From Gemmatimonadota bacterium (GTDB lineage: Bacteria > Gemmatimonadota > Gemmatimonadetes > Longimicrobiales > RSA9): a DNA stretch of 64,000 nucleotides. Positions 1 through 64,000 of the stretch are shown piece by piece. Positions within the stretch are counted from its first letter, which is position 1, and every line of letters starts with the position of its first letter. The notes beneath the pieces were generated by a model that did not search any database, was not told the DNA's origin, and saw nothing but the letters and a program-made list of their open reading frames with translations. Both the position numbers and the translations under genes were made by a program. The DNA is taken from NCBI GenBank assembly GCA_007126035.1, contig SLCC01000086.1, positions 680 to 64,679 on the forward strand, written 5' to 3'.

Positions 1-337
1 GGCCTCCGTCGTAGAGGACGGCCCTGCCATCGGGCGTCCGGATCAGGACCGCGTCGCCCTGACCCACGTCGAGGAAGTGGAGCTCCAGGAAGGCGCTGGA
101 ATCGTCCGCCACCGCCGACACGGGAATGGCGTGAGGCCCGGCGAGCAGCATCGAGCCGGCTCCGCCACCAGCGCCTGCACGGTCAGCCGAGGCGGCCAGG
201 GTGACGGCCAGGGTAACGGCCAGGGTAACGGCCAGGGTGACGGCCAGAATGACGGCCAGGGCCGCACCGGACCGTGCTGCCGGGCCCGCGGGCCGGGGTG
301 CCGGGGAGGTTGGGTTACTACAACGCGATGTCGCCAC
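1..337 (-). CDS. ComEC/Rec2-like MBL-fold metallo-hydrolase, secreted (5' part; runs off window edge)
   Basis: Manual translation of a minus frame absent from the ORF track gives ...LELHFLDVGQGDAVLIRTPDGRAVLYDGG, the ComEC MBL-domain N-terminal motif, preceded by a hydrophobic (LAVT)n signal. GTG start at 337 is a guess. Lies next to a DUF3006-like gene. Confidence 0.8.
   Translation of the reverse strand, partial: MATSRCSNPTSPAPRPAGPAARSGAALAVILAVTLAVTLAVTLAVTLAASADRAGAGGGAGSMLLAGPHAIPVSAVADDSSAFLELHFLDVGQGDAVLIRTPDGRAVLYDGG
193..261. repeat. 12-bp tandem repeat CGGCCAGGGTRA, about 5.7 copies, encoding (LAVT)n
   Basis: Seen directly at 193-261. Confidence 0.9.
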
Positions 338-572
338 CGGGGCCTTCCGGGATGGATTCCCGCAGGCGGCGGATCTCCACACCACGGTCAGCCATGGCCC
401 TGGCATCTATGGCGAGGGTCAGTCGGGCGGTGTCCTGGTCTCGCCGCACGTCCAACCGGAGCACGGTGCCTTCGCCGGCGCCGGTGGGCAGCCAGGAGGC
501 GGGCACCTCCAGGGAGCCGGCGTCGCCCTCGAGCACGGCGATGCCGTCGGCGATCCGGTCCACGATCAGCAT
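318..572 (-). CDS. DUF3006 domain protein
   Basis: MLIVDRIADGIAVLE...VPASWLPTGAGEGTVL matches the DUF3006 pattern (IDRFEG..AVLE..LP..EGDVL); typical ComEC neighbour. Confidence 0.75.
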   Translation of the reverse strand: MLIVDRIADGIAVLEGDAGSLEVPASWLPTGAGEGTVLRLDVRRDQDTARLTLAIDARAMADRGVEIRRLRESIPEGPGGDIAL

Positions 573-583
573 GGGCCTGTCCC

Positions 584-1141
584 TCAGGAGGAAGGGCCGG
601 ATTTCCCGGTCTCGCCACCAGTCGGTTTCGGCGGCGACTCGCCGATCCGGATCAGTCCCGAGACCTGACCGCCCTCCTTGAGGCCCAGGCGGCGGGCGGT
701 GACGTCACCATCGACGACGGCGGTCTCCTCGATGAGCAGGCGACTCGCGTCTGTGATGCTCCCGGTAACCCGGCCCCGGATCAGAGCCTCCTGGACGTTG
801 AGACCGCCGCCGACCGAGCCCTGGGGTCCGATGGCGACCCAGGGAGCGCTGACACTGCCCCCCACCCGGCCCTCGATGACTACGTCCTGCTCCTTTCCGC
901 TACCCTTGCCAGTGACGTCCCCGTCCACCCGGCCGGTGGGGCTGACGTGCAGCCGTCGGGCTTCCACGCTGCCCCGTACGTGTCCGTCGATCCGGAGTGC
1001 GCCATCGGTGCGGCAGTCGCCCTTCAGGACCATCCCGTGGCCGATAAGTGATTCACCAGCCTGGACGGCGCCGGCGGTCCGCTCGGCGGCAGCGCGCGGA
1101 GCGGGCTCAGGGGACTGCTTCTTGGATCGCAGTAGTGCCAT
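584..1141 (-). CDS. Bactofilin / polymer-forming cytoskeletal protein
   Basis: SLIGHGMVLKGDC..GALRIDGHVRGSV..LHVSPTGRVDGDV beta-helix repeats, extended; GGAGGA SD upstream. Confidence 0.85.
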   Translation of the reverse strand: MALLRSKKQSPEPAPRAAAERTAGAVQAGESLIGHGMVLKGDCRTDGALRIDGHVRGSVEARRLHVSPTGRVDGDVTGKGSGKEQDVVIEGRVGGSVSAPWVAIGPQGSVGGGLNVQEALIRGRVTGSITDASRLLIEETAVVDGDVTARRLGLKEGGQVSGLIRIGESPPKPTGGETGKSGPSS

Positions 1142-1310
1142 GACGTTCCTCCGGGGGGACCGGGTATCTCACTCTCCAATTCTCACAGCGGAACGAAAGA
1201 AAGGAAATACCTGTCCCTCATGATTAGTGAAGAGGCGAAGAGACGGGATACCTGATCCCGCGGAAATAGCGAAGGCGGGCTACCTGGTCCCGCTGAAACC
1301 CTCTGGCCTG

Positions 1311-3014
1311 TCATTGCCCGCGGTACCCCGGCCCGCGTACGATCCGGCCCGGCATTGCGCCGGTGTGGGCGGCATCGCGGATGACGGCCACGCCGTTGAC
1401 GAACAGGTGCTCCACGCCCACCGACAGCTGGTGCGGCTCGTCGTAGGTGGCGCGGTCCCTGATCGTCGCCGGGTCGAAGACCACGATATCGGCGAGCATC
1501 CCCTCTCGTAGCAGCCCCCGGTCCTGGATGCCCAGGCGGTTGGCCACGGCGGAGCTGGCCTTTCGCACGGCCTCCTCCAGGGTGATCACCTCCTGTTCCC
1601 GTACGTACCTGCCCAGGATCCGCGGGTAGGTGCCGTAGCCCCGGGGATGGACCAGTCGGGTCGTCTGTTCCGGGTCCGTGCCGCCGGCGTCGGTGCCGAA
1701 GCTGATCCACGGCTGGCGCATCTGCGTGGCCACGTTGTCCTCGCTCATGAGGAAGTACATGGTGAAGATGCGCTGCTCCTCGGAGATGATGAGGTCGATG
1801 GCGGCGTCGGCCCAGTGCTGCCCGCGGGCCTCGGCTATCTCCGACAGGCGACGCCCCGCCCACGCCTCGTTCTCGGGCTGCTCGAGCCCCACGACCATGA
1901 CACCTTCCGGGCCCGCCAGGATACAGAAGTTCTCCCAGTCACTGTACTCCGCCACCATCTCGGCCCGGATCCTGGCTCGCATCTCCGGGTCCCGGAGGTT
2001 GTCGAACAGCTTCCCGTCGGCGGCGGCCCAGGCGGGGAGGCAAGACGTGAGCCCGGTTCCCGCGGCAGGGTAGGGGTACATGTCGGCGGTGACGTCCTGC
2101 CCGGCTGCGCGCGCCGAATCTATCTTGGCGATGGCCGGCTCCATCCGGTCCCAGTTCCGCTGGCCCGCGGCCTTGAGGTGGTAGATCTGGACGGGGACGC
2201 CGCCTTCCCGGCCGATCCGCAGCGCCTCGTCCAGCGCTTCCAGGAACCGGTCGCCCTCGGAGCGGAGGTGGGTGATGTAGATGCCTCCGTACGGCCCGAT
2301 CACCCTGGCCAGCTCGATCAGCTCCTCGGTGGTGGCAAAGTCGCCCGGGGCGTAGATCAGCGACGTGGCCAGGCCGAACGCACCGTCCTCCATGGCCCGG
2401 ACCATGGCCGCCCGCATGGTGTCCAGCTCCGCCGGCGAGGGCGGACCCTGGGCCATCCCCTTCCCGTAACGACGGATGGTGCCGCCGCCGACGAAGGAGC
2501 CGCCGTTCACCGACATACCCGTCTCCTCCATGGCACGCAGCCAGACGTCGAAGCCGCGGGGGCCGAAGAAGCGCGTCGCCCGCTCCCTGACCGCCGGATC
2601 GGTCAGGTCCACGTCGCCGATCGTCAGCTCGTTGGCCGGCGCGTTCGACGTGCTCTCACCCATGATCTCCGTCGTGATGCCCTGGGTCACCTTGCTCAGC
2701 ACCCGGCCGTCGCCGTCCAGCAGCGCCGCCCGGGAATGACTGATCACGTCGATGAAGCCGGGGGCAACGACACGGCCACGGGCGTCCAGTCGCTCAGTCG
2801 CCGGCGCGTTCGCCAGGAGACCGGCGGGGGCGACACGGGCGATGCGGTCGCCCCGCACCGCCACATCGCCGTAGAACCAGGGGTTGCCGGTCCCGTCCAC
2901 GATCCGGCCACGCTCGATCACCAGGTCGTAGGGGGCCTCGGGTGCGGGAGCACGAGGAGCGGCCGGCGCGCACGCGGCGGCGGCCATGATCAACAGCAGG
3001 GCGAGGTTCCGCAT
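1311..3014 (-). CDS. N-acyl-D-amino-acid deacylase (D-aminoacylase family), probable lipoprotein
   Basis: YDLVIERGRIVDGTG, VVAPGFIDVISHS, YITHLRSE, HPRGYGTYPRILGRYVRE; signal MRNLALLL..AAAC; start moved to ATG 3014. Confidence 0.9.
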   Translation of the reverse strand: MRNLALLLIMAAAACAPAAPRAPAPEAPYDLVIERGRIVDGTGNPWFYGDVAVRGDRIARVAPAGLLANAPATERLDARGRVVAPGFIDVISHSRAALLDGDGRVLSKVTQGITTEIMGESTSNAPANELTIGDVDLTDPAVRERATRFFGPRGFDVWLRAMEETGMSVNGGSFVGGGTIRRYGKGMAQGPPSPAELDTMRAAMVRAMEDGAFGLATSLIYAPGDFATTEELIELARVIGPYGGIYITHLRSEGDRFLEALDEALRIGREGGVPVQIYHLKAAGQRNWDRMEPAIAKIDSARAAGQDVTADMYPYPAAGTGLTSCLPAWAAADGKLFDNLRDPEMRARIRAEMVAEYSDWENFCILAGPEGVMVVGLEQPENEAWAGRRLSEIAEARGQHWADAAIDLIISEEQRIFTMYFLMSEDNVATQMRQPWISFGTDAGGTDPEQTTRLVHPRGYGTYPRILGRYVREQEVITLEEAVRKASSAVANRLGIQDRGLLREGMLADIVVFDPATIRDRATYDEPHQLSVGVEHLFVNGVAVIRDAAHTGAMPGRIVRGPGYRGQ

Positions 3015-3144
3015 CGCTCGGCACGGTTCGGGTATCTGCGGCCTGCCGGCACCGGACCGGCTCGGTCCGCTGGCAACGTAGACCAACCGCCAGGCCGGGA
3101 CAAGCCAGGCCGATGTCAGAGCACCCGCCGTGGCTAGCGCGACG

Positions 3145-4269
3145 TCACGAATCCGAAGCGGGGGGGCGGAGCCGCAGCATCGGCTCCCGGTCGCTTCCCA
3201 CCACAGCGGCGCCGAACCGTCCGAACTCACGGTCGAGGGTGGCGCGGAGCCATTCCACCTCCCGGGTGGACGGGTCCTCGAGGCGCATCTTCCTGATCCG
3301 GAAGGGCCTCATGTCCAGTCCCATGAGCTTGCCGCTGTCCGGATCGACGGCGGGCAGGTAGAGGACGACCAGGTCGTCCCGGAACTCCTCGTAGCCGCTG
3401 ATCCCCTCGTAGTCGTCCAGGAAGTCTCCGCAGCCGTACAGGATGAGCCGGTCCCGGTAGACTTCTCCGGCCCTGGGATGATGGGAGGAGTGGCCGTGGA
3501 CCAGGTCGACGCCCGCGTCCACCAGGGTGTGGGCGATGAGCCGGTGTCTCCGGGGGATGGCATAGCCCCAGTTCGAGCCCCAGTGGACGGAAGCGACCAC
3601 GACATCGCCGGGCTGCTTCAGGGCGACGATGGGCGCGGCCATGGCGGCGGCCCGCTCCGCCATGCTGCGGGCGGCCGCATCGGGGAGCAGGCTGACGCCC
3701 GGCCGGTGGGGTGCCGCGGCCCAGCCTGGCGGGATGCCGCTGTCGCTCAGCCCGAAAGCGAAGAGCAGGATCCGGCTCCCGGCTCCCGCCTCCAGAGCCA
3801 CCGGTGCCCGGGCTGCGTCCAGGTCCCGGCCCGCGCCAACCGGCGGGATCCCGGCACCCTCCAGGGCGGCCAGCGTCTCGAGCAGGCCTTCCGGTCCCCA
3901 GTCAAGCACGTGGTTGTTGGCCAGGACGCAGGCGTCGACACGTCCTGCCTCCAGGACCGGCTCGTTGGCGGGGTGCATCCTGTAGTTGATCCCCTTGGGC
4001 AGGGCAGCATCGCTCGTGGTGATGCTGGTCTCGAGATTGATGATCAGGGGCGCCGGCGCCAGCTCCTGGAGCACCGGGAGCGCGCGGCCCCACACATAGT
4101 GGTAGTCGACGGGTCGGCTGATGGGGCCATTGGCCCGTTCCGCCAGCTCCACGTAGTCCAGGGCGGAGCGGACGTATCGCTCGTGCAGGGCCGGGTCGGA
4201 AGGGTGGGGGAGGATCTGGTCGACGCCCCGGCCGAGCATGACGTCGCCGGTGAGGCACAGAGTGATCAT
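3145..4269 (-). CDS. CapA/PgsA family metallophosphatase-fold protein
   Basis: TGDVMLGRG, INLET, LANNHVLDWG, SVHWG, VHGHSSHH, LYGCGDF motifs. Confidence 0.9.
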   Translation of the reverse strand: MITLCLTGDVMLGRGVDQILPHPSDPALHERYVRSALDYVELAERANGPISRPVDYHYVWGRALPVLQELAPAPLIINLETSITTSDAALPKGINYRMHPANEPVLEAGRVDACVLANNHVLDWGPEGLLETLAALEGAGIPPVGAGRDLDAARAPVALEAGAGSRILLFAFGLSDSGIPPGWAAAPHRPGVSLLPDAAARSMAERAAAMAAPIVALKQPGDVVVASVHWGSNWGYAIPRRHRLIAHTLVDAGVDLVHGHSSHHPRAGEVYRDRLILYGCGDFLDDYEGISGYEEFRDDLVVLYLPAVDPDSGKLMGLDMRPFRIRKMRLEDPSTREVEWLRATLDREFGRFGAAVVGSDREPMLRLRPPASDS

Positions 4270-4628
4270 GGCGGCACGGCGTTCAGGAAGCGTTGCCGTT
4301 CATGATGGATCCAGCCGGAGATACGGTCAATGGGATGGTCCCGGGGTGAGTCCTGGCCCGAAAGTGTCACGGCCCGAAAACTCTTGCGCGCCCGGCCCAG
4401 GATGATAATCCTTCAAGTACCAGCGCTGGCGCGGGCCGCTGACAATGCCCATTCAGGCCGGTGCTCCGGGCGGCAACGTCGTCGCCCAGGACCCCCTGAC
4501 CCTCTTCGCGAGGGCGTACCCGGGCAGAGACGGCGCGTCAGACGCGGTGGTGACGGGGGCCGGGACCCAGGAGCCCGTCGCCAAACGCTGACCGGGTCCA
4601 GGAGGCAGTATGCCACCTGACAAGCCAG

Positions 4629-4663
4629 GGCCCGGGGCGAGAGCGCGACTCTCGTCCCGGGCC
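4629..4663. terminator. Strong 15-bp hairpin (terminator-like, no U-tract)
   Basis: GGCCCGGGGCGAGAG-CGCGA-CTCTCGTCCCGGGCC, downstream of the amidohydrolase operon. Confidence 0.45.
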
Positions 4664-4795
4664 ATCGTCATCGGCATTCCGCTCCCGCCCACGAACCTCG
4701 AGTCTCGAACAGCGGCCTCCCTGTTCGCGCTCTCGTGGGACGCGCCCGCTCAGCGCCGCCTCCAGGTGCGGTCAAGGCCATGTCCGAGGTCTCCA

Positions 4796-7663
4796 TCAAC
4801 GTCTGTTCAAGAACTGCTCATACAGATGCCGGTGCTTGTTGTCGTGGGGGTCGACCTCCTCGCCGGCTATCCACATCCGCTGCACGCGGGTGGTGATCTG
4901 GAGGATGTCCCCGTCTGCCAGGACCAGGTCGGCCCGTTTGCCTGGTGTGATGCTGCCCATCTCGGTGCCCAGCCCCATGATCTCGGCTGGCGCGAGGGTC
5001 AGGCCCCGCAGGGCCACGTCCCCTGGCAGGCCGTAGGCCCGGTGCCTGGCGGCCAGGTATGGCAGGTTCCGCACGTCGGCCACGCTGCGGGTGGTGAAGG
5101 CGACAGGCACGCCTGCCTGGTGGAGGATGGCGGCGTTCCGCCAGCCGGCGTCGTGGGGGTCGTCACGGTCGCCGGTAACGTCCAGGCCGGTGCTGAGGAC
5201 GACGGGGATACCGCGGCGGCCCAGCTCGTCAGCCAGACGGTGGGCGTGCTCTCCGCCCACGATGACTGGCCGGACGGCGGGGAACCGGTCCAGCAGCAGG
5301 AGCAGGGTCCGGATCTGGCGTTCCCGGTCCAGGTGGAAGAGGGCGGGCAAGTCGCCTGACAGGACGGGCGCCATGGCTTCGAGCATGAGTCTCTCGCCAC
5401 CGTGCACCTGTGCCTCGAAGGGCTGGTCCGGCCGGTCCCTGGTGGCTGCGTGGCGGGTGAAGGCCTGGGCCCGCTCGAACAGTCTTACCAGCGCGTCCAC
5501 CGCGTCGCCCTTCAGCTCCGGCTCGTCCCACTCGTTGCCATCGGGGCGGGGGAAGTAGATCACCATGGCTGCCCGGTCCGCCAGGGACATGCGCCTGGGC
5601 GTGTCACCCCGTAGCTGGAGCAGGGACGCCGCGCCGGGTATGGCGCTGCCGCGCTGGTGGGTGAGGACACTGGTGATGCCGTTGGCCCGGGCCACATTGT
5701 ACGTCACGGAGTGGGGCTGGAGCCCGATCATGGCCCGGAGGTGCGGATTGAAGTCGCCCACCTCCCGCTGGTCCGTGGCTGCCGGGACCTGTCCCACCTC
5801 GATGAGTCCGAGCCCTGTGGAGAGGTCGGTCATGCCCGGGAACAGGTGCTGGCCGGCGACGTCGATCCGTTCGGCGTCGCCGGGGATGGTGACCTGGCCG
5901 GCCGTGCCCACGTGGGCGATCCGGCCATCCCGGACCACTACCACGCCGTTCTCGATGGACGGCCCGTCACCCGGATGGATGGTGGCGCCCACGAGCGCGA
6001 AGGTGCCGGTTGCGGGGGGCAGCGCCGGGTCCGTGAGGCGCCGGTCTCCGGCCCAGGCGACCCGGGGCGCCTGACCGGACCGGGCGGCCAACGACGGACT
6101 GACCACTGGGCCGGCCGATGGAGTGGCCGTTCCGGTCGTGGCGGTGGCGGTCGTCGCCGGAGCGGCCTGGACAGTGGCCAGGGTCCGCATGGGCGTCCGT
6201 CGGTAGTCGGCTTCCCGCTCCCGCTCCCAGTATACCAGGCCGTCCATGATGGTCTTCTCGACGCGGGTGTCGACGTCGAAGGGGTCGCCGCTCAGGAGCA
6301 CGATGTCGCCGTGCTTGCCCACCTGGATGGAGCCGACCTTGTCATCGATGAGGAGCTGCTGGGCGGGGTAGAGGGTGTACATGCGCAGCGCCTCCTCCTT
6401 CGGCACGTCACCGTACTTGACCGGCTTCATGATCTCGTAGGTGGCGAAGGTCTGGAGCCGCTCACTGTCGGAGTTCAGGCTGGTGTGGACGCCCTGAGCG
6501 TGCATGATGGCCGCGTTGTAGGGCGTGGCGTCGAAGGCCTCCAGCTTGAAGTGCCACCAGTCGGAGAAGGTGGAGCCGCAGGCGCCGTGCTCAGCCATCT
6601 CGGCGGCCACCCGGTAGCCCTCGAGGACGTGGGTGAAGCAGTCGATCAGGAAGCCGAACCGCTCCGCCACGTCGATGAGCATGAGGATCTCGTCGGCGCG
6701 GTAGGAGTGGGCATGGATTCGGAGCCTGCCCTCCATGATGTCGACCAGCGCCTCGAGGCGCTGGTCCCGGCGGGGCGGGACGCGGAAGGACCGGGGGCTC
6801 TGCCGGTACCGCTCCCACTCGTCGCGGTAGGCCTGGGCCGCCTCGAAGGCCTGGATGTAGAGGGCCTCGACGCCCTGGCGGGACAGGGGGTAGCGCTGGG
6901 GCCCGTCGTCGCTCCAGGCCTTGCGGGTCACGTTCTCGCCCAGGGCGAACTTCACCGTCTGGGGCGCGCCCTGGACCAGGAACTGCTCCGGGTGCGTCAA
7001 GCCCCAGCGCGGCTTGATGATGGCGCTCTGGGCGCCGATCAGGTTGCAGCTCCCGTGGAGGACCTGCGCCGTGGTGACGCCGCCGGTGAGGGCCCGGAAG
7101 ATCCCGAAATCGTCCGGGTTGAGCTGATCGATGACCCGGGTCTCCGGCACGATGGGCGATGTGCACTCGTTGTACGTGGTCATGGCGATGTGCGAGTGCT
7201 CGTCCACGAACCCGGGGATGGCGGTGTAGCCGGAGCCGTCCAGCACCGTCACGCCCCGGGGCGCCGAGAGGTTCCGGCCGATCTGCCGGATCACGCCGTC
7301 CCTGATCAGGATGTCGGTATCGGTGAGCGTCTCTCCCGCCGCCGTCCAGACGGTGTCCAGGCCGCGGATGAGGATGGAGCCCCGTGGCACGTCCACCTCG
7401 CCCTCGGCTATCTGCGGCCGGAAGCTGGCGCCCCTGGCTGCCAGGGCGCCGCCGTCAAGTGACGACTGGCCCGCCGCCGGTGCCTCGGCCCGGGCGGAGG
7501 CCGGTGCCCTGGCCTGAGCCGCCACCGGTCCGGGCACCGCCGCGGCCAGGGTGGCGAGGGTGGCGAGGGCGGTGAGGGCGGTGAGCAACACCGTCTTCGC
7601 CGCGCCCAACGCTGCCGGCTGCGTCAGAGCCTGTCCGGCTCGCTTCATGTCAATGGCGATCAT
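4796..7663 (-). CDS. Secreted two-module amidohydrolase-family protein
   Basis: Module 1 has PGFVDEHSH, VKFALGEN, HAHSYR, HTSLNSD; module 2 has the same fold but LFPGMTDLST in place of HxH; ATG 7663 overlaps the upstream stop (ATGA). Confidence 0.85.
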   Translation of the reverse strand: MIAIDMKRAGQALTQPAALGAAKTVLLTALTALATLATLAAAVPGPVAAQARAPASARAEAPAAGQSSLDGGALAARGASFRPQIAEGEVDVPRGSILIRGLDTVWTAAGETLTDTDILIRDGVIRQIGRNLSAPRGVTVLDGSGYTAIPGFVDEHSHIAMTTYNECTSPIVPETRVIDQLNPDDFGIFRALTGGVTTAQVLHGSCNLIGAQSAIIKPRWGLTHPEQFLVQGAPQTVKFALGENVTRKAWSDDGPQRYPLSRQGVEALYIQAFEAAQAYRDEWERYRQSPRSFRVPPRRDQRLEALVDIMEGRLRIHAHSYRADEILMLIDVAERFGFLIDCFTHVLEGYRVAAEMAEHGACGSTFSDWWHFKLEAFDATPYNAAIMHAQGVHTSLNSDSERLQTFATYEIMKPVKYGDVPKEEALRMYTLYPAQQLLIDDKVGSIQVGKHGDIVLLSGDPFDVDTRVEKTIMDGLVYWEREREADYRRTPMRTLATVQAAPATTATATTGTATPSAGPVVSPSLAARSGQAPRVAWAGDRRLTDPALPPATGTFALVGATIHPGDGPSIENGVVVVRDGRIAHVGTAGQVTIPGDAERIDVAGQHLFPGMTDLSTGLGLIEVGQVPAATDQREVGDFNPHLRAMIGLQPHSVTYNVARANGITSVLTHQRGSAIPGAASLLQLRGDTPRRMSLADRAAMVIYFPRPDGNEWDEPELKGDAVDALVRLFERAQAFTRHAATRDRPDQPFEAQVHGGERLMLEAMAPVLSGDLPALFHLDRERQIRTLLLLLDRFPAVRPVIVGGEHAHRLADELGRRGIPVVLSTGLDVTGDRDDPHDAGWRNAAILHQAGVPVAFTTRSVADVRNLPYLAARHRAYGLPGDVALRGLTLAPAEIMGLGTEMGSITPGKRADLVLADGDILQITTRVQRMWIAGEEVDPHDNKHRHLYEQFLNRR

Positions 7664-9351
7664 CGTCCACCTCCCGGGCTCCGCCTTGTCGCTGTCCACT
7701 GGGCGACGCCGAGGGGTCCGGCCTCCGCCTGGCCCGAAGCCCGGTCGCCGTCCACCCGGCCGCTGATCCGGATGGTCATGGTCTGGCCGGCCTGCTGCAC
7801 CACGACCGACGTGCTGATCTGGTCCACGTCGATCACCCCATCCCGCAGGGGCAGCCGCTCGCCCATCATGCTCATAGACCCGACGAACGTGGCGCCGTCC
7901 TGCTCGATGTTGAGGATGGCGGTCATGGTCTGACCGCCTATTACGAGTCGCATGTCCCACTCGCCGGCGAAGTCCACGGCCTCCTCCGCCTCCCCGGGCG
8001 CCACCCCGGGTGGGCTGCCCTCCTCGCGGAGACCTTCCACGAAGGTGTGGAGGATCTCCGTCTCGTCGTGGAACAGGGGCCCGCTGGTCACGATGAAGGT
8101 GGCGGGCATCCCCGCCTCGATCCGGACCAGGTGGGGCACGCCCAGGATGGTTGCGGGCGACGACGTCAGGGCAGCCAGCGCGGCGTCGGCGGAGAGTCCG
8201 TACTCGACTGCCTTCCGGGCGCCCCTGAGCAGCTCACCGCTGCCGCCGCTGGTCAGGGCGAATGCGATGCCCGCCTCCGCCAGGCGCGCGGCGTTGGCGT
8301 AGCGGGCCTCCAGGTCCAGCTTCTCTCGCTCCGCCGCCGCGTCGAGGGGCTCCTGCCCGTCCTCGTCGTCGGCGGGGTGCCAGCGCACGGGCTCGGGGAA
8401 GTCCACGTCCACCAGCACGGGCACGTTCCGCTGCCTGAGCAGGTCCGCCACCTTCCAGGCCTCGTGTCCGCCCACGACGATGGGCCTGAACCCGTATTCC
8501 GCCGCCAGGCCCAGCGCCCGCAGGATGTCCGTGGCGCCGTTGGCCCGGAAGAAGACGGGCAGGTCTCCTGCCTGCACCTGCTGGAGCACGGCATAGTCCG
8601 CGTCGTGGTCCGGGATGGTCAGGCCCCTGGGGTCCCGGGCGTGGGCCTCGGAGATCAGGCTCCGGTGCCGGGCGTCCTCGAAGGCCTGGCGCATGAACGC
8701 GGTGACGCCGAAGAGGGTGCTGGGGTAGACGCCCGGGCCGCCACGGAACTCGAACCGCGGCCCCAGCACCGGCTCGATGACCAGCTGCTGCGGCGTCGCG
8801 GCCTGCCGGTACAGGAGCAGCGCGCCGCGGCCCGGCATCATGGCGCCGGTGGGATGGACCGCCGCCGCCACCAGCCCCGCACGGCGCTGGGGGGCCAGGG
8901 CGTCGCCGTCGGAGGTCAGATGGCTCACCACCCGCCGCGACGGCATGAAGCCCTGGAGCGAGCGGGGCGCGTTCCAGATCTCGATGGTCCGGGGGTCCAC
9001 CTCGGCGCGGGGGAACTCGTGGGCCGAGCGGCCGTCACCGTCGACCAGCCCGGGGTAGACCACCAGCGAATCTCCTTCCAGGAGCCGGGCGTCGGCCGGT
9101 ACCTGCACGTCCCGGCCCAGCGCCTCGATCAACCGGCCGCGCACCACCAGGGTGACACCTTCCTGGCGACGCCCGTCGGCATGCACCACCGTCACGTCCT
9201 GGAGGGCATAGGCCGCGGGCGGGGGCACGCTCACGTACTGGGCGCAGAGGGTCGCGGGCGTCACCGCCGCGGCGATCGCCAGAGTCGTGGCCAGAGTCGT
9301 GGCCAGAGTCAGCGACAAGGGGGGGTGTCCGGCTTCGTTGCTCTTCGTCAT
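7660..9351 (-). CDS. Secreted amidohydrolase-fold protein (metal ligands degenerate) with C-terminal beta-rich domain
   Basis: YALQDVTVVHADG..VYPGLVDGDG, YPSTLFG, NAARLAEAGIAFALTS; signal peptide. Confidence 0.75.
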   Translation of the reverse strand: MTKSNEAGHPPLSLTLATTLATTLAIAAAVTPATLCAQYVSVPPPAAYALQDVTVVHADGRRQEGVTLVVRGRLIEALGRDVQVPADARLLEGDSLVVYPGLVDGDGRSAHEFPRAEVDPRTIEIWNAPRSLQGFMPSRRVVSHLTSDGDALAPQRRAGLVAAAVHPTGAMMPGRGALLLYRQAATPQQLVIEPVLGPRFEFRGGPGVYPSTLFGVTAFMRQAFEDARHRSLISEAHARDPRGLTIPDHDADYAVLQQVQAGDLPVFFRANGATDILRALGLAAEYGFRPIVVGGHEAWKVADLLRQRNVPVLVDVDFPEPVRWHPADDEDGQEPLDAAAEREKLDLEARYANAARLAEAGIAFALTSGGSGELLRGARKAVEYGLSADAALAALTSSPATILGVPHLVRIEAGMPATFIVTSGPLFHDETEILHTFVEGLREEGSPPGVAPGEAEEAVDFAGEWDMRLVIGGQTMTAILNIEQDGATFVGSMSMMGERLPLRDGVIDVDQISTSVVVQQAGQTMTIRISGRVDGDRASGQAEAGPLGVAQWTATRRSPGGGR

Positions 9352-9508
9352 CGGGATCCTGTGCCGTCAAAGGGCGTCGCGGGACGATCACACGCGCGGC
9401 CAGGCCGAGCGCGGCCATATCGAGACAAGACCACGACCGCGAACGGGACAGAGGCTCCACGTCCGCGGTCGGGTTAAGTGTGAGAATCCGTCACACGAAG
9501 TGCAAGAG

Positions 9509-10762
9509 CTATTCGGCGGCCCCGGCGTCCTCCCGGGCCTGGGCCTCCCCGGCCACCTGCTCGACCTGGCGCCAGACCCGGAGCAGGTTCTCGCCCCAGA
9601 TCTTCCTGATCTCTTCCTCGCCGTAGCCCCGCCGCACCAGCTCGACCGTCACGTTCAGGCTCTCGCTGGCGTCGTTGAACCCGCGGATGCCGCCGCCGCC
9701 GTCGAAGTCGGAGCCGATGCCCACGTGGGCCACGCCGATCAGGTCCACGGCGTAGTCGATGTGGTCCGCCAGGTCCTGCACGGTGGCGCCGGGCCAGCGC
9801 TCGTTGATCTCCTCCATGGCGGCCAGGTAGCCCTGCTGGGCTGCCCTCGACACGTCGCCCACTCCGGAGGCGCCGGTGACGCCGAACCGCTCCCGGGCCT
9901 CGAGTATCGCCTGGCGCCGCTCCGGGTCCGCTGGACGCAGGTGGTTCGTGTGGGCGATGATATGGATCACCCCGCCGTTCTCCTTGAGGGCCAGCAGCTG
10001 CTCGTCGTCCATGGCACGGGGCACGGGCGACAGCGCGTGCACGGCGGAGTGTGACGCGATGACCGGCGCGCGGGAGAGCTCCAGGGTCTGGAGGGTGGCG
10101 TTCTTCGAGGCGTGGGACACGTCCACGATGATGCCCAGTCTGTTCATGGCCCGCACATACTCCCGGCCGAGCTCGCTCAGGCCGCCATGCTCCTCGTCCG
10201 GCCCGCCCCTCGGGTTGCTGGAGTCGGCCAGGTCGTTGTGGCCGCTGTGGGTCAGGCCGGCGGACCGAACGCCCAGCTCGTAGTACTTCTCGAGCATGCC
10301 CAGGTCACCGCCCAGGGCGTAGCCGTTCTCGATGCTGATGACCGCCGCCAGCTTGCCGCTGGCGTGGATCCGCTCCACGTCGGCGGCGCTGTACGCCAGC
10401 TCGATCTGATCGGGATACAGATCGTACGTCATGCGACGGATCCCTGCCATCTTCCTCAGCGCCCGCTCCTGGGCCTGGCGCCGGTTCGCCGCCGTACGAG
10501 GCGTCTGCGGCACGTAGGCCACGAAGAAGGCAGCGTCCAGGCCGCCCTCACGCATCTTCGGCAGGTCCACCTGGAAGGGGCCGCGGACACCCGGGTCCAC
10601 CTGGTCCGTGGCGAAGTTGGGCGGTATGTCGACGTGCGTATCTATCGTGATCAGCCCTTCGTGGATCTGCTGGGCACGGGCGAGTATGTCGGCATCGGAC
10701 GGCGCCGCCGCGCAGGCGGCAAGCAGCATTGTGACCAGCACCGCCGCGGTCTTCCTCAACAT
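9509..10762 (-). CDS. Membrane dipeptidase (peptidase M19), probable lipoprotein
   Basis: IDTHVD, ISIENG, LTHSGHN, DVSHAS, IASHS, GIGSDFDGGG; LLAAC lipobox; start 10762. Confidence 0.92.
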   Translation of the reverse strand: MLRKTAAVLVTMLLAACAAAPSDADILARAQQIHEGLITIDTHVDIPPNFATDQVDPGVRGPFQVDLPKMREGGLDAAFFVAYVPQTPRTAANRRQAQERALRKMAGIRRMTYDLYPDQIELAYSAADVERIHASGKLAAVISIENGYALGGDLGMLEKYYELGVRSAGLTHSGHNDLADSSNPRGGPDEEHGGLSELGREYVRAMNRLGIIVDVSHASKNATLQTLELSRAPVIASHSAVHALSPVPRAMDDEQLLALKENGGVIHIIAHTNHLRPADPERRQAILEARERFGVTGASGVGDVSRAAQQGYLAAMEEINERWPGATVQDLADHIDYAVDLIGVAHVGIGSDFDGGGGIRGFNDASESLNVTVELVRRGYGEEEIRKIWGENLLRVWRQVEQVAGEAQAREDAGAAE

Positions 10763-10921
10763 GCTACCTCCGGATATGGGTCGTGTGTCCAGCAGGATGC
10801 GACCCGAGCCAGCCGGTAGCAAGGAGCGATGACAGTGTGGGGTGGCCGGCCCCCTGCGGATGCAGGGAGAGGAGGCCCCCATATCTCGGGGATCAGGTCG
10901 CCGCGCGCGGCGACGGTTCGG

Positions 10922-11323
10922 TCACAGCGCCAGCAGCGCCGCGTCCATCGTCCCGGCGCCGAGCAGCTGACGGACCACCTGGAGCAGGGCCCGTGGCGAA
11001 GTGGGCTTCGGCAGGGCCCGGTCCACGTCCACCCCCGGCGGCGCGCCCGGCCACCGCCGGTCGATGCTATTGGAGCAGGCGATCACCGCGGGCGGACGAC
11101 TCCTCCCCGGCCGGCGAATGGCCCGCACCGCTGCCAGCCATTCGGGCTCATCGGACAGCTCCGTGACCACCAGCTCCGGCTCCAGCTCGGCGGCCAGGAA
11201 AAGGGCCTCCGGGCTGGTGGCTGCCTCCGCCACAGCGTAGCCGTGGTAGCGGAAGTAGTCACCGTACATCTCCCGGGTCTCCCGGTGCGGATCCACTATC
11301 AGTATGAGCCCGTTGGTCGCCAT
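10922..11323 (-). CDS. Stand-alone receiver-domain protein (atypical)
   Basis: ILIVDPH..GYAVAEA..PELVVTEL..VIACS..LPKP; CheY-like pattern. Confidence 0.75.
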   Translation of the reverse strand: MATNGLILIVDPHRETREMYGDYFRYHGYAVAEAATSPEALFLAAELEPELVVTELSDEPEWLAAVRAIRRPGRSRPPAVIACSNSIDRRWPGAPPGVDVDRALPKPTSPRALLQVVRQLLGAGTMDAALLAL

Positions 11324-11672
11324 TGCTACCTCGTCTGCCAGGACGCCGGTCAGGAATCCGGCGAGAATGCTGTCAACGGTGACGGCGGCGAAAGGCGTGC
11401 CCGGTGGCGAGGGTCGGCCTGGAAAGGCGGTAAGTGGCTACAGCGCCGACGGTTACCGCTCAGGCGACCGATGCTGCCAGGGCCGGGGCGGCGTTGCAAG
11501 ATGCACGATATCTGCAATTTTGCCACCCCTCGACGCTGCCTGACGAACCCCTCCGCGCGGTGGACATCGTCGCAGGTGGTGGCGAGAGGTCGGCGGGGCT
11601 GTGCCAGCAGGGATGGGCGGTCCCGCGGCCCGGGCGGTCCCGCGGCCCGGGCCACGTCCTGTGGAGCCGGGC

Positions 11673-13760
11673 TCAGAACCGGTCCAGCGCCACCTCAGTG
11701 GCCGCCAGTAGCGCCTCCGCCCCCACGGGGGCTCCTGTCGCCTGCTGCATCCACAGGTCCGGCAGCACGTTCCCGGTGACCGCCATGCGCACGACCTCGG
11801 GTCCTACCGTGCTGGCGCGGTCCATCTGCTGCCGGATCTGGAGGGCGATCATGTGGCCCAGGGGATAATCCGCCAGGTACAGGGGATAGCTGATCATGTG
11901 GGAGTAGATGCCGAGCAGCGGCGAGTCCTGTTGCCCGAAGACCGGGGCGTAGTACCGGTTCCAGACGTCCCGGGCGATGCGGAGGGTCGCCTCCCTGAGC
12001 TGGGCGGGGGTGGCGTCCGGGTTCTGGTACATCCAGTGCCAGACGTCCACGTCCACCAGTGAGACGCCGGCGATCTCGAAGGTGTTCCAGAAGGTTGCCA
12101 GTACGTCAAGGGCCTCGGCCTCGGCGTCCCTTTCGGCCAGGCCCAGCAGCTCCAGGTCCCGGGCCTGGAAGACGAAGGCGATGGCCTCGGTGAACGCGTT
12201 GTTAGGCACGCCGGAGAGCAGGGTGTGGTCGACGCGGTTCATGGACAGGACCTGCTCCACGTTGTGGCCCAGCTCGTGGATGCCGATGTTGTAGCCCATG
12301 TAGTCCATTCCGCCCTCCTCGATCCGGGTCCTGAGGAAGGCGGCGTCGCCCCGCCGCCCGCCGCCCCAGGCGTGGCCCGCCCCCCGTGATGGGTGGACCT
12401 CGATGTGGTCCGCCAGGAACCGGGCTGTCTCCGGGTCGAAGTCCAGGGCCTCCAGGATACGGGGGAGGTCGGCATGGAAGGCGGAGGCGTCGGGGTACCT
12501 CTCCGCCACGATCCGGTCCAGCTCCTCCTGGCTGTGTGCGCCCCTGGGTCGGAACCCGTTGTACCAGATGTCGAAGGGCTCCAGCGGTCTGCCCAGCCGT
12601 GCCTCGATGAGCCGAGCAGTCCTGGCCACCACCGGCGATGTCAGGACCGACTCGAAGATGGCCCTCACCCTCTCCTCGGAGATCTCCCGCCCTTCGTCGA
12701 AAGCCCGGGCGATGGCGGTGGGGGCGTTCGGCGAGTGTGGGTCCACGAGGCGGGCAGCGTGGAAGTTGGCCAGCAGCTGCTGGTACCGGACGTCCGGCTC
12801 CCGGTCGGCCGAGGGCCGGTCGGTGAGCGGCGGGTACCGGGCGGGGTCGTAATCCACGGCTGTCGTGGGCGACACCTGGTTCGTGAACGGGTTCCAGTCC
12901 ACGCGCGGGTCGTCGATGACCGCTGCTGGTATGGTCTGGTCCACGATGCGCTCCATGACCCTCTGGATCATCCGCTGCCGGGCCAGGGGCTCCGCGTGCG
13001 CGTAGGACGCTCTGATCTCATCTCGCAGATTCCAATGGGAGATGAGCCGCATCCCAGCGGGGAACAGGCGCTGGCCCTGATCGTCGACCAGGTGGTGCAT
13101 CCAGATGTTGTAGCCCGTGATGTAGGCGTCCGAGTCGGCGCTGGCCCGGGAGACGGCCTGGCTGACCTCGGCGGGCACCCGCCGCCCGAACCTCTGGACC
13201 AGCCTGGCCTCCGCCCACTCTCGCCGCGACCAGGACTCGGCGCCGGCGATCCGCTCATCCAGGGTGGTGAGGGGGAAGTTGAGCAGGACCACGAAGGCCA
13301 CCTTGTTGTCGAAGAGGTCGGAGCTCAGGTGGGCCGATGGATTGTAGGCGGCGAGCAGCCGGTCGAAGGGCAGGATCTCGCCGCGCTCCACGTCCGTGTG
13401 CATCCTGAGCTGGCGGACCGCCTCGAGCATGAGCCCGTTCAGCTGCTCGAAGACCGTCTCGAACCGGTGGAACATGTCCTCGCGCTGGTGTTGCTCGGCG
13501 ACGAAGTGGGCGCGGACGAAGGCCTCGAAGGCACCGGCGTCGCCGTCCTCAGGCCGCCACAAGGCGGCCACCTGGTCCAGCCCGCGACGGAGCCGTGGCA
13601 GTATAGCCTGGCCGTGATCGGCGACCAGGTCCGCCTCCAGGCGTTCGGCGGCGAGGTCCAGGCCGGGCACGGGGCGAAGCTCCTGACCGGCAGCCGATGC
13701 GGCTGTGCAGGGGATGAGCATCAGGGCGAGCAGGCCGGTAGTGATCGTGAATGAGCGCAT
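11673..13760 (-). CDS. Secreted hypothetical protein with gluzincin (HELGH) motif
   Basis: Signal MRSFTITTGLLALML; GIHELGHNVEQ...NAFTEAIAF; start reset to ATG 13760. Confidence 0.75.
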   Translation of the reverse strand: MRSFTITTGLLALMLIPCTAASAAGQELRPVPGLDLAAERLEADLVADHGQAILPRLRRGLDQVAALWRPEDGDAGAFEAFVRAHFVAEQHQREDMFHRFETVFEQLNGLMLEAVRQLRMHTDVERGEILPFDRLLAAYNPSAHLSSDLFDNKVAFVVLLNFPLTTLDERIAGAESWSRREWAEARLVQRFGRRVPAEVSQAVSRASADSDAYITGYNIWMHHLVDDQGQRLFPAGMRLISHWNLRDEIRASYAHAEPLARQRMIQRVMERIVDQTIPAAVIDDPRVDWNPFTNQVSPTTAVDYDPARYPPLTDRPSADREPDVRYQQLLANFHAARLVDPHSPNAPTAIARAFDEGREISEERVRAIFESVLTSPVVARTARLIEARLGRPLEPFDIWYNGFRPRGAHSQEELDRIVAERYPDASAFHADLPRILEALDFDPETARFLADHIEVHPSRGAGHAWGGGRRGDAAFLRTRIEEGGMDYMGYNIGIHELGHNVEQVLSMNRVDHTLLSGVPNNAFTEAIAFVFQARDLELLGLAERDAEAEALDVLATFWNTFEIAGVSLVDVDVWHWMYQNPDATPAQLREATLRIARDVWNRYYAPVFGQQDSPLLGIYSHMISYPLYLADYPLGHMIALQIRQQMDRASTVGPEVVRMAVTGNVLPDLWMQQATGAPVGAEALLAATEVALDRF

Positions 13761-13991
13761 GTGTCCCCCCTTCGTCGGGGCCGAAGGTGTATCATGGGGT
13801 AATCCTGGCAGCACGGGACCGTTCGCGCCAGCGTTTCCGGCCGCCCGGGCTTGCCGCCGCGGTCCGGCCCCGTCTACTCTCACGGTCGAGCAGGAGCGTG
13901 GCGGGCAGACGGGAAGGGTCCGCGTGTCGGTGGGCGGCAGCCGTCCGGGGATGGACCACGAGGAGATAGCTACGATGATCCGGACCGACCA

Positions 13992-14969
13992 ATGACAGTG
14001 CCGACCGCCATCGTGTCGAACGGGGACTGCGCCCTGCATGACACCGGCTGGAGCCATCCGGAGCATCAGGGGCGTCTGCCGGCCATCATGAAGGGGCTCC
14101 ACGCCCAGATGCCGGATCTCCTGGATCGAGCGCTCCAGGTCGAGGCCCCAGCTGCCGGCGAAGGGGACCTGCTCAGGGTCCACTCGCCGGCGCACGTGGA
14201 ACGGGTGCGGGAGGCCGTGGCGCTGGCCGGGGAGAAGGGTCGATCCCTGAACCTGACCATGGATACAGTGGTCTCCGGTGCCTCCTGGGATGCTGCAGTG
14301 GGCGCGGCGGGCGCCGCGATCCACGGCGTGCGCCTGGCGCTGGCCGGCCAGGCGGAGACGGCGTTCGCCATCACCCGGCCGCCCGGACACCACGCCACGC
14401 CCGATCGGGCGATGGGGTTCTGCCTGTTCAACAACGTGGCGGTCGCGGCGCGCTGGGCGCAGGCTGAGGCGGGCGTCGAGCGGGTGTTGATAGTGGACTG
14501 GGACGTGCACCACGGCAACGGGACCCAGGACGTCTTCTACGATGACGGGAGCGTCTATTACCTGTCGCTGCACCTGGCGGGCCACTACCCGGGCACCGGC
14601 CACCCGCACCAACGGGGGTACGGACCGGGGCGGGGCACTACCCGCAACATAACGTTCCCGCATGGCGTCGAGCGGGACTACTACCTGACGGTCTACGAGG
14701 AGGCGGTGGCGGAGGCGGCGGATACCATCGTGCCGGACCTGGTCCTGGTGTCGGCGGGATACGATCTGCTGGCGGGCGACCCGTTGGGCGGGTTGTGCCT
14801 CGAGCCGCCGGACATGCATCTGATGACGCGTCTGGTCATGGACGCGGCCGGACCGGCTTCAGGCCGCGTGGCGGTCGTGCTGGAAGGGGGCTACGTGCCT
14901 CTCCGGCTGGCCGAGGGTGTGGTCCAGACGGTCCGTGCCCTGGCACGCCTCCCGGCCGCCGCCGATTGA
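13992..14969 (+). CDS. Histone deacetylase family (AcuC/APAH-like) protein
   Basis: HPEHQGRL, RPPGHHA, GFCLFNNVA, DWDVHHGNGTQD, SAGYD, LEGGY. Confidence 0.93.
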   Translation: MTVPTAIVSNGDCALHDTGWSHPEHQGRLPAIMKGLHAQMPDLLDRALQVEAPAAGEGDLLRVHSPAHVERVREAVALAGEKGRSLNLTMDTVVSGASWDAAVGAAGAAIHGVRLALAGQAETAFAITRPPGHHATPDRAMGFCLFNNVAVAARWAQAEAGVERVLIVDWDVHHGNGTQDVFYDDGSVYYLSLHLAGHYPGTGHPHQRGYGPGRGTTRNITFPHGVERDYYLTVYEEAVAEAADTIVPDLVLVSAGYDLLAGDPLGGLCLEPPDMHLMTRLVMDAAGPASGRVAVVLEGGYVPLRLAEGVVQTVRALARLPAAAD

Positions 14970-14999
14970 CCAGCCGGCGCGAGTGGATCACATTCACAG

Positions 15000-15857
15000 A
15001 TGCCCGAATTGAGCTTGGGGGCCCTTGAGCGGCGCACCCCGTCGGCTGTCGGATTGACTCGACTCAGCACCCGGATGGCCTTCCCGGCCAGCGGCGAGTC
15101 CCTCTATCGATCCGTCGTCCGGCTCGCGGCGCTGACCCCCGAATCCGAATTCCTGCTGGTCCCCAGCGGCCGTGGCAAGAGCGTCCGGTTCGTTGCGGAG
15201 GCCAGCGGCGCATCCGGTGCGGGTGCCGATCCCGATGCCCAGATGGTTGCCGTGGCCACGGACCGGGCCAAGGCCGAGGGCCTGAACTCGCGTCTCCAGT
15301 TCGAAGAGGCGCCGCTCCACGACCTGCCGTACCAGGACCAGGTGTTCGACCTGGCGGTGGCGGAGATCGAGCTGGCGGCGGCCCCGGACCCGGCGAAGGT
15401 GCTGGGAGAGTTGGTCCGCGTCACGCGGTCCGGAGGCATGATCGTCCTGATCCAGCTGGTCTGGCTCAACCCTCTGGACCGATCACGGCGCGAGGCGCTG
15501 GTGAAGAGGCTGGGCATCCGCCCCCGCATGGTGGTCGAGTGGCGGCAGATGCTGCGGGAAGCAGGCGTCGCCGACCTGCAGGTGGAGGACTGGTCGGATG
15601 ACAGTGCGGCCGCGCGTCGTCTGCCGGTCCTGGGCGGGCTCGAGGCGCTGTTCACGTTACGGGGCAAGCTGCTCCTGCTGCCCCGGGCATGGCGCCGGTG
15701 GGGCTGGCCCGGGGTGCGGGCCGTGCTGTCCCGGGAGCGGGAGCTGCGCCGGCTCCTGAACCAGGAGCGGGTGCTGGGGATAGTGGTGATCCGGGGCCGG
15801 GTCGTCGACCGGAACGGTGAGCAGGCAGCTAACCCCTCGACCCGATCACCCTTCTAG
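15000..15857 (+). CDS. Class I SAM-dependent methyltransferase-like protein
   Basis: LPYQDQVFDLAV..DPAKVLGELVRVTRSGG (motifs II/III); motif I degenerate (LLVPSGRG). Confidence 0.7.
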   Translation: MPELSLGALERRTPSAVGLTRLSTRMAFPASGESLYRSVVRLAALTPESEFLLVPSGRGKSVRFVAEASGASGAGADPDAQMVAVATDRAKAEGLNSRLQFEEAPLHDLPYQDQVFDLAVAEIELAAAPDPAKVLGELVRVTRSGGMIVLIQLVWLNPLDRSRREALVKRLGIRPRMVVEWRQMLREAGVADLQVEDWSDDSAAARRLPVLGGLEALFTLRGKLLLLPRAWRRWGWPGVRAVLSRERELRRLLNQERVLGIVVIRGRVVDRNGEQAANPSTRSPF

Positions 15858-15861
15858 AGCC

Positions 15862-16485
15862 ATGTGGGCCGAGACCCGATCAGAAGGGGGCTCTTCCCGG
15901 GACGGGCTCTACGTCTACGGGGTGACCCGGCCCCCGGCCCGGCAATCATGGTCGGGCCTGGACCGTCCGCTCACCACTGTGCGCTACCAGGATCTGGTGG
16001 CCCTGGTTAGGCCGGTCCCGTTCGCCGCTCCCGGCAGGGGCCGGGACGAGGCCGCCGATCATCAGCGAGTCATGGACAGTGTGATGCGGCAGACCACGGT
16101 GCTGCCGCTGCCCTTCGGACTGGTGTTCCGGGGCCGACGCGCCCTGCTCCGGTTCCTGGAGGACCAGTACGTGGCGCTGGGAGAGGGACTGGACTTCCTG
16201 GACGGCCACTGGGAGATGCGCCTGCACATCACCGGCGAGACCGACTCCGAGGCGGCCCAGGCCACGGCGACGCAGCTCTACACCGACCTCCGCAGCCTGG
16301 GCAGGGCGGCTCTCCCGTTACCGGCTGCGGAAGGGCGGCTGTTGAGCGCCGCCTTCCTGGTGGACAGAGGCGGGTGGATCAGGTTCGTCGAAGAGGTCGA
16401 CGACCTGGGGTTGGCCCATCCCGAGCTGAGTCTGGACGTCACTGGGCCCTGGCCGCCCTACGACTTCGTGGCTGTGGACCTGTGA
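15862..16485 (+). CDS. GvpL/GvpF family protein (orphan)
   Basis: LYVYGV, HQRVM, TVLPLPFGLVF, LSAAFLVD, TGPWPPYDFV are hallmark GvpL/F motifs. Confidence 0.85.
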   Translation: MWAETRSEGGSSRDGLYVYGVTRPPARQSWSGLDRPLTTVRYQDLVALVRPVPFAAPGRGRDEAADHQRVMDSVMRQTTVLPLPFGLVFRGRRALLRFLEDQYVALGEGLDFLDGHWEMRLHITGETDSEAAQATATQLYTDLRSLGRAALPLPAAEGRLLSAAFLVDRGGWIRFVEEVDDLGLAHPELSLDVTGPWPPYDFVAVDL

Positions 16486-18806
16486 CGGGCCGGGGCAGAC
16501 CCTCACCGGAGGGCGGTGGGCCTGGACCGCTTGCCCGTGCGCCTCCGACAGGCCGCGGCGCCGGCGGCGGGCTGGTCGAGGTCGCGCTGCCCCTGCCCAT
16601 GCCTCGCACCTTCACCTATGCGGTGGATCGGACGCTGGAGCCGGGGACCCGGGTCGAAGTGCCCTTCGGGCCGAGGCGGCTGGTCGGCTGGGTCCTGGGG
16701 CCATCGGACCAGCCGGAGGCGACGGAGATCCGGACCGTCCACCGGGTCCTGGAGGAGACGCCCAGCGCCGACGGCGAGCTCCTGCGCCTGGCCCGCTGGG
16801 TCGCCGACTACTACCTGTCCTCCCTGGGCATGGTCCTCCGCACGGCCCTCCCCAACCCCATGGCCGTGGCGGGCGCCGACCGGGTGAGGACCCGTCGCGT
16901 CCTGCGCCTCACCCGTGACCTGCCCACCCTCACCCTGCGGGACGAGCTGTTCGGCAACGCCACTCGCCAGCGTGAGTGTTACGAGTTCGTGGAGGCGGCG
17001 GGCGGGGCGGCGGCCCTGGCCTCCCTCACCGAGCAACGGTTCTCCCGTAGCGTGGTGCGGGGCTTGGTGGATCGCGGGGTGGCCGACGTGGTGGACGAAG
17101 AGGTGGAGCGGGACCCTTTCGCCGGCATGCCGGCGTCGGAGGGAGTGAGGCCCGCACTGACCCCCGGCCAGGAGCATGTACTGGCCCCCCTGCTGTCGGC
17201 GGCCCGGGGCGCGGGCGGTACGTTCCTGCTGCGGGGCGTCACCGGATCGGGTAAGACGCGCGTGTACATCGAGCTCCTGGATGAGCTGGTCCGGAACCAG
17301 GGGCGAGGCGCCATTGTGCTGGTGCCGGAGATCGCCCTCACGCCCCAGACGGTCGATCGGTTCCGGGCCCGCTTCGGCGACGACGTGGCCGTGCTCCATT
17401 CCGCGCTATCCGAAGGCGAACGCTACGACGCGTGGCGGATGCTGCGGGCCGGGACCCGACGCATCGCCGTGGGCGCCAGGTCAGCTGTGTTCGCACCGGT
17501 CCGGAACCTGGGTGGCATCGTGGTGGACGAGGAGCACGAGTCCAGCTACAAGCAGGGCGAGGCGCCCCGGTACCACGCCAGGGAGGTGGCCATCATGCGC
17601 GCCAGGATGGCGGGCGCCGTCTGCGTTCTGGGCAGCGCCACACCGGCCCTGGAGAGTTGGGCGAACACGCGACGGGGGAAGTACACGCTCCTCGAGCTCC
17701 CCGCCCGTGTCGAAGGTCGACCACTACCCGACGTGGAGGTCGTGGACCTGCGCACGGAACGGGCCAGCCGGGAGGAGCGTGGCGCCACCACCGACCAGGG
17801 TGCGCTGGTCCTCTCGGATCGGCTGCGGGACGCGGTACACGAGCGCCTGGACCGGCAAGAGCAGGTCATCCTCCTGCTCAACCGCCGCGGCTATGCCAGC
17901 TTCGTCCAGTGCAGGGCCTGCGGCCACGTGTGGCAATGCGGCCGTTGCAACGTATCCCTCACCTACCACCGGACCCGGCGCCGGCTGATCTGCCACTACT
18001 GCTTCCATGACGAGGCACCGCCCCGCCAGTGCTCCCAGTGCGGCGAAGAGAACCTGTCGTTCCGCGGGCTCGGGACCGAGCAGGTCGAGCGCATCGTGAC
18101 AGAGACGTTCCCCGCCGCCAGCGTCGCACGCATGGACGTGGACACCACCTCCGGACGGTGGGCACACCACCAGATCCTGGACCGGGTCGGTCGACGGGAG
18201 ATCGATATCCTCCTGGGCACCCAGATGATCGCGAAGGGGCTCGACTTCCACCACGTAACGCTGGTGGGTGTCATCAACGCCGATGTGGGCCTCAACCTGC
18301 CCGACTTCCGCGCCAGCGAGCGGACGTTCCAGCTGCTCACCCAGGTGGCGGGGCGCGCTGGACGGGGAGACTGGCCCGGTCAGGTCATCATCCAGACCTC
18401 GCTGCCCCACAACCTGGCCATCCGGGCCGCCCTGTCCCACGACTACGTCACCTACGCGGACCACGAGCTCCAGCAGCGCGCTGATCCGCCATACCCTCCG
18501 CATAACCGGCTGGCCAACGTGGTGGTCAGCAGCACCGACGAGCTGAAGGTGCAGGAGTCGGCAGAGGAGCTGGCCGCCGCCGCCGCCGCCATCGTCCGGC
18601 GCCTCCAGACCAGCCAGATCCAGCTCCTGGGTCCAGCCCCCTGCGCCATCGATCGGATCCGCGAACGCTGGCGCTGGCACTTCCTGCTGCGCAGCCCCAG
18701 CGCCCAGCAACTGGGCGCCGTCTGCCGCACCCTCCACCACGAGTACGGAACAGGAAAGCCGCCAACCCGTATCATCATTGACCGTGACCCGGTGGCGCTG
18801 CTCTAA
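16482..18806 (+). CDS. priA: Primosomal protein N' (replication restart helicase)
   Basis: GVTGSGKTRVY, LVPEIALTPQ, VDEEHESSYKQ, two Cys-rich zinc motifs, GTQMIAKGLDF, QVAGRAGR; start uncertain. Confidence 0.96.
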   Translation: MTGRGRPSPEGGGPGPLARAPPTGRGAGGGLVEVALPLPMPRTFTYAVDRTLEPGTRVEVPFGPRRLVGWVLGPSDQPEATEIRTVHRVLEETPSADGELLRLARWVADYYLSSLGMVLRTALPNPMAVAGADRVRTRRVLRLTRDLPTLTLRDELFGNATRQRECYEFVEAAGGAAALASLTEQRFSRSVVRGLVDRGVADVVDEEVERDPFAGMPASEGVRPALTPGQEHVLAPLLSAARGAGGTFLLRGVTGSGKTRVYIELLDELVRNQGRGAIVLVPEIALTPQTVDRFRARFGDDVAVLHSALSEGERYDAWRMLRAGTRRIAVGARSAVFAPVRNLGGIVVDEEHESSYKQGEAPRYHAREVAIMRARMAGAVCVLGSATPALESWANTRRGKYTLLELPARVEGRPLPDVEVVDLRTERASREERGATTDQGALVLSDRLRDAVHERLDRQEQVILLLNRRGYASFVQCRACGHVWQCGRCNVSLTYHRTRRRLICHYCFHDEAPPRQCSQCGEENLSFRGLGTEQVERIVTETFPAASVARMDVDTTSGRWAHHQILDRVGRREIDILLGTQMIAKGLDFHHVTLVGVINADVGLNLPDFRASERTFQLLTQVAGRAGRGDWPGQVIIQTSLPHNLAIRAALSHDYVTYADHELQQRADPPYPPHNRLANVVVSSTDELKVQESAEELAAAAAAIVRRLQTSQIQLLGPAPCAIDRIRERWRWHFLLRSPSAQQLGAVCRTLHHEYGTGKPPTRIIIDRDPVALL

Positions 18807-18924
18807 GGACCGGCGTTAAATTTGCCGGAGCGGACAGCGGGCTGAGGCGGGCATATCCCGTTGGGCGGCGCCCGGCGGCCGGCTCGCAGCCGCGCATAGC
18901 GAAGCAGGAGGTCCGTTAACGACC

Positions 18925-19548
18925 ATGGGTTGTCTGGCGCTCAACGCCTCGTTCGAGCCCCTAACCATCCTACCTCTTCGACGCGCACTCCGACTCGTCA
19001 TCGATCGGAAGGCGGAGATCCTCGAGGTGGACCAGGCGAGGGTGTTTCGATCCGCCCACACCGTGCTACCCTGCCCGGTGGTTATCCGGCTCGTGAGCTA
19101 TGTCCACGTCCCGCGGAAGTTCCGGCGTCAGGTCACCAATACCTTCCTGTTCGCCCGCGACCGCTACCGCTGCCAGTACTGTGGCCGCCACCGCTCCGAG
19201 TTCAAGGGCCGTGAGTTCCTGACGCGGGAGCACGTCGTGCCCATCTCCCGTGGCGGCGCCAACGACTGGGGCAACGTTGTCAGCGCCTGCTCGCCCTGCA
19301 ACAACCGGAAGGGGAGCCGCCTGCCCAGCGAGGTGGGGATGAAGCTGCTGGCGGTGCCGTCAGAGCCGAACCACGTGGAGCTGGTCTGGGCGGTCCGTCA
19401 CATCACGTCGGTCCAGGCCAAGTACATAAGCATGTTCTACGGCGAGGAGGTCCTCCGCGCAATCAAGCCGCGCCTGGCCGATGAGCTGGAGGCGTCCGGC
19501 GAAATGCCGTCCAGGGACCTGTCAAGCCTGGAGCTGCCCGCGGCCTGA
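18925..19548 (+). CDS. HNH endonuclease (McrA-like)
   Basis: LALNASFEPL, RDRYRCQYCG, LTREHVVPISRGG..WGNVVSACSPCNNRKG. Confidence 0.9.
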   Translation: MGCLALNASFEPLTILPLRRALRLVIDRKAEILEVDQARVFRSAHTVLPCPVVIRLVSYVHVPRKFRRQVTNTFLFARDRYRCQYCGRHRSEFKGREFLTREHVVPISRGGANDWGNVVSACSPCNNRKGSRLPSEVGMKLLAVPSEPNHVELVWAVRHITSVQAKYISMFYGEEVLRAIKPRLADELEASGEMPSRDLSSLELPAA

Positions 19549-19571
19549 TCGCTCTGCCCTGGAGTGGGGCC

Positions 19572-20207
19572 TCAGGGCAGGATGAGCGCACCGGCGGCTA
19601 TCAGCATCATGATGGCCACCATGAGCAGGCCCAGGGCCAGCAGGAATGGCAGCAAGACCGCCAGTGCCGCCTTCCAGCGTTCCGTCTCGTGGGCCGCGGC
19701 CAGTCCCAGCACGGTGATCACCAGCATCCACACCCCGCCGACCACGGTCCCGAGCAGAGGAATGACACCGAAGATCATGGGGCTGTAAGCGTAGCACAGC
19801 ACCCGGAGGCTGGTGCCGAAGGAGTGCGTCGCGCCGCGGACCAGTAGCAGCATGACGTGGATCACCGCTGCCGAGATCACCAGTCCCAGCAGGAGCAGGA
19901 TCGGGGAGAGCAGGAAGAACATCACGGGCTGGAACTCTGCTCCTGGCGCGAGACCCGTTTCCCGCCCTCCCGTCAGTGTCTCCCAGAAGAGGTTCGCGCC
20001 GGCCAGCAGTATCCCCAGGATGAGGTAGTACAGAACGGCGGGGCCGCTACCTCCCTCATGGGGTATCCGGGCGAACAACGAGGTCGGCTCGAAGGTCGCC
20101 GATCTCCACGTGTCGCCGAAAGCGGCCAGGACCGGCCCGTTCTCCGGTGGCGGCCAGGGGAATTGGCTGGGCGTCTCTGCCTCTTGGTAGTACCAGGGCT
20201 CCGTCAT
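19572..20207 (-). CDS. YIP1 family membrane protein
   Basis: Several TM segments, FGTSLRVLCYAYSP, GLAAAHETERWKA. Confidence 0.75.
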   Translation of the reverse strand: MTEPWYYQEAETPSQFPWPPPENGPVLAAFGDTWRSATFEPTSLFARIPHEGGSGPAVLYYLILGILLAGANLFWETLTGGRETGLAPGAEFQPVMFFLLSPILLLLGLVISAAVIHVMLLLVRGATHSFGTSLRVLCYAYSPMIFGVIPLLGTVVGGVWMLVITVLGLAAAHETERWKAALAVLLPFLLALGLLMVAIMMLIAAGALILP

Positions 20208-20208
20208 G

Positions 20209-20607
20209 TCAGCCGGTCAGCCAGGTGTCAAGTAGTTGGAACAGCGTCCGTGAGTTGATGGGCTTCGCCAGGAAGTCGTTGGCTCCGGCATCGAGCGCCT
20301 TGTCACGAGCCTGATCGAGCGCCGTGAGGGTGATTATGGGGATCCGGCGGGTTTCGGGAAAGTCTCTCAGCCGACGGGTGGCCTCGAGGCCATCGAGTGT
20401 CGGCATCATTATGTCCATGAGGATGAGGTCAGGCACGTTCCGGCGGGCGAGATCGATGGCCTCGACTCCGTCCACGGCAAGGAGTACCTGGAAACCGAAG
20501 GCCTTGAGCAGTGCGCCCATGGCCTCACGACTGTCCGGGTGGTCCTCCGCCACGAGGATCGTCGCGGGTTCGGGGAGGGGGGTGTTGCCGGTGTTCGCTT
20601 CCGCCAT
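20209..20607 (-). CDS. Single-domain response regulator (DivK/CheY-like)
   Basis: ILVAEDHPD, PDLILMDIMMPTLDG, IITLTA, FLAKP; start 20607. Confidence 0.9.
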   Translation of the reverse strand: MAEANTGNTPLPEPATILVAEDHPDSREAMGALLKAFGFQVLLAVDGVEAIDLARRNVPDLILMDIMMPTLDGLEATRRLRDFPETRRIPIITLTALDQARDKALDAGANDFLAKPINSRTLFQLLDTWLTG

Positions 20608-20746
20608 AACTGCTGCTCCGGGTGCGTTTCGGCCGCGCCACCTTGGCGGACGTTGCCGCTCGACATATACCAATACGAAGGCAATTTCTGCGCCCTCGCC
20701 CAGACCGGACACTGGACTGTGTCGCCGGGGCCGCCTAGCTTCTTCC

Positions 20747-21190
20747 ATGATGAACACGGCCTACCTCACGCGGCGAGTGGCGTTCGCCGCGGCCCATAGA
20801 TACTGGCGAGATGACTGGTCGGGGGAGCGCAACCGTGAGGTCTTCGGTGCGTGCGCCAACCCGCACGGTCACGGGCATTCGTACATACTCGAGGCGACGG
20901 TGGCCGGGCGCGTGGACCCGGAGACAGGCTTCTGCGTGGGCCTGGGCGAGCTCGATGCGGCACTGGCGGAGGCGGTGGTCCGGCCGCTCGACCATCAGCA
21001 TATCAACCACGCCGTGCCGGAGTTCGGTCCCGGTGGCCTGGTGCCGACCACCGAGAACCTGCTGTTGTGGGCATGGCCCAGGATCTCACGCCTGTTGCCG
21101 CCGGGGGTCCGGCTCCATCGTCTCCGGCTCCGGGAGGACGAGTCCCTGTACGTGGATGTCCTGCGGGACGACCTGGAGGGCGACCCTTGA
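20747..21190 (+). CDS. 6-pyruvoyl-/6-carboxy-tetrahydropterin synthase family (PTPS/QueD)
   Basis: FAAAHRY, CANPHGHGHSY, LDHQHIN, PTTENL. Confidence 0.9.
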   Translation: MMNTAYLTRRVAFAAAHRYWRDDWSGERNREVFGACANPHGHGHSYILEATVAGRVDPETGFCVGLGELDAALAEAVVRPLDHQHINHAVPEFGPGGLVPTTENLLLWAWPRISRLLPPGVRLHRLRLREDESLYVDVLRDDLEGDP

Positions 21191-21522
21191 GGCGCGGGAG
21201 TCGGCGGAGCCCCAGGCCGGCACCGGTACGGGCCGAGGAGGCTCACCTGGAAGGTGAGGGGGCAGTCGGGGGCGCTCCGGCTGGGGAGGCGCGGTTCGAG
21301 GTGGAGGGCACGACGTGGCTGGCGCGGCCGGCAGGGGCGGGGTGCTACGGGACCGGGAAGCTCGGCACCGCCCGCCTGGTGGCCGTCCACTTCTTCCGCG
21401 CCGATGCCACTGACGAGCCCGTGCGGGAGGCGCTGATCCCGGCGGGCTTGCTGGGAGTGTTGCGGGAAGAGGAATGGACCGAGCTCTGGGCCCGGGCCAC
21501 GCCGATCCGGACAGAGTCCTGA
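21187..21522 (+). CDS. Hypothetical protein
   Basis: Fills the gap between PTPS and trpS; TTG overlaps the upstream stop; protein-like composition ([22 protein letters not shown]). Confidence 0.6.
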
Positions 21523-21583
21523 CCAAATATCGAGAGGTCGCGCGGTCGCCGGTAAGGGACCGTGCGTGGAGGGAGGAGACGTA

Positions 21584-22591
21584 GTGGAGCGGAAACGTGT
21601 GTTGACCGGGGATCGGCCGACAGGCCGGCTACATCTGGGGCACTGGATCGGCAGCATCCGGAACCGGGTGCTGCTCCAGCAGGAGATGGACTGCTTCTTC
21701 ATCATTGCCGACCTGCACACCCTGACGACCCGCCCGGAGAAGGAGAGGCTGGCGGAGGTGCCGGCCATGATCCACGACATGGTGCTCGACTACCTGGCGC
21801 TGGGGATCGATCCGGAGCGGAGTCGCATCTTCGTCCAGTCCGCCGTGCCGGAGACGGCTGAGCTGAACCTGTATCTCGGCATGCTGGTGACGCTCCCCCG
21901 GCTGGAGCGGCTGCCCACCATAAAGGACATGGCCCAGGCAGCGGAGCTGGAGGTCATGCCCTTCGGGCTGGTGGGGTATCCGGTCCTGCAGGCGGCGGAC
22001 ATCCTCCTGCCCCGGGCCCACGTTGTTCCCGTTGGCCGGGACAACCTGTCCCACGTGGAGATAACGCGGGAGATTGCCCGCAGGTTCAACTATCTATACG
22101 GTGCGGTCTTCCCCGAGCCGGAGCCGCTGGTGGCGGACGTAGAGGTCCTGCCCGGCATCGACGGGAAGCAGAAGATGTCGAAGTCGTTGGGCAACGCCAT
22201 CCTGCTGTCCGACGACGAGGCGACGGTGAACCGTCTGGTGATGCGGATGTACACCGACCCGAACCGTGTGCGGGCGGACATCCCGGGCCGGGTGGAAGGC
22301 AACCCCGTGTTCATCTATCACGACGAGTTCAACCCTGATCGGGACGAGGTCGAGGACCTGAAGACACGTTACCGTGAGGGAAGGGTAGGTGATGTGGAGG
22401 TCAAGCGGAAGCTGGCCATGGCGTTGAACGATTTCCTGGCGCCGGTCCGTGAGCGGCGGGCCGAGCTGGCGGCGCGTCCGGGACTGGTCGAGGAGGTCCT
22501 GGCAGAGGGCAACAGGGCCGCGCGGGCTGGCGCCCGTGAGACCATGGCCCGGGTACGGGAGGCCATGGGCATGACGTACTATCGGGATTGA
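21584..22591 (+). CDS. trpS: Tryptophan--tRNA ligase
   Basis: [28 protein letters not shown]; GGAGG SD before GTG 21584. Confidence 0.96.
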
Positions 22592-22624
22592 TACCGACGC
22601 TGTAGCACTATCCAGGAGGTGGCG

Positions 22625-23248
22625 ATGCGGTGGAGTCGGATGGCTCTTCTCGCCGTGGCGGCGTTCGCCGTGATGGCGTGTGGGCTCGAGCCGGAGGCTG
22701 ACGAGGCGACGAGGGCGGAGCCGGTCGATGACCTGGCAGCCGCTGCGCCGACGTGCCAGCCGTCGCCTGACATGCCACTGGAGGGCCGGGTCAGCCCGTA
22801 CGACTCCGCCAACATCGCCGTGGGCGACGGCGCCGCCACCATCTGTTACGGGCGCCCGTCACTCCGGGGGCGGGAGATGATCGGAGGGGAGGCGGTCCCC
22901 TATGGCAAGTTGTGGCGGACGGGTGCCAACGAACCGACCATTGTGCATCTGAACGTACCGGCCCGGATCGCCGGCCTCCCGGTGGAGCCCGGCTCCTATT
23001 CGTTGTACACCATCCCCCAGCCGGGCGATGAGTGGACGCTGATCATCAACCGATCCACCAGCCAGTGGGGGCACGAGTCCCGCTACACGCCGGAAGTGTC
23101 AGCCCAGGAGCTGGGCCGCGCCCAGGTCCCGGCCGAGGCCATCGAAGAGACAGTCGAGCAGTTGACGATCCGGCCCGCGGCCGAGCGGGCGGGCGCGTTG
23201 CTGGAATGGCAGAACACGCGAGTCTTCATATCCATTGAGCCGCGCTGA
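22625..23248 (+). CDS. DUF2911 domain lipoprotein
   Basis: RVSP..YGRPSLRGR..VPYGKLWRTGANE..YSLYTIP..W..; VMAC lipobox. Confidence 0.85.
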   Translation: MRWSRMALLAVAAFAVMACGLEPEADEATRAEPVDDLAAAAPTCQPSPDMPLEGRVSPYDSANIAVGDGAATICYGRPSLRGREMIGGEAVPYGKLWRTGANEPTIVHLNVPARIAGLPVEPGSYSLYTIPQPGDEWTLIINRSTSQWGHESRYTPEVSAQELGRAQVPAEAIEETVEQLTIRPAAERAGALLEWQNTRVFISIEPR

Positions 23249-23290
23249 GGCAGGTGTCACGACATCGGCTGCTGGATCGTTCCATGTCGA

Positions 23291-23794
23291 ATGGGCGCCA
23301 CTCGAGCTGACGCCATGGACTATGAGCGGCTGTTCCGATCGCTTTACCCGCAGCTGTTCCGGTACCTGCATCGGTTGACGGGCGACGCGGATGCGGCCGA
23401 GGACGCTGCACAGGAGGCGTTCGTGCGACTGGCGCGAGGGAACTTGGACGAAGACGACGCCAAGCCGTGGCTGTTCGCGGTGGGTACGAATCTGGTCCGC
23501 GATGCGGCCCGCAAAGCGGACCGCCACCGCCGCCTCGAGGTGCATGTGCCCCGCTCCTCCGCTCCTCCGCTGCCTGACGCCATCGCCGAGCGCAACGAAG
23601 CAGTGGCGGCGGTCAGGCGGGCGCTGGACCGGCTACCGGAGCGGGATCGCAAGATCTTGTTGATGCGGGAGGAAGGCTTCCAGTATGATGAGATCGCCCG
23701 GTCCATAGGAGTGGCGGCCACGTCGGTGGGCACGCTCCTGGCCCGGGCCGGACGTCGTTTCGCGGCTGAGTTCGCCGCGACCGCACACGGATGA
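23291..23794 (+). CDS. ECF RNA polymerase sigma factor
   Basis: AEDAAQEAFVRL, WLFAVGTNL, LDRLPERDR, YDEIA..SVGTLLARA; start may be ATG 23315. Confidence 0.92.
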   Translation: MGATRADAMDYERLFRSLYPQLFRYLHRLTGDADAAEDAAQEAFVRLARGNLDEDDAKPWLFAVGTNLVRDAARKADRHRRLEVHVPRSSAPPLPDAIAERNEAVAAVRRALDRLPERDRKILLMREEGFQYDEIARSIGVAATSVGTLLARAGRRFAAEFAATAHG

Positions 23795-23802
23795 GGGGCG
23801 GG

Positions 23803-24801
23803 ATGTCGACACATCGTTCCGAGGGTGAGATCCAGGCGTTCCTGGACGACCAGCTCCTGGGCCGGGAGCGGGCGGCCATGGCGCAGCACCTCATGGGTTG
23901 CGCCGAGTGTCGCGCCCTGTACGACGAGCTTCAGGCGGCCAAGTCCCTGGTCTCGGCGCAGATCGGGCTCCTGGACGTGGATCCGCCGGCAGTTCCCGAG
24001 CCGCGAGTCGCGCGGCGGCTGGCACGGGCGAGCGGGTCCCTGACGAAGGCTGCCATCCTGGTCCTTCTGGCGGCCGGCGCTGTGGCCGCCGCATCCAGCG
24101 CTCCGGTCCGGGACTGGGTGGTCCGGGCGGTGGACCGCCGAAGCGTGCCGGTCAGCCCCGAGCCCACATCCCCGCTTGCGGCGGTGCCAGCGGAACTGGC
24201 TGTGGCCCCGGCGTGGATCGAGGGTTCGGTGCTCGGCGAGGGAGGCGAGGCCCTGCCCTTCGCCCGTCTCGAGGTCCTGGGTGACACCATCTCGGGGTGG
24301 AGCGACGATGGCGGCACGTATCGACTGGACGGCCTGCCAGGAGAGCGGTGGGTGGTACGTGCGACGCACCCGGGCTATCGGTCGATGGACGAAGAGGTGG
24401 TGCTGCCCGAGGAGGGTGGGCTCGAGCTGGATATACCGCTCGAGAAGCTGCCGGGCCCCACGCCCGAGCCGCTGGAGGGTTTCGAGCCGTTCCGCGTCAC
24501 CTACACGCTGCCGGTCCTGCTGAACACGGAGGATGTGACCTCTGCTATCCAGCGCCGCTACCCGCCTGGCCTTGCGGAGCAGAGGTTCGACCGACAGGCG
24601 GTGCTCCGGCTGTGGCTGGATGAGCAGGGCCGGGTCGCCCGCAGCACGCTGTATCGGTCGAGCGGTCAGAGCCAGCTGGATGTGCTGGCCCTCAGCGCTG
24701 GTCGGTTGATGCGATTCAGCCCGGCCGCCGCCGGGGACCAGCCGGTGCGGGTGATAGTCCTGATGCCGGTCCGGTTCGTACCGCCTCCGGACGAGTCCTG
24801 A
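23803..24801 (+). CDS. Zinc-finger anti-sigma factor with carboxypeptidase-regulatory-like and TonB C-terminal domains
   Basis: HLMGCAEC (HxxxCxxC), TM AAILVLLAAGAVAAA, IEGSV..SDDGGTYRLDGLP..HPGY, YPP..LDEQGRV..SSG..LD..FSPA..VRF. Confidence 0.75.
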   Translation: MSTHRSEGEIQAFLDDQLLGRERAAMAQHLMGCAECRALYDELQAAKSLVSAQIGLLDVDPPAVPEPRVARRLARASGSLTKAAILVLLAAGAVAAASSAPVRDWVVRAVDRRSVPVSPEPTSPLAAVPAELAVAPAWIEGSVLGEGGEALPFARLEVLGDTISGWSDDGGTYRLDGLPGERWVVRATHPGYRSMDEEVVLPEEGGLELDIPLEKLPGPTPEPLEGFEPFRVTYTLPVLLNTEDVTSAIQRRYPPGLAEQRFDRQAVLRLWLDEQGRVARSTLYRSSGQSQLDVLALSAGRLMRFSPAAAGDQPVRVIVLMPVRFVPPPDES

Positions 24802-24858
24802 GACGGACCCGGGTCAGGGCCTGATCCGGAGCTGGTCCCGGCCCGGGGATTCCTGTGG

Positions 24859-25167
24859 CTACGGGCTGGAAGGCCTGGTGCGGCCGGGCGGTGTGGCTCC
24901 CGCGGGGCCCTGTTCACCGGCGTCGGCGGTGCGGCCGTCCACGGCCGCGGCCCAGACGCATTCGGCCTTGAGGCAGACATCCCGTCCCCATTCGTCTTCC
25001 AACCAGATGGGCTTGCCCTGGCGCAGGAGGTACAAAATCCTGCGCTGCAGATCGATGGGCCGGTGCTTCCAGCGGGCGCGGAAGCAGACCGCACCGTCGT
25101 CTGTGGCCAGGCGGACTCGGACTGTCGGGATCCGGGTCCGCAGCGGGATCTGACGCGGGTAAATCAT
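24859..25167 (-). CDS. Hypothetical protein
   Basis: MIYPRQIPLRTRIPTVRVRL..WLEDEWG; good promoter directly upstream. Confidence 0.6.
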   Translation of the reverse strand: MIYPRQIPLRTRIPTVRVRLATDDGAVCFRARWKHRPIDLQRRILYLLRQGKPIWLEDEWGRDVCLKAECVWAAAVDGRTADAGEQGPAGATPPGRTRPSSP

Positions 25168-25209
25168 GACGTGAACGGTAGCACCTCCCCCGGCGGGATT
25201 CAACCTCCC

Positions 25210-26145
25210 TCAGACGCCGCGCGATTTCCAGAGCCGATCCAGTTGTGCGTGGCGCGGGCCGACGGCCTGCCGCCATTCGGGCAGGTCGTAGATCCCGGTG
25301 GTGGGCGGGGGCCGCCGCACAGCGGGGGGCCGTATGCCCAGTACATCCGAGACGGCCTCTCGCAGGGCCGTCACGGTCTCCACCATACGTGTGTGGAAGA
25401 CGGTGCCGGTCGCTGCGTAGGGGCTCATGTTCTGCGCGCTGGGGTGGAGCAGCCAGAGGAGTGCCGGCGGGCTGGCGCCCTTCGCCCGGTCCGCGGCCCA
25501 CCGGCCCATGAACCCTGCATCAGGTGCCAGGGCCGCGGGCCAGTGGGTGGCTTTGCCTCGCGTCAGTCCGGCCGCCTCGAGCCGGTCCCTGGTGGGTAGG
25601 ACCAGGCGGTTCCCCGTGGCCGCTCGCGCTGCCGCCACCAGGCTTCGCAGTGCCACGTTGCCCAGGCAGACCACCAGCCGCGGCTGCGTGGCCAAGACCG
25701 TGTCTCTCAGCAGGTGCAGGCTCGATGGCAGGGCGCCCACGGGCGCACGCAGCTCGGCGACTCGCGGCTCCCCGCCGCCACGCGCCGGGAGCTGGTTCAA
25801 AGCAGCCACGATGAACGTGGAGTTCCGGTCGAGCCCCGCGTTGCCGAGCAACACGTCCAGGTTGCCGCCGGCCACATCTCCGCCGAAGGGGATCCGGGTG
25901 CCGTGGGCGCCCATGGCGCCGCTGCCCATGCCGCCGGCGTTGCCTGGCGCAGCCCCCACGAACAGGACCTGGACCCGCCGCCAAGGTCCGTTCCGGCGTG
26001 ACCACACGATGGAGCGCACCGCCCGCTCGCCGCCCGGCTCGCGGCAGGGGGACTTGAGCCATTCGTCGCCGACGCAGGACAGGTGGCCCGCGTGGGCCCG
26101 GCAGAAGATATCCCGGAAGCGTTGCTCCTCGATCACGTCGTTCAT
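25210..26145 (-). CDS. Uracil-DNA glycosylase superfamily protein
   Basis: VLFVGAAPG, IPFGGDVAGGNLD, PRLVVCLGNVA, LLHPSAQN. Confidence 0.75.
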   Translation of the reverse strand: MNDVIEEQRFRDIFCRAHAGHLSCVGDEWLKSPCREPGGERAVRSIVWSRRNGPWRRVQVLFVGAAPGNAGGMGSGAMGAHGTRIPFGGDVAGGNLDVLLGNAGLDRNSTFIVAALNQLPARGGGEPRVAELRAPVGALPSSLHLLRDTVLATQPRLVVCLGNVALRSLVAAARAATGNRLVLPTRDRLEAAGLTRGKATHWPAALAPDAGFMGRWAADRAKGASPPALLWLLHPSAQNMSPYAATGTVFHTRMVETVTALREAVSDVLGIRPPAVRRPPPTTGIYDLPEWRQAVGPRHAQLDRLWKSRGV

Positions 26146-26239
26146 GCCGGAAGGTCGAGGCCTCGCAGGCTGCTCGCAAGGCGCGTCCAAAAGTGCTACC
26201 CTTACGCCCGACGCCTACGTGTAACCATTGGAGCGGACG

Positions 26240-27523
26240 ATGAGCGACGAGCGCGAATATCGGCACAGGCGGATAGGCGACAAGGTGTTGCGGCCCGAGA
26301 CGCTGATGATGGGCTATGGCTACGACCCCCACCTGTCGGAAGGTGCGGTGAAGTGTCCTATCTTCCAGACGTCAACGTTCGTATTCAAGAGGGCCGAGGA
26401 CGGGAAGGCGTTCTTCGAGCTGGCCTACGGCCTCCGGGAGCGGGAGCCCAGGGAGGTGCCGGGGCTGATATACTCGAGGATCAACAATCCGGACCTGGAG
26501 ATCCTGGAGGACAGGCTGGCCATATGGGACGGCGCCGACGCGGCACTGGTATTCTCCAGTGGCATGTCCGCCATCTCCACGGCGCTCCTGACCTTCCTCC
26601 GACCTGGGGATGCCATCGTCCACAGCGAGCCGGTGTACGGCGGCACGGAATACCTGCTCCTGAACATACTGCCCCAGTTCGGCATCCGTCGCTATGGCTT
26701 CACCGCGGGCGTGCCCGGAGCCATGGAATCGGCCGTTGAGGAGGCACGAGCGGAAGGGCCCATATCCGTGGTCCTGATCGAGACACCGGCCAACCCGACC
26801 AACGCACTGGTGGATATCCAGGCCTGTCGCCGACTGGTGGATTCGGTCGGCCAGGACCAGGCGCGGCGGCCGGTGCTCGCCGTGGACAACACGTTCCTCG
26901 GTCCGCTCTGGCAACGGCCCCTGGAGCATGGCGCCGACCTGATACTCTACTCCCTCACCAAGTACGTGGGCGGCCATTCCGACGTGATCGCCGGCGCGGT
27001 GCTGGGTGGCAAGGAGAACATGGAGCAGGTGGCCGGGATGCGTACGATCCTGGGGACCATGGCCGACCCATGGACCGGCTGGCTCCTCATGCGGTCGCTC
27101 GAGACGCTCAAGCTCCGTATGACCAGCCAGATGAAGAACGCCCGCTACGTAGCCGAGTTCCTCCTCGACCACCCGAAGGTGAGGAAGGTCCGCTACCTGG
27201 GGTTCCTCGACGATGACGACCCGGACCGCGAAATATATCAGCGCCAGTGCCTCTCGCCGGGCGGCACGTTCTCCTTCGAGGTCGACGGCGGCGAGGCGGA
27301 GGCGTTCCGGCTGCTGAACGCGCTCAAGATCGCCAAGCTGGCCGTGAGCCTGGGCGGTACCGAGACACTGGCCCAGCACCCGGCCAGCATGACTCACTCG
27401 GACGTCAAGCCAGAGCACCAGAAGGCGATAGGCATCACGCCCGCCATGATCCGGATCTCGGTGGGCGTGGAGCACCCGGAGGACATCATCGCCGACCTGG
27501 AGCAGGCGTTGGAGCAGGTCTAG
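26240..27523 (+). CDS. Cys/Met metabolism PLP enzyme (cystathionine gamma-synthase / methionine gamma-lyase family)
   Basis: YSRINNP, FSSGMSAI, ETPANPT, VDNTF, SLTKYVGGHSD, AVSLGGTE. Confidence 0.93.
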   Translation: MSDEREYRHRRIGDKVLRPETLMMGYGYDPHLSEGAVKCPIFQTSTFVFKRAEDGKAFFELAYGLREREPREVPGLIYSRINNPDLEILEDRLAIWDGADAALVFSSGMSAISTALLTFLRPGDAIVHSEPVYGGTEYLLLNILPQFGIRRYGFTAGVPGAMESAVEEARAEGPISVVLIETPANPTNALVDIQACRRLVDSVGQDQARRPVLAVDNTFLGPLWQRPLEHGADLILYSLTKYVGGHSDVIAGAVLGGKENMEQVAGMRTILGTMADPWTGWLLMRSLETLKLRMTSQMKNARYVAEFLLDHPKVRKVRYLGFLDDDDPDREIYQRQCLSPGGTFSFEVDGGEAEAFRLLNALKIAKLAVSLGGTETLAQHPASMTHSDVKPEHQKAIGITPAMIRISVGVEHPEDIIADLEQALEQV

Positions 27524-27586
27524 GCCGTCCCCGGGGGCCGCCCGGCCAGCCACTCGCTCGGCGCTGACTCTTCCCGGGGCAAGTAG

Positions 27587-28129
27587 CTAGATACTCTTCA
27601 GCCGGTCGTCGATGGCCTTCTGGACGGCGTCCCGGCCGCCGCCGGTCAGGAGGGTGTCGAGCATCTCCCTGGCATCATGGGCCACATCCTCGGGATGCCG
27701 CCGTTCGGAAGCCGGCCGGATGACGTTGCCGATGGGGAGCAGGGCGAACTGCGGCTCGCCGCCACCGTTCGTCGCTGTCCCTGACGAGCTGTCCACCTCT
27801 GAGGGCGGTGCTGGCACGCTGTCCCGCCACGGCTCGTCCGCCCCTTCCTGCTCGGCCTGGTCGGCCTCCATGGGGAGGACCAGGCAGAAACGGCCGTCGA
27901 TGTTGCCGTCCTCGTCCTCGCGGGCGGCCAGGGCAACGGAAACGGGCTCGGAGAGGAGGGACTGGATCGTGTCCATGGCGCCGGCCGCCACCACGCTGCG
28001 GGCGATGAGGTGTCCGTCGTAGTAGTAACCCAGGCCCACCGCCCCGTCGGGCACCGAGTCATGGCGAAGCGACCGGGCTTGCAGGCTTATTGGCGTCGGG
28101 TGCGGAATGACGACGAGGTGGTCCATCAT
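27587..28129 (-). CDS. Hypothetical protein
   Basis: Protein-like ORF (GLGYYYDGHLIAR..FALLPIGNV) downstream of sucA; start reset to ATG 28129. Confidence 0.65.
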   Translation of the reverse strand: MMDHLVVIPHPTPISLQARSLRHDSVPDGAVGLGYYYDGHLIARSVVAAGAMDTIQSLLSEPVSVALAAREDEDGNIDGRFCLVLPMEADQAEQEGADEPWRDSVPAPPSEVDSSSGTATNGGGEPQFALLPIGNVIRPASERRHPEDVAHDAREMLDTLLTGGGRDAVQKAIDDRLKSI

Positions 28130-28220
28130 TGTCCAGGATAAGTCCCACATTCGAGTATTCCAGCGGCTTCTCCGCCGCGGACTCTGGTGGCTGGTCGTAC
28201 CCGCCTTCGTCCACGGAGTT

Positions 28221-30983
28221 CTACGGCTGTTGCAGCTGCTGTTTCGCGGCGAACGTCTGGCGGACGATCCGTAGCTGCTCCTTGTCGTGTGCCTTCTTGT
28301 AGCCCTCCGCCGGGCTGGCCCGCTCGGGCCGACCGGCGTACCCGAGGCTGAGCCGGCCACCAGCAACGGCCTCGAGGAGGGGCTGGATGAACGACCACGC
28401 GCCCATGTTGGCCGGCTCCTCCTGGACCCAGACCAGCTCGGTGGCCTGGTCATAATGGTCCAGCAGCTCACGCAGGTCCGGCCCGGGGAAGGGGTAGAGC
28501 TGCTCGAAGCGGATCAGCGCCACGTCCTCAGCCTCCTCGCGCTCGTCGGCGGCGATGAGGTCGTAGTACACCTTCCCGGAGCAGAGGGCCAGGCGTCGCA
28601 CCGTGTCAGGCCGGTCGGTGGTTCGCTGGTCGTCCATGATCGGCCTGAACGCCCCGCCGGTCAGGTCGGGTAGTGTGGAGACGGCCTTCGGGTGGCGGAG
28701 CAGGCTCTTGGGCGTGAGGACGACCAGTGGCCGGGGCTCATCGCTCATGGCCTGGCTGCGTAGCAGGTGGAAGTACTGGGCCGGCGTCGTACAGTTGGCG
28801 ACTCGCATGTTGTCTTCCGCCGCCAGCTGTAGGAATCGCTCGAGCCTGGCGCTGGAGTGTTCCGGACCCTGACCTTCGTACCCGTGTGGCAGCAGCAAGG
28901 TCAGGCGGTTCTCCTGTCCCCACTTGGCCCGGCCCGAGGTCAGGAACTGGTCCAGGATGACCTGCGCCGCGTTGACGAAGTCACCGAACTGGGCCTCCCA
29001 GAGCACCAGCGACCGTGGCGAGGCGGTGCTGTAACCGTATTCGAAGCCAAGTACGCCCGCCTCTGAGAGGGGGCTGTTGTAGACCTCGAAGGGCGCCCCT
29101 GCCTCCTCCAGCGCCTGGAGCGGTGTGTGCCTGTCGCCGGTGCGGGCGTCGGTCAGGGTCAGGTGCCGCTGGCTGAACGTCCCGCGCACCGAGTCCTGCC
29201 CGGACAGGCGGACGTGGATTCCGTCCGCCACCAGCGAGGCGAATGCCAGCGATTCGGCATGTGCCCAGTCGATGCCCTTGCCGGCCTCCAGTGACGTGCC
29301 CCTGCGCACGAGCTGACGCTCGAGCTTGGGATGGACGGTGAAGCCGTCAGGCCAGCTGTGGAGCTGCCGGTCGTAGCCTAGGAGCCGCTCCCTGGCGACG
29401 GCCGTCTCCACGGGCCCTTCGATGGCGGCTGGTTCCAGGGCCGGCGCTACCGTGGCAGGATCCCCGTTCGCGGACTGCTTCACCTCCTGCTGGACCTGGG
29501 TCAGGTGCCGGTAGGCGGTGTCCCAGATCTCCTGCCGCTCCTCTTCCGTTACCGTACCCTCCTCCATCAGTCGCCCGGCCCACCGGGCCAGGACCGTGGG
29601 GTGCTCGACGATCCGCTCGTAGACGCGCGGCTGGGTGTAGGCCGGCTCGTCGCCCTCGTTATGGCCGAACCGGCGGTAGCCCACCAGGTCGATGAGGACA
29701 TCGGCCTGGAACCGGGTCCGGTAGTCCAGGGCCAGCCGGGCCACCGCCAGGCACGCCTCGGGATCGTCGGCATTCACGTGGAAGACGGGGATGTCGAACC
29801 CCTTGGCCAGGTCGCTGGCATAGTTGGTTGATCTGGCCTCACTGGGCTCGGTCGTGAAGCCGATCTGATTGTTGACGATGATATGGAGCGTGCCCCCGGT
29901 CTCGTAGCCGTTGAGCCGCGCCAGGTTCAGCGTCTCCGCCACGATCCCCTGTCCCGCGAAGGCGGCGTCGCCGTGCATGATCACGGGTAGCACCCGGGCC
30001 ACGTCCTGGGCCAGCTCAGGTGTGGAGACCTCGGTCTGACGCGCCCGAGCGATACCCGCCACTACCGGGTTGACGTACTCCAGGTGGCTTGGGTTGGGCG
30101 CCATGGAGACGGTCAGCGGCTGACCCGAGATGGTCGCGTAGGTGCCCTCCGCTCCCAGATGGTACTTCACGTCGCCGGTCCCGGAGCCAGACTGCTGGCC
30201 CTCGAACTCGGCCAGAATCCGCTCATAGGGCTGGCCCAGGACGTGGGCCAGCACGTTGAGGCGACCCCTGTGGGCCATTCCCAACACGACCTCCCGGGCA
30301 CCCGCTGCCGCCGACCGCTCGATCGCCAGGTCCAGCATGGGGATCAACATGTCGTTGCCCTCGACGCTGAACCGCTTCTGCCCCAGGTAGGCCCTGTGCA
30401 GGAATTGCTCGAACGCCTCCACCTCCGTGAGGCGGCTCAGCAGGCGGAGCTTCTCCTCGCGGCTGAGCGGGCGCCTGTGATCGCCCGCCTCGATCCGGCG
30501 GCGCAGCCACTCCCGCCGGCCCGGATCCTCGAGGTGCTCGTACTCGTAGCCGACAGTGCTGGTATAGGTCTCCCGCAGCCAGCCCAGCACCACCCTCATG
30601 CTCACACCCGCCTCGCCCAGATCCAGCAGGGAGGCGGGGATCGTTTCCAGCTGCGACTCCTCGATACCGTGGAACGACGGCGCCAGCATGGGGTGCCCCC
30701 GGGGCGCGCTGTCCAGCGGGTCGACCCGGGCGGCGGTGTGGCCGTGGAGACGGTGCGCCTCCACCAGCTCGGCCGCCGCCATCGCCGCCCGGAGCTGGGC
30801 GCGGGTAGGCGCGGGTGCACCGTCGCCAACCGGTATGACGCCCACCTCTTCGGGGCTCAGCCCGAAGACCGCGCGCCAGCGCTCGTCCACCGAGGCGGGG
30901 TCACGGGTATACTGCTCGTACAGCGCCTGCACGTAGCCGGCGTTGTAGGAGTCGAAGGCCTGCTGGTTCCTTATCTGGCTCAC
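28221..30983 (-). CDS. sucA: 2-oxoglutarate dehydrogenase E1 component
   Basis: GQKRFSVEG, GMAHRGRLNVL, GDVKYHLG, HGDAAFAGQG, WEAQFGDF, PHGYEGQGPEHSSARLERFLQ. Confidence 0.97.
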   Translation of the reverse strand: MSQIRNQQAFDSYNAGYVQALYEQYTRDPASVDERWRAVFGLSPEEVGVIPVGDGAPAPTRAQLRAAMAAAELVEAHRLHGHTAARVDPLDSAPRGHPMLAPSFHGIEESQLETIPASLLDLGEAGVSMRVVLGWLRETYTSTVGYEYEHLEDPGRREWLRRRIEAGDHRRPLSREEKLRLLSRLTEVEAFEQFLHRAYLGQKRFSVEGNDMLIPMLDLAIERSAAAGAREVVLGMAHRGRLNVLAHVLGQPYERILAEFEGQQSGSGTGDVKYHLGAEGTYATISGQPLTVSMAPNPSHLEYVNPVVAGIARARQTEVSTPELAQDVARVLPVIMHGDAAFAGQGIVAETLNLARLNGYETGGTLHIIVNNQIGFTTEPSEARSTNYASDLAKGFDIPVFHVNADDPEACLAVARLALDYRTRFQADVLIDLVGYRRFGHNEGDEPAYTQPRVYERIVEHPTVLARWAGRLMEEGTVTEEERQEIWDTAYRHLTQVQQEVKQSANGDPATVAPALEPAAIEGPVETAVARERLLGYDRQLHSWPDGFTVHPKLERQLVRRGTSLEAGKGIDWAHAESLAFASLVADGIHVRLSGQDSVRGTFSQRHLTLTDARTGDRHTPLQALEEAGAPFEVYNSPLSEAGVLGFEYGYSTASPRSLVLWEAQFGDFVNAAQVILDQFLTSGRAKWGQENRLTLLLPHGYEGQGPEHSSARLERFLQLAAEDNMRVANCTTPAQYFHLLRSQAMSDEPRPLVVLTPKSLLRHPKAVSTLPDLTGGAFRPIMDDQRTTDRPDTVRRLALCSGKVYYDLIAADEREEAEDVALIRFEQLYPFPGPDLRELLDHYDQATELVWVQEEPANMGAWSFIQPLLEAVAGGRLSLGYAGRPERASPAEGYKKAHDKEQLRIVRQTFAAKQQLQQP

Positions 30984-31015
30984 TGCCTCTGGCTCACTGC
31001 CTCTGGCTCACTGCC
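30974..31015. repeat. Perfect 14-bp tandem repeat TCTGGCTCACTGCC x3 spanning the sucA start
   Basis: Copies at 30974-30987, 30988-31001, 31002-31015. Confidence 0.95.
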
Positions 31016-31165
31016 CTTCTCGATGTCGTGCGACTTGCCGGTTACGGGGGAGTAACTCATCAAGATAGGGACCACCACTTCCCAGATCCAGCGATCGTCG
31101 CGCATGTTTCCGCGCTGTGGACGGCGCGGGCGCGGCGCGGGCGCTGGCGTGAACGGTGCGGACGC

Positions 31166-33208
31166 TCACAGAGACGCTGGTACGGGGATCTCGAACCGGA
31201 AGGTGGTGCCGCCAGGTGTGCTCCTGGTCACTCGCACGTCGCCGTTCATCAGGCGGGCCAGGCGTTGTGCCACGCTCAGCCCCAGGCCAGAGCCGCCGCT
31301 CCGCCGGGTGGCCGGCTGCTCCGCCTGCCAGAACGGGTTGAATATGTGGGGCAGGTGCTCTGGCGCTATGCCGTTGCCGTTGTCCGAGATGTCGATCCTG
31401 ACCGTCCCGTCGCCAGCGTGCACCCGTATCCGCACGGCGCCCCGTTCCGTGAACTTGATGGCGTTGGTGGTGAGGGAGAGCACCACCTGGATGAACCTTT
31501 CCCGGTCGGTCTGGACCGTATCCGGGATCTGGTCGACCTCCAGCTCGAATTCGATGCCCTTCTCCGTGGCGGATGGGCGCACCATCTCGTCTATCTGGGA
31601 GAGGAGGGGGCGGAGGTGGACCTGTTCGAAGTGTGGTCGCTCCTTGCCGGACTCGAGCCTGGCGAAGGCGAGGATCCCCTCGATCAGCCGGAGAAGTCGG
31701 TCCGACCCGGCCCGGATCCGTTCCACCTGGCGGTGCTGCCGCTCGTTCATCGGTCCCGCCACCTCTTCGCTGAGCAGGTCCGAGTAGCCCAGCACGGCGG
31801 TCAGGGGTGTTCGGAGCTCGTGGCTGATGATGGCCAGGAAGTCGGATTTGGCCTGGTTCGCCAGCTCCGCGGACTGGAAGAGGCGGGCGTGGTCGACGGT
31901 GAGCCCGACCCGTCGGCCCAACTCTTCGGCCATCTGGAGGTCCACCTGGTCATAGTGGCGTTCAACGCTCGCCGAGCCCAGGATCAGGTAGCCGACGGTG
32001 GCCTTCCGGGCGCTCAGTGGCGCCAGGATCAGCGAAGCGGGAGCCAATTTCCTGACCAGCTCCGCCAGCCGGCCATCTTCTGGAATCAGGCCGGTCACGT
32101 CATGGGAGACTCGGCTCATGAGCACCGACTCGCCGCCCCTCACCACCTGTTCTATGAGTGAGCCCGCGGCCGGGCCTGTGGTCATGAAGGCGGCCACGTC
32201 CTCGATCACTGCCTGCATGCGGGGATCGGCGTGGGCGCCGGTGATGAAGGGTGGGAAACCCTCTCCAGCGGCGACGGCGAGGATGCAGGCATCGGCCACG
32301 GTATTGGCCGCGAGCCGGGCTATGGTGGGCAGCGTCGTCTCGTAGTCGAGGGACAGCTCGAGGATCATGCTTGCCTGGGAGAGGAACCGCTGCTCCTCGT
32401 GGACCCTGCGCCGCTCGGTGAGGTCCACCAGCGAGCCCACCACGCTGGTGGGCTCGCCACTCGCATCCTGCGTGATGTAGGCCCGGTCGAAGACGGTGGC
32501 GTAGCCCCGGTCGCCAGTGAGGAACCGATACTCCTCGGTCCAGAAGCGCCTGTCCTCGTGCAGGAACCGGTCGAAACTCTCCGCCACCCGCGGTAGGTCG
32601 TCGGGATGGATCCGGGAGCGCCACCACTCCATGGAGGGCTCGGTGCTGGCGGCGGTGAAGCCGAAGGAGTCGACCAGGGCCTCGTTCAGCTTCAGCCGCT
32701 CGGAGCCCACCTCCCACTCCCATATGACCGCGGAGGCGGCGCGGCGCATGAGCTCCACCCGTTCCTCGGCGTGGCGAGCCGTCTCCTCCGCCTTTCGCTG
32801 CGTGCGGATGTCACGGGCGACGGCCACCATTCCCATGGGACGACCTTCCCCGTCACGCATGTTGGTGACGGTGACCAGGACGGGGAAGAGGGAGCCATCC
32901 CGGTGCCGCACCAGGAACTCGCTGTGCCAGCGGCCTCGTCGGCGCAGTCGGGCCAGGCCCACCACCAGGTCGGCGGTGGTGCCCTCGGCCATGAGCAGGT
33001 CCTGGATGAGAGAGCCCAGGGCTTCGTCCCGTGACCAGCCGTACAGGCCATGGGCGGCGTCGTTCCAGTAGATGATGTGGCCGTTCAGGTCGGTGCCCAC
33101 CACGGCTTCGCCCAGGGCGTCCAGGGCGGATGCCCGGAGCAGTGCCTCGCCAGAGGTGTCGGGCGATTTGGTCAGCGGGGCGGCCCCGCTCGTCATGGTC
33201 AAACGCAT
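31166..33208 (-). CDS. Cytoplasmic PAS-PAS-GAF sensor histidine kinase
   Basis: Two PAS domains, GAF, SHELRTPL H-box, NAIKFT, DNGNGI, GSGLGLS. Confidence 0.93.
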   Translation of the reverse strand: MRLTMTSGAAPLTKSPDTSGEALLRASALDALGEAVVGTDLNGHIIYWNDAAHGLYGWSRDEALGSLIQDLLMAEGTTADLVVGLARLRRRGRWHSEFLVRHRDGSLFPVLVTVTNMRDGEGRPMGMVAVARDIRTQRKAEETARHAEERVELMRRAASAVIWEWEVGSERLKLNEALVDSFGFTAASTEPSMEWWRSRIHPDDLPRVAESFDRFLHEDRRFWTEEYRFLTGDRGYATVFDRAYITQDASGEPTSVVGSLVDLTERRRVHEEQRFLSQASMILELSLDYETTLPTIARLAANTVADACILAVAAGEGFPPFITGAHADPRMQAVIEDVAAFMTTGPAAGSLIEQVVRGGESVLMSRVSHDVTGLIPEDGRLAELVRKLAPASLILAPLSARKATVGYLILGSASVERHYDQVDLQMAEELGRRVGLTVDHARLFQSAELANQAKSDFLAIISHELRTPLTAVLGYSDLLSEEVAGPMNERQHRQVERIRAGSDRLLRLIEGILAFARLESGKERPHFEQVHLRPLLSQIDEMVRPSATEKGIEFELEVDQIPDTVQTDRERFIQVVLSLTTNAIKFTERGAVRIRVHAGDGTVRIDISDNGNGIAPEHLPHIFNPFWQAEQPATRRSGGSGLGLSVAQRLARLMNGDVRVTRSTPGGTTFRFEIPVPASL

Positions 33209-33528
33209 CAGGTCGACACGGCGCTCCTATCCATGCCGTGTGCCAAAAAAATCGTCTCGCTCAGGGCGCTGTACCCCTCAGGGGGTCTCCCGCGTCGGAG
33301 CGATGACGATGGTCAGAGTGGATGCTAGTAAGCGGGTGCGCCCAGGTCAAGGACGCCGTCGCAGTTGGTTGGCGGGCAGGGGGATCGTGCGGGCTGGTTG
33401 CCCCGGATCACCGGGCCGGGCTATCCTATTCGGGGTAGTGAGCCGCGGTCTCGTCGCAGTACGGGGCCCTGGCAGCACCACACTGGTCTGACGTCCCAGG
33501 AACCGCAGGTCACACACCGCCGGAGCGG

Positions 33529-36144
33529 ATGCCGAAGCAGGAAGAGACCCCACTAATGCGCCAGTGGCGCGAGGCCAAGTCGCGCCATCCTGATGCCATC
33601 GTGTTCTTCCGGGTCGGCGACTTCTACGAGATGTTCTGCGAAGACGCCGAGGAGGGCTCCCGACTGCTGGGCCTCACCCTCACCACCCGTAACAACGGTG
33701 GCGCCGCGGATGTCCCGCTGGCCGGAATACCGGTCAGGGCGCGCAACGACTATGTCCAGCGTCTGGTTCGGTTGGGCCGGCGCGTGGCCATCTGTGAGCA
33801 GGTCGAGGACCCGGCGGAGGCGAAGGACATCGTGCGGCGGGAGGTGGTGGAGACGATCACTCCCGGCTCCGTCACGTCGGACGCCCTCCTGGACGAGCGC
33901 CGGAACAACTGGCTCGTGGCACTGGTCGAGGCGGACGCCGGGGCTGCGGCCATCGCCGCGGCGGACATCAGCACCGGCGACTTCCTCGGGACGCGGGTTG
34001 CCGGGGAGCGGCTCGAGGCGGAGCTCGCCCGGTTCGAGCCCGCGGAGATCCTGCTCCCGCGCGCCAGGGAGGGCGCCCCCGGACGGGCTCCGCTCCTGGA
34101 CGGCGTGAGCACCACGCACCGTCCCGACTGGCTGTTCGAGCCCGATCTGGCCGGCGACGAACTGCGGCGACACTTCGGACTCCACACCCTGGATGGCCTG
34201 GGGTTCCAGGAAGGCGACGAGCCCTTGATCGGCGCCCTGGGCGCGCTCCTGGTCTACATCCGGGAGGTCCAGCCCGCGGCGGCGGAAGGGCTGCGCCCGC
34301 CCCGCCTCGAGCGGCCTGGCGAGGCCATGGCCCTGGACGAGATGACCCGCCGGAACCTGGAGCTGGTGGCACCTCTCCGCGGAGACGGCCCTGCCGGTGC
34401 CGCTGATACACTGATCGACGTGATCGATGAGACCACCACCGCCATGGGCGCCCGGCTGCTACGCCGCTGGCTGCTCCGGCCGCTGGTGGCGCCGGAGCCC
34501 ATCTGGCGGCGCCAGGAGGCGGTGGCCGAGCTGGTTGAGGACCCGGCGCTCCGCCGTGGCATTCGTGGCCAGATGAGAGAGGTCCGGGACCTGGAGCGGC
34601 TGGCGGGGAAGGTGGGTGCGGCTCGGGTCACGCCCCGTGAGATGTGGGCCCTCGGCTCATCGCTGGCCCGGCTGCCGGAGGTCCGGGCCGGCCTGGACGG
34701 CACCGTGGCGCCGCTCCTGGTGGAGTTGCGCCAGGAGCTGGACCCCATGGCCGACGTCCGTGCCGCCATCTCCGCCGCCGTCGCCGAGGATCCACCTGCC
34801 ACCCTGATGGAGGGCGGCGTCATCCGTGTCGGTCACGACCCGGAGCTGGACGGACTACGTGAGACGCGGGACGGGGCCCGTGACTTCATCGCCGCGCTCC
34901 AGACACGGGAGCGGGAGCGGACCGGGATATCCTCATTGAAGGTGGGCTACAACAAGGTCTTCGGGTACTTCCTGGAGGTGACGAAGTCCAATCTGGGGCG
35001 GGTTCCCCCGGAGTACCGGCGCAAGCAGACGCTGGCCAACTCGGAGCGCTACGTGACCGAGGAGCTGGACGAGTGGGAGGCGAAGGTGATGGGCGCGGAG
35101 GAGCGGATCGCCGAGCTGGAGGCCCGCCTCTTCAACGAGCTGCGGCGCAACGTGGCCGAGTCGGTGCCCAGGCTCCTGGCCACCGCCGCCCGGGTGGCAG
35201 AGCTGGACGTCCTGGCCGGCCTGGCCCGGCTGGCAGAGCGACGGCACTACGTACGGCCCGACGTCCATACCGGGTTCGACCTGGAGATACGGGACGGACG
35301 GCACCCGGTGGTGGAGACCATGATGCCACGGGAGGAGTTCATCCCCAACGACGTCGTCCTGGGTCCCGAGGCGCGGGTCATGATACTCACCGGCCCGAAC
35401 ATGGCGGGGAAGAGCACGCTGCTGCGCCAGGTGGGCCTGATCCAGATCCTGGCCCAGATCGGCGGCTTCGTCCCCGCCAGGTCGGCCCGGCTACCCATCT
35501 GCGACCGGGTCTTCACCCGCGTAGGGGCTTCGGACAACCTGGTCCGGGGCCAGTCCACGTTCATGGTGGAGATGAGCGAGACGGCCTCGATCCTCCACAA
35601 CGCAACCGACAGGTCGCTGGTGCTCCTGGACGAGATCGGCCGGGGTACCGCAACGTACGACGGGGTGAGCATCGCCTGGGCCGTGACCGAGCACCTCCAC
35701 GAGCGGACAGGCGCCAAGACCATCTTCGCCACCCACTACCACGAGCTCACCCAACTGGCCGACCTGCTGCCCGCGCTGGTGAACGTCAACGTGGCGGTCA
35801 AAGAGGTGGGCGACCACATCATCTTCCTGCGCCGTCTGGAGTCTGGCGGCGCCGACCGGTCCTACGGGATCCAGGTGGGCAGGCTGGCCGGCCTGCCGCC
35901 GGGCGTGGTCGAGCGGGCCCGGGAGATCCTGGCCGAGCTGGAAGGCAGTCACACGAGGCACGGGGAGGGGCTGGGCCGGAGAGGTGCCCGCCGACCGGCC
36001 AGCACCGCGCCTCCCGATCAGCTATCGTTCTTCGCCGCGCCCGAGCACCCGGTCGTGGAGAAGATACGTACCTTGGATCTGGAGCGGTTGACACCCCTGG
36101 AGGCGCTCAACCGCCTTGCACAGTTGAAGGAGGAAGTCGAGTGA
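33529..36144 (+). CDS. mutS: DNA mismatch repair protein MutS
   Basis: FFRVGDFYEMF, GPNMAGKST, STFMVEM, DEIGRGT, FATHYHEL, SYGIQV. Confidence 0.98.
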   Translation: MPKQEETPLMRQWREAKSRHPDAIVFFRVGDFYEMFCEDAEEGSRLLGLTLTTRNNGGAADVPLAGIPVRARNDYVQRLVRLGRRVAICEQVEDPAEAKDIVRREVVETITPGSVTSDALLDERRNNWLVALVEADAGAAAIAAADISTGDFLGTRVAGERLEAELARFEPAEILLPRAREGAPGRAPLLDGVSTTHRPDWLFEPDLAGDELRRHFGLHTLDGLGFQEGDEPLIGALGALLVYIREVQPAAAEGLRPPRLERPGEAMALDEMTRRNLELVAPLRGDGPAGAADTLIDVIDETTTAMGARLLRRWLLRPLVAPEPIWRRQEAVAELVEDPALRRGIRGQMREVRDLERLAGKVGAARVTPREMWALGSSLARLPEVRAGLDGTVAPLLVELRQELDPMADVRAAISAAVAEDPPATLMEGGVIRVGHDPELDGLRETRDGARDFIAALQTRERERTGISSLKVGYNKVFGYFLEVTKSNLGRVPPEYRRKQTLANSERYVTEELDEWEAKVMGAEERIAELEARLFNELRRNVAESVPRLLATAARVAELDVLAGLARLAERRHYVRPDVHTGFDLEIRDGRHPVVETMMPREEFIPNDVVLGPEARVMILTGPNMAGKSTLLRQVGLIQILAQIGGFVPARSARLPICDRVFTRVGASDNLVRGQSTFMVEMSETASILHNATDRSLVLLDEIGRGTATYDGVSIAWAVTEHLHERTGAKTIFATHYHELTQLADLLPALVNVNVAVKEVGDHIIFLRRLESGGADRSYGIQVGRLAGLPPGVVERAREILAELEGSHTRHGEGLGRRGARRPASTAPPDQLSFFAAPEHPVVEKIRTLDLERLTPLEALNRLAQLKEEVE

Positions 36145-36608
36145 AGAAGCTCGCAGCCACCACCGGAGCTCGGGAGACAGCGCTGTTGCTGATGGCGCCG
36201 ATCGCCGCAGCCGCGCTGATGACAGGGTGCGCCGAAGAGGCTGTCACCATCGAAGAACCACAGGTCATCGCCACCGAGGAATCACCGTTCTCCTATCCGG
36301 CTGCCCTCTGGGACCAGGACCTGGAAGGAGAAACGGTCATCATGGTCCGGGTCACCGAGGACGGTGCCGTGGACAGCGTCTACGTGCTTGAGTCCAGTGG
36401 CGAGGCCGCCTTCGACTCGGTAGCGGTGAACGGGGCGAGGGACCTCCGGTTCCAGCCAGGGCGCCGTGATGACCGCCAGGCAACGATGTGGGCAAGGCTG
36501 CCCGTACGGTTCCACAAGGGCGGGGCAGAGGCGGAGACGGACGGTGAGGTCGAGCCCGGACCAGAGCCCCGGGCCGACTCCAGGCCAACCACCGGAGCCG
36601 AGCCGTGA
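36141..36608 (+). CDS. TonB C-terminal domain protein, probable lipoprotein
   Basis: GTG overlaps mutS stop; LMTGC lipobox; YPAAL..EGETVIMVRVTEDGAVD..SSG..FD..LRFQPG..LPVRF. Confidence 0.8.
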   Translation: MKKLAATTGARETALLLMAPIAAAALMTGCAEEAVTIEEPQVIATEESPFSYPAALWDQDLEGETVIMVRVTEDGAVDSVYVLESSGEAAFDSVAVNGARDLRFQPGRRDDRQATMWARLPVRFHKGGAEAETDGEVEPGPEPRADSRPTTGAEP

Positions 36609-37993
36609 ACAAGCCGCCGCGCAACGCCCAACCCTGTGACTCCGTCCTGGACGCCATCGGCTGGACGCCCCTCATCAGACTGAACAGGGTCACCGGCGGC
36701 GCCAGGACCCCCGTGTTCGCCAAGGCTGAGTTCCTCAACCCCGGCGGCTCGGTAAAGGACCGGATCGGGCTGGCGATGATCGAGGCGGCGGAGCGTGACG
36801 GCCGCCTGCGGCCCGGCGGCGTCGTGGTGGAGGGGACCAGCGGCAATACAGGTGTGGGGCTGGCCATCGCAGCGGCCCTGAAGGGCTATCGCTGCATCTT
36901 CACCATGCCCGACAAGATGAGCCAGGAGAAGGTCCGCCTCCTCAAGGCCTTCGGCGCGGAAGTGGTGATCACGCCCACCGCCGTGCCGCCGGACCACCCC
37001 GACAACTACGTGGAGACGGCCAAGCGCATCGTCCGGAGCACACCCGGCGCCATCCTGGCCGACCAGTTCTACAACCAGGTCAACCCGAAGGCCCATTACG
37101 CCACCACCGGCCCGGAGCTCTGGGAGCAGACCGGCGGGCGCATCACCCACCTGGTCGCCTCCGCGGGCACCGGCGGCACGATCAGCGGCACGGGCACATT
37201 CCTGAAGGAGAAGAACCCGCGCGTCCGCGTCGTAGCCGGCGACCCGCAAGGCTCCATATTCGCGCACTACTTCAGGACCGGCGAGAAGGGACCGGACGCG
37301 CCCTATCAGGTGGAAGGGATCGGGAACGACAAGCTGCCGGAGACGCTCTGGTTCGACGTGATCGACGAGTTCCATTCCATAGGTGACACGGACGCCTTCC
37401 GCATGGCCCGTCGCCTGACCAGGGAGGAAGGCCTCTTCGTGGGCGGGTCCGCCGGGCTGGTCGTGCACCTGGCCGTCCAGCTGGCGCAGAGCCTCGATGA
37501 CCCGGAGGCACTCATCGTCGCGGTCCTGCCCGATACCGGCGAGCGCTACCTCTCCAAGCTGTACAACGATGAGTGGATGCGGGAGCACCGCCTCCTGGAG
37601 CCCGAGCGCATGACCGCACGCTCCATGCTCGAGGGCAAGGAGACCGACATCCAGCCCCTGATCGTCGTGGAGCCGGAACAGACCGGGCGCGAGGCCCTGG
37701 ACCTCATCACCGGACACGGCATCTCCCAGTTGCCGGTCTTCCAGGACGGCCGCTCCGTGGGCGCCATCGCCGAGGAAACGCTCATGGCCCAGATCATCCA
37801 GGACCCCCACGTCCTGGATCGGCCCCTGGCAGAACTCATGGGTGAGCCGTTGCCCGTGATCGGGAGCGACGCCCGCATGGACGACGTGGCGCGCCTCCTC
37901 ACCCGCCAGACTCCAGCCGTCCTCGTCAGCCACGAAGGCGCCGTCACCGGCATCATCACCCGCTACGACATGGTGCGCCAGCTCTCGCGCTGA
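36605..37993 (+). CDS. Cystathionine beta-synthase (PLP domain plus CBS pair)
   Basis: KAEFLNPGGSVKDR, TSGNTG, GTGGT, PDTGERYLSK, C-terminal CBS domains. Confidence 0.92.
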   Translation: MNKPPRNAQPCDSVLDAIGWTPLIRLNRVTGGARTPVFAKAEFLNPGGSVKDRIGLAMIEAAERDGRLRPGGVVVEGTSGNTGVGLAIAAALKGYRCIFTMPDKMSQEKVRLLKAFGAEVVITPTAVPPDHPDNYVETAKRIVRSTPGAILADQFYNQVNPKAHYATTGPELWEQTGGRITHLVASAGTGGTISGTGTFLKEKNPRVRVVAGDPQGSIFAHYFRTGEKGPDAPYQVEGIGNDKLPETLWFDVIDEFHSIGDTDAFRMARRLTREEGLFVGGSAGLVVHLAVQLAQSLDDPEALIVAVLPDTGERYLSKLYNDEWMREHRLLEPERMTARSMLEGKETDIQPLIVVEPEQTGREALDLITGHGISQLPVFQDGRSVGAIAEETLMAQIIQDPHVLDRPLAELMGEPLPVIGSDARMDDVARLLTRQTPAVLVSHEGAVTGIITRYDMVRQLSR

Positions 37994-38134
37994 TAACCGC
38001 CTCGCTCCGGCCAGCCGATGGTAGGGCTCGGTATTTGCGCTTGTCGATGGCGGGTGGTACGACTACCGGCCGGGACGGCGCGTCATGATGACATTGACGA
38101 TTGAGGACGTGGAAATGGGTCAGGTGCTGAGGTC

Positions 38135-39175
38135 ATGAAGATAGCTGTATTGTTCGGCGGTACGAGCGACGAGCGGGAAGTGTCCATCGCCAGCGGGTCG
38201 GAGGTGGTGAAGGCGTTGCGTTCGGCGGGTCACGAGGTGGTAGCGGTGGACACGGCGAACGGGGTGTTGACGGCGGAGCAGGAGGCCACGCTGCTGCGCA
38301 GCGCGGTGTCACCGATCCCACCGGGCCGTGCGGAGCTGGACCTGTTGGCGACGGGTGATCCGACGGAGTTGACGCACGCCCCGGAGCTGAAGGGCGTGGA
38401 CGTGCTGTTCCTTGCGCTCCATGGCGGGGCTGGGGAGGGTGGTAACCTGCAGGGCTGGTTGGACCTGATGGGGCTCCCGTACACGGGGAGCGGTATGCTG
38501 GGCAGCGCCATGGCCATGGACAAGGACGTGACGAAGCGTCTGCTCCGCGACGCTGGCATCCCTACGTCTGCGTGGCTGATGGCGCCGGTGACTGCGGCGG
38601 AGGTGGAGGCGGAGCTGGGCTGGCCGGTGGTGGTGAAGCCCAGCAAGCAGGGCTCGACGCTGGGCTTGAGCGTGGTGCGCGAGCCTGCCGACCTGGAGCC
38701 GGCACTTCACCTGGCCTACCTCTTCGATGACGAGGTCATGGTGGAGACGTTCCTGCCAGGCCGTGAGCTGACAGTCCCCATCCTGGGCGACGAGGCGCTC
38801 CCGGTTGGGGAGATCATAACGGGCAAGGATATCTTCGACTACGAGGCGAAGTACCAGCCGGGCAAGGCGGAGGAGATATTCCCCGCCGATATCACCGACG
38901 AGTTGCGCATCAACGTGCAGGAGTTGGCGTTGAGGACGCATCGCACGCTCAAGCTCAGGGGGTTCAGCCGGGTGGACTTCCGTCTGGACGAGGCCGGTGA
39001 TCTCTGGTGCCTGGAGGCCAACACGCTGCCCGGCATGACGGCCAACAGCCTCGTACCGAAGTCGGCGAAGGCGGCGGGTATCAGCTTCCCGCGTCTGTGC
39101 GAACGGATCTGCGAGATCGCCATCGGAGAACACGCGGGGCGGCGGGAGGAACTTGTGGGGCGGCAGAAGGGTTGA
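38135..39175 (+). CDS. ddl: D-alanine--D-alanine ligase
   Basis: GGTSDEREVS, LHGGAGEGG, GSTLG, FDYEAKY, EANTLPGMT. Confidence 0.95.
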   Translation: MKIAVLFGGTSDEREVSIASGSEVVKALRSAGHEVVAVDTANGVLTAEQEATLLRSAVSPIPPGRAELDLLATGDPTELTHAPELKGVDVLFLALHGGAGEGGNLQGWLDLMGLPYTGSGMLGSAMAMDKDVTKRLLRDAGIPTSAWLMAPVTAAEVEAELGWPVVVKPSKQGSTLGLSVVREPADLEPALHLAYLFDDEVMVETFLPGRELTVPILGDEALPVGEIITGKDIFDYEAKYQPGKAEEIFPADITDELRINVQELALRTHRTLKLRGFSRVDFRLDEAGDLWCLEANTLPGMTANSLVPKSAKAAGISFPRLCERICEIAIGEHAGRREELVGRQKG

Positions 39176-39181
39176 GTGGTT

Positions 39182-40006
39182 ATGGCATACCGGCAGCCGC
39201 CTGGATTCGGAGTATCGTTCGGCTACGGCCTCACGCCGTGGGTGAAGCGATTGCTGATCGCCAACGCGGTGGTCTACCTGGTGGCCCTGGGCTTCCCGAT
39301 AATCGGTGCCTGGCTGGCCTTCGTCCCTGCGGATGTGCTGCGCCGCCCGTGGACGCTCATCACATACATGTTCGTCCATGTCGGCTTCTTCCACCTCTTC
39401 TTCAACATGCTCATCCTGTTCTTCTTCGGGCCGCCGCTCGAGGGGATGTGGGGGGGCAAGGAGTTCCTGAAGTTCTACGCGGTGGCTGGTCTGGGCGGCG
39501 CCGTCCTGTCCCTGATCTTCGCCCCGCAATGGCCCATCGTCGGCGCCTCCGGCGCCATCTACGGGGTCATGCTCGCCTTCGCCATGAACTGGCCGAACAT
39601 GTCCATCTACATCTGGGGCATCCTGCCGGTGAAGGCCAAATGGCTGGTGGCGTTTCTCACCGCCGCGTCCATCCTGCCCCTGATCGGTGGTGTGCAGGAT
39701 GGCATCGCCCACTGGGCCCACCTGGGCGGTTTTGCCGCCGGCTTCCTGTACCTGAAGCTGAACGACCGGATGACCAGCAGGGTGGGCCGCCTCCGCAACT
39801 TCGTCTCCCGCCGCAAGGTGCAGGTCGAGGAGGATAGCCGGGCCGGGAGTGCCGGGTCGGCCCATCGCCCTCGCCGCAGCGAGGACCGGGTGCTGGACGA
39901 GGTGGACCGGGTCCTGGACAAGATCAGCACTTCCGGCCTCGAGAGCCTGTCCCAGAAAGAGCGGGACCTGCTGGACGATGTGAGCAAGCGCTACAAGCAG
40001 AACTGA
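39182..40006 (+). CDS. Rhomboid family intramembrane serine protease
   Basis: HLFFNM, VGASGA, AHWAHLGG; C-terminal VDRVLDKIS..SLS..ER domain. Confidence 0.93.
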   Translation: MAYRQPPGFGVSFGYGLTPWVKRLLIANAVVYLVALGFPIIGAWLAFVPADVLRRPWTLITYMFVHVGFFHLFFNMLILFFFGPPLEGMWGGKEFLKFYAVAGLGGAVLSLIFAPQWPIVGASGAIYGVMLAFAMNWPNMSIYIWGILPVKAKWLVAFLTAASILPLIGGVQDGIAHWAHLGGFAAGFLYLKLNDRMTSRVGRLRNFVSRRKVQVEEDSRAGSAGSAHRPRRSEDRVLDEVDRVLDKISTSGLESLSQKERDLLDDVSKRYKQN

Positions 40007-40150
40007 AGCGTTTGAGTTGGCGTTCGCGCGCACTGGCGGCCGGCGAACGCCATCCCCGTGGCCATCCACGGCCATCCCCCTGACAACTCGATACGAACCT
40101 GCACGGTTGCTCTCGGCGCCAACCGGATCATGCGGAGACGCGCCCGCGCG

Positions 40151-40705
40151 TCAGAAGCCGAATCCGAGATAGATATCCAGGAAGGAGACCGAGGGGCTTC
40201 CCAGCTCGGGCGGCTCGAAGTCCACGCTGCCCAGGTTGAACCACCTGAGGCCCGCGTACAGGTTATCGGTGAGCTGGAGCCCGCCGCCCAGGGCGAAGGC
40301 GAACTCGGTGTTGGTGGCTGCGTCCACCGCTCCTACTTCGGGGCTCCGGATGAAGGCCAGGCCCAGCTGGCCGGTGCCGAATGGTCGGATCATGCCGAGC
40401 GTGCCCAGGTCGAAGCGCACGCCGGTGAGCAGTGGGACGGTGAGGAAGCCGCCGCCGATGGCCTCGGCGCTGGCGCTGTGGCCCACGGCGTCGATCGACG
40501 AGTACCAGCTCAGGGCCGGTGTCACCATGGCCAGGGGCAGTCGGAAATCGAGACCGCCCGAGAAGCCGACATCGGCCAGGTCCGAATAGTCACCGGTTGG
40601 TATGGAGACGCCGGCGTGGGCGCCGAAGCCGAAGGTCTGTGCTGCGGACGGTGCGCCTCCGGCCAGGAAGCCCAGTGTCAGGGCGAGGGTAGCTAAAGCA
40701 CGCAT
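40151..40705 (-). CDS. Outer-membrane beta-barrel protein
   Basis: Signal ..SAAQ, alternating beta strands, C-terminal YLGFGF. Confidence 0.75.
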   Translation of the reverse strand: MRALATLALTLGFLAGGAPSAAQTFGFGAHAGVSIPTGDYSDLADVGFSGGLDFRLPLAMVTPALSWYSSIDAVGHSASAEAIGGGFLTVPLLTGVRFDLGTLGMIRPFGTGQLGLAFIRSPEVGAVDAATNTEFAFALGGGLQLTDNLYAGLRWFNLGSVDFEPPELGSPSVSFLDIYLGFGF

Positions 40706-40878
40706 ATCGGATGACTCCATTTCTTCGCGGGCCCTGAGGGCCGTGGATCTGACAGTAGCGGCACTGCTTACGGCAACCATCGGGCCGCTGGTCGGCATTG
40801 ACACCCCCCTGATGAAGCCCATACAATCCGATCCCCCGCGATCCGCCGAGAGAACCGGTCAGCTGGAATGGAGGAGTC

Positions 40879-42987
40879 ATGGCCACCGCGAAGGAATACA
40901 GCACGGACAGGATCCGTAACATCGCCGTATTGGGACATGGCGGCTCGGGCAAGACGACGCTGATAGACGCGCTCTGCTTCGTCGCCGGCTCGAGCCGCCG
41001 CCACGGGAAGGTGGGTGAAGGTACCGCCCTCACGATGTACTCGCCCGAGGAGATAGATCACGGCATATCCATGCAGACGGCCATTGGTTACGCCGAGTGG
41101 GAAGGCACCAAGCTCAATCTGCTGGACACTCCCGGTTACATGGATTTCACCGGCGAGGCGCTGGCAGCGACGAGGGTAGCCGATGGGGCTGTGCTTGTCC
41201 TCGGCGCCACGTCAGGCGTCGAGGTGGGTACCGAGAAGGTCTGGGAATACTGTGAGGAGCGGAGGATTCCCAGACTTTTTTTCGTCTCCATGATGGACAA
41301 GGAGCACGCCGATTTCGACGGGGTCTACCAGAAGGTCAAGGAGCAGTTGACGGAGAAGGTGGTCCCGGTGGAGATGCCCATCGGTGCCGGTGAGGATTTC
41401 CGTGGCATCATCGACCTCTTCAGCGGTCGGGCCCGCATGTACAAGGGTGACAGCCTGACCGGCGAGTACGAGGAGGCGGACATCCCGGCGGAGAAGCAGG
41501 ACCAGTTCGAGGAGTGGCGCACGGAGCTGATGGAGACGATCGCCACCACGGACGACGCACTGTTGGAGGCGTACCTGGAGGGCGGCGATATCGACCGGGA
41601 CCAGGCCATTTCCGCGCTGAAGGCGGCCATGCAGGACGGGGAGATCTTCCCGTTGTTCTGTGGCGCCCCCGAGAAGGCGTGGGGCGTGCGGGCGTTGGGG
41701 GGCAAGCTGGTGGAGCTCATACCGAGCCCGGCGGAGGCCCGGCCCGAGACGGCGCAGCGGCCGAACATCGACCAGGTGGTGGAATTGAAGGTGGACGATG
41801 GGGAACCCTTCGCCGCGCTGGTCTACAAGACGTTGAGCGAGCCTCATGTGGGCGAGCTGAGCTTCTTCCGCATCTACAGCGGAACGGCGGAGAGCGGCCT
41901 GGAGGTGCTCAACGCCAACAAGGAGGCGCCGGAGAAGCTGTCCCACATCTCGATATCCCAGGGCAAGGAGCGGCACGAGGTCTCGCGACTGCACGCGGGC
42001 GACATCGGAGTGGTGGCCAAGCTGAAGCAAACGGGGACGAACGATACGCTCTGCAGCCCATCGCGGCCGGTGATACTGGACCCCGTCCGGTTCCCGGAGC
42101 CCGACATCTCCGTGGCCATCCGGGCTGCGAGCCGGAGCGACGAGGACAAGCTGGGTATCGGGCTGTCCCGCCTGAGCGACGAAGACCCCACCTTCATCAG
42201 CGGTTACGAGCCGGAGATCCGTCAGACCATCATCCGGGGTCTGGGCGAGCTCCACCTCCAGGTCCAGATGGAGCGGCTGAAGCGGAAGTACGGCGTCGAG
42301 GTCAACACGGAGCAGCCGCGGATCAACTATCGGGAGACGATCCGGAAGGAGGCCGCCGCACCGGGCCGCTACAAGAAGCAGACTGGTGGCCGCGGCCAGT
42401 TCGGTGACTGTCACATCCGTCTGAAGCCAATGCCCCGCAATTCAGGCTACGAGTTCGTCGACGCCATCACCGGCGGCGTGATCCCGGGCAAGTTCATCCC
42501 CTCGGTGGACAAGGGGATCCAGGAGGCGGCCCGCCGTGGCGTGGTGGCCGGGTTCCCGCTGGTGGACTTCCAGGCGGAGTGTTACGACGGCTCCTACCAC
42601 AGTGTGGACTCCAGCGACGTGGCCTTCCAGGTGGCGGGCTCCATGGCGTTCAAGAAGGCGGCCCAGGACGCGGCGCCGGTCATTCTCGAGCCCATCGTGG
42701 AGGTGGAGATCAACACGCCCGAGGAGTACATGGGCGACATCATGGGTGACCTGAACCAGCGGCGGGGCAAGATCCTGGGCATGGATACCCAGGGATCGAA
42801 GACCATCATCCGCGCGTTGGTGCCGGAGGCGGAGCTCTACAAGTATGCCACCACCCTGCGCTCCATGAGCCACGGCCGGGCCATCCATACCAGGCGGTTC
42901 CACGGTTACGAGGACGTCCCCCCCAACGTGGCGGAGAAGGTGATCGCGGAGACGAAGCGGGAGGCGGCGGAGGAGGTGCACGCATAG
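40879..42987 (+). CDS. fusA: Elongation factor G paralogue (EF-G2 type)
   Basis: GHGGSGKTT, DTPGYMDF, GLGELHL, KKQTGGRGQFG, DGSYHSVDSS; not in an rpsL-rpsG-tuf context. Confidence 0.9.
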   Translation: MATAKEYSTDRIRNIAVLGHGGSGKTTLIDALCFVAGSSRRHGKVGEGTALTMYSPEEIDHGISMQTAIGYAEWEGTKLNLLDTPGYMDFTGEALAATRVADGAVLVLGATSGVEVGTEKVWEYCEERRIPRLFFVSMMDKEHADFDGVYQKVKEQLTEKVVPVEMPIGAGEDFRGIIDLFSGRARMYKGDSLTGEYEEADIPAEKQDQFEEWRTELMETIATTDDALLEAYLEGGDIDRDQAISALKAAMQDGEIFPLFCGAPEKAWGVRALGGKLVELIPSPAEARPETAQRPNIDQVVELKVDDGEPFAALVYKTLSEPHVGELSFFRIYSGTAESGLEVLNANKEAPEKLSHISISQGKERHEVSRLHAGDIGVVAKLKQTGTNDTLCSPSRPVILDPVRFPEPDISVAIRAASRSDEDKLGIGLSRLSDEDPTFISGYEPEIRQTIIRGLGELHLQVQMERLKRKYGVEVNTEQPRINYRETIRKEAAAPGRYKKQTGGRGQFGDCHIRLKPMPRNSGYEFVDAITGGVIPGKFIPSVDKGIQEAARRGVVAGFPLVDFQAECYDGSYHSVDSSDVAFQVAGSMAFKKAAQDAAPVILEPIVEVEINTPEEYMGDIMGDLNQRRGKILGMDTQGSKTIIRALVPEAELYKYATTLRSMSHGRAIHTRRFHGYEDVPPNVAEKVIAETKREAAEEVHA

Positions 42988-43006
42988 CGGGACAGGGTTG
43001 GAGATC

Positions 43007-43597
43007 ATGGGCGCACATTCTATAAGAGCAGCCTCTCTTGCGGTGGTAGTGGCGGTCATGGCCACAGTGGCCGGTCCCCTGGACGGCCAGGCGCTGGGCA
43101 TCCCGATAAGCGTGGACGTCAGGGCGGAAGGGGCGTTCCCTGTGGGCGACTTCGGCGATGTGGCCGACCCGGGCTTCGGCCTGAGCGCTGGTGTGGCAGT
43201 GGGCATCTTCCCGCTGGTAGGGCTGTACGGCAGCTATTCGGACATCCGGTTCGGTGGCGGTTGGACCGGCGATGATCCCGCCGATGCCAGGGACTCGGGC
43301 TTCGCTGCGGGTGTGTCTGTGGCCATACCTGGCTGGCCGTGGCTCGATCCGTGGCTGGGCGGCGGCTTGCTGTTCCATCACCTTCAGCTGGATGGCTCGG
43401 GGCAGGGCATCAGCGAGGACCTGGGCTTCGAGGTCGGTGGTGGCGTGGCCATACCGATAGCCACGGGGATGAGGCTGAGCCCCGCCATCAACTACCGACA
43501 CTACGGCGCCAGCATCCAGGATCGGCCGGACATCGCGGTCCAGGACGTCACGGTGCAACACCTGTCCCTGGGGCTGGGGCTCAACATCGTCTTCTGA
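43007..43597 (+). CDS. Outer-membrane beta-barrel protein
   Basis: Signal peptide, AFPVGDF..PGFGL, C-terminal LGLNIVF. Confidence 0.75.
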   Translation: MGAHSIRAASLAVVVAVMATVAGPLDGQALGIPISVDVRAEGAFPVGDFGDVADPGFGLSAGVAVGIFPLVGLYGSYSDIRFGGGWTGDDPADARDSGFAAGVSVAIPGWPWLDPWLGGGLLFHHLQLDGSGQGISEDLGFEVGGGVAIPIATGMRLSPAINYRHYGASIQDRPDIAVQDVTVQHLSLGLGLNIVF

Positions 43598-43678
43598 GCC
43601 CCGGTGAGACTCTGTGGGCGGCCACGGAGCTGCACCCGGGTTGGCGGGGCCACCCCAGGGGCGACCCGGGGGCCAGCT

Positions 43679-44620
43679 TCAGCGGCGGTCGGTGTGGCGG
43701 ACTGTCAATTCGAACAGGTCCAGGCGCTGGTAGTGGCCGCTCACGTCCAGGGTCATGGCCTCTTCCACGTTGCGACGGTAGTCCAGCTCGGCCACCAGGA
43801 TGCCGGGCTCGTCGTAGAGCGGCCCGGCCAGGTAGGAGCCGTCCGGCGCGATTATGGCGCTCCCGCCCCGGAGGAGCAGCTGGTCAGGTGAGGTGACCTT
43901 CTCCGGGCTCGGCTCCAGATCCGGCGGCAGGTCCCGGGCCCGCATCAGCTGTCCGGCGGCGACGACGTGGCAGCGGCCCTCGAAGGCGTAGCATCGGCTG
44001 GCCTCCTGGTGGATACCATGGACGCCGACCACGGCGGACCACACGGCCACGTGCACGTCCTCGCCGGAGTCGTGCATGATCTGCCGGGCCAATGGGTTCC
44101 AGTGCTCCCAGCATATGAGTCCGCCCAGCCGACCGGCTGGGGTATCCACGGCCTCGAGCCCGGCGGTGTCACCGGGTCCCCACACCAGCCGCTCCGTGTA
44201 CGTTGGGTTGAGCTTGCGGTGGTGGTTGAGGAGCGAGCCGTCGGGGCCGATGGTGAGGAGCGTGTTGAAGAGGGTGCTCCGGCCGGGACCCTTCGCCACC
44301 CGCTCGCTCACTCCCACCACCAGGGTGATCTCCAGGTCCCGTGCCACGGAGGCCAGCTCGGCGAAGGAGTCGCCCTCCACCACCACGCTGTTTTCCACCA
44401 GGCGTAGGAAGGTCTCCTTGACTGGCGGGTGGTCCCAGAGCCCCGCGTCCCGGCAATAGTCCAACCAGGCAGGGTAGCCTGGCAGCCAGGTCTCGGGGAA
44501 CACCACCAGGGAGGCGCCCCTGCCCGCCGCCTCCGTCGCCAGCTTCCGTGTCTGCTCCAGTCCCGCCTTCAGCTCGCCCGGCTGCTCCGCCTGCACCACC
44601 GCCGCCGTCACTCGGTCCAT
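43679..44620 (-). CDS. Nitrilase (carbon-nitrogen hydrolase family)
   Basis: Triad motifs VFPETWLPGYP, HRKLNPTYTER, ICWEH; LDVSGHY. Confidence 0.92.
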   Translation of the reverse strand: MDRVTAAVVQAEQPGELKAGLEQTRKLATEAAGRGASLVVFPETWLPGYPAWLDYCRDAGLWDHPPVKETFLRLVENSVVVEGDSFAELASVARDLEITLVVGVSERVAKGPGRSTLFNTLLTIGPDGSLLNHHRKLNPTYTERLVWGPGDTAGLEAVDTPAGRLGGLICWEHWNPLARQIMHDSGEDVHVAVWSAVVGVHGIHQEASRCYAFEGRCHVVAAGQLMRARDLPPDLEPSPEKVTSPDQLLLRGGSAIIAPDGSYLAGPLYDEPGILVAELDYRRNVEEAMTLDVSGHYQRLDLFELTVRHTDRR

Positions 44621-44717
44621 GATCACCGCACCCCGGTTCTATCTCAGGTCACTGTGGGCTCGTTGTCGCCGGCGCAGAATGCGGGGGCGATGAGGTCCGG
44701 GCAAGAGACGGTGTGGT

Positions 44718-45452
44718 TCAGCGCAGCACGACTGCCGCGCCGTCGTACGCGAAGGAAGCCTCCACGCCTCGTTCGCGGGCCATGTCATCGAGCTGTTCGG
44801 CCAGGCGGGCCGGGTCACCGGTCACCACCTCCTTGCCGCAATGAGTGATCATTGCCCGGGGCACGCCCTCCTTCTGGCACCAGGTGAGTTGGGTGCGGAC
44901 GGGCGCGTGGCCGATGAGCCGGTCGTCGCGCCTGCGGACGAACGACCGGGTCATGGAGGCGCCGTCGCCGATGTAGAGCCGGCAGCCACGGAGCGCTTCC
45001 GCCCGGTCCTGGATGTAGACCAGGTCCGGCGCGTAGAATACCGCCACCCGGCCAGCAGTGATCCTGTAGCCCACGGCGGGTGCCCTTATCGAGTGCTCGA
45101 CGTTGAACGCTTCGAAGTCGACGCCGCGGATGGTCACCGGCTGGCGCGGCTCGATACGGTGCCGGTCAGCCGTAGCGATCGGGTAGCGGCCCAGCTCCTT
45201 CCACGACTCCGCCGTGGCGAATACGGGGGCGGGCGCGCCACCCTTCAGACCCCACGCGTGGTCCGGGTGGGCGTGGGTCACGACCACGGCGTGGGGCCGG
45301 GGTCGCAGCTCCCAGATGGCCTCACGCCAGTCCTCGCCCGCATCGACCATCATCCGAGCGCCCCGGTACTCCACCAGCAGCGCCGTGTGCATGTGGTGTC
45401 GGGGCGTGCGCGCGTCGATCTCGCCGCGCGTGCCCAGGAACGTGAGCTTCAT
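44718..45452 (-). CDS. MBL-fold metallo-hydrolase (RNase Z/PhnP/PqqB-like)
   Basis: LTFLGT, VDAG, THAHPDHAWG, VEHS, YAPD, ITH. Confidence 0.85.
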   Translation of the reverse strand: MKLTFLGTRGEIDARTPRHHMHTALLVEYRGARMMVDAGEDWREAIWELRPRPHAVVVTHAHPDHAWGLKGGAPAPVFATAESWKELGRYPIATADRHRIEPRQPVTIRGVDFEAFNVEHSIRAPAVGYRITAGRVAVFYAPDLVYIQDRAEALRGCRLYIGDGASMTRSFVRRRDDRLIGHAPVRTQLTWCQKEGVPRAMITHCGKEVVTGDPARLAEQLDDMARERGVEASFAYDGAAVVLR

Positions 45453-45501
45453 GCACGCCGAGCTGTAGCAGGACCCGGGCCGGCAACGGGGCGGCAGAGC
45501 C

Positions 45502-46584
45502 TTATCTTGCGATCGCTCTCTTCATGACTTCCGCCTCGGAGACCACCTGCGCCATGGTTTCCAGGTCGACCGTCTGTGCCGCATCGGAAGCTGCCCGATC
45601 CGGTTCCGGGTGCGCCTCGACCAGCAGGCCATCTGCGCCGCAGGCGATGGCGGCGCGGGCCAGGGGCCGGACGTAGACCCGTCGTCCCGTGCCATGGCTC
45701 GGGTCCACGAGGACGGGCAGCCGGGTGCGCTCCCTCAACACGGGTATGGCGTTCAGGTCCAGCGTGTTGCGGGTAGCCGTCTCGAAGGTCCTGATGCCTC
45801 GCTCGCAGAGGATGACCCGGGGGTTGCCGGCGGCGACGATGTATTCGGCGGCGCTCAGCCATTCGTCGATGGTGGCGGCCAGCCCTCGTTTCAGCAGTAC
45901 GGGCCGTCGGGCGCGGCCCAGCTCCCTGAGCAGCGACGTGTTGTACATGTTCCGGGCGCCGACCTGGAGGACGTCGACGTATCGGGCTGCGATGGGGATC
46001 TGGGTGGCGTCCAGGACCTCGCTTACCAGGAGAAGTCCGTGGGCGGCGGCGGCATCGTGGGCGATGGCGAGCCCCGTCTCGCCCATGCCCTGGAAGCTGT
46101 ACGGACTGCTCCTGGGCTTGAATGCCCCGGCCCGGAGCGCGGCTCCTCCGGCGGCGGCCACGGCCGCGGCCGTGCGGTCCATGGTATCGGCGTCCTCCAC
46201 GGAGCAGGGTCCGGCGGCGATGAACAGCTCCGCCCCGCCGATCCACCTGTCCTTTACCTGGAAGCCGCGTTCCTCGGCGTCGGTGGGAGCGCCGTTGTCC
46301 GGATCCCATGCTTCATCTTCCGGTGCCGCCGTCGCGTGTGGGGCTGCCACCATGGGCGTGGCGCCGTCACCGTTCAGCGTGGCCGACACGCCCGGCATGT
46401 CCGCGATCGCCTCTGTGCCCACCGGCGTGGTCGGGCTCGACTCCGTACCGGGAGCCGGTCCTGCGGTGGAGAGCACTACCCGCTCTCCGTCCAGCCGCAG
46501 GACGCGGATGCCGGTTCTGCTCAGCCGCTCCACCACGTCCGCGACCTGGGCCTCCGTCGCCGAAGGATCCATGACTATGATCAT
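45502..46584 (-). CDS. aroF: 3-deoxy-7-phosphoheptulonate (DAHP) synthase, type I-beta
   Basis: AGPCSVE, GAFKPRSSPYSFQG, QVGARNM, LCERGIRTFE, DPSHGTG; start 46584. Confidence 0.95.
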   Translation of the reverse strand: MIIVMDPSATEAQVADVVERLSRTGIRVLRLDGERVVLSTAGPAPGTESSPTTPVGTEAIADMPGVSATLNGDGATPMVAAPHATAAPEDEAWDPDNGAPTDAEERGFQVKDRWIGGAELFIAAGPCSVEDADTMDRTAAAVAAAGGAALRAGAFKPRSSPYSFQGMGETGLAIAHDAAAAHGLLLVSEVLDATQIPIAARYVDVLQVGARNMYNTSLLRELGRARRPVLLKRGLAATIDEWLSAAEYIVAAGNPRVILCERGIRTFETATRNTLDLNAIPVLRERTRLPVLVDPSHGTGRRVYVRPLARAAIACGADGLLVEAHPEPDRAASDAAQTVDLETMAQVVSEAEVMKRAIAR

Positions 46585-47426
46585 GCTGTCGCTCCTGGTT
46601 GCTGTCCGGTGGCCTGGTGCTGGGGGAGCTTGCCGGCCGGGGCCATGGCCCGCCGGAGCGCCCTTACCAGTTCGCCCACTGCCTCGCCGGGCCCGGCCCG
46701 GAAGGCGGTATCGACGAGGGCGCTGCCCACGATGATCCCGTCGGCGACGCCGGCGATGGAGGCGGCGTCGGCGGCAGAGGCTATGCCGAATCCCACGGCC
46801 ACCGGCGCGGGGCCGGCAGCACGGGCCTCCGCCACCCGCCGGCGCAGATCGACGGGATAGGCGCCGGCGCCGGTGACGCCGCGGTGTCGCATGACGTAGA
46901 CGAAGCCCGTGGTAATCGCGGCGATCTGCCGGGTCCGGTCGATGCTGGTGTCGGGGCCTGTGAGGAACACCGTTCCGAGCCCGGCAAGGTGCGCCTCCTG
47001 GCGAAGGCTGGCGGCGTCGTCCACCGGCAGGTCGGGGATCAGGAGCCCACTCACCCCCGCCTCCGCCGCGTCCTGGCAGAACCGGTCCGTGCCATAGGCC
47101 AGGACGCAATTGAGCGCCACCATGAGGACCACGGGGGCGCCGGTGGCAGCGGCGACCCGGGCCGCGCATTCCAGGGTGGCTGCCGTGGTCGCTTCGCCTG
47201 CCAGCGCCCGCTCGTAGGCGGACTGGATGACGGGACCGTCGGCCAGAGGATCGCTGAAGGGGCTGCCCAGCTCGATGATATCGGCGCCCGCGGCCACGGC
47301 GGTCCGGGCCAGCTCCACGGTGGTGTGGTAGTCAGGGTCGCCGGCGGCCAGGAAGACTATCAGCGCGGCCCGATCTTCAGCGGCCGCCCGTGCGAAGGCC
47401 GCGGCGATTCGTTCTGGTCCGTTCAT
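46581..47426 (-). CDS. trpA: Tryptophan synthase alpha
   Basis: [32 protein letters not shown]. Confidence 0.95.
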
Positions 47427-48616
47427 GTGGTCCCTCCCGGTACCGAGTCCACGTCCTTGTCCCCACGGCCGGAGAGGCAGACCACCAGGACGCTCTCAGG
47501 TCCCAGCCGCCCCGCCCACTCCATGGCATGGGCCACCGCGTGGGCCGATTCAAGGGCCGGTATGATCCCTTCCCGGAGTGAGAGGGCGGCGAAGGCTGCC
47601 CGGGCCGCGTCGTCGCCGACGCTCAGGTAGCTGGCCCGGCCCACGTCGTGGAGCCACGAATGCTCGGGACCCACGCCCGGGTAGTCCAGGCCGGCGGCCA
47701 GGGAGTGGGTGCCCATTATCTGGCCGTCGCCATCCTGCAGGAGGTATGAGGCCGCGCCGTGAAGCACGCCGGGCCGGCCTCGGGAGATGCTGGCGGCGTG
47801 GCGGCCCGGCTCGAGCCCGGCGCCACCTGCCTCGACGCCCGTCAGCGCCACGTCATGGTCGTCGATGAAGGCGCTGAAGAGGCCGATGGCGTTGCTGCCC
47901 CCGCCCACGCACGCCACCAGCCCGTCGGGCAGCCGGCCCTCGGCCTCCAGGACCTGGGCCCGGGCCTCGGTCCCGATCACGGATTGCAGGGATCGCACGA
48001 TGGTGGGGTACGGGTGGGGCCCCACGGCGGAGCCGATGAGGTAGTGGGTGTCCCGGTACGATGACATCCACTCCCGTATGGCCTGGTTGGTGGCCTCCTT
48101 CAACGTCCGCGAGCCCGTCTCCACAGGCACCACCTCGGCGCCCAGCAGCTCCATGCGGACCACGTTCAGGCGCTGTCTGGCCATGTCCGCCGAGCCCATG
48201 TAGACTCGGCAGGGCATGCCCAGTAGAGCGGCGGCGGTAGCGGAGGCCACGCCGTGCTGCCCTGCTCCGGTCTCGGCTATCAGCCGATCCCGACCCAGCT
48301 CACGGGCCAGCAGCGCCTGGCCCAGCGCGTTGTTGAGCTTGTGGCTCCCGGTGTGGCAGAGGTCCTCCCGCTTCAGGTAGATCCGGGCGGCATCGGGTCC
48401 CACGAGCCGGCGCGTCCGGTGGAGTGGCGTGGGTCGTCCCACGTAGGTCCGGAGCAGGGAGGCAAGCCGTGCCTGGAAGGCCGGGTCGGTGGAGACCTGG
48501 CTCCAGCCGGCGGCCAGGTCGTCCAGGGCGGGGATGAGCGTCTCGGGCACATAACGGCCACCGAAGGGGCCGAACCGCCCCGCGTCGGCCCCGGTCACAG
48601 GGGTCATGATCATCAA
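47423..48616 (-). CDS. trpB: Tryptophan synthase beta
   Basis: [43 protein letters not shown]. Confidence 0.98.
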
Positions 48617-49338
48617 CTATGCTCCATTTCCAGGTGGCGGGCTCTGCCCAGGAATGCGGACAGGCTCGCTGGATCCTTGATCCCCGGCGCCGTCTCGACG
48701 CCGGACGAAACGTCCACCATGGCGGGCCGGACCGCCGCCACGGCCTTCGCCAGGTTCTCCGCGGTCAGTCCGCCGGCCAGGGCGACCCGGTCACGAGGCC
48801 AGGGCAACCCGCGGACGGAGGCCCAGTCGAATGTCCGCCCGGTACCACCGAACCGACCCCGCAACGGGGGCGCGTCCAGGAGGAAGGCGTCCGCCGGGTA
48901 ATCGGCGAAGCGCTCCGGGCCTTCGGCGGCTCGCACATGGACCGCTCGCAGCAGGCCGGGTGCGCGGCGGCCGGGTGCGGCCGCCCGGGCCGCCTCCATG
49001 ATGGCCAGGCTCCGGACGGCAGGCTCACGGCCGGAGAGCTGGACCCAGTCCAGGTCGCAGGCCGCCACGACCTCGGCGACCAGGTCGGGGTCCGGGTCGA
49101 CGAACACGCCCACCCGGGCCACGTGCGGCGGTGCCCCGGACAGCACCTCCGCAGCCCTGGCCGGGTCGACCATGCGCGGGCTCGGCGCCAGGACCACACC
49201 CAGGGCCGCGGCCCCCAGTCGCGCGGCCAGCGCCGCGTCGGCTGGCCTGGTCAGCCCACAGATCTTGACCGCCAACCCGGCCGGCCCTTCGGGCAACGGT
49301 CGGGCCGACCTCGCGCCCTCCGGGAGCACGGGCCTCAT
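48613..49338 (-). CDS. trpF: Phosphoribosylanthranilate isomerase
   Basis: [44 protein letters not shown]; start 49338. Confidence 0.95.
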
Positions 49339-50156
49339 GGCGTTCCCCGCCGGAGCACCCCGGCGAGCTGACGCAGCCGGACCGGCCGCACCGCCCGGGG
49401 CGCCAGGAGCAGCGCCTCTCCCACCAGCACGGCGTGGGCGCCGGCGTCCCGGACCCGGCGCACGTCGTCCGCCGACCGGATTCCGCTCTCGCTGACCACT
49501 ACCGCGTGGGCAGGCGCCAGGGGGGCCAGGCGCTCCGTGACGGCGATGTCCGTGGTGAGGCGACGCAGGTCCCGGTTGTTGATACCGACCATCGTCGCGC
49601 CCGCCGCGGCCGCCCGTTCCAGCTCCTGCTCTGTGTGGACTTCCACGAGGCATTCCAGCCCGGCGACCCTGGCGGCGGCCAGCAGCGACGACAGCTCTCC
49701 AGCGTCCAGCATCGCCACGATCAGCAGAGCCGCCGCCGCGCCCGCCAGCCGGGCCTCGAAGAGCTGTCCCGCGTCGACGATGAAGTCCTTGCGCAGTACG
49801 GGCACCTCCGGCTCGCCTGCCGCCACCGCTTCCAGGTCGGAAAGGGCGCCGCCGAAGTCGTCGCCGTCGGTGAGCACCGAGAGGGCGACGGCGCCGGCGG
49901 ACCGGTACCCTGCCGCCACCGCCGTCGCCTCCTCGCCCGGGGCCAACAGCCCGGCGCTGGGGCTCCGGCGCTTGTACTCCGCCATCACGGCTATCCGGTC
50001 GCCGCCGGAGAGGGCCGCCGCCAGCGATGGCGCAACGGGCAACTCCCGGCACCGCTCCAGCAGGAGCTGGTCGGTGCCATTGTCGCGTGCCTGGCGACGA
50101 CGACGGACGGCGTCGGCCTTGCGAGCCAGGAAGCCGCCGGGCGTTGCCGTCCTCAT
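49335..50156 (-). CDS. trpC: Indole-3-glycerol phosphate synthase
   Basis: AEYKRRSPSAG, SVLTD, LRKDFI, LVEVH, GINNRDL, SESGI. Confidence 0.96.
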   Translation of the reverse strand: MRTATPGGFLARKADAVRRRRQARDNGTDQLLLERCRELPVAPSLAAALSGGDRIAVMAEYKRRSPSAGLLAPGEEATAVAAGYRSAGAVALSVLTDGDDFGGALSDLEAVAAGEPEVPVLRKDFIVDAGQLFEARLAGAAAALLIVAMLDAGELSSLLAAARVAGLECLVEVHTEQELERAAAAGATMVGINNRDLRRLTTDIAVTERLAPLAPAHAVVVSESGIRSADDVRRVRDAGAHAVLVGEALLLAPRAVRPVRLRQLAGVLRRGTP

Positions 50157-51283
50157 CGGCCCCACCCCGCGGGCATGGCGGGCACGGCTGCCTCGACCTT
50201 CCGGACGGGGCGCCCAGCTCCGACGGTGCGGGAGAAGTCGACCAGCGCCTGGAGGCTTGCCAGGGCGCGGCCAGAGCGGATGCTGGCGCGAGCCGCGTCC
50301 ATGCCGTCTCGCAGGTCCGCCGCCCGCCCGGCCACCACCAGCGCCGCCGCGGCGTTGAGGACCACCACGTCACGGCCGGCCTCCAGGTCGAAGCCGGCGG
50401 GCAGCCCGGCGTCGTGCCCGGCCCCGGCGTCGCCCAGGATGGCCCGGGCGATGGCCGCGTTATCCGCCGCGCTGCCGCCCCGCATGCCCGCCGCGCGGCG
50501 GGCGGGGAGACCGAGCTCATCGAGTCGCACCGTGCGCTCCCGGAGGGCGGAGCCGTCCCACTCCGCGACCAGAGACGGCCCCGTCACCGCCAGCTCGTCG
50601 AGCCCGCCGTCCCCGTGTACGACCATGGCCCGGCGTGCTCCCAGACGGGCCAGCGCCTCGGCCACCGGGCGGACCAGCTCGGCATCGAACACGCCCACCA
50701 CCTGGGCGCCGGAGCCGGCGGGGTTGCAGAGGGGTCCGAGCAGGTTGAACACGGTCCGGACCGCCAGCTCCCGGCGAACCGGTGAGGCGTGGCGCATGGC
50801 GGAGTGGTAGACGGGGGCGAAGAGGAAGGTGATACCTGCCGCTTCCAGCGCCCGGCTCGCTTCGTGACCGTTCATGGTCACGTCCACGCCCAGCGCCTCG
50901 AGCACGTCCGCCGAGCCGGTGGCGCTGGAGACGGCACGGTTGCCATGCTTCGCCACCTCGACCCCAGCCCCGGCCACCACGAAGGCGGCGGTCGTCGAGA
51001 TGTTGAACGTGCCCGTCCCGTCGCCGCCGGTGCCGCAGGTGTCAACCAGCTCCGGTCGGGCGCCGGGGAAGGGCGCGGAGCGGGCCCGGATGGCACGGGC
51101 GCAGCCGACGATCTCGTCCACCGTCTCTCCCTTCGAGCGGAGGCCCATGAGGAACGCCGCCACCAGCATGGGAGACAGCCCGCCCTCCATGACGGCGGAC
51201 ATGGAATCCATCGCCTGTTCTTCGTCCAGGTCCTGGCCCCGGGCCAGGCGGCGGAGCGCCTCGCGGATCGGGTGCTCGCTCAT
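50153..51283 (-). CDS. trpD: Anthranilate phosphoribosyltransferase
   Basis: DTCGTGGDG..FNIST, KHGNRAVSS..GSADVLE, RTVFNLLGPL. Confidence 0.97.
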   Translation of the reverse strand: MSEHPIREALRRLARGQDLDEEQAMDSMSAVMEGGLSPMLVAAFLMGLRSKGETVDEIVGCARAIRARSAPFPGARPELVDTCGTGGDGTGTFNISTTAAFVVAGAGVEVAKHGNRAVSSATGSADVLEALGVDVTMNGHEASRALEAAGITFLFAPVYHSAMRHASPVRRELAVRTVFNLLGPLCNPAGSGAQVVGVFDAELVRPVAEALARLGARRAMVVHGDGGLDELAVTGPSLVAEWDGSALRERTVRLDELGLPARRAAGMRGGSAADNAAIARAILGDAGAGHDAGLPAGFDLEAGRDVVVLNAAAALVVAGRAADLRDGMDAARASIRSGRALASLQALVDFSRTVGAGRPVRKVEAAVPAMPAGWGR

Positions 51284-51873
51284 GGGGACCTCCTCTGGTT
51301 CAGGAAATTGGAGAGTATCTGTTCGCCGGCGGCCGTCATTATCGACTCGGGGTGGAACTGGACTCCCTCGGCGGGCAACGCCTCGTGGCGCAGTCCCATC
51401 ACCACGCCAGCATCGTCCCGGGCGCTGACCTCCAACTCCGGGGGCAGCGACGACTCGACCACCGCCAGGGAGTAGTAGCAGCCGGCGTCGAAGGGGACCG
51501 GTACGTCGACGAAGACGCCGCGGCCGTCGTGGCTGATACTGGCAGGCCTGCCGTGCACCGGCTCGGGCGCCGGTGTCACGGCGGCGCCGAAGACCCGGCC
51601 CAGGAGCTGGTGGCCCAGGCAGACGCCCAGGACCGGGCAGAGGACAGAGCCGCCGTCCAGGCCCAGGGCCCGACGCACCACTGCCGCCGCGTTCCCGGCG
51701 CGGTCCGGGTGGGAGGGGCCCGGTGAGATGATCAGTCCCGCAGGCCCGATCGCCTCGAGGCGGGCCGGATCCAGCGCGTCGTTGCGGACCACGTCCACCT
51801 CGGCACCGAGGCAGCCCAGGATCTGGACCAGGTTGAACGTGAAGGAGTCGTAGTTGTCCAGGACCAGGATCAT
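51280..51873 (-). CDS. trpG: Anthranilate synthase component II
   Basis: DNYDSFTFNL, ISPGP, GVCLGHQ, QFHPES. Confidence 0.95.
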   Translation of the reverse strand: MILVLDNYDSFTFNLVQILGCLGAEVDVVRNDALDPARLEAIGPAGLIISPGPSHPDRAGNAAAVVRRALGLDGGSVLCPVLGVCLGHQLLGRVFGAAVTPAPEPVHGRPASISHDGRGVFVDVPVPFDAGCYYSLAVVESSLPPELEVSARDDAGVVMGLRHEALPAEGVQFHPESIMTAAGEQILSNFLNQRRSP

Positions 51874-53561
51874 GGCTGAAGCCCTCCAGTCTGCTCCAGG
51901 GCCTCGATAAGGGCTCGCGCCTTCTCCGCCGTCTCCGCCAGCTCCCGCCGCGGGATCGAGTCGGCTACCACGCCGGCGCCCGCCTGGACCGTGGCCCGGC
52001 CCCGCCGGATGACGATCGTGCGGATCGTGATGCACGCGTCCAGGGAGGTGGCGCCCGGAGCGATATGCGCCACGGCACCGGCGTAGGCGCCACGCCGCGT
52101 CGTTTCCAGCTCCTCGATCAGCTCCATGGCCCGGACCTTCGGTGCCCCCGATACGGTGCCTGCGGGAAAGCAGGCGGCAAAGGCGTCCAGCGCGTCCACG
52201 CCTTCCCGGAGCCGACCCGTCACCACCGAGACCAGGTGCATCACATGGCTGAAGCGGTCCACCTCCATGAGCCGGGGCACGTGGACCGACCCCGCTCGGC
52301 AGACACGGCCCAGGTCGTTCCGCCCCAGGTCAACCAGCATCACATGCTCAGACAGCTCCTTCGGGTCCGCCCGCAGCTCCGACTCGAGCCGCGCGTCCTC
52401 CTCCGGGTCGGCACCACGGCGACGGGTGCCCGCTATGGGCGATACCTGCGCGGCCCCGTCCTCCACCCGGACCAGCATCTCGGGCGACGCGCCGGCGAGG
52501 GTGACCTCGGGGAACTCCAGGAAGAACATGTACGGCGCCGGCGACACCCGCCGGAGCGCACGGTACAGGTCGAACGGGTCACCCTCGAAACCCGTCTCCA
52601 GGCGTCGGGACAGCACCACCTGGATCGCCTCGCCCGCCCTGATCAGCCGCACCGCCTCCGCCACGGACGAGAGGAAGGTGCCGTCGTCCGGGTGCCAGCG
52701 GGCAGCGGAGCCGCCGGGGCCGGCGGTGGCGACGCCCCGTGTGGAAAGGTGGCCCGTGTCGTCACCGCCGGCGTCAGGGCCGCTCAGGGCCGCTCCGACG
52801 CCGTGCCGATGGGGCCGCGGCTGGAACGTGGGGGCGCGACCCCGCCGCAGGGCGTCCAAGACCCCGTCGATCCTGCCCCGAGCCCGGCGGAGCCGTTCCG
52901 CCCTCGCCGCGTGGTCCCGGGAAGGTGGCAGCAGGGAGATCGCCAGCATTTGCTGCCGCGCGTGGTCGAACGCCAGCACGGTATGGAAGCGGGCGAACAG
53001 AGCGGCCGGGAAGCCTGTCTCGTCCGCCAGCTCCACCGGCAGCCGCTCCAGGGTCCGCGACAGGTCGTAGCCGAAGGCGCCCACCAGCCCGCCGACAAAG
53101 CCCGGCAGGTCGGCCCCACCCACGCCCCAGGTCTCCGTCGGCGACGAGCCCGCCACCGGTCCGCCGCCGGTCCAGACGGCTGTCTGCCCGGCCAGCCGGC
53201 GCACAGCGTCCAGCGGGGCCCCGCGGTAGGCCGCCACCTCCGAGTCGCCCGTCACCGTCCCCCGGTCCAGGTCCGCCCGGAGCACCCTGTCCGGTGCGGC
53301 ACCGATGAAGGAGTAACGGCCCAATCTGCCGTCGTGCTCGCCACTCTCCAGCAGGAAACCGGTGCCGCCACGGCGGAGCTTCAGGAATGCCGAGACCGGT
53401 GTCTCGGTGTCCGATGGCAGCGATACCCAGACCGGGACCACCGCGTCGAGTGGCGCTGACAGCACCTGCTCACGCAGTGACTCGTCCACCGCGCTCCCGG
53501 TGGCCCCTGGGCCGGGCGGCGCGTGCTGACCGCCGGTCGCCGTGTGTGTTGCCGATCGCAT
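51870..53561 (-). CDS. trpE: Anthranilate synthase component I
   Basis: DTETPVS, FLLES, ASPE, PIAGTR, EHVMLVDLGRND, FPAGTVSGAPKVRAM. Confidence 0.96.
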   Translation of the reverse strand: MRSATHTATGGQHAPPGPGATGSAVDESLREQVLSAPLDAVVPVWVSLPSDTETPVSAFLKLRRGGTGFLLESGEHDGRLGRYSFIGAAPDRVLRADLDRGTVTGDSEVAAYRGAPLDAVRRLAGQTAVWTGGGPVAGSSPTETWGVGGADLPGFVGGLVGAFGYDLSRTLERLPVELADETGFPAALFARFHTVLAFDHARQQMLAISLLPPSRDHAARAERLRRARGRIDGVLDALRRGRAPTFQPRPHRHGVGAALSGPDAGGDDTGHLSTRGVATAGPGGSAARWHPDDGTFLSSVAEAVRLIRAGEAIQVVLSRRLETGFEGDPFDLYRALRRVSPAPYMFFLEFPEVTLAGASPEMLVRVEDGAAQVSPIAGTRRRGADPEEDARLESELRADPKELSEHVMLVDLGRNDLGRVCRAGSVHVPRLMEVDRFSHVMHLVSVVTGRLREGVDALDAFAACFPAGTVSGAPKVRAMELIEELETTRRGAYAGAVAHIAPGATSLDACITIRTIVIRRGRATVQAGAGVVADSIPRRELAETAEKARALIEALEQTGGLQP

Positions 53562-53603
53562 CCCGCTCTCCCCTCCGCCCACAACGGGCGGGTAGACAGG
53601 TAC

Positions 53604-53651
53604 AAAAAGAGGCGGGCGCGCCCCTCTGCTTCGAGAGGAGCGCGCCCGCCT
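53604..53651 (-). terminator. Intrinsic terminator of the trp attenuator
   Basis: mRNA AGGCGGGCGCGCUCCUCU-CGAAGC-AGAGGGGCGCGCCCGCCU-CUUUUU: 18-bp stem (one G.U) plus U-tract between leader ORF and trpE. Confidence 0.9.
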
Positions 53652-53680
53652 GGGGTCGACGCCGGTACTACCTGTTCAGA

Positions 53681-53773
53681 TCACGAACTCCCGGCGCTCA
53701 CGCACTCCTCCCCCGACGGCCACCACCACCAGCCGCTGCCGATCATTACGGGAAACAGAGTGCGCTCGATCAT
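53681..53773 (-). CDS. trpL: trp operon leader peptide (30 aa, WWWW)
   Basis: MIERTLFPVMIGSGWWWWPSGEECVSAGSS*; TGGx4 at 53731-53720; lies directly before the terminator; alternative ATG at 53746. Confidence 0.85.
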   Translation of the reverse strand: MIERTLFPVMIGSGWWWWPSGEECVSAGSS

Positions 53774-53782
53774 TGTCGTGAA

Positions 53783-53812
53783 GGGATAGCGGAAGGACGA
53801 GCGGGCTGTCAA
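53783..53812 (-). promoter_or_regulatory. Putative sigma70 promoter of trp operon
   Basis: TTGACA-N18-TATCCC, 9 nt before the trpL ATG. Confidence 0.6.
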
Positions 53813-53851
53813 CCCCGCTGCCGGATGCGCGTCCGAGGGGGGCGCCGGGCG

Positions 53852-53880
53852 TTGCCCTTTCCTGTGTCGGGTCATACGAT
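53852..53880 (+). promoter_or_regulatory. Putative sigma70 promoter of yggS operon
   Basis: TTGCCC-N17-TACGAT, 8 nt before ATG 53889. Confidence 0.6.
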
Positions 53881-53888
53881 ACGCTCCC

Positions 53889-54590
53889 ATGTGGGAAGCG
53901 CAGATACGGCATGCGCTCGCGGAAGTGGGCGAGCGGATCGATAGAGCTCTGGTAAGAGCTGGGCGGGCGGAGGGCGTTCAGGTCATCGGGATCACCAAGG
54001 GCCACCCCACCGAGGTGGTCCAGGCCGCCTTGCAGGTCGGCCTCCGTGCCCTGGGCGAGAACCGGGTCCAGGAGCTGGAGCAGAAGGTGGCCGAGGTGGG
54101 GCGCGACGCCGCTGAATGGCACATGGTCGGCCATCTCCAGCGCAACAAGGCCCGCTCCGCTACAGCAACCTCCGACTGGATCCATTCGTTGGATTCACTC
54201 AGGCTGGGCAGGACCCTGGATCGGGAGGCGTCTCGGGCGGGGCAGCCGATCCGCGCGCTCCTCCAGGTGAACACATCCGGTGAAGCGAGCAAGGGCGGGT
54301 TCGAGCCGGAGACGGCAGTTCAGGCTCTGGCAGAGCTCAGCGAGCTGGGCTCCCTGGAGATCCATGGCCTCATGACGATGGCGCCGTGGACCGACGACGA
54401 GGCGGTCCTGCGGACCACGTTCCGCAGGACCCGCGAGCTGCTGGAGCGGTGCGAGCAGGAGCTGCCCGGCGCACTGCGCGGGCGCGAGCTCTCCATGGGG
54501 ATGAGCAATGACTTCGAGATCGCCGTCGAGGAAGGCGCGACAATGGTCCGCCTGGGGACGGTTCTTTTCGGTGAAAGGGAGCAGCGATGA
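53889..54590 (+). CDS. yggS: YggS family PLP-binding protein
   Basis: GITKG, LGENRVQE, WHMVGHLQRNK, SKGG, GLMTM, LSMGMSNDF..VRLGT. Confidence 0.95.
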   Translation: MWEAQIRHALAEVGERIDRALVRAGRAEGVQVIGITKGHPTEVVQAALQVGLRALGENRVQELEQKVAEVGRDAAEWHMVGHLQRNKARSATATSDWIHSLDSLRLGRTLDREASRAGQPIRALLQVNTSGEASKGGFEPETAVQALAELSELGSLEIHGLMTMAPWTDDEAVLRTTFRRTRELLERCEQELPGALRGRELSMGMSNDFEIAVEEGATMVRLGTVLFGEREQR

Positions 54591-55729
54591 TCGATCTGAC
54601 ACCACTTGAGGTCCGGCAGAAGAAGGGCGACTTCCGGCGAACGCTGAGAGGTTATGATCCCGAGTTGGTCAACGATTTCCTGGACCTGGTCGCGGATCGC
54701 ATGGAGGAGCTGGTCAAGGAGAACCTGGGCCTTCGAGACTCCATGGAATCGGTCAGGGAGGAGCTCTCCGATTACCGCCGCAAGGAGCAGGCGCTGTCGG
54801 AAGCGCTCATGTCCGCCCAGAAGCTCCGCGAGGATGCGCGCCACCAGGCGGAGCGGGAGCGGGACCTGATGTTGAGGGAGGCCCGGCTTGCCGCGGAAAC
54901 GTTGCGCCAGGAGGCGTCGCGTCAGCTCGTTCGGGAAGAAGAAGCCCTGCGGCAGATGAAGGCCCGTCGGCTCCAACTCGTGGACAGCTTCCGACGCCTC
55001 CTCGAGCGGGAGATCGATGAGCTCGACGTGATCCAGGAGACGCTCGACCTGGAGGGGCCGGCGTCACCGCCGCGGGTGCCCGAGCAGCAGGAAGGCTCCC
55101 AATCGGCGGCGCAACTTTCCGCCCTGGCGCCGGAAGACCAACCTCCGCCTGTTCAGGAGGAGGCTCAGGAGGAGGCTCAGGAGGAGGCTCGGGAGGAGGC
55201 TCGGGAGGAGGCCGTCCCGGTCACACATGATGAGCCTGAGCCATGGGACGAGCAGACGTCCGTGCCGGAGGCGCGACCGACCCTGACCGCGGCCGAGGAA
55301 GGTTGGCCGACGCCGGCACCCGGGCCCGAGGATGCGCCACCGACCCCGGCACCCGAGCCCGAGGATGCGCCACCGACGCCGGCACCCGGGCCCGAGGAAG
55401 GGCGGTCGACCCCGGCACCCGGGCCCGAGGATGCGCCACCGACCCCGGCACCCGGGCCCGAGGATGCGCCGACGGTTGTGCCCCATGAGAAACCGGTGTG
55501 GGAGCCAGCGCCGGCACCGGAGGAGGCGGCGTCCGAGGAGTCATCGTCTTCCGGGAGGCCGCGGCCGTTCGAGGATGCATCGGACTTCGATGATTCGTTG
55601 CGGATAGTGCCCGAGGAGCTGGGCCCCCTCGACCTGCCGAACGAGAGAGGGGCCAAGGACGGGACGGACCGGAAGGACCGGTCAGAGGATGATCAGGACG
55701 ACTGGTTGTCGACGCTCATGAAGGAATAG
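54587..55729 (+). CDS. DivIVA domain protein with long acidic Pro-rich tail
   Basis: LTPLEVRQK..FRRTLRGYDPELVNDFLD followed by coiled coil; yggS-divIVA-ileS synteny. Confidence 0.9.
   Translation: MIDLTPLEVRQKKGDFRRTLRGYDPELVNDFLDLVADRMEELVKENLGLRDSMESVREELSDYRRKEQALSEALMSAQKLREDARHQAERERDLMLREARLAAETLRQEASRQLVREEEALRQMKARRLQLVDSFRRLLEREIDELDVIQETLDLEGPASPPRVPEQQEGSQSAAQLSALAPEDQPPPVQEEAQEEAQEEAREEAREEAVPVTHDEPEPWDEQTSVPEARPTLTAAEEGWPTPAPGPEDAPPTPAPEPEDAPPTPAPGPEEGRSTPAPGPEDAPPTPAPGPEDAPTVVPHEKPVWEPAPAPEEAASEESSSSGRPRPFEDASDFDDSLRIVPEELGPLDLPNERGAKDGTDRKDRSEDDQDDWLSTLMKE
55154..55213. repeat. 12-bp tandem repeat CRGGAGGAGGCY x5, encoding (Q/R)EEA
   Basis: Seen directly. Confidence 0.9.
55307..55471. 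repeat. 33-bp tandem repeat x5 encoding PTPAPGPEDAP-like units
   Basis: Near-identical units starting at 55307, 55340, 55373, 55406, 55439; no spacers. Confidence 0.9.
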
Positions 55730-55791
55730 GAGGACCATCCGCTGGCATGGACCCGGGGACCTGAGTCCGGGTACAGGCTGCCGGATTCTGT

Positions 55792-58700
55792 GTGACGATG
55801 ACACGACGCGAGATGAGATACCCGGAATACCCGGCAACGCATACGGCGCTGGAGGAGGAGATCCTCCAGCGTTGGCGTGATGAGGACCTGTTCGCCCGAA
55901 CGCTGGAAGCGACGGCGGATGGGCAGCCGTTCGTCTTCTACGAGGGTCCGCCCACGGCCAACGGCCGGCCGGGCATCCATCACGTGTTCAGCCGGGCGTT
56001 GAAGGACCTGGTCTGTAGGTACCAGACCATGAAGGGCCGGTACGTACCACGGAAGGCGGGCTGGGACACCCACGGCTTGCCGGTGGAGATCGAGGCGGAG
56101 AAGAAGCTGGGCATCAGCGGGAAGCGGGAGATCGAGGAGCTGGGTGTGGCCCGGTTCAACCAGGTCTGCCGGGAGAGCGTCTTCACCTACAAGGAAGAGT
56201 GGGAGCGGCTTTCCGAGCGAATCGGCTACTGGCTCGATTACTCCGATCCCTACGTGACCTTCCATCGCGAATATGTCGAGAGCGTGTGGTGGCTGCTCAG
56301 TCAGCTGGCCGACCGTGACCTGATCTACCGCGGGTATCGGAGCGTTCCGTACTGCCCCCGCTGCGGGACGGGCCTCAGCTCCCACGAGGTGGCGCAGGGC
56401 TACCGGGACGTGGAGGACCCGTCGATCCACTTCATCTGCCCGCTCCTCGATGAGGACGGCCGGGCCACTGATCGGGCGATCCTGGCCTGGACCACCACGC
56501 CCTGGACCGTTCCATCCAACGTGGCGCTGGCCATCCATCCGGGGTTGACGTACGCGGAGGTCGAGCACGAGGGTAGAGGGCTGATCGTGGCGGAGGACCT
56601 GGTCAGCACCCTGTTCGGCGATGAGGCCGTCGTGCGCCGGCGCTACCGGGCGTCGGAGCTGTTGGGGCTGCGCTATCAGCCCGCGCTGGACCTGGTGCCG
56701 GTGACCGAGCAGGACGCGGCGGCCGCCTGGCGGGTGGTACCGGCGGAGTTCGTGAGCGCGGCGGAGGGGACGGGCATCGTCCACATCGCCCCCGCCTTTG
56801 GCGCCGACGACTACGCAGCCGGTCAGGAGCACGGCCTGCCCATGCTCCGGCCGGTGGACGACGCCGGCCGGTTCCGGCAGGACGTGGCGCTGGTCGGTGG
56901 CGTGTTCGTGAAGGATGCGGACCCGTTGCTCCTGGACGAGCTGTCAGCGCGGGGCCTGCTCTTCCGGAGCGGCACGGCCCACCACGCCTATCCCCACTGC
57001 TGGCGGTGCGAGAGTCCTCTCATCTACATGGCCCGGGACTCCTGGTACATTCGGACCACCGCGGTCCGGGAGCGGATGTTGGAGAACAACCGGCAGGTGG
57101 GCTGGAACCCGCCGGAGATCGGCGTAGGACGGTTCGGCGAGTGGCTCGAGGGCAACGTGGACTGGGCTTTGTCCCGGGACCGCTACTGGGGCACGCCGCT
57201 GCCCATCTGGGTCTGCGACTCGGACGGCGAGCACCGGGAAGTGGTCGGCTCGTTGGCCGAGCTGGACGAGCGGGTTGGCGGGCTCGACCCCGAGCTGGAC
57301 CCGCACAAGCCCTACATCGACGACCTGTCCTGGCCATGCCGTCAGTGCCCTGGCACGATGCGGCGGACGCCCGAGGTCATCGACGCCTGGTTCGATTCCG
57401 GGGCCATGCCCTTCGCCCAGTGGCATTACCCGTTCGAGAACGAGGACGTCTGGGCCAGCCAGTTCCCGGCCGACTTCATCGCCGAGGGGCTGGACCAGAC
57501 GCGGGGCTGGTTCTACTCGCTCATGGCCATCGCCACCATGCTCGGCCACGGGCCAGTCTACCGGAACGTGCTCGTGAACGGGCTGCTCCTGGACAAGGAC
57601 GGCCAGAAGATGTCCAAGTCCAAGGGCAACGTGGTTGACCCGTGGCAGGCCATCGCCCGGTTCGGGGCCGACGGGGTGCGCTGGTACCTGGTGACCGTGA
57701 GTCAGCCGTGGGCCGGGAAGCGCTGGGATGAGGACGCCCTGGAGGAGTCGGTGCGTCGGGCCTTCGACACGCTGGCCAATACCTACCGCTTCTTCTCCCT
57801 CTACGCCAACCTCGAGGGCTGGCGCGACGATGGTGAGGAGATCGCCAGCGAGACGCCCATCATGGACCGATGGCTCCGGTCACGCCTGAACGGTCTGGTC
57901 CAGAAGGTGGGCGACGCCTTCGACGACTACGAGCTGACACCGGGTGCCCGGGCCGTCGGCAGCTTCATCCTGGATGACCTGTCGAACTGGTACGTACGTC
58001 GGGGAAGGGACCGGTTCTGGGGTTCCGCCGACGCGGCGGACACCCGTCACGCGTTCCGCACCCTGTCCGACGCTCTGGCCACCGTCAGCCGGCTGCTGGC
58101 ACCCGTGACACCTTTCACGGCCGACTGGCTGCACCGTGCCCTGACCGGCGAGTCGGTGCACCTGAAGACCTTCCCCGTGGCCGACCAGGCGCTGAGGGAC
58201 GGGACCCTCGAGCGGGAGATGGATGCGGTACGGGTCATGTCCAGCCTCGGACGAGCGGCGCGGGAGACGGTGCGGATCAGGGTGCGCCAGCCCCTGGGCG
58301 TCCTCTTCGCCGTTGTGCCGGCTGGTGTCGAGCTGTCACCGGGGGCGCTGGACATCCTGAAGGACGAGCTGAACGTGAAGGAGGTCCGGTTCCTGGGCGC
58401 CGCCGAAGAGCTGGTCCGGCTCGAGGCGAAGCCCAATTTCCGGGCCCTGGGTCAGCGGTTCGGCAGCAGGACGCAGGCGGCGGCGGCGGGCATCCGGGCC
58501 CTGTCGGGCGACGCCCTGTCCGACTTCATCAGGGGTGAGGAGGTGGTGGTCGACGTGGGTGGCGAGCCCCATCGCCTCCAGCCGGATGACCTGGAGGTGA
58601 CGCAGGTGGCCCGGGGCGACCTGGTGGTGGAGAGCGGTGACGGCTTCACGCTGGCCCTGGACCCCACCATCGACGAGCCACTCCGACTCGAGGGCATGGC

Positions 58701-58959
58701 CAGGGAGCTGGTCAACCGGATCCAGCGGCTCCGGCGTGATTCGGGCCTGGAGGTGAGCGACCGGATCCGGCTCTGGATCGGTGGCGACGCCGATGCCAGA
58801 GCGGCTGCGGACCGCCACCGGGATTACATTGCGGGTGAGACACTGGCCCTGGCGGTGGACCTGGACGGGGCGCCCGATTCGGCCGACGTGATGAAGCGGG
58901 AAGTGGAGGTGGATGGAGTGGGCGCCATGATCGCCCTGCAGAGAGCGGCGGGTGACTGA
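55792..58959 (+). CDS. ileS: Isoleucine--tRNA ligase (IleRS type 2)
   Basis: YEGPPTANGRPGIHH, GWDTHGLPVE, WTTTPWT, EGLDQTRGWFY, KMSKS; start may be 55798 or 55813. Confidence 0.97.
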   Translation: MTMTRREMRYPEYPATHTALEEEILQRWRDEDLFARTLEATADGQPFVFYEGPPTANGRPGIHHVFSRALKDLVCRYQTMKGRYVPRKAGWDTHGLPVEIEAEKKLGISGKREIEELGVARFNQVCRESVFTYKEEWERLSERIGYWLDYSDPYVTFHREYVESVWWLLSQLADRDLIYRGYRSVPYCPRCGTGLSSHEVAQGYRDVEDPSIHFICPLLDEDGRATDRAILAWTTTPWTVPSNVALAIHPGLTYAEVEHEGRGLIVAEDLVSTLFGDEAVVRRRYRASELLGLRYQPALDLVPVTEQDAAAAWRVVPAEFVSAAEGTGIVHIAPAFGADDYAAGQEHGLPMLRPVDDAGRFRQDVALVGGVFVKDADPLLLDELSARGLLFRSGTAHHAYPHCWRCESPLIYMARDSWYIRTTAVRERMLENNRQVGWNPPEIGVGRFGEWLEGNVDWALSRDRYWGTPLPIWVCDSDGEHREVVGSLAELDERVGGLDPELDPHKPYIDDLSWPCRQCPGTMRRTPEVIDAWFDSGAMPFAQWHYPFENEDVWASQFPADFIAEGLDQTRGWFYSLMAIATMLGHGPVYRNVLVNGLLLDKDGQKMSKSKGNVVDPWQAIARFGADGVRWYLVTVSQPWAGKRWDEDALEESVRRAFDTLANTYRFFSLYANLEGWRDDGEEIASETPIMDRWLRSRLNGLVQKVGDAFDDYELTPGARAVGSFILDDLSNWYVRRGRDRFWGSADAADTRHAFRTLSDALATVSRLLAPVTPFTADWLHRALTGESVHLKTFPVADQALRDGTLEREMDAVRVMSSLGRAARETVRIRVRQPLGVLFAVVPAGVELSPGALDILKDELNVKEVRFLGAAEELVRLEAKPNFRALGQRFGSRTQAAAAGIRALSGDALSDFIRGEEVVVDVGGEPHRLQPDDLEVTQVARGDLVVESGDGFTLALDPTIDEPLRLEGMARELVNRIQRLRRDSGLEVSDRIRLWIGGDADARAAADRHRDYIAGETLALAVDLDGAPDSADVMKREVEVDGVGAMIALQRAAGD

Positions 58960-59330
58960 TGCCGTTGGACAACGGACAGAGAGAAGCGCTGGGTCGGCTC
59001 CTGGAACGGGAGCGTAGCAGGCTGGCAGCCAGGCTGCAGCGCTTCAGCGCTCAGCGCGACGATGTGGAGGTGGGCGGCTTCTCGCAGCACATGGCAGAGG
59101 ACGCTTCCGCACTGACGGAGCGCGAGACGGCCTATCTGCTGGCGAGCGAGGAGGGGCGGCGGCTGGTGGCGGTGGACCAGGCCCTGGATCGGCTCCTGCA
59201 TTCTCCAGAATCTTTCGGCGTCTGTGAGCACTGCGGCGTCGAGATTCCATACGCGCGTCTCGAGGCGGTGCCCGCCGCCCGGTCGTGCCTGGAATGTCAG
59301 ACGGGAGTTGAGAGCAGGAGTGGCTGGTGA
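58959..59330 (+). CDS. TraR/DksA C4-type zinc finger protein
   Basis: Coiled coil, HMAEDAS, FGVCEHCG..RLEAVP..CLEC. Confidence 0.88.
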   Translation: MPLDNGQREALGRLLERERSRLAARLQRFSAQRDDVEVGGFSQHMAEDASALTERETAYLLASEEGRRLVAVDQALDRLLHSPESFGVCEHCGVEIPYARLEAVPAARSCLECQTGVESRSGW

Positions 59331-59881
59331 CTGAGCTGAAACGAGGTACGGAGCACGGCGCACGTTCGTGGAGTGCCGGGAAGAACCGGCTGTTCTTCGG
59401 CATCCTGGCTCCCGTGGTCGTAGTCGATTTCGTGACGAAGTACCTGGTCCAGCAAGGCATGCGGCCCTACCAGCAGATCGACATCGTGGGCGACTACCTC
59501 CGGCTGACCTTCATCCACAACCCGGGCGCCGCCTTCGGCATCCACGTGGGCGAGTATTCCCGGATCATCTTCCTCATCCTGTCCCTGGTGGCGCTGATCG
59601 CCCTGGGCGCCATGTACTGGTCCACACCGGGTCGCGACCGGGTCCGGCTGTCGGCCATCGCACTGATCTGTGCCGGCGCCATCGGGAACCTGATCGACCG
59701 GATCCGTTCCGAACAGGGCGTGGTCGACTTCATCGATGTGGGGATCGGAGACCTCCGCTGGCCTGTCTTCAACGTGGCCGATATCGCCGTCACCACCGGT
59801 GCCATCTTCCTGGCGCTCTCCCTCTGGCAGGAGGATCGAGACTCGCCGGGCAGACGGGCAGACGATGAAGGTGGTGCCTAG
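59327..59881 (+). CDS. lspA: Signal peptidase II
   Basis: DFVTK, NPGAAFG, GAIGNLIDR, VVDFI, FNVAD. Confidence 0.96.
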   Translation: MTELKRGTEHGARSWSAGKNRLFFGILAPVVVVDFVTKYLVQQGMRPYQQIDIVGDYLRLTFIHNPGAAFGIHVGEYSRIIFLILSLVALIALGAMYWSTPGRDRVRLSAIALICAGAIGNLIDRIRSEQGVVDFIDVGIGDLRWPVFNVADIAVTTGAIFLALSLWQEDRDSPGRRADDEGGA

Positions 59882-60833
59882 CGCCGCCCGGCTGGAGGTC
59901 CCGGCCGCGGCGGCTGGGGAGCGGCTGGACGCCTTCGTGGGCGCTCGCCTGCCCGAACTCTCCCGTACCCGGGCGGCCCAGCTCATTTCCGAGTCCCGCG
60001 TCCTGCTGAACGGCCAGCCTGCTCGCAAGAGCGATCGCGTCGAGGCTGGCGACCTGGTCCACGTCGAGATCCCGCCGCCAGAGCCGTCCACTGTGGGGGC
60101 TGAGCCCATACCGCTGGATGTAGTGTACGATGACCCGGACATCCTGGTGGTGGCCAAGCCGGCGGGGCTCGTGGTACACCCCGCCCCCGGCCACCGCACC
60201 GGCACGCTGGTGAACGCGCTGCTCCACCACGTGGAGGACCTGTCGGGCGTGGGCGGCGTGAAGCGGCCGGGGATCGTGCACCGACTGGACAAGGACACAT
60301 CGGGTCTCATGATCGTGGCCAAGCACGACAGGGCGCACCGGCGCCTCGCCAATGCGCTGAAGCGCAGGGAGATCAGGCGCGCCTACCTGGCGGCGTGCTG
60401 GGGCCACGTGTCCGACGACCGGGTGACCGTGGACGCGCCCGTCGGCCGGTCCACCCGTGATCGCAAGCGCATGGCCGTGGTCGAGCATGGCCGGCCCGCT
60501 GTCACCCATTTCCAGCGCCTCGAGCGCTGGCCGGCGGCGGACCTGCTGCGGGCGGAGCTGGAGACGGGCAGGACGCACCAGATCAGGGTCCACCTGGCAT
60601 ACAGCGGCCACCCGGTGGTAGGCGACCCGGTGTACGGGGCGGCCGGCGCCCGAGGCATCAGCGGACCCGATCGCCCGTGGGCCCGTGAGCTGGAGCGGCG
60701 TGTGCCCAGGCAGTTCCTCCACGCCCACCGCCTGGAGTTCGATCATCCTCGCACTGGCGAGCAGATGGCCATGGAGGCGCCCGTCCCCGAAGACCTGCAG
60801 ACCGTGCTGGACTGGGTAGGGGGAGGAGAATGA
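59865..60833 (+). CDS. rluD: RluA-family pseudouridine synthase (S4 domain, RluD-like)
   Basis: RLDAFV, KPAGLVVHP, GIVHRLDKDTSG, TGRTHQIRVH. Confidence 0.92.
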   Translation: MKVVPSAARLEVPAAAAGERLDAFVGARLPELSRTRAAQLISESRVLLNGQPARKSDRVEAGDLVHVEIPPPEPSTVGAEPIPLDVVYDDPDILVVAKPAGLVVHPAPGHRTGTLVNALLHHVEDLSGVGGVKRPGIVHRLDKDTSGLMIVAKHDRAHRRLANALKRREIRRAYLAACWGHVSDDRVTVDAPVGRSTRDRKRMAVVEHGRPAVTHFQRLERWPAADLLRAELETGRTHQIRVHLAYSGHPVVGDPVYGAAGARGISGPDRPWARELERRVPRQFLHAHRLEFDHPRTGEQMAMEAPVPEDLQTVLDWVGGGE

Positions 60834-61264
60834 CCGTGCCGTATATCGCCGGGAGCCCTGGATCAATCTCTCCAGAGGACGGCCGGGCCGTGGTGGTCTG
60901 GCAATCGGGGGAGGCGCTCCTGGCGCTGGACCTGGACACCGTGGAGGAGGTCGTCAAGGTGGAGCCCAGCGCCGACCGCGCCGTCTGCCGGGCGGGTGAG
61001 CTGGAGCTCGCGAGCCTGCCAGGCATGCCGCCGTCGCCACGGACCCGCCGGGCGGTCATCGTGCGGAGCAGTTCCGGAGCCCGGCGGATGGCCCTGGGCG
61101 CCGAGCAGGTCGAGGGAGTCTTCCGCTACGATTCGTCCGGGTCCCTGGCCCCGCCAGCGTGGCTCGAGAGCCTGGAGCTGGCGCACCTGTCCAACCTCGT
61201 ACGGCTAGAGGACGGACGACTAGCCGCGGTCCTGGACCCCGACATACTGCTCGGGCAGCGATGA
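60830..61264 (+). CDS. CheW-like domain protein
   Basis: LALDLDTVEEVV..AVIV..MALGAEQVEGV..VRLEDGRLAAVLDPDILL; ATGA-coupled at both ends. Confidence 0.65.
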   Translation: MTVPYIAGSPGSISPEDGRAVVVWQSGEALLALDLDTVEEVVKVEPSADRAVCRAGELELASLPGMPPSPRTRRAVIVRSSSGARRMALGAEQVEGVFRYDSSGSLAPPAWLESLELAHLSNLVRLEDGRLAAVLDPDILLGQR

Positions 61265-62181
61265 TCCAGGGTTTGGTCCTCGGGCTCCTGGCGCTGGCGT
61301 CCGGCTGGCAGGAGCCGGTGGTGGCAGGCCCCATAGCCTTCCACCACTGGCCCGAGCAGGAAGCCCTGGCAAGGCGGCTCGCCGCGCGCGTCATTGAAGC
61401 CCCGCCCCTGCCGGCCCTACCCCGGGACGTGTTCGACGGAGCAACGGTCCACGTGTTCCTGGCGCCGGACCAGGCCCGCTGGGACAGCCTCACTGGCGGC
61501 GCCGTGCCGGAATGGGGCGCGGGAGTGGCCTACCCGGCCCGCGGGGTCATCGTCCTGCCCATGTACGACTGGGGCAGGAAGCCCCTGCACACAGTCCACC
61601 GGACCCTGCGCCACGAGCTGGCCCACGTGGGGCTCGAGCGCTTCGTCGGCCCTGCCCGCATACCGCGCTGGTTCAACGAGGGCTACGCCCAGTGGGCTGC
61701 CGGGCAGTGGGATTGGGAATCGCCGTGGCGCCTCCGGCTCGCCCTGTCCAGCCGACGGTCACCGCCCCTGGACTCCCTGACCCTGCAATGGCCGGCCGCC
61801 GCCGCCGACGCCCGGGTGGCCTACCTCCTGTCCGCCAGTGCCGTCGCGTACCTGGTGGAGAGCAGTGGCGAACACGGGCTCCGGGTCTTCCTCGACCGTT
61901 GGCACGCCGAGCAGGACTTCGAGGCCGCCTTCCGCGCCGTCTACGGACGGACCACCTCACAGTTCGAGACCGACTGGCGCCGCCACGTCAAGCGCAGCTA
62001 CGGCTGGGGCGTGCTGCTGGGCCACTCCGCCCTCTTCTGGTTGCTGGCCGCCGCCATCCTCCTGTCCCTGTTCGGGATCAGGCGCCGCCACGACCGGGAG
62101 CGGCTCGAGCGGCTCCGGGCCACCGAGCCGCCCGACGACCCTGCGTACTGGGAGCTGTCGTACCGGCAGGAGAATGAATAG
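61261..62181 (+). CDS. Peptidase MA-like zinc metalloprotease, membrane-anchored
   Basis: LRHELAH..IPRWFNEGYA; N-terminal signal, C-terminal TM. Confidence 0.8.
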   Translation: MIQGLVLGLLALASGWQEPVVAGPIAFHHWPEQEALARRLAARVIEAPPLPALPRDVFDGATVHVFLAPDQARWDSLTGGAVPEWGAGVAYPARGVIVLPMYDWGRKPLHTVHRTLRHELAHVGLERFVGPARIPRWFNEGYAQWAAGQWDWESPWRLRLALSSRRSPPLDSLTLQWPAAAADARVAYLLSASAVAYLVESSGEHGLRVFLDRWHAEQDFEAAFRAVYGRTTSQFETDWRRHVKRSYGWGVLLGHSALFWLLAAAILLSLFGIRRRHDRERLERLRATEPPDDPAYWELSYRQENE

Positions 62182-62248
62182 GCCAGGCCGCGGCGCTACC
62201 GGCGGCAGCTGGTTTGTGCCGGGCTCGGGCCCATGCTAATCTTCCCTC

Positions 62249-62452
62249 ATGCCACAGAAGAGACGCGCTCCCGGAAAGAAGCACCTGCCACCGTCGCTGC
62301 GGTGGTCCACAGTCAACTACATCCTCATGGGTGCCGGAATCCTGTCCATAGCCCTGGGCTTCCTGCTCCTGGCCCGGGGATCGACTGTGACGGCGCCCCT
62401 GCTCCTTGCCCTGGGGTTCGTTATCCTCGTCCCGCTGGGTATCGTACGGTAG
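62249..62452 (+). CDS. Small two-TM membrane protein (DUF3098-like)
   Basis: NYILMGAGILSIALGFLLL..TAPLLLALGFVILVPLGI; promoter directly upstream. Confidence 0.7.
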   Translation: MPQKRRAPGKKHLPPSLRWSTVNYILMGAGILSIALGFLLLARGSTVTAPLLLALGFVILVPLGIVR

Positions 62453-62482
62453 GCCCGAGGCCAGTCAGCCACCCCCGCCGGA

Positions 62483-63694
62483 TCAACCCTCCACGAGCTG
62501 CCGATACAGGTCCATGGTCTGACGGGCGATGGCGGGCCACGAGAACTCCGACTCGACCCGGACCCGGGCGGCCCGGCCCATGACCGCGGCCCGCTCCGGG
62601 TCCTCCAGCAAGGTGGTGATGGATTCCGCCATGGCGCTGGCGAACGCCGCCGGGTCGGCCGGTGAGCCGAAAGCGTCGTCGCCCGGCTCGAAGTCCACCA
62701 GGTAGCCCGTCTCGCCGTCCACCACGATCTCCGGGATGCCGCCAACGCTGGAGGCCACCACCGGAGTGCCGCAGGCCATGGCCTCCACGTTCACGAGGCC
62801 GAAGGGCTCGTAGATGGAGGGACAGACGAAGACCGTGGCATGTGACAGGATCTGGACGACCTCCCGCCGGGGCAGCATGTCGGGCAACCAGAAGACCCGG
62901 AGCCTGCCCTCGTCCCGGAGCTCGGCCACCCGGTCGGCGACCTCGCGTCCGATCTGCTTGGTGTCGGGCGCCCCGGCGCACAGGACGAGCTGGCTGCCCG
63001 GCGGCAGGTGACCAGCCGCATCAAGGAGGTGGGGAAGACCTTTCTGGCGCGTGATTCGACCGACGAAAGCCGTGGTGGGCGCTGCCGGGTCGATGCCGAA
63101 GCGCTCCAGCACGTCCGTGTCGGGATCGGTGCGGTAGGTATCGGTATCCACCCCGTTGTGGATCACGTGGACACGGTTGGCCGACACCTGCGGATAGCTT
63201 CTGAGGATGTCAGCCTTCATGCCTCGGGAGACGGCAATGATCGCGTCGGCCGACTCGGCGGCGGTGCGCTCCGCCCACAGCGAAAGTTGGTAGCCGCCCC
63301 CGAGTTGCTCAGCCTTCCACGGCCGGAGTGGCTCGAGGCTGTGGCTCGTCATTACATGTGGTGTGCCGTAGGTGAGCCGGGCCAGATGGCCCGCCAGATT
63401 CGCGTACCAGGTGTGGGTGTGGACCACCTGGGCGCCATCCACGGCGGCGGCCATGGCCAGGTCCACCGAGAAGGTGCGCAGCGCCGCCAGGTGCTCGGAG
63501 GGACCACGGAGGTCCTCCCATGGCTGGTAGGTGGCGGCCACGAGCGGATCTTCACGGGGGCTGCCGAAGCAGTGGACCGACACGTCCGCCTGCTCGGCCA
63601 GGGCATGGGCCAGATGCTCCACGTGGACGCCTGCGCCGCCGTAGACCTCAGGCGGGTACTCCCGCGTACACAGCGCTACTGAAATCCGTGACAT
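62483..63694 (-). CDS. glgA: GT4 glucosyltransferase, actinobacterial-type GlgA/GlgM
   Basis: TREYPPEVYGGAGVHV, HTHTWY, HSLEPLRPWKAEQLGGGY, PSIYEPFG..EAMAC. Confidence 0.92.
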   Translation of the reverse strand: MSRISVALCTREYPPEVYGGAGVHVEHLAHALAEQADVSVHCFGSPREDPLVAATYQPWEDLRGPSEHLAALRTFSVDLAMAAAVDGAQVVHTHTWYANLAGHLARLTYGTPHVMTSHSLEPLRPWKAEQLGGGYQLSLWAERTAAESADAIIAVSRGMKADILRSYPQVSANRVHVIHNGVDTDTYRTDPDTDVLERFGIDPAAPTTAFVGRITRQKGLPHLLDAAGHLPPGSQLVLCAGAPDTKQIGREVADRVAELRDEGRLRVFWLPDMLPRREVVQILSHATVFVCPSIYEPFGLVNVEAMACGTPVVASSVGGIPEIVVDGETGYLVDFEPGDDAFGSPADPAAFASAMAESITTLLEDPERAAVMGRAARVRVESEFSWPAIARQTMDLYRQLVEG

Positions 63695-63709
63695 GTATCG
63701 CTCCCACCG

Positions 63710-64000
63710 TCAGGTTGGAACCGTGTCGTCCTTGCCTATCACCACCACTCCCCTGGGTGTGACGTGGAACCGCTCGCGCTCCGCCTCAGGGTCCACTCCG
63801 ATCCTGGCGTGCGCCGGGATCCGCACGTTCTTGTCGATGATGGCGTTGCGCACGATGGCATGGCGGCCAACGTCCACGTTGTGCATGAGCACCGAACTCT
63901 CCACTTGGGCGTACGAGTGGACGAAGACCCCGGGTGACAGTACCGAGCGACGGACTTCGCTGCCGGAGACCACGACGCCGGCGGACACCATCGAGTCGAC
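63710..64000 (-). CDS. glgC: Glucose-1-phosphate adenylyltransferase (3' end; partial)
   Basis: SMVSAGVVVSG..RRSVLSPGV..AIIDKNVRIP..IGVD..GVVVIGK, the GlgC C-terminal beta-helix; upstream of glgA. Confidence 0.88.
   Translation of the reverse strand, partial: VDSMVSAGVVVSGSEVRRSVLSPGVFVHSYAQVESSVLMHNVDVGRHAIVRNAIIDKNVRIPAHARIGVDPEAERERFHVTPRGVVVIGKDDTVPT

Follow-up and report, generated by a model that had tools for sequence, protein, structure and literature searches.

The window analysed here, a stretch of 64,000 nucleotides from a Gemmatimonadota bacterium (GenBank assembly GCA_007126035.1, contig SLCC01000086.1), carries upstream of its trp operon a leader that very probably (we put the probability at about 0.85) is a ribosome-mediated attenuator sensing charged tRNA-Trp and controlling trpE-G-D-C-F-B-A-DAHP synthase. 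Gemmatimonadota is an abundant and mostly uncultured phylum of soils and sediments, and to our knowledge its regulatory RNAs are nearly undescribed. As judged from sequence comparison, the leader appears to represent a new conserved RNA family in this little-studied phylum, operating by a known mechanism. The features of the window to which the following sections refer are listed below from 5΄ to 3΄ on the minus strand.

53807..53812, minus strand: –35 hexamer TTGACA (minus-strand read); TTGAC in 15/16 related leaders, TTGTGC in L001
53783..53788, minus strand: –10-like hexamer TATCCC, after an 18-nt spacer and 9 nt before the leader ATG
53681..53773, minus strand: trpL-like leader open reading frame (ORF), 30 codons plus TGA, MIERTLFPVMIGSGWWWWPSGEECVSAGSS; ATG 53773-53771, TGA 53683-53681, no Shine-Dalgarno (SD) sequence
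53749..53765, minus strand: segment 1, GCGCACUCU.UUUCCCG, 5΄ arm of the anti-antiterminator 1:2 (minimum free energy (MFE) folds; compensatory changes in relatives)
53720..53731, minus strand: four consecutive TGG codons (codons 15-18, minus-strand read), predicted to be regulatory
53700..53715, minus strand: segment 2, CGGGGGAGGAGUGCGU, partner of segment 1 or, alternatively, of segment 3 (antiterminator), from the folds
53659..53697, minus strand: hairpin H (GCGCCGG...CCGGCGU) of the MFE fold, separating segment 2 from segment 3; its apical part contains the leader stop codon
53634..53651, minus strand: segment 3, 5΄ arm of the terminator, which includes GCGCGCUCCUC (53645-53635) as the stretch complementary to part of segment 2
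53603..53627, minus strand: segment 4 (53627-53610), which forms the 3΄ arm of the terminator, followed by the U tract CUUUUUG (53609-53603)
51870..53576, minus strand: trpE, anthranilate synthase I; ATG 53561, GGAGG/GGAG at 53576-53568 (Pfam PF00425, PF04715)
45502..51873, minus strand: trpG, trpD, trpC (50156-49335), trpF, trpB, trpA and the DAHP synthase gene (Pfam, NCBIfam)
46584-45502, minus strand: DAHP synthase with an N-terminal ferredoxin-like domain (Pfam, NCBIfam)

Leader and operon of the window

The preliminary description of this DNA had reported, on the minus strand, TTGACA-N18-TATCCC followed after 9 nt by an ATG lacking an SD sequence, and a short ORF with a run of Trp codons. 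We found both at the coordinates that had been given, with the four TGG codons at 53731-53720. The hexamer TATCCC is a weak –10 element with no T at position 6, and a consensus promoter scan of 52500-55000 called no promoter-like site, the leader promoter included. The 9 nt between the –10 hexamer and the leader ATG, TTCACGACA, are pyrimidine-rich and contain no GGAG-like run. Because the two strands of the 3.88-Mb genome together contain just 49 runs of (TGG)4 or longer, a (TGG)4 run on the right strand and within approximately 200 nt of trpE is unlikely to have arisen by chance. A 169-aa ORF that overlaps the leader on the minus strand (53676-54185) was rejected as spurious, as it lies in another frame and has no Pfam match.

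We computed the folding energy of the 183-nt leader RNA and obtained –90.4 kcal/mol (z = –3.61), a value that none of 200 dinucleotide shuffles reached. Three hairpins make up the MFE structure: 1:2, which carries the Trp codons at its apex, then hairpin H, and last the terminator. The terminator stem (53651-53610) contains 18 pairs, 14 of them GC, followed by CTTTTTG, so that the 18-bp terminator with a U tract proposed earlier was recovered at 53651-53603. Its U tract ends about 42 nt before the trpE ATG. It had also been claimed that the DNA stretch just 3΄ of the Trp codons, GAGGAGTGCGT (53710-53700), could pair over 11 bp with GCGCGCTCCTC (53645-53635) in the 5΄ arm of the terminator; the corresponding RNA sequences, GAGGAGUGCGU and GCGCGCUCCUC, are indeed complementary over 11 pairs, two of which are G-U. 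Hairpin H, a conserved hairpin holding the stop codon, had been missed.

The genes from trpE to that for DAHP synthase meet at seven junctions. Six of these, including that between trpA and the DAHP synthase gene, are ATGA overlaps, and the trpF-trpB gap is at most 5 nt. The terminator of the attenuator is the only terminator-like site that our scan found in 42000-54000. The overlapping junctions and the lack of an internal terminator-like site make it very probable that the DAHP synthase gene is co-transcribed with the trp genes. In a related genome, G049, a DAHP synthase match lies on the same contig and strand as the trpE match and starts approximately 5.2 kb below its end, as in the window. 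The ATGA junctions, the scan and the equal span in G049 support the earlier suggestion that DAHP synthase may be under the same Trp control. Because the 42-nt gap before trpE holds its SD sequence and no promoter-like site was found there, trpE itself appears to depend on read-through. A search for RNA runs containing 53400-54000 returned none, and the one metatranscriptome from the same sample yielded 0 contigs for this region. Genes of the metallo-beta-lactamase-fold and nitrilase families follow the operon after gaps of approximately 47 and 90 nt, and these may or may not be operon members. Upstream, the divergent neighbours are a YggS-type gene and then the genes for DivIVA and IleRS.

Distribution, anatomy and covariation of the leader family

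The leader element was found at 16 distinct loci; at 13 of them it lies upstream of the gene for a close TrpE relative and at the other 3 upstream of a lone trpB2. The nearest TrpE loci were all labelled Gemmatimonadota. Eight of nine Gemmatimonadota-labelled genome loci carried the leader (L001, L003-L009), the exception being L002, a low-coverage contig with just 364 nt upstream of trpE. It was also missing from L072, labelled ‘uncultured bacterium’, the TrpE of which shows 58% identity in its best segment. All six metagenome contigs that encoded a TrpE of at least 55% identity and included upstream DNA carried it (L203-L208).

To cover the phylum, a covariance model (R1) built from nine leaders was run against 151 sampled genomes, a total that takes in the unpublished G097 and G057, although none of our conclusions depends on these two. 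Strong full-length matches were obtained in 5 of the 151 genomes: the window's own genome (G000), G049, G109, G112 and G149. The leader of G049 is identical in sequence to that of L006. In G109, G112 and G149, which belong to one genus of another family, the leader precedes a lone gene for a TrpB2-type protein of 453-455 aa (NF009057 / TIGR01415), and TrpE was not found in G109 or G112 at E ≤ 1e-60 with the window's TrpE as query. Three weak full-length matches were rejected, that in G076 (L088) lying inside a coding region, that in G079 (L103) looking coding and that in G047 (L089) being a different, Trp-free leader.

A TrpE match was present in 109 genomes, and we surveyed the regions upstream of trpE in 99 of these (one region per genome), having set aside the unpublished G097 and G057, the contig ends in G005 and G047, the window's genome G000, and the weak TrpE hits in G083, G090, G110, G023 and G021. 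Among these 99 regions, the leader occurred in G049 only. In ten other regions (L104, L109, L114, L123, L124, L146, L175, L184, L191 and L199), a short-tailed open frame includes a WW pair, which may reflect chance or different leaders. WWW leader peptides with terminators before trpE were also seen in contigs labelled Balneolales, Bacteroidetes and Desulfomonilaceae (L016, L028 and L060, respectively) and in the unlabelled L211, L217 and L266. The leader family is real but patchy and, in the phylum as sampled, rare; it travels with one TrpE clade and, separately, with trpB2. As the same RNA family precedes two different genes of Trp synthesis, the leader is tied to Trp.

The anatomy is shared by all 16 leaders: a TTGAC-like hexamer, a spacer of 17-18 nt, a hexamer beginning with TA (mostly TAnnnT), 6-10 nt without an SD sequence, and an ATG. 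The –10 hexamers of the relatives include TAGAAT, TAAGCT, TAGCTT, TAGTTT, TAGCGT, TAGCAT and similar sequences, located 6-10 nt 5΄ of the ATG. The leader peptides comprise 26-37 aa, and each contains a Trp run (WWWW, WWxWWW, WxWWW or WWW). Two subtypes can be distinguished, ...WWWWP.GEEC.xAG and ...WW.WWWP..RGVVRG, and in the latter (the GVV subtype) segments 1 and 2 each carry a 3-nt insertion, the one matching the other.

In the MFE folds of all 16 leaders, 1:2 holds the Trp codons in its apical part and is followed by H and then by the terminator. Hairpin H is formed by different sequences among the 16 leaders, its pairs (helix 7) changing on both sides, and it contains the stop codon in 15 of them. 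The remaining leader, L005, stops within segment 2 and yet keeps the RNA sequence, and it is therefore the RNA, not the peptide tail, that is under constraint. The cores GUGCGC and GGCGCGCU are nearly invariant in the predicted terminated RNA. The U tracts are poor in two trpB2-type members, L084 and L085.

We evaluated covariation on several alignments. In two MAFFT alignments, RNAalifold identified 12 of 42 and 10 of 27 pairs, respectively, as compensatory. Because the GVV subtype has an insertion in both arms, the MAFFT alignments A1 and A3 misalign segment 1 between the subtypes, and for this reason we also used a model-fitted alignment, A4. With the terminator-state structure, 91.7% of cells in A4 are paired and both sides change in 18 of 42 pairs, where A4, being fitted to the model, leans towards the model structure; neither value was reached in any of 500 shuffles, and partners slid by 1-3 columns paired in 40-61% of cells. 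Both-side changes were located in 1:2 (helices 1-3) and in the terminator (helix 9), as well as in H.

Alternative pairing and the proposed mechanism

To model a ribosome stalled at the Trp codons, we masked the RNA as far as 13 nt beyond the first nucleotide of the last Trp codon and cut it where segment 3 ends, a point at which segment 4 has yet to be made. In the masked folds of all 16 leaders, segment 3 paired with segment 2 over 7-14 nt, usually with H as an apical extension, and the unmasked RNAs folded into 1:2, H and the terminator. These two predicted states agree with the switch envisaged in the preliminary description, in which stalling at Trp frees the antiterminator and translation to the stop codon permits the terminator. 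On alignment A3, the 13-pair 2:3 helix was paired in 93.7% of cells in register, compared with 43-78% when slid. Only one pair of 2:3 changed on both sides, a result matched in 138 of 500 shuffles; a lone covarying pair would be expected of a segment 3 that has to satisfy two partners, and it is no proof of 2:3. In 7 of 16 leaders, that of the window among them (z = –0.83), the duplex energy of 2:3 did not improve on that of G-rich shuffles (z above –1). The expectation that relatives would share a Trp run and covarying stems was accordingly borne out for the run (16/16) and for 1:2, H and 3:4, and 2:3 went without covariation support.

The terminator fold was more stable than the antiterminator in all 16 leaders (–60.1 versus –33.0 kcal/mol in the window), and read-through must therefore depend on kinetics, as the classical model also holds. 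Segment 2 and the stop codon are 13-24 nt apart in 15 of the 16 leaders. At this distance, a ribosome at the stop codon barely covers segment 2, and termination must consequently rely on the re-formation of 1:2, a departure from the E. coli scheme.

From these features, we infer the following course of transcription start, ribosome stalling, kinetic competition and Trp dependence. Transcription would begin at the leader ATG or within approximately 3 nt of it, and the leader peptide would be translated from a leaderless or near-leaderless mRNA. When Trp is plentiful, the ribosome would pass the four Trp codons and reach the stop codon inside H, melting H while segment 1 re-pairs with segment 2 behind it. 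Segment 3 would then be free for segment 4, as it would also be if no ribosome had been loaded, and the resulting hairpin and U tract would end transcription before trpE. When Trp-tRNA is scarce, the ribosome would stall at codons 15-18 in the apical part of 1:2, separating segment 1 from segment 2; segment 2, with H stacked on top, would capture the newly made segment 3, no terminator would form, and RNA polymerase would read into trpE. The likeness to E. coli trpL that had been proposed at the outset is supported at the level of predicted structure, since the Trp run, 1:2, 3:4 and the potential for 2:3 are kept in 16 of 16 leaders.

In E. coli, trpL encodes a 14-aa peptide with 2 Trp codons within segment 1, and its stop codon lies between segments 1 and 2. 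The leader of the window resembles this attenuator in its short ORF with tandem Trp codons, in four segments with predicted 1:2, 2:3 and 3:4 pairing, in the terminator just before trpE, and in the predicted logic from stalling through the antiterminator to read-through. It differs from it in several respects: the leaders described here comprise 26-37 aa with 3-5 Trp codons, these codons are located at the apex of 1:2, the stop codon is found inside the extra hairpin H, 13-24 nt beyond segment 2, and the operon also carries the DAHP synthase gene. Moreover, because the leaders have no SD sequence, their translation is predicted to be of the leaderless type, unlike that in E. coli. According to the modelled folds, the layout would thus be a variant one, with a long leader, Trp codons at a hairpin apex and a stop codon inside an extra hairpin.

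Whether these differences amount to a distinct attenuator design, and not a copy of that of E. coli, is more doubtful, and we regard this reading as possible but unlikely. In such a design, the stop codon would be displayed in the apical part of a fourth hairpin, H, stacked inside the antiterminator, and termination would be decided by 1:2 re-forming behind the terminating ribosome, not by the ribosome covering segment 2. The terminated RNA, which would be an abundant leaderless species of approximately 170 nt, could act in trans as a small RNA (sRNA) or through its peptide, like rnTrpL and peTrpL of Sinorhizobium. In addition, the patchy spread of the family together with the close TrpE relatives could mean that operon and leader are transferred horizontally together.

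Start of translation, other explanations and known systems

The preliminary description had suggested a leaderless or near-leaderless mRNA as the template for the leader peptide. We found that the distance from the –35 hexamer to the ATG is 35-39 nt in 16 of 16 leaders despite diverged sequence in between, which is hard to explain unless the transcription start is tied to the ATG. We also searched the window's genome (68.6% GC) for TTG[AC][AC]N-N17/18-TANNNT, obtained 231 sites, and scanned the DNA downstream of these for ORFs of at least 100 aa. The starts of such ORFs peaked at 6 nt (11 ORFs), 7 nt (9) and 8 nt (3) after the promoter sites, and at the other distances from 0 to 28 nt there were 0-3 each. 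This peak at 6-8 nt indicates that the genome uses leaderless mRNAs; the divergent yggS of the window (ATG 53889, plus strand) is among the leaderless genes. In a published table (PMC10783764), the class Gemmatimonadetes has the value 22 in a column that we take to be percentage SD use. The constant promoter-to-ATG geometry, the lack of SD sequences and the genome-wide peak of ORF starts all favour the leaderless or near-leaderless reading. The spacing in the window suggests a 5΄ untranslated region (UTR) of 0-3 nt, and a leader 5΄ UTR of at most approximately 4 nt is, on such sequence evidence, rather likely.

The same genome contains a His leader (G000:C137:12083, minus strand) in which TTGACG-N17-TAGGCT is followed after 7 nt by an ATG and the peptide MTSACVHTLHHHHHHGPDGSRWWRVYVV, containing HHHHHH, and then by a GC hairpin with T7 and hisG. 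By its sequence, this appears to be a second attenuator of the same build in the window's genome, likewise of the leaderless type, and it adds to the support for a leaderless or near-leaderless start.

The same attenuator might instead be read from a transcript that starts further upstream, or from one with a short 5΄ UTR and another SD-independent mode of initiation. We consider this improbable, since four members (L083, L084, L085 and L207) show the canonical 7-nt spacing, no purine-rich SD sequence is present within the 6-10 nt before any leader ATG, and the narrow range of the –35-to-ATG distance would have been kept in spite of sequence divergence. It draws what weight it has from the window's –10 hexamer, which is weak and escapes the consensus scan, and from the spacing to the ATG, which is 9 nt in the window and 8-10 nt in 11 of 15 relatives and thus longer than the 6-7 nt peak of the leaderless genes in the genome.

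Leaderless Trp attenuators have already been published for other phyla, of which the preliminary description was unaware. In Sinorhizobium meliloti, the trpL/rnTrpL transcript is described as beginning with the ATG of the leader ORF, which encodes a leaderless 14-aa peptide (PMC7298713). By this description, the system is alike in being a Trp attenuator with a leaderless leader peptide; it differs in that S. meliloti is an Alphaproteobacterium, in that only trpE(G) is controlled, and in that functions of the RNA and the peptide in trans were demonstrated there. In Deinococcus deserti, one report places the transcription start of the trpEGD leader peptide 1 nt before its start codon and predicts 14 leaderless leader peptides in a genome rich in leaderless mRNAs (PMC4007540). 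That species belongs to another phylum and its starts were mapped by dRNA-seq, whereas the start of our leader is deduced from promoter geometry. Further sources describe trp attenuators in the actinobacteria Corynebacterium glutamicum and Streptomyces venezuelae (PMC4833913) and leaderless polycysteine upstream ORF (uORF) attenuators that act on operonic gene expression in mycobacteria (bioRxiv 10.1101/834739). As described there, these systems are alike in high GC content, in runs of the sensed amino acid and in leaderless short ORFs as sensors, and differ in phylum.

The trans functions of the attenuator-derived RNAs and peptides known in Sinorhizobium (PMC7298713) raise the alternative that the element of the window is an independent small gene, encoding a Trp-rich micropeptide or an sRNA with a constitutive terminator, and that trpE has a promoter of its own. 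A very strong terminator that exceeds the antiterminator in stability in every leader would fit such a gene. However, the 42 nt before the trpE ATG hold an SD sequence and no promoter-like site by scan, the peptide tail is not conserved as a protein (L005 stops inside segment 2), the element travels with trpE and trpB2, two kinds of Trp-synthesis gene, and segments 1-4 show the mutually exclusive pairing logic of an attenuator. We therefore consider an independent small gene highly improbable and retain attenuation by a ribosome stalled in the leader.

TRAP-like control, T-box-like control and translational control are known alternatives for trp operons in other phyla. A cmscan search of 52000-55500 against Rfam with E up to 10 gave no match to Trp_leader (RF00513) or to other leader, T-box or riboswitch families; the only hits were microRNA and plastid hairpins that resemble the terminator at chance level. 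As, in addition, the leader shows no series of GAG/UAG triplet repeats, the SD sequence of trpE lies outside the conserved hairpins, and ribosome sensing would predict just such an in-frame Trp run as is conserved at a constant position between segments 1 and 2, control of these kinds instead of ribosome stalling is the least probable explanation, with nothing specific in its favour.

We found no description of an attenuator in Gemmatimonadota in the literature, where surveys in subscription journals could hold one, and the attenuator surveys that we examined contain no occurrence of ‘Gemmatimon’. The leader adds no new principle, as ribosome-mediated Trp attenuation, leaderless versions included, is textbook or published knowledge. 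The family has no Rfam model, and its 16 aligned members could seed one. The lineage would appear to use leaderless leader peptides as amino-acid sensors (Trp and His), which helps in annotating small ORFs and 5΄ regions in metagenome-assembled genomes. DAHP synthase, the first committed step of aromatic synthesis, is placed under predicted Trp control, and the lone trpB2 under the same predicted control in three genomes suggests that Trp is made there from scavenged indole.

A His leader and a divergent gene in the same genome

Outside the window, the genome carries a second leader element, which precedes hisG (TIGR00070).

G000:C137:11754-12128 (also locus L283), minus strand, His leader

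Its promoter, TTGACG-N17-TAGGCT, is followed after 7 nt by the ATG of an ORF encoding the leader peptide MTSACVHTLHHHHHHGPDGSRWWRVYVV, and then by a GC hairpin with T7 and by hisG. This element, built like the trp leader, is a predicted leaderless-type His attenuator and the second attenuator of this kind in the genome. Divergent from the trp leader, on the opposite strand, lies a YggS-family gene with a promoter close to its ATG.

Window 53852-53891, plus strand, promoter region of the YggS-family gene: TTGCCC-N17-TACGAT, 8 nt to the ATG at 53889

This gene is apparently among the leaderless genes of the genome, and its promoter and that of the trp leader stand back to back, approximately 40 nt apart.

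Terminators and variation among the trp leaders

When we scanned window positions 42000-54000 (12 kb; genome GC content, 68.6%), the attenuator terminator was the sole intrinsic-terminator-like site, and no such site was found in this interval after the DAHP synthase, MBL-fold or nitrilase-family gene.

The codon directly following the Trp run, located at 53717-53719 in the window and at the equivalent place in the related leaders, encodes Pro (CCG/CCC/CCU) in 8 of the 16 leaders and Arg in 5/16; speculatively, a Pro directly 3' of the Trp run could enhance ribosome stalling. In the related locus L005 (1273-1356), the leader stop codon UAG falls within segment 2, so that the peptide is only 27 aa long, and the RNA segments are retained; this stop-codon layout is nearer to that of the E. 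coli attenuator than are those of the other members. The sole close Gemmatimonadota TrpE relative without the leader is L002 (upstream DNA, L002:1-364). This upstream DNA contains GAGCGGGCGCGCCCGTCGGTGTTTTGG, which is similar to the 3' half of the terminator of the leader family, and the leader may have decayed or been misassembled (contig coverage, 1.6x).

Leaders before trpB2 and other genes

In one genus, members of the trp-leader family precede a lone TrpB2-type gene.

L083, G149:C67
L084, G112:C62
L085, G109:C32

No TrpE match was obtained in G109 or G112 with the TrpE of the window as query (E <= 1e-60), nor any DAHP synthase match in G109 or G149 with the protein of the window (E <= 1e-20). 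A possible reading is that these organisms are Trp auxotrophs, with scavenged indole as the source of their Trp.

WWW leader peptides with terminators, for example MINAVQIAKRSWWWSIR and MKHILSNKSWWWLIA, were also observed upstream of trpE at L016 (~1280-1440), L028, L060, L020, L211, L217 and L266, on contigs labelled Balneolales, Bacteroidetes or Desulfomonilaceae, or unlabelled. Several have a promoter immediately 5' of the ATG. These leaders look unrelated to the trp-leader family of the window.

A further leader ORF lies at a weak match of the trp-leader covariance model.

L089:~1460-1790 (G047:C2), leader ORF MINLALYPICRISMCASLNRETDRRVRARCTNA, with the promoter-to-ATG arrangement and a strong terminator with T8

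The downstream gene begins MSTTIEQEHVAGLGTRAIHVGQ, a start that we take to be similar to those of Cys/Met-metabolism PLP enzymes, and the ORF and terminator may constitute another leader-peptide attenuator.
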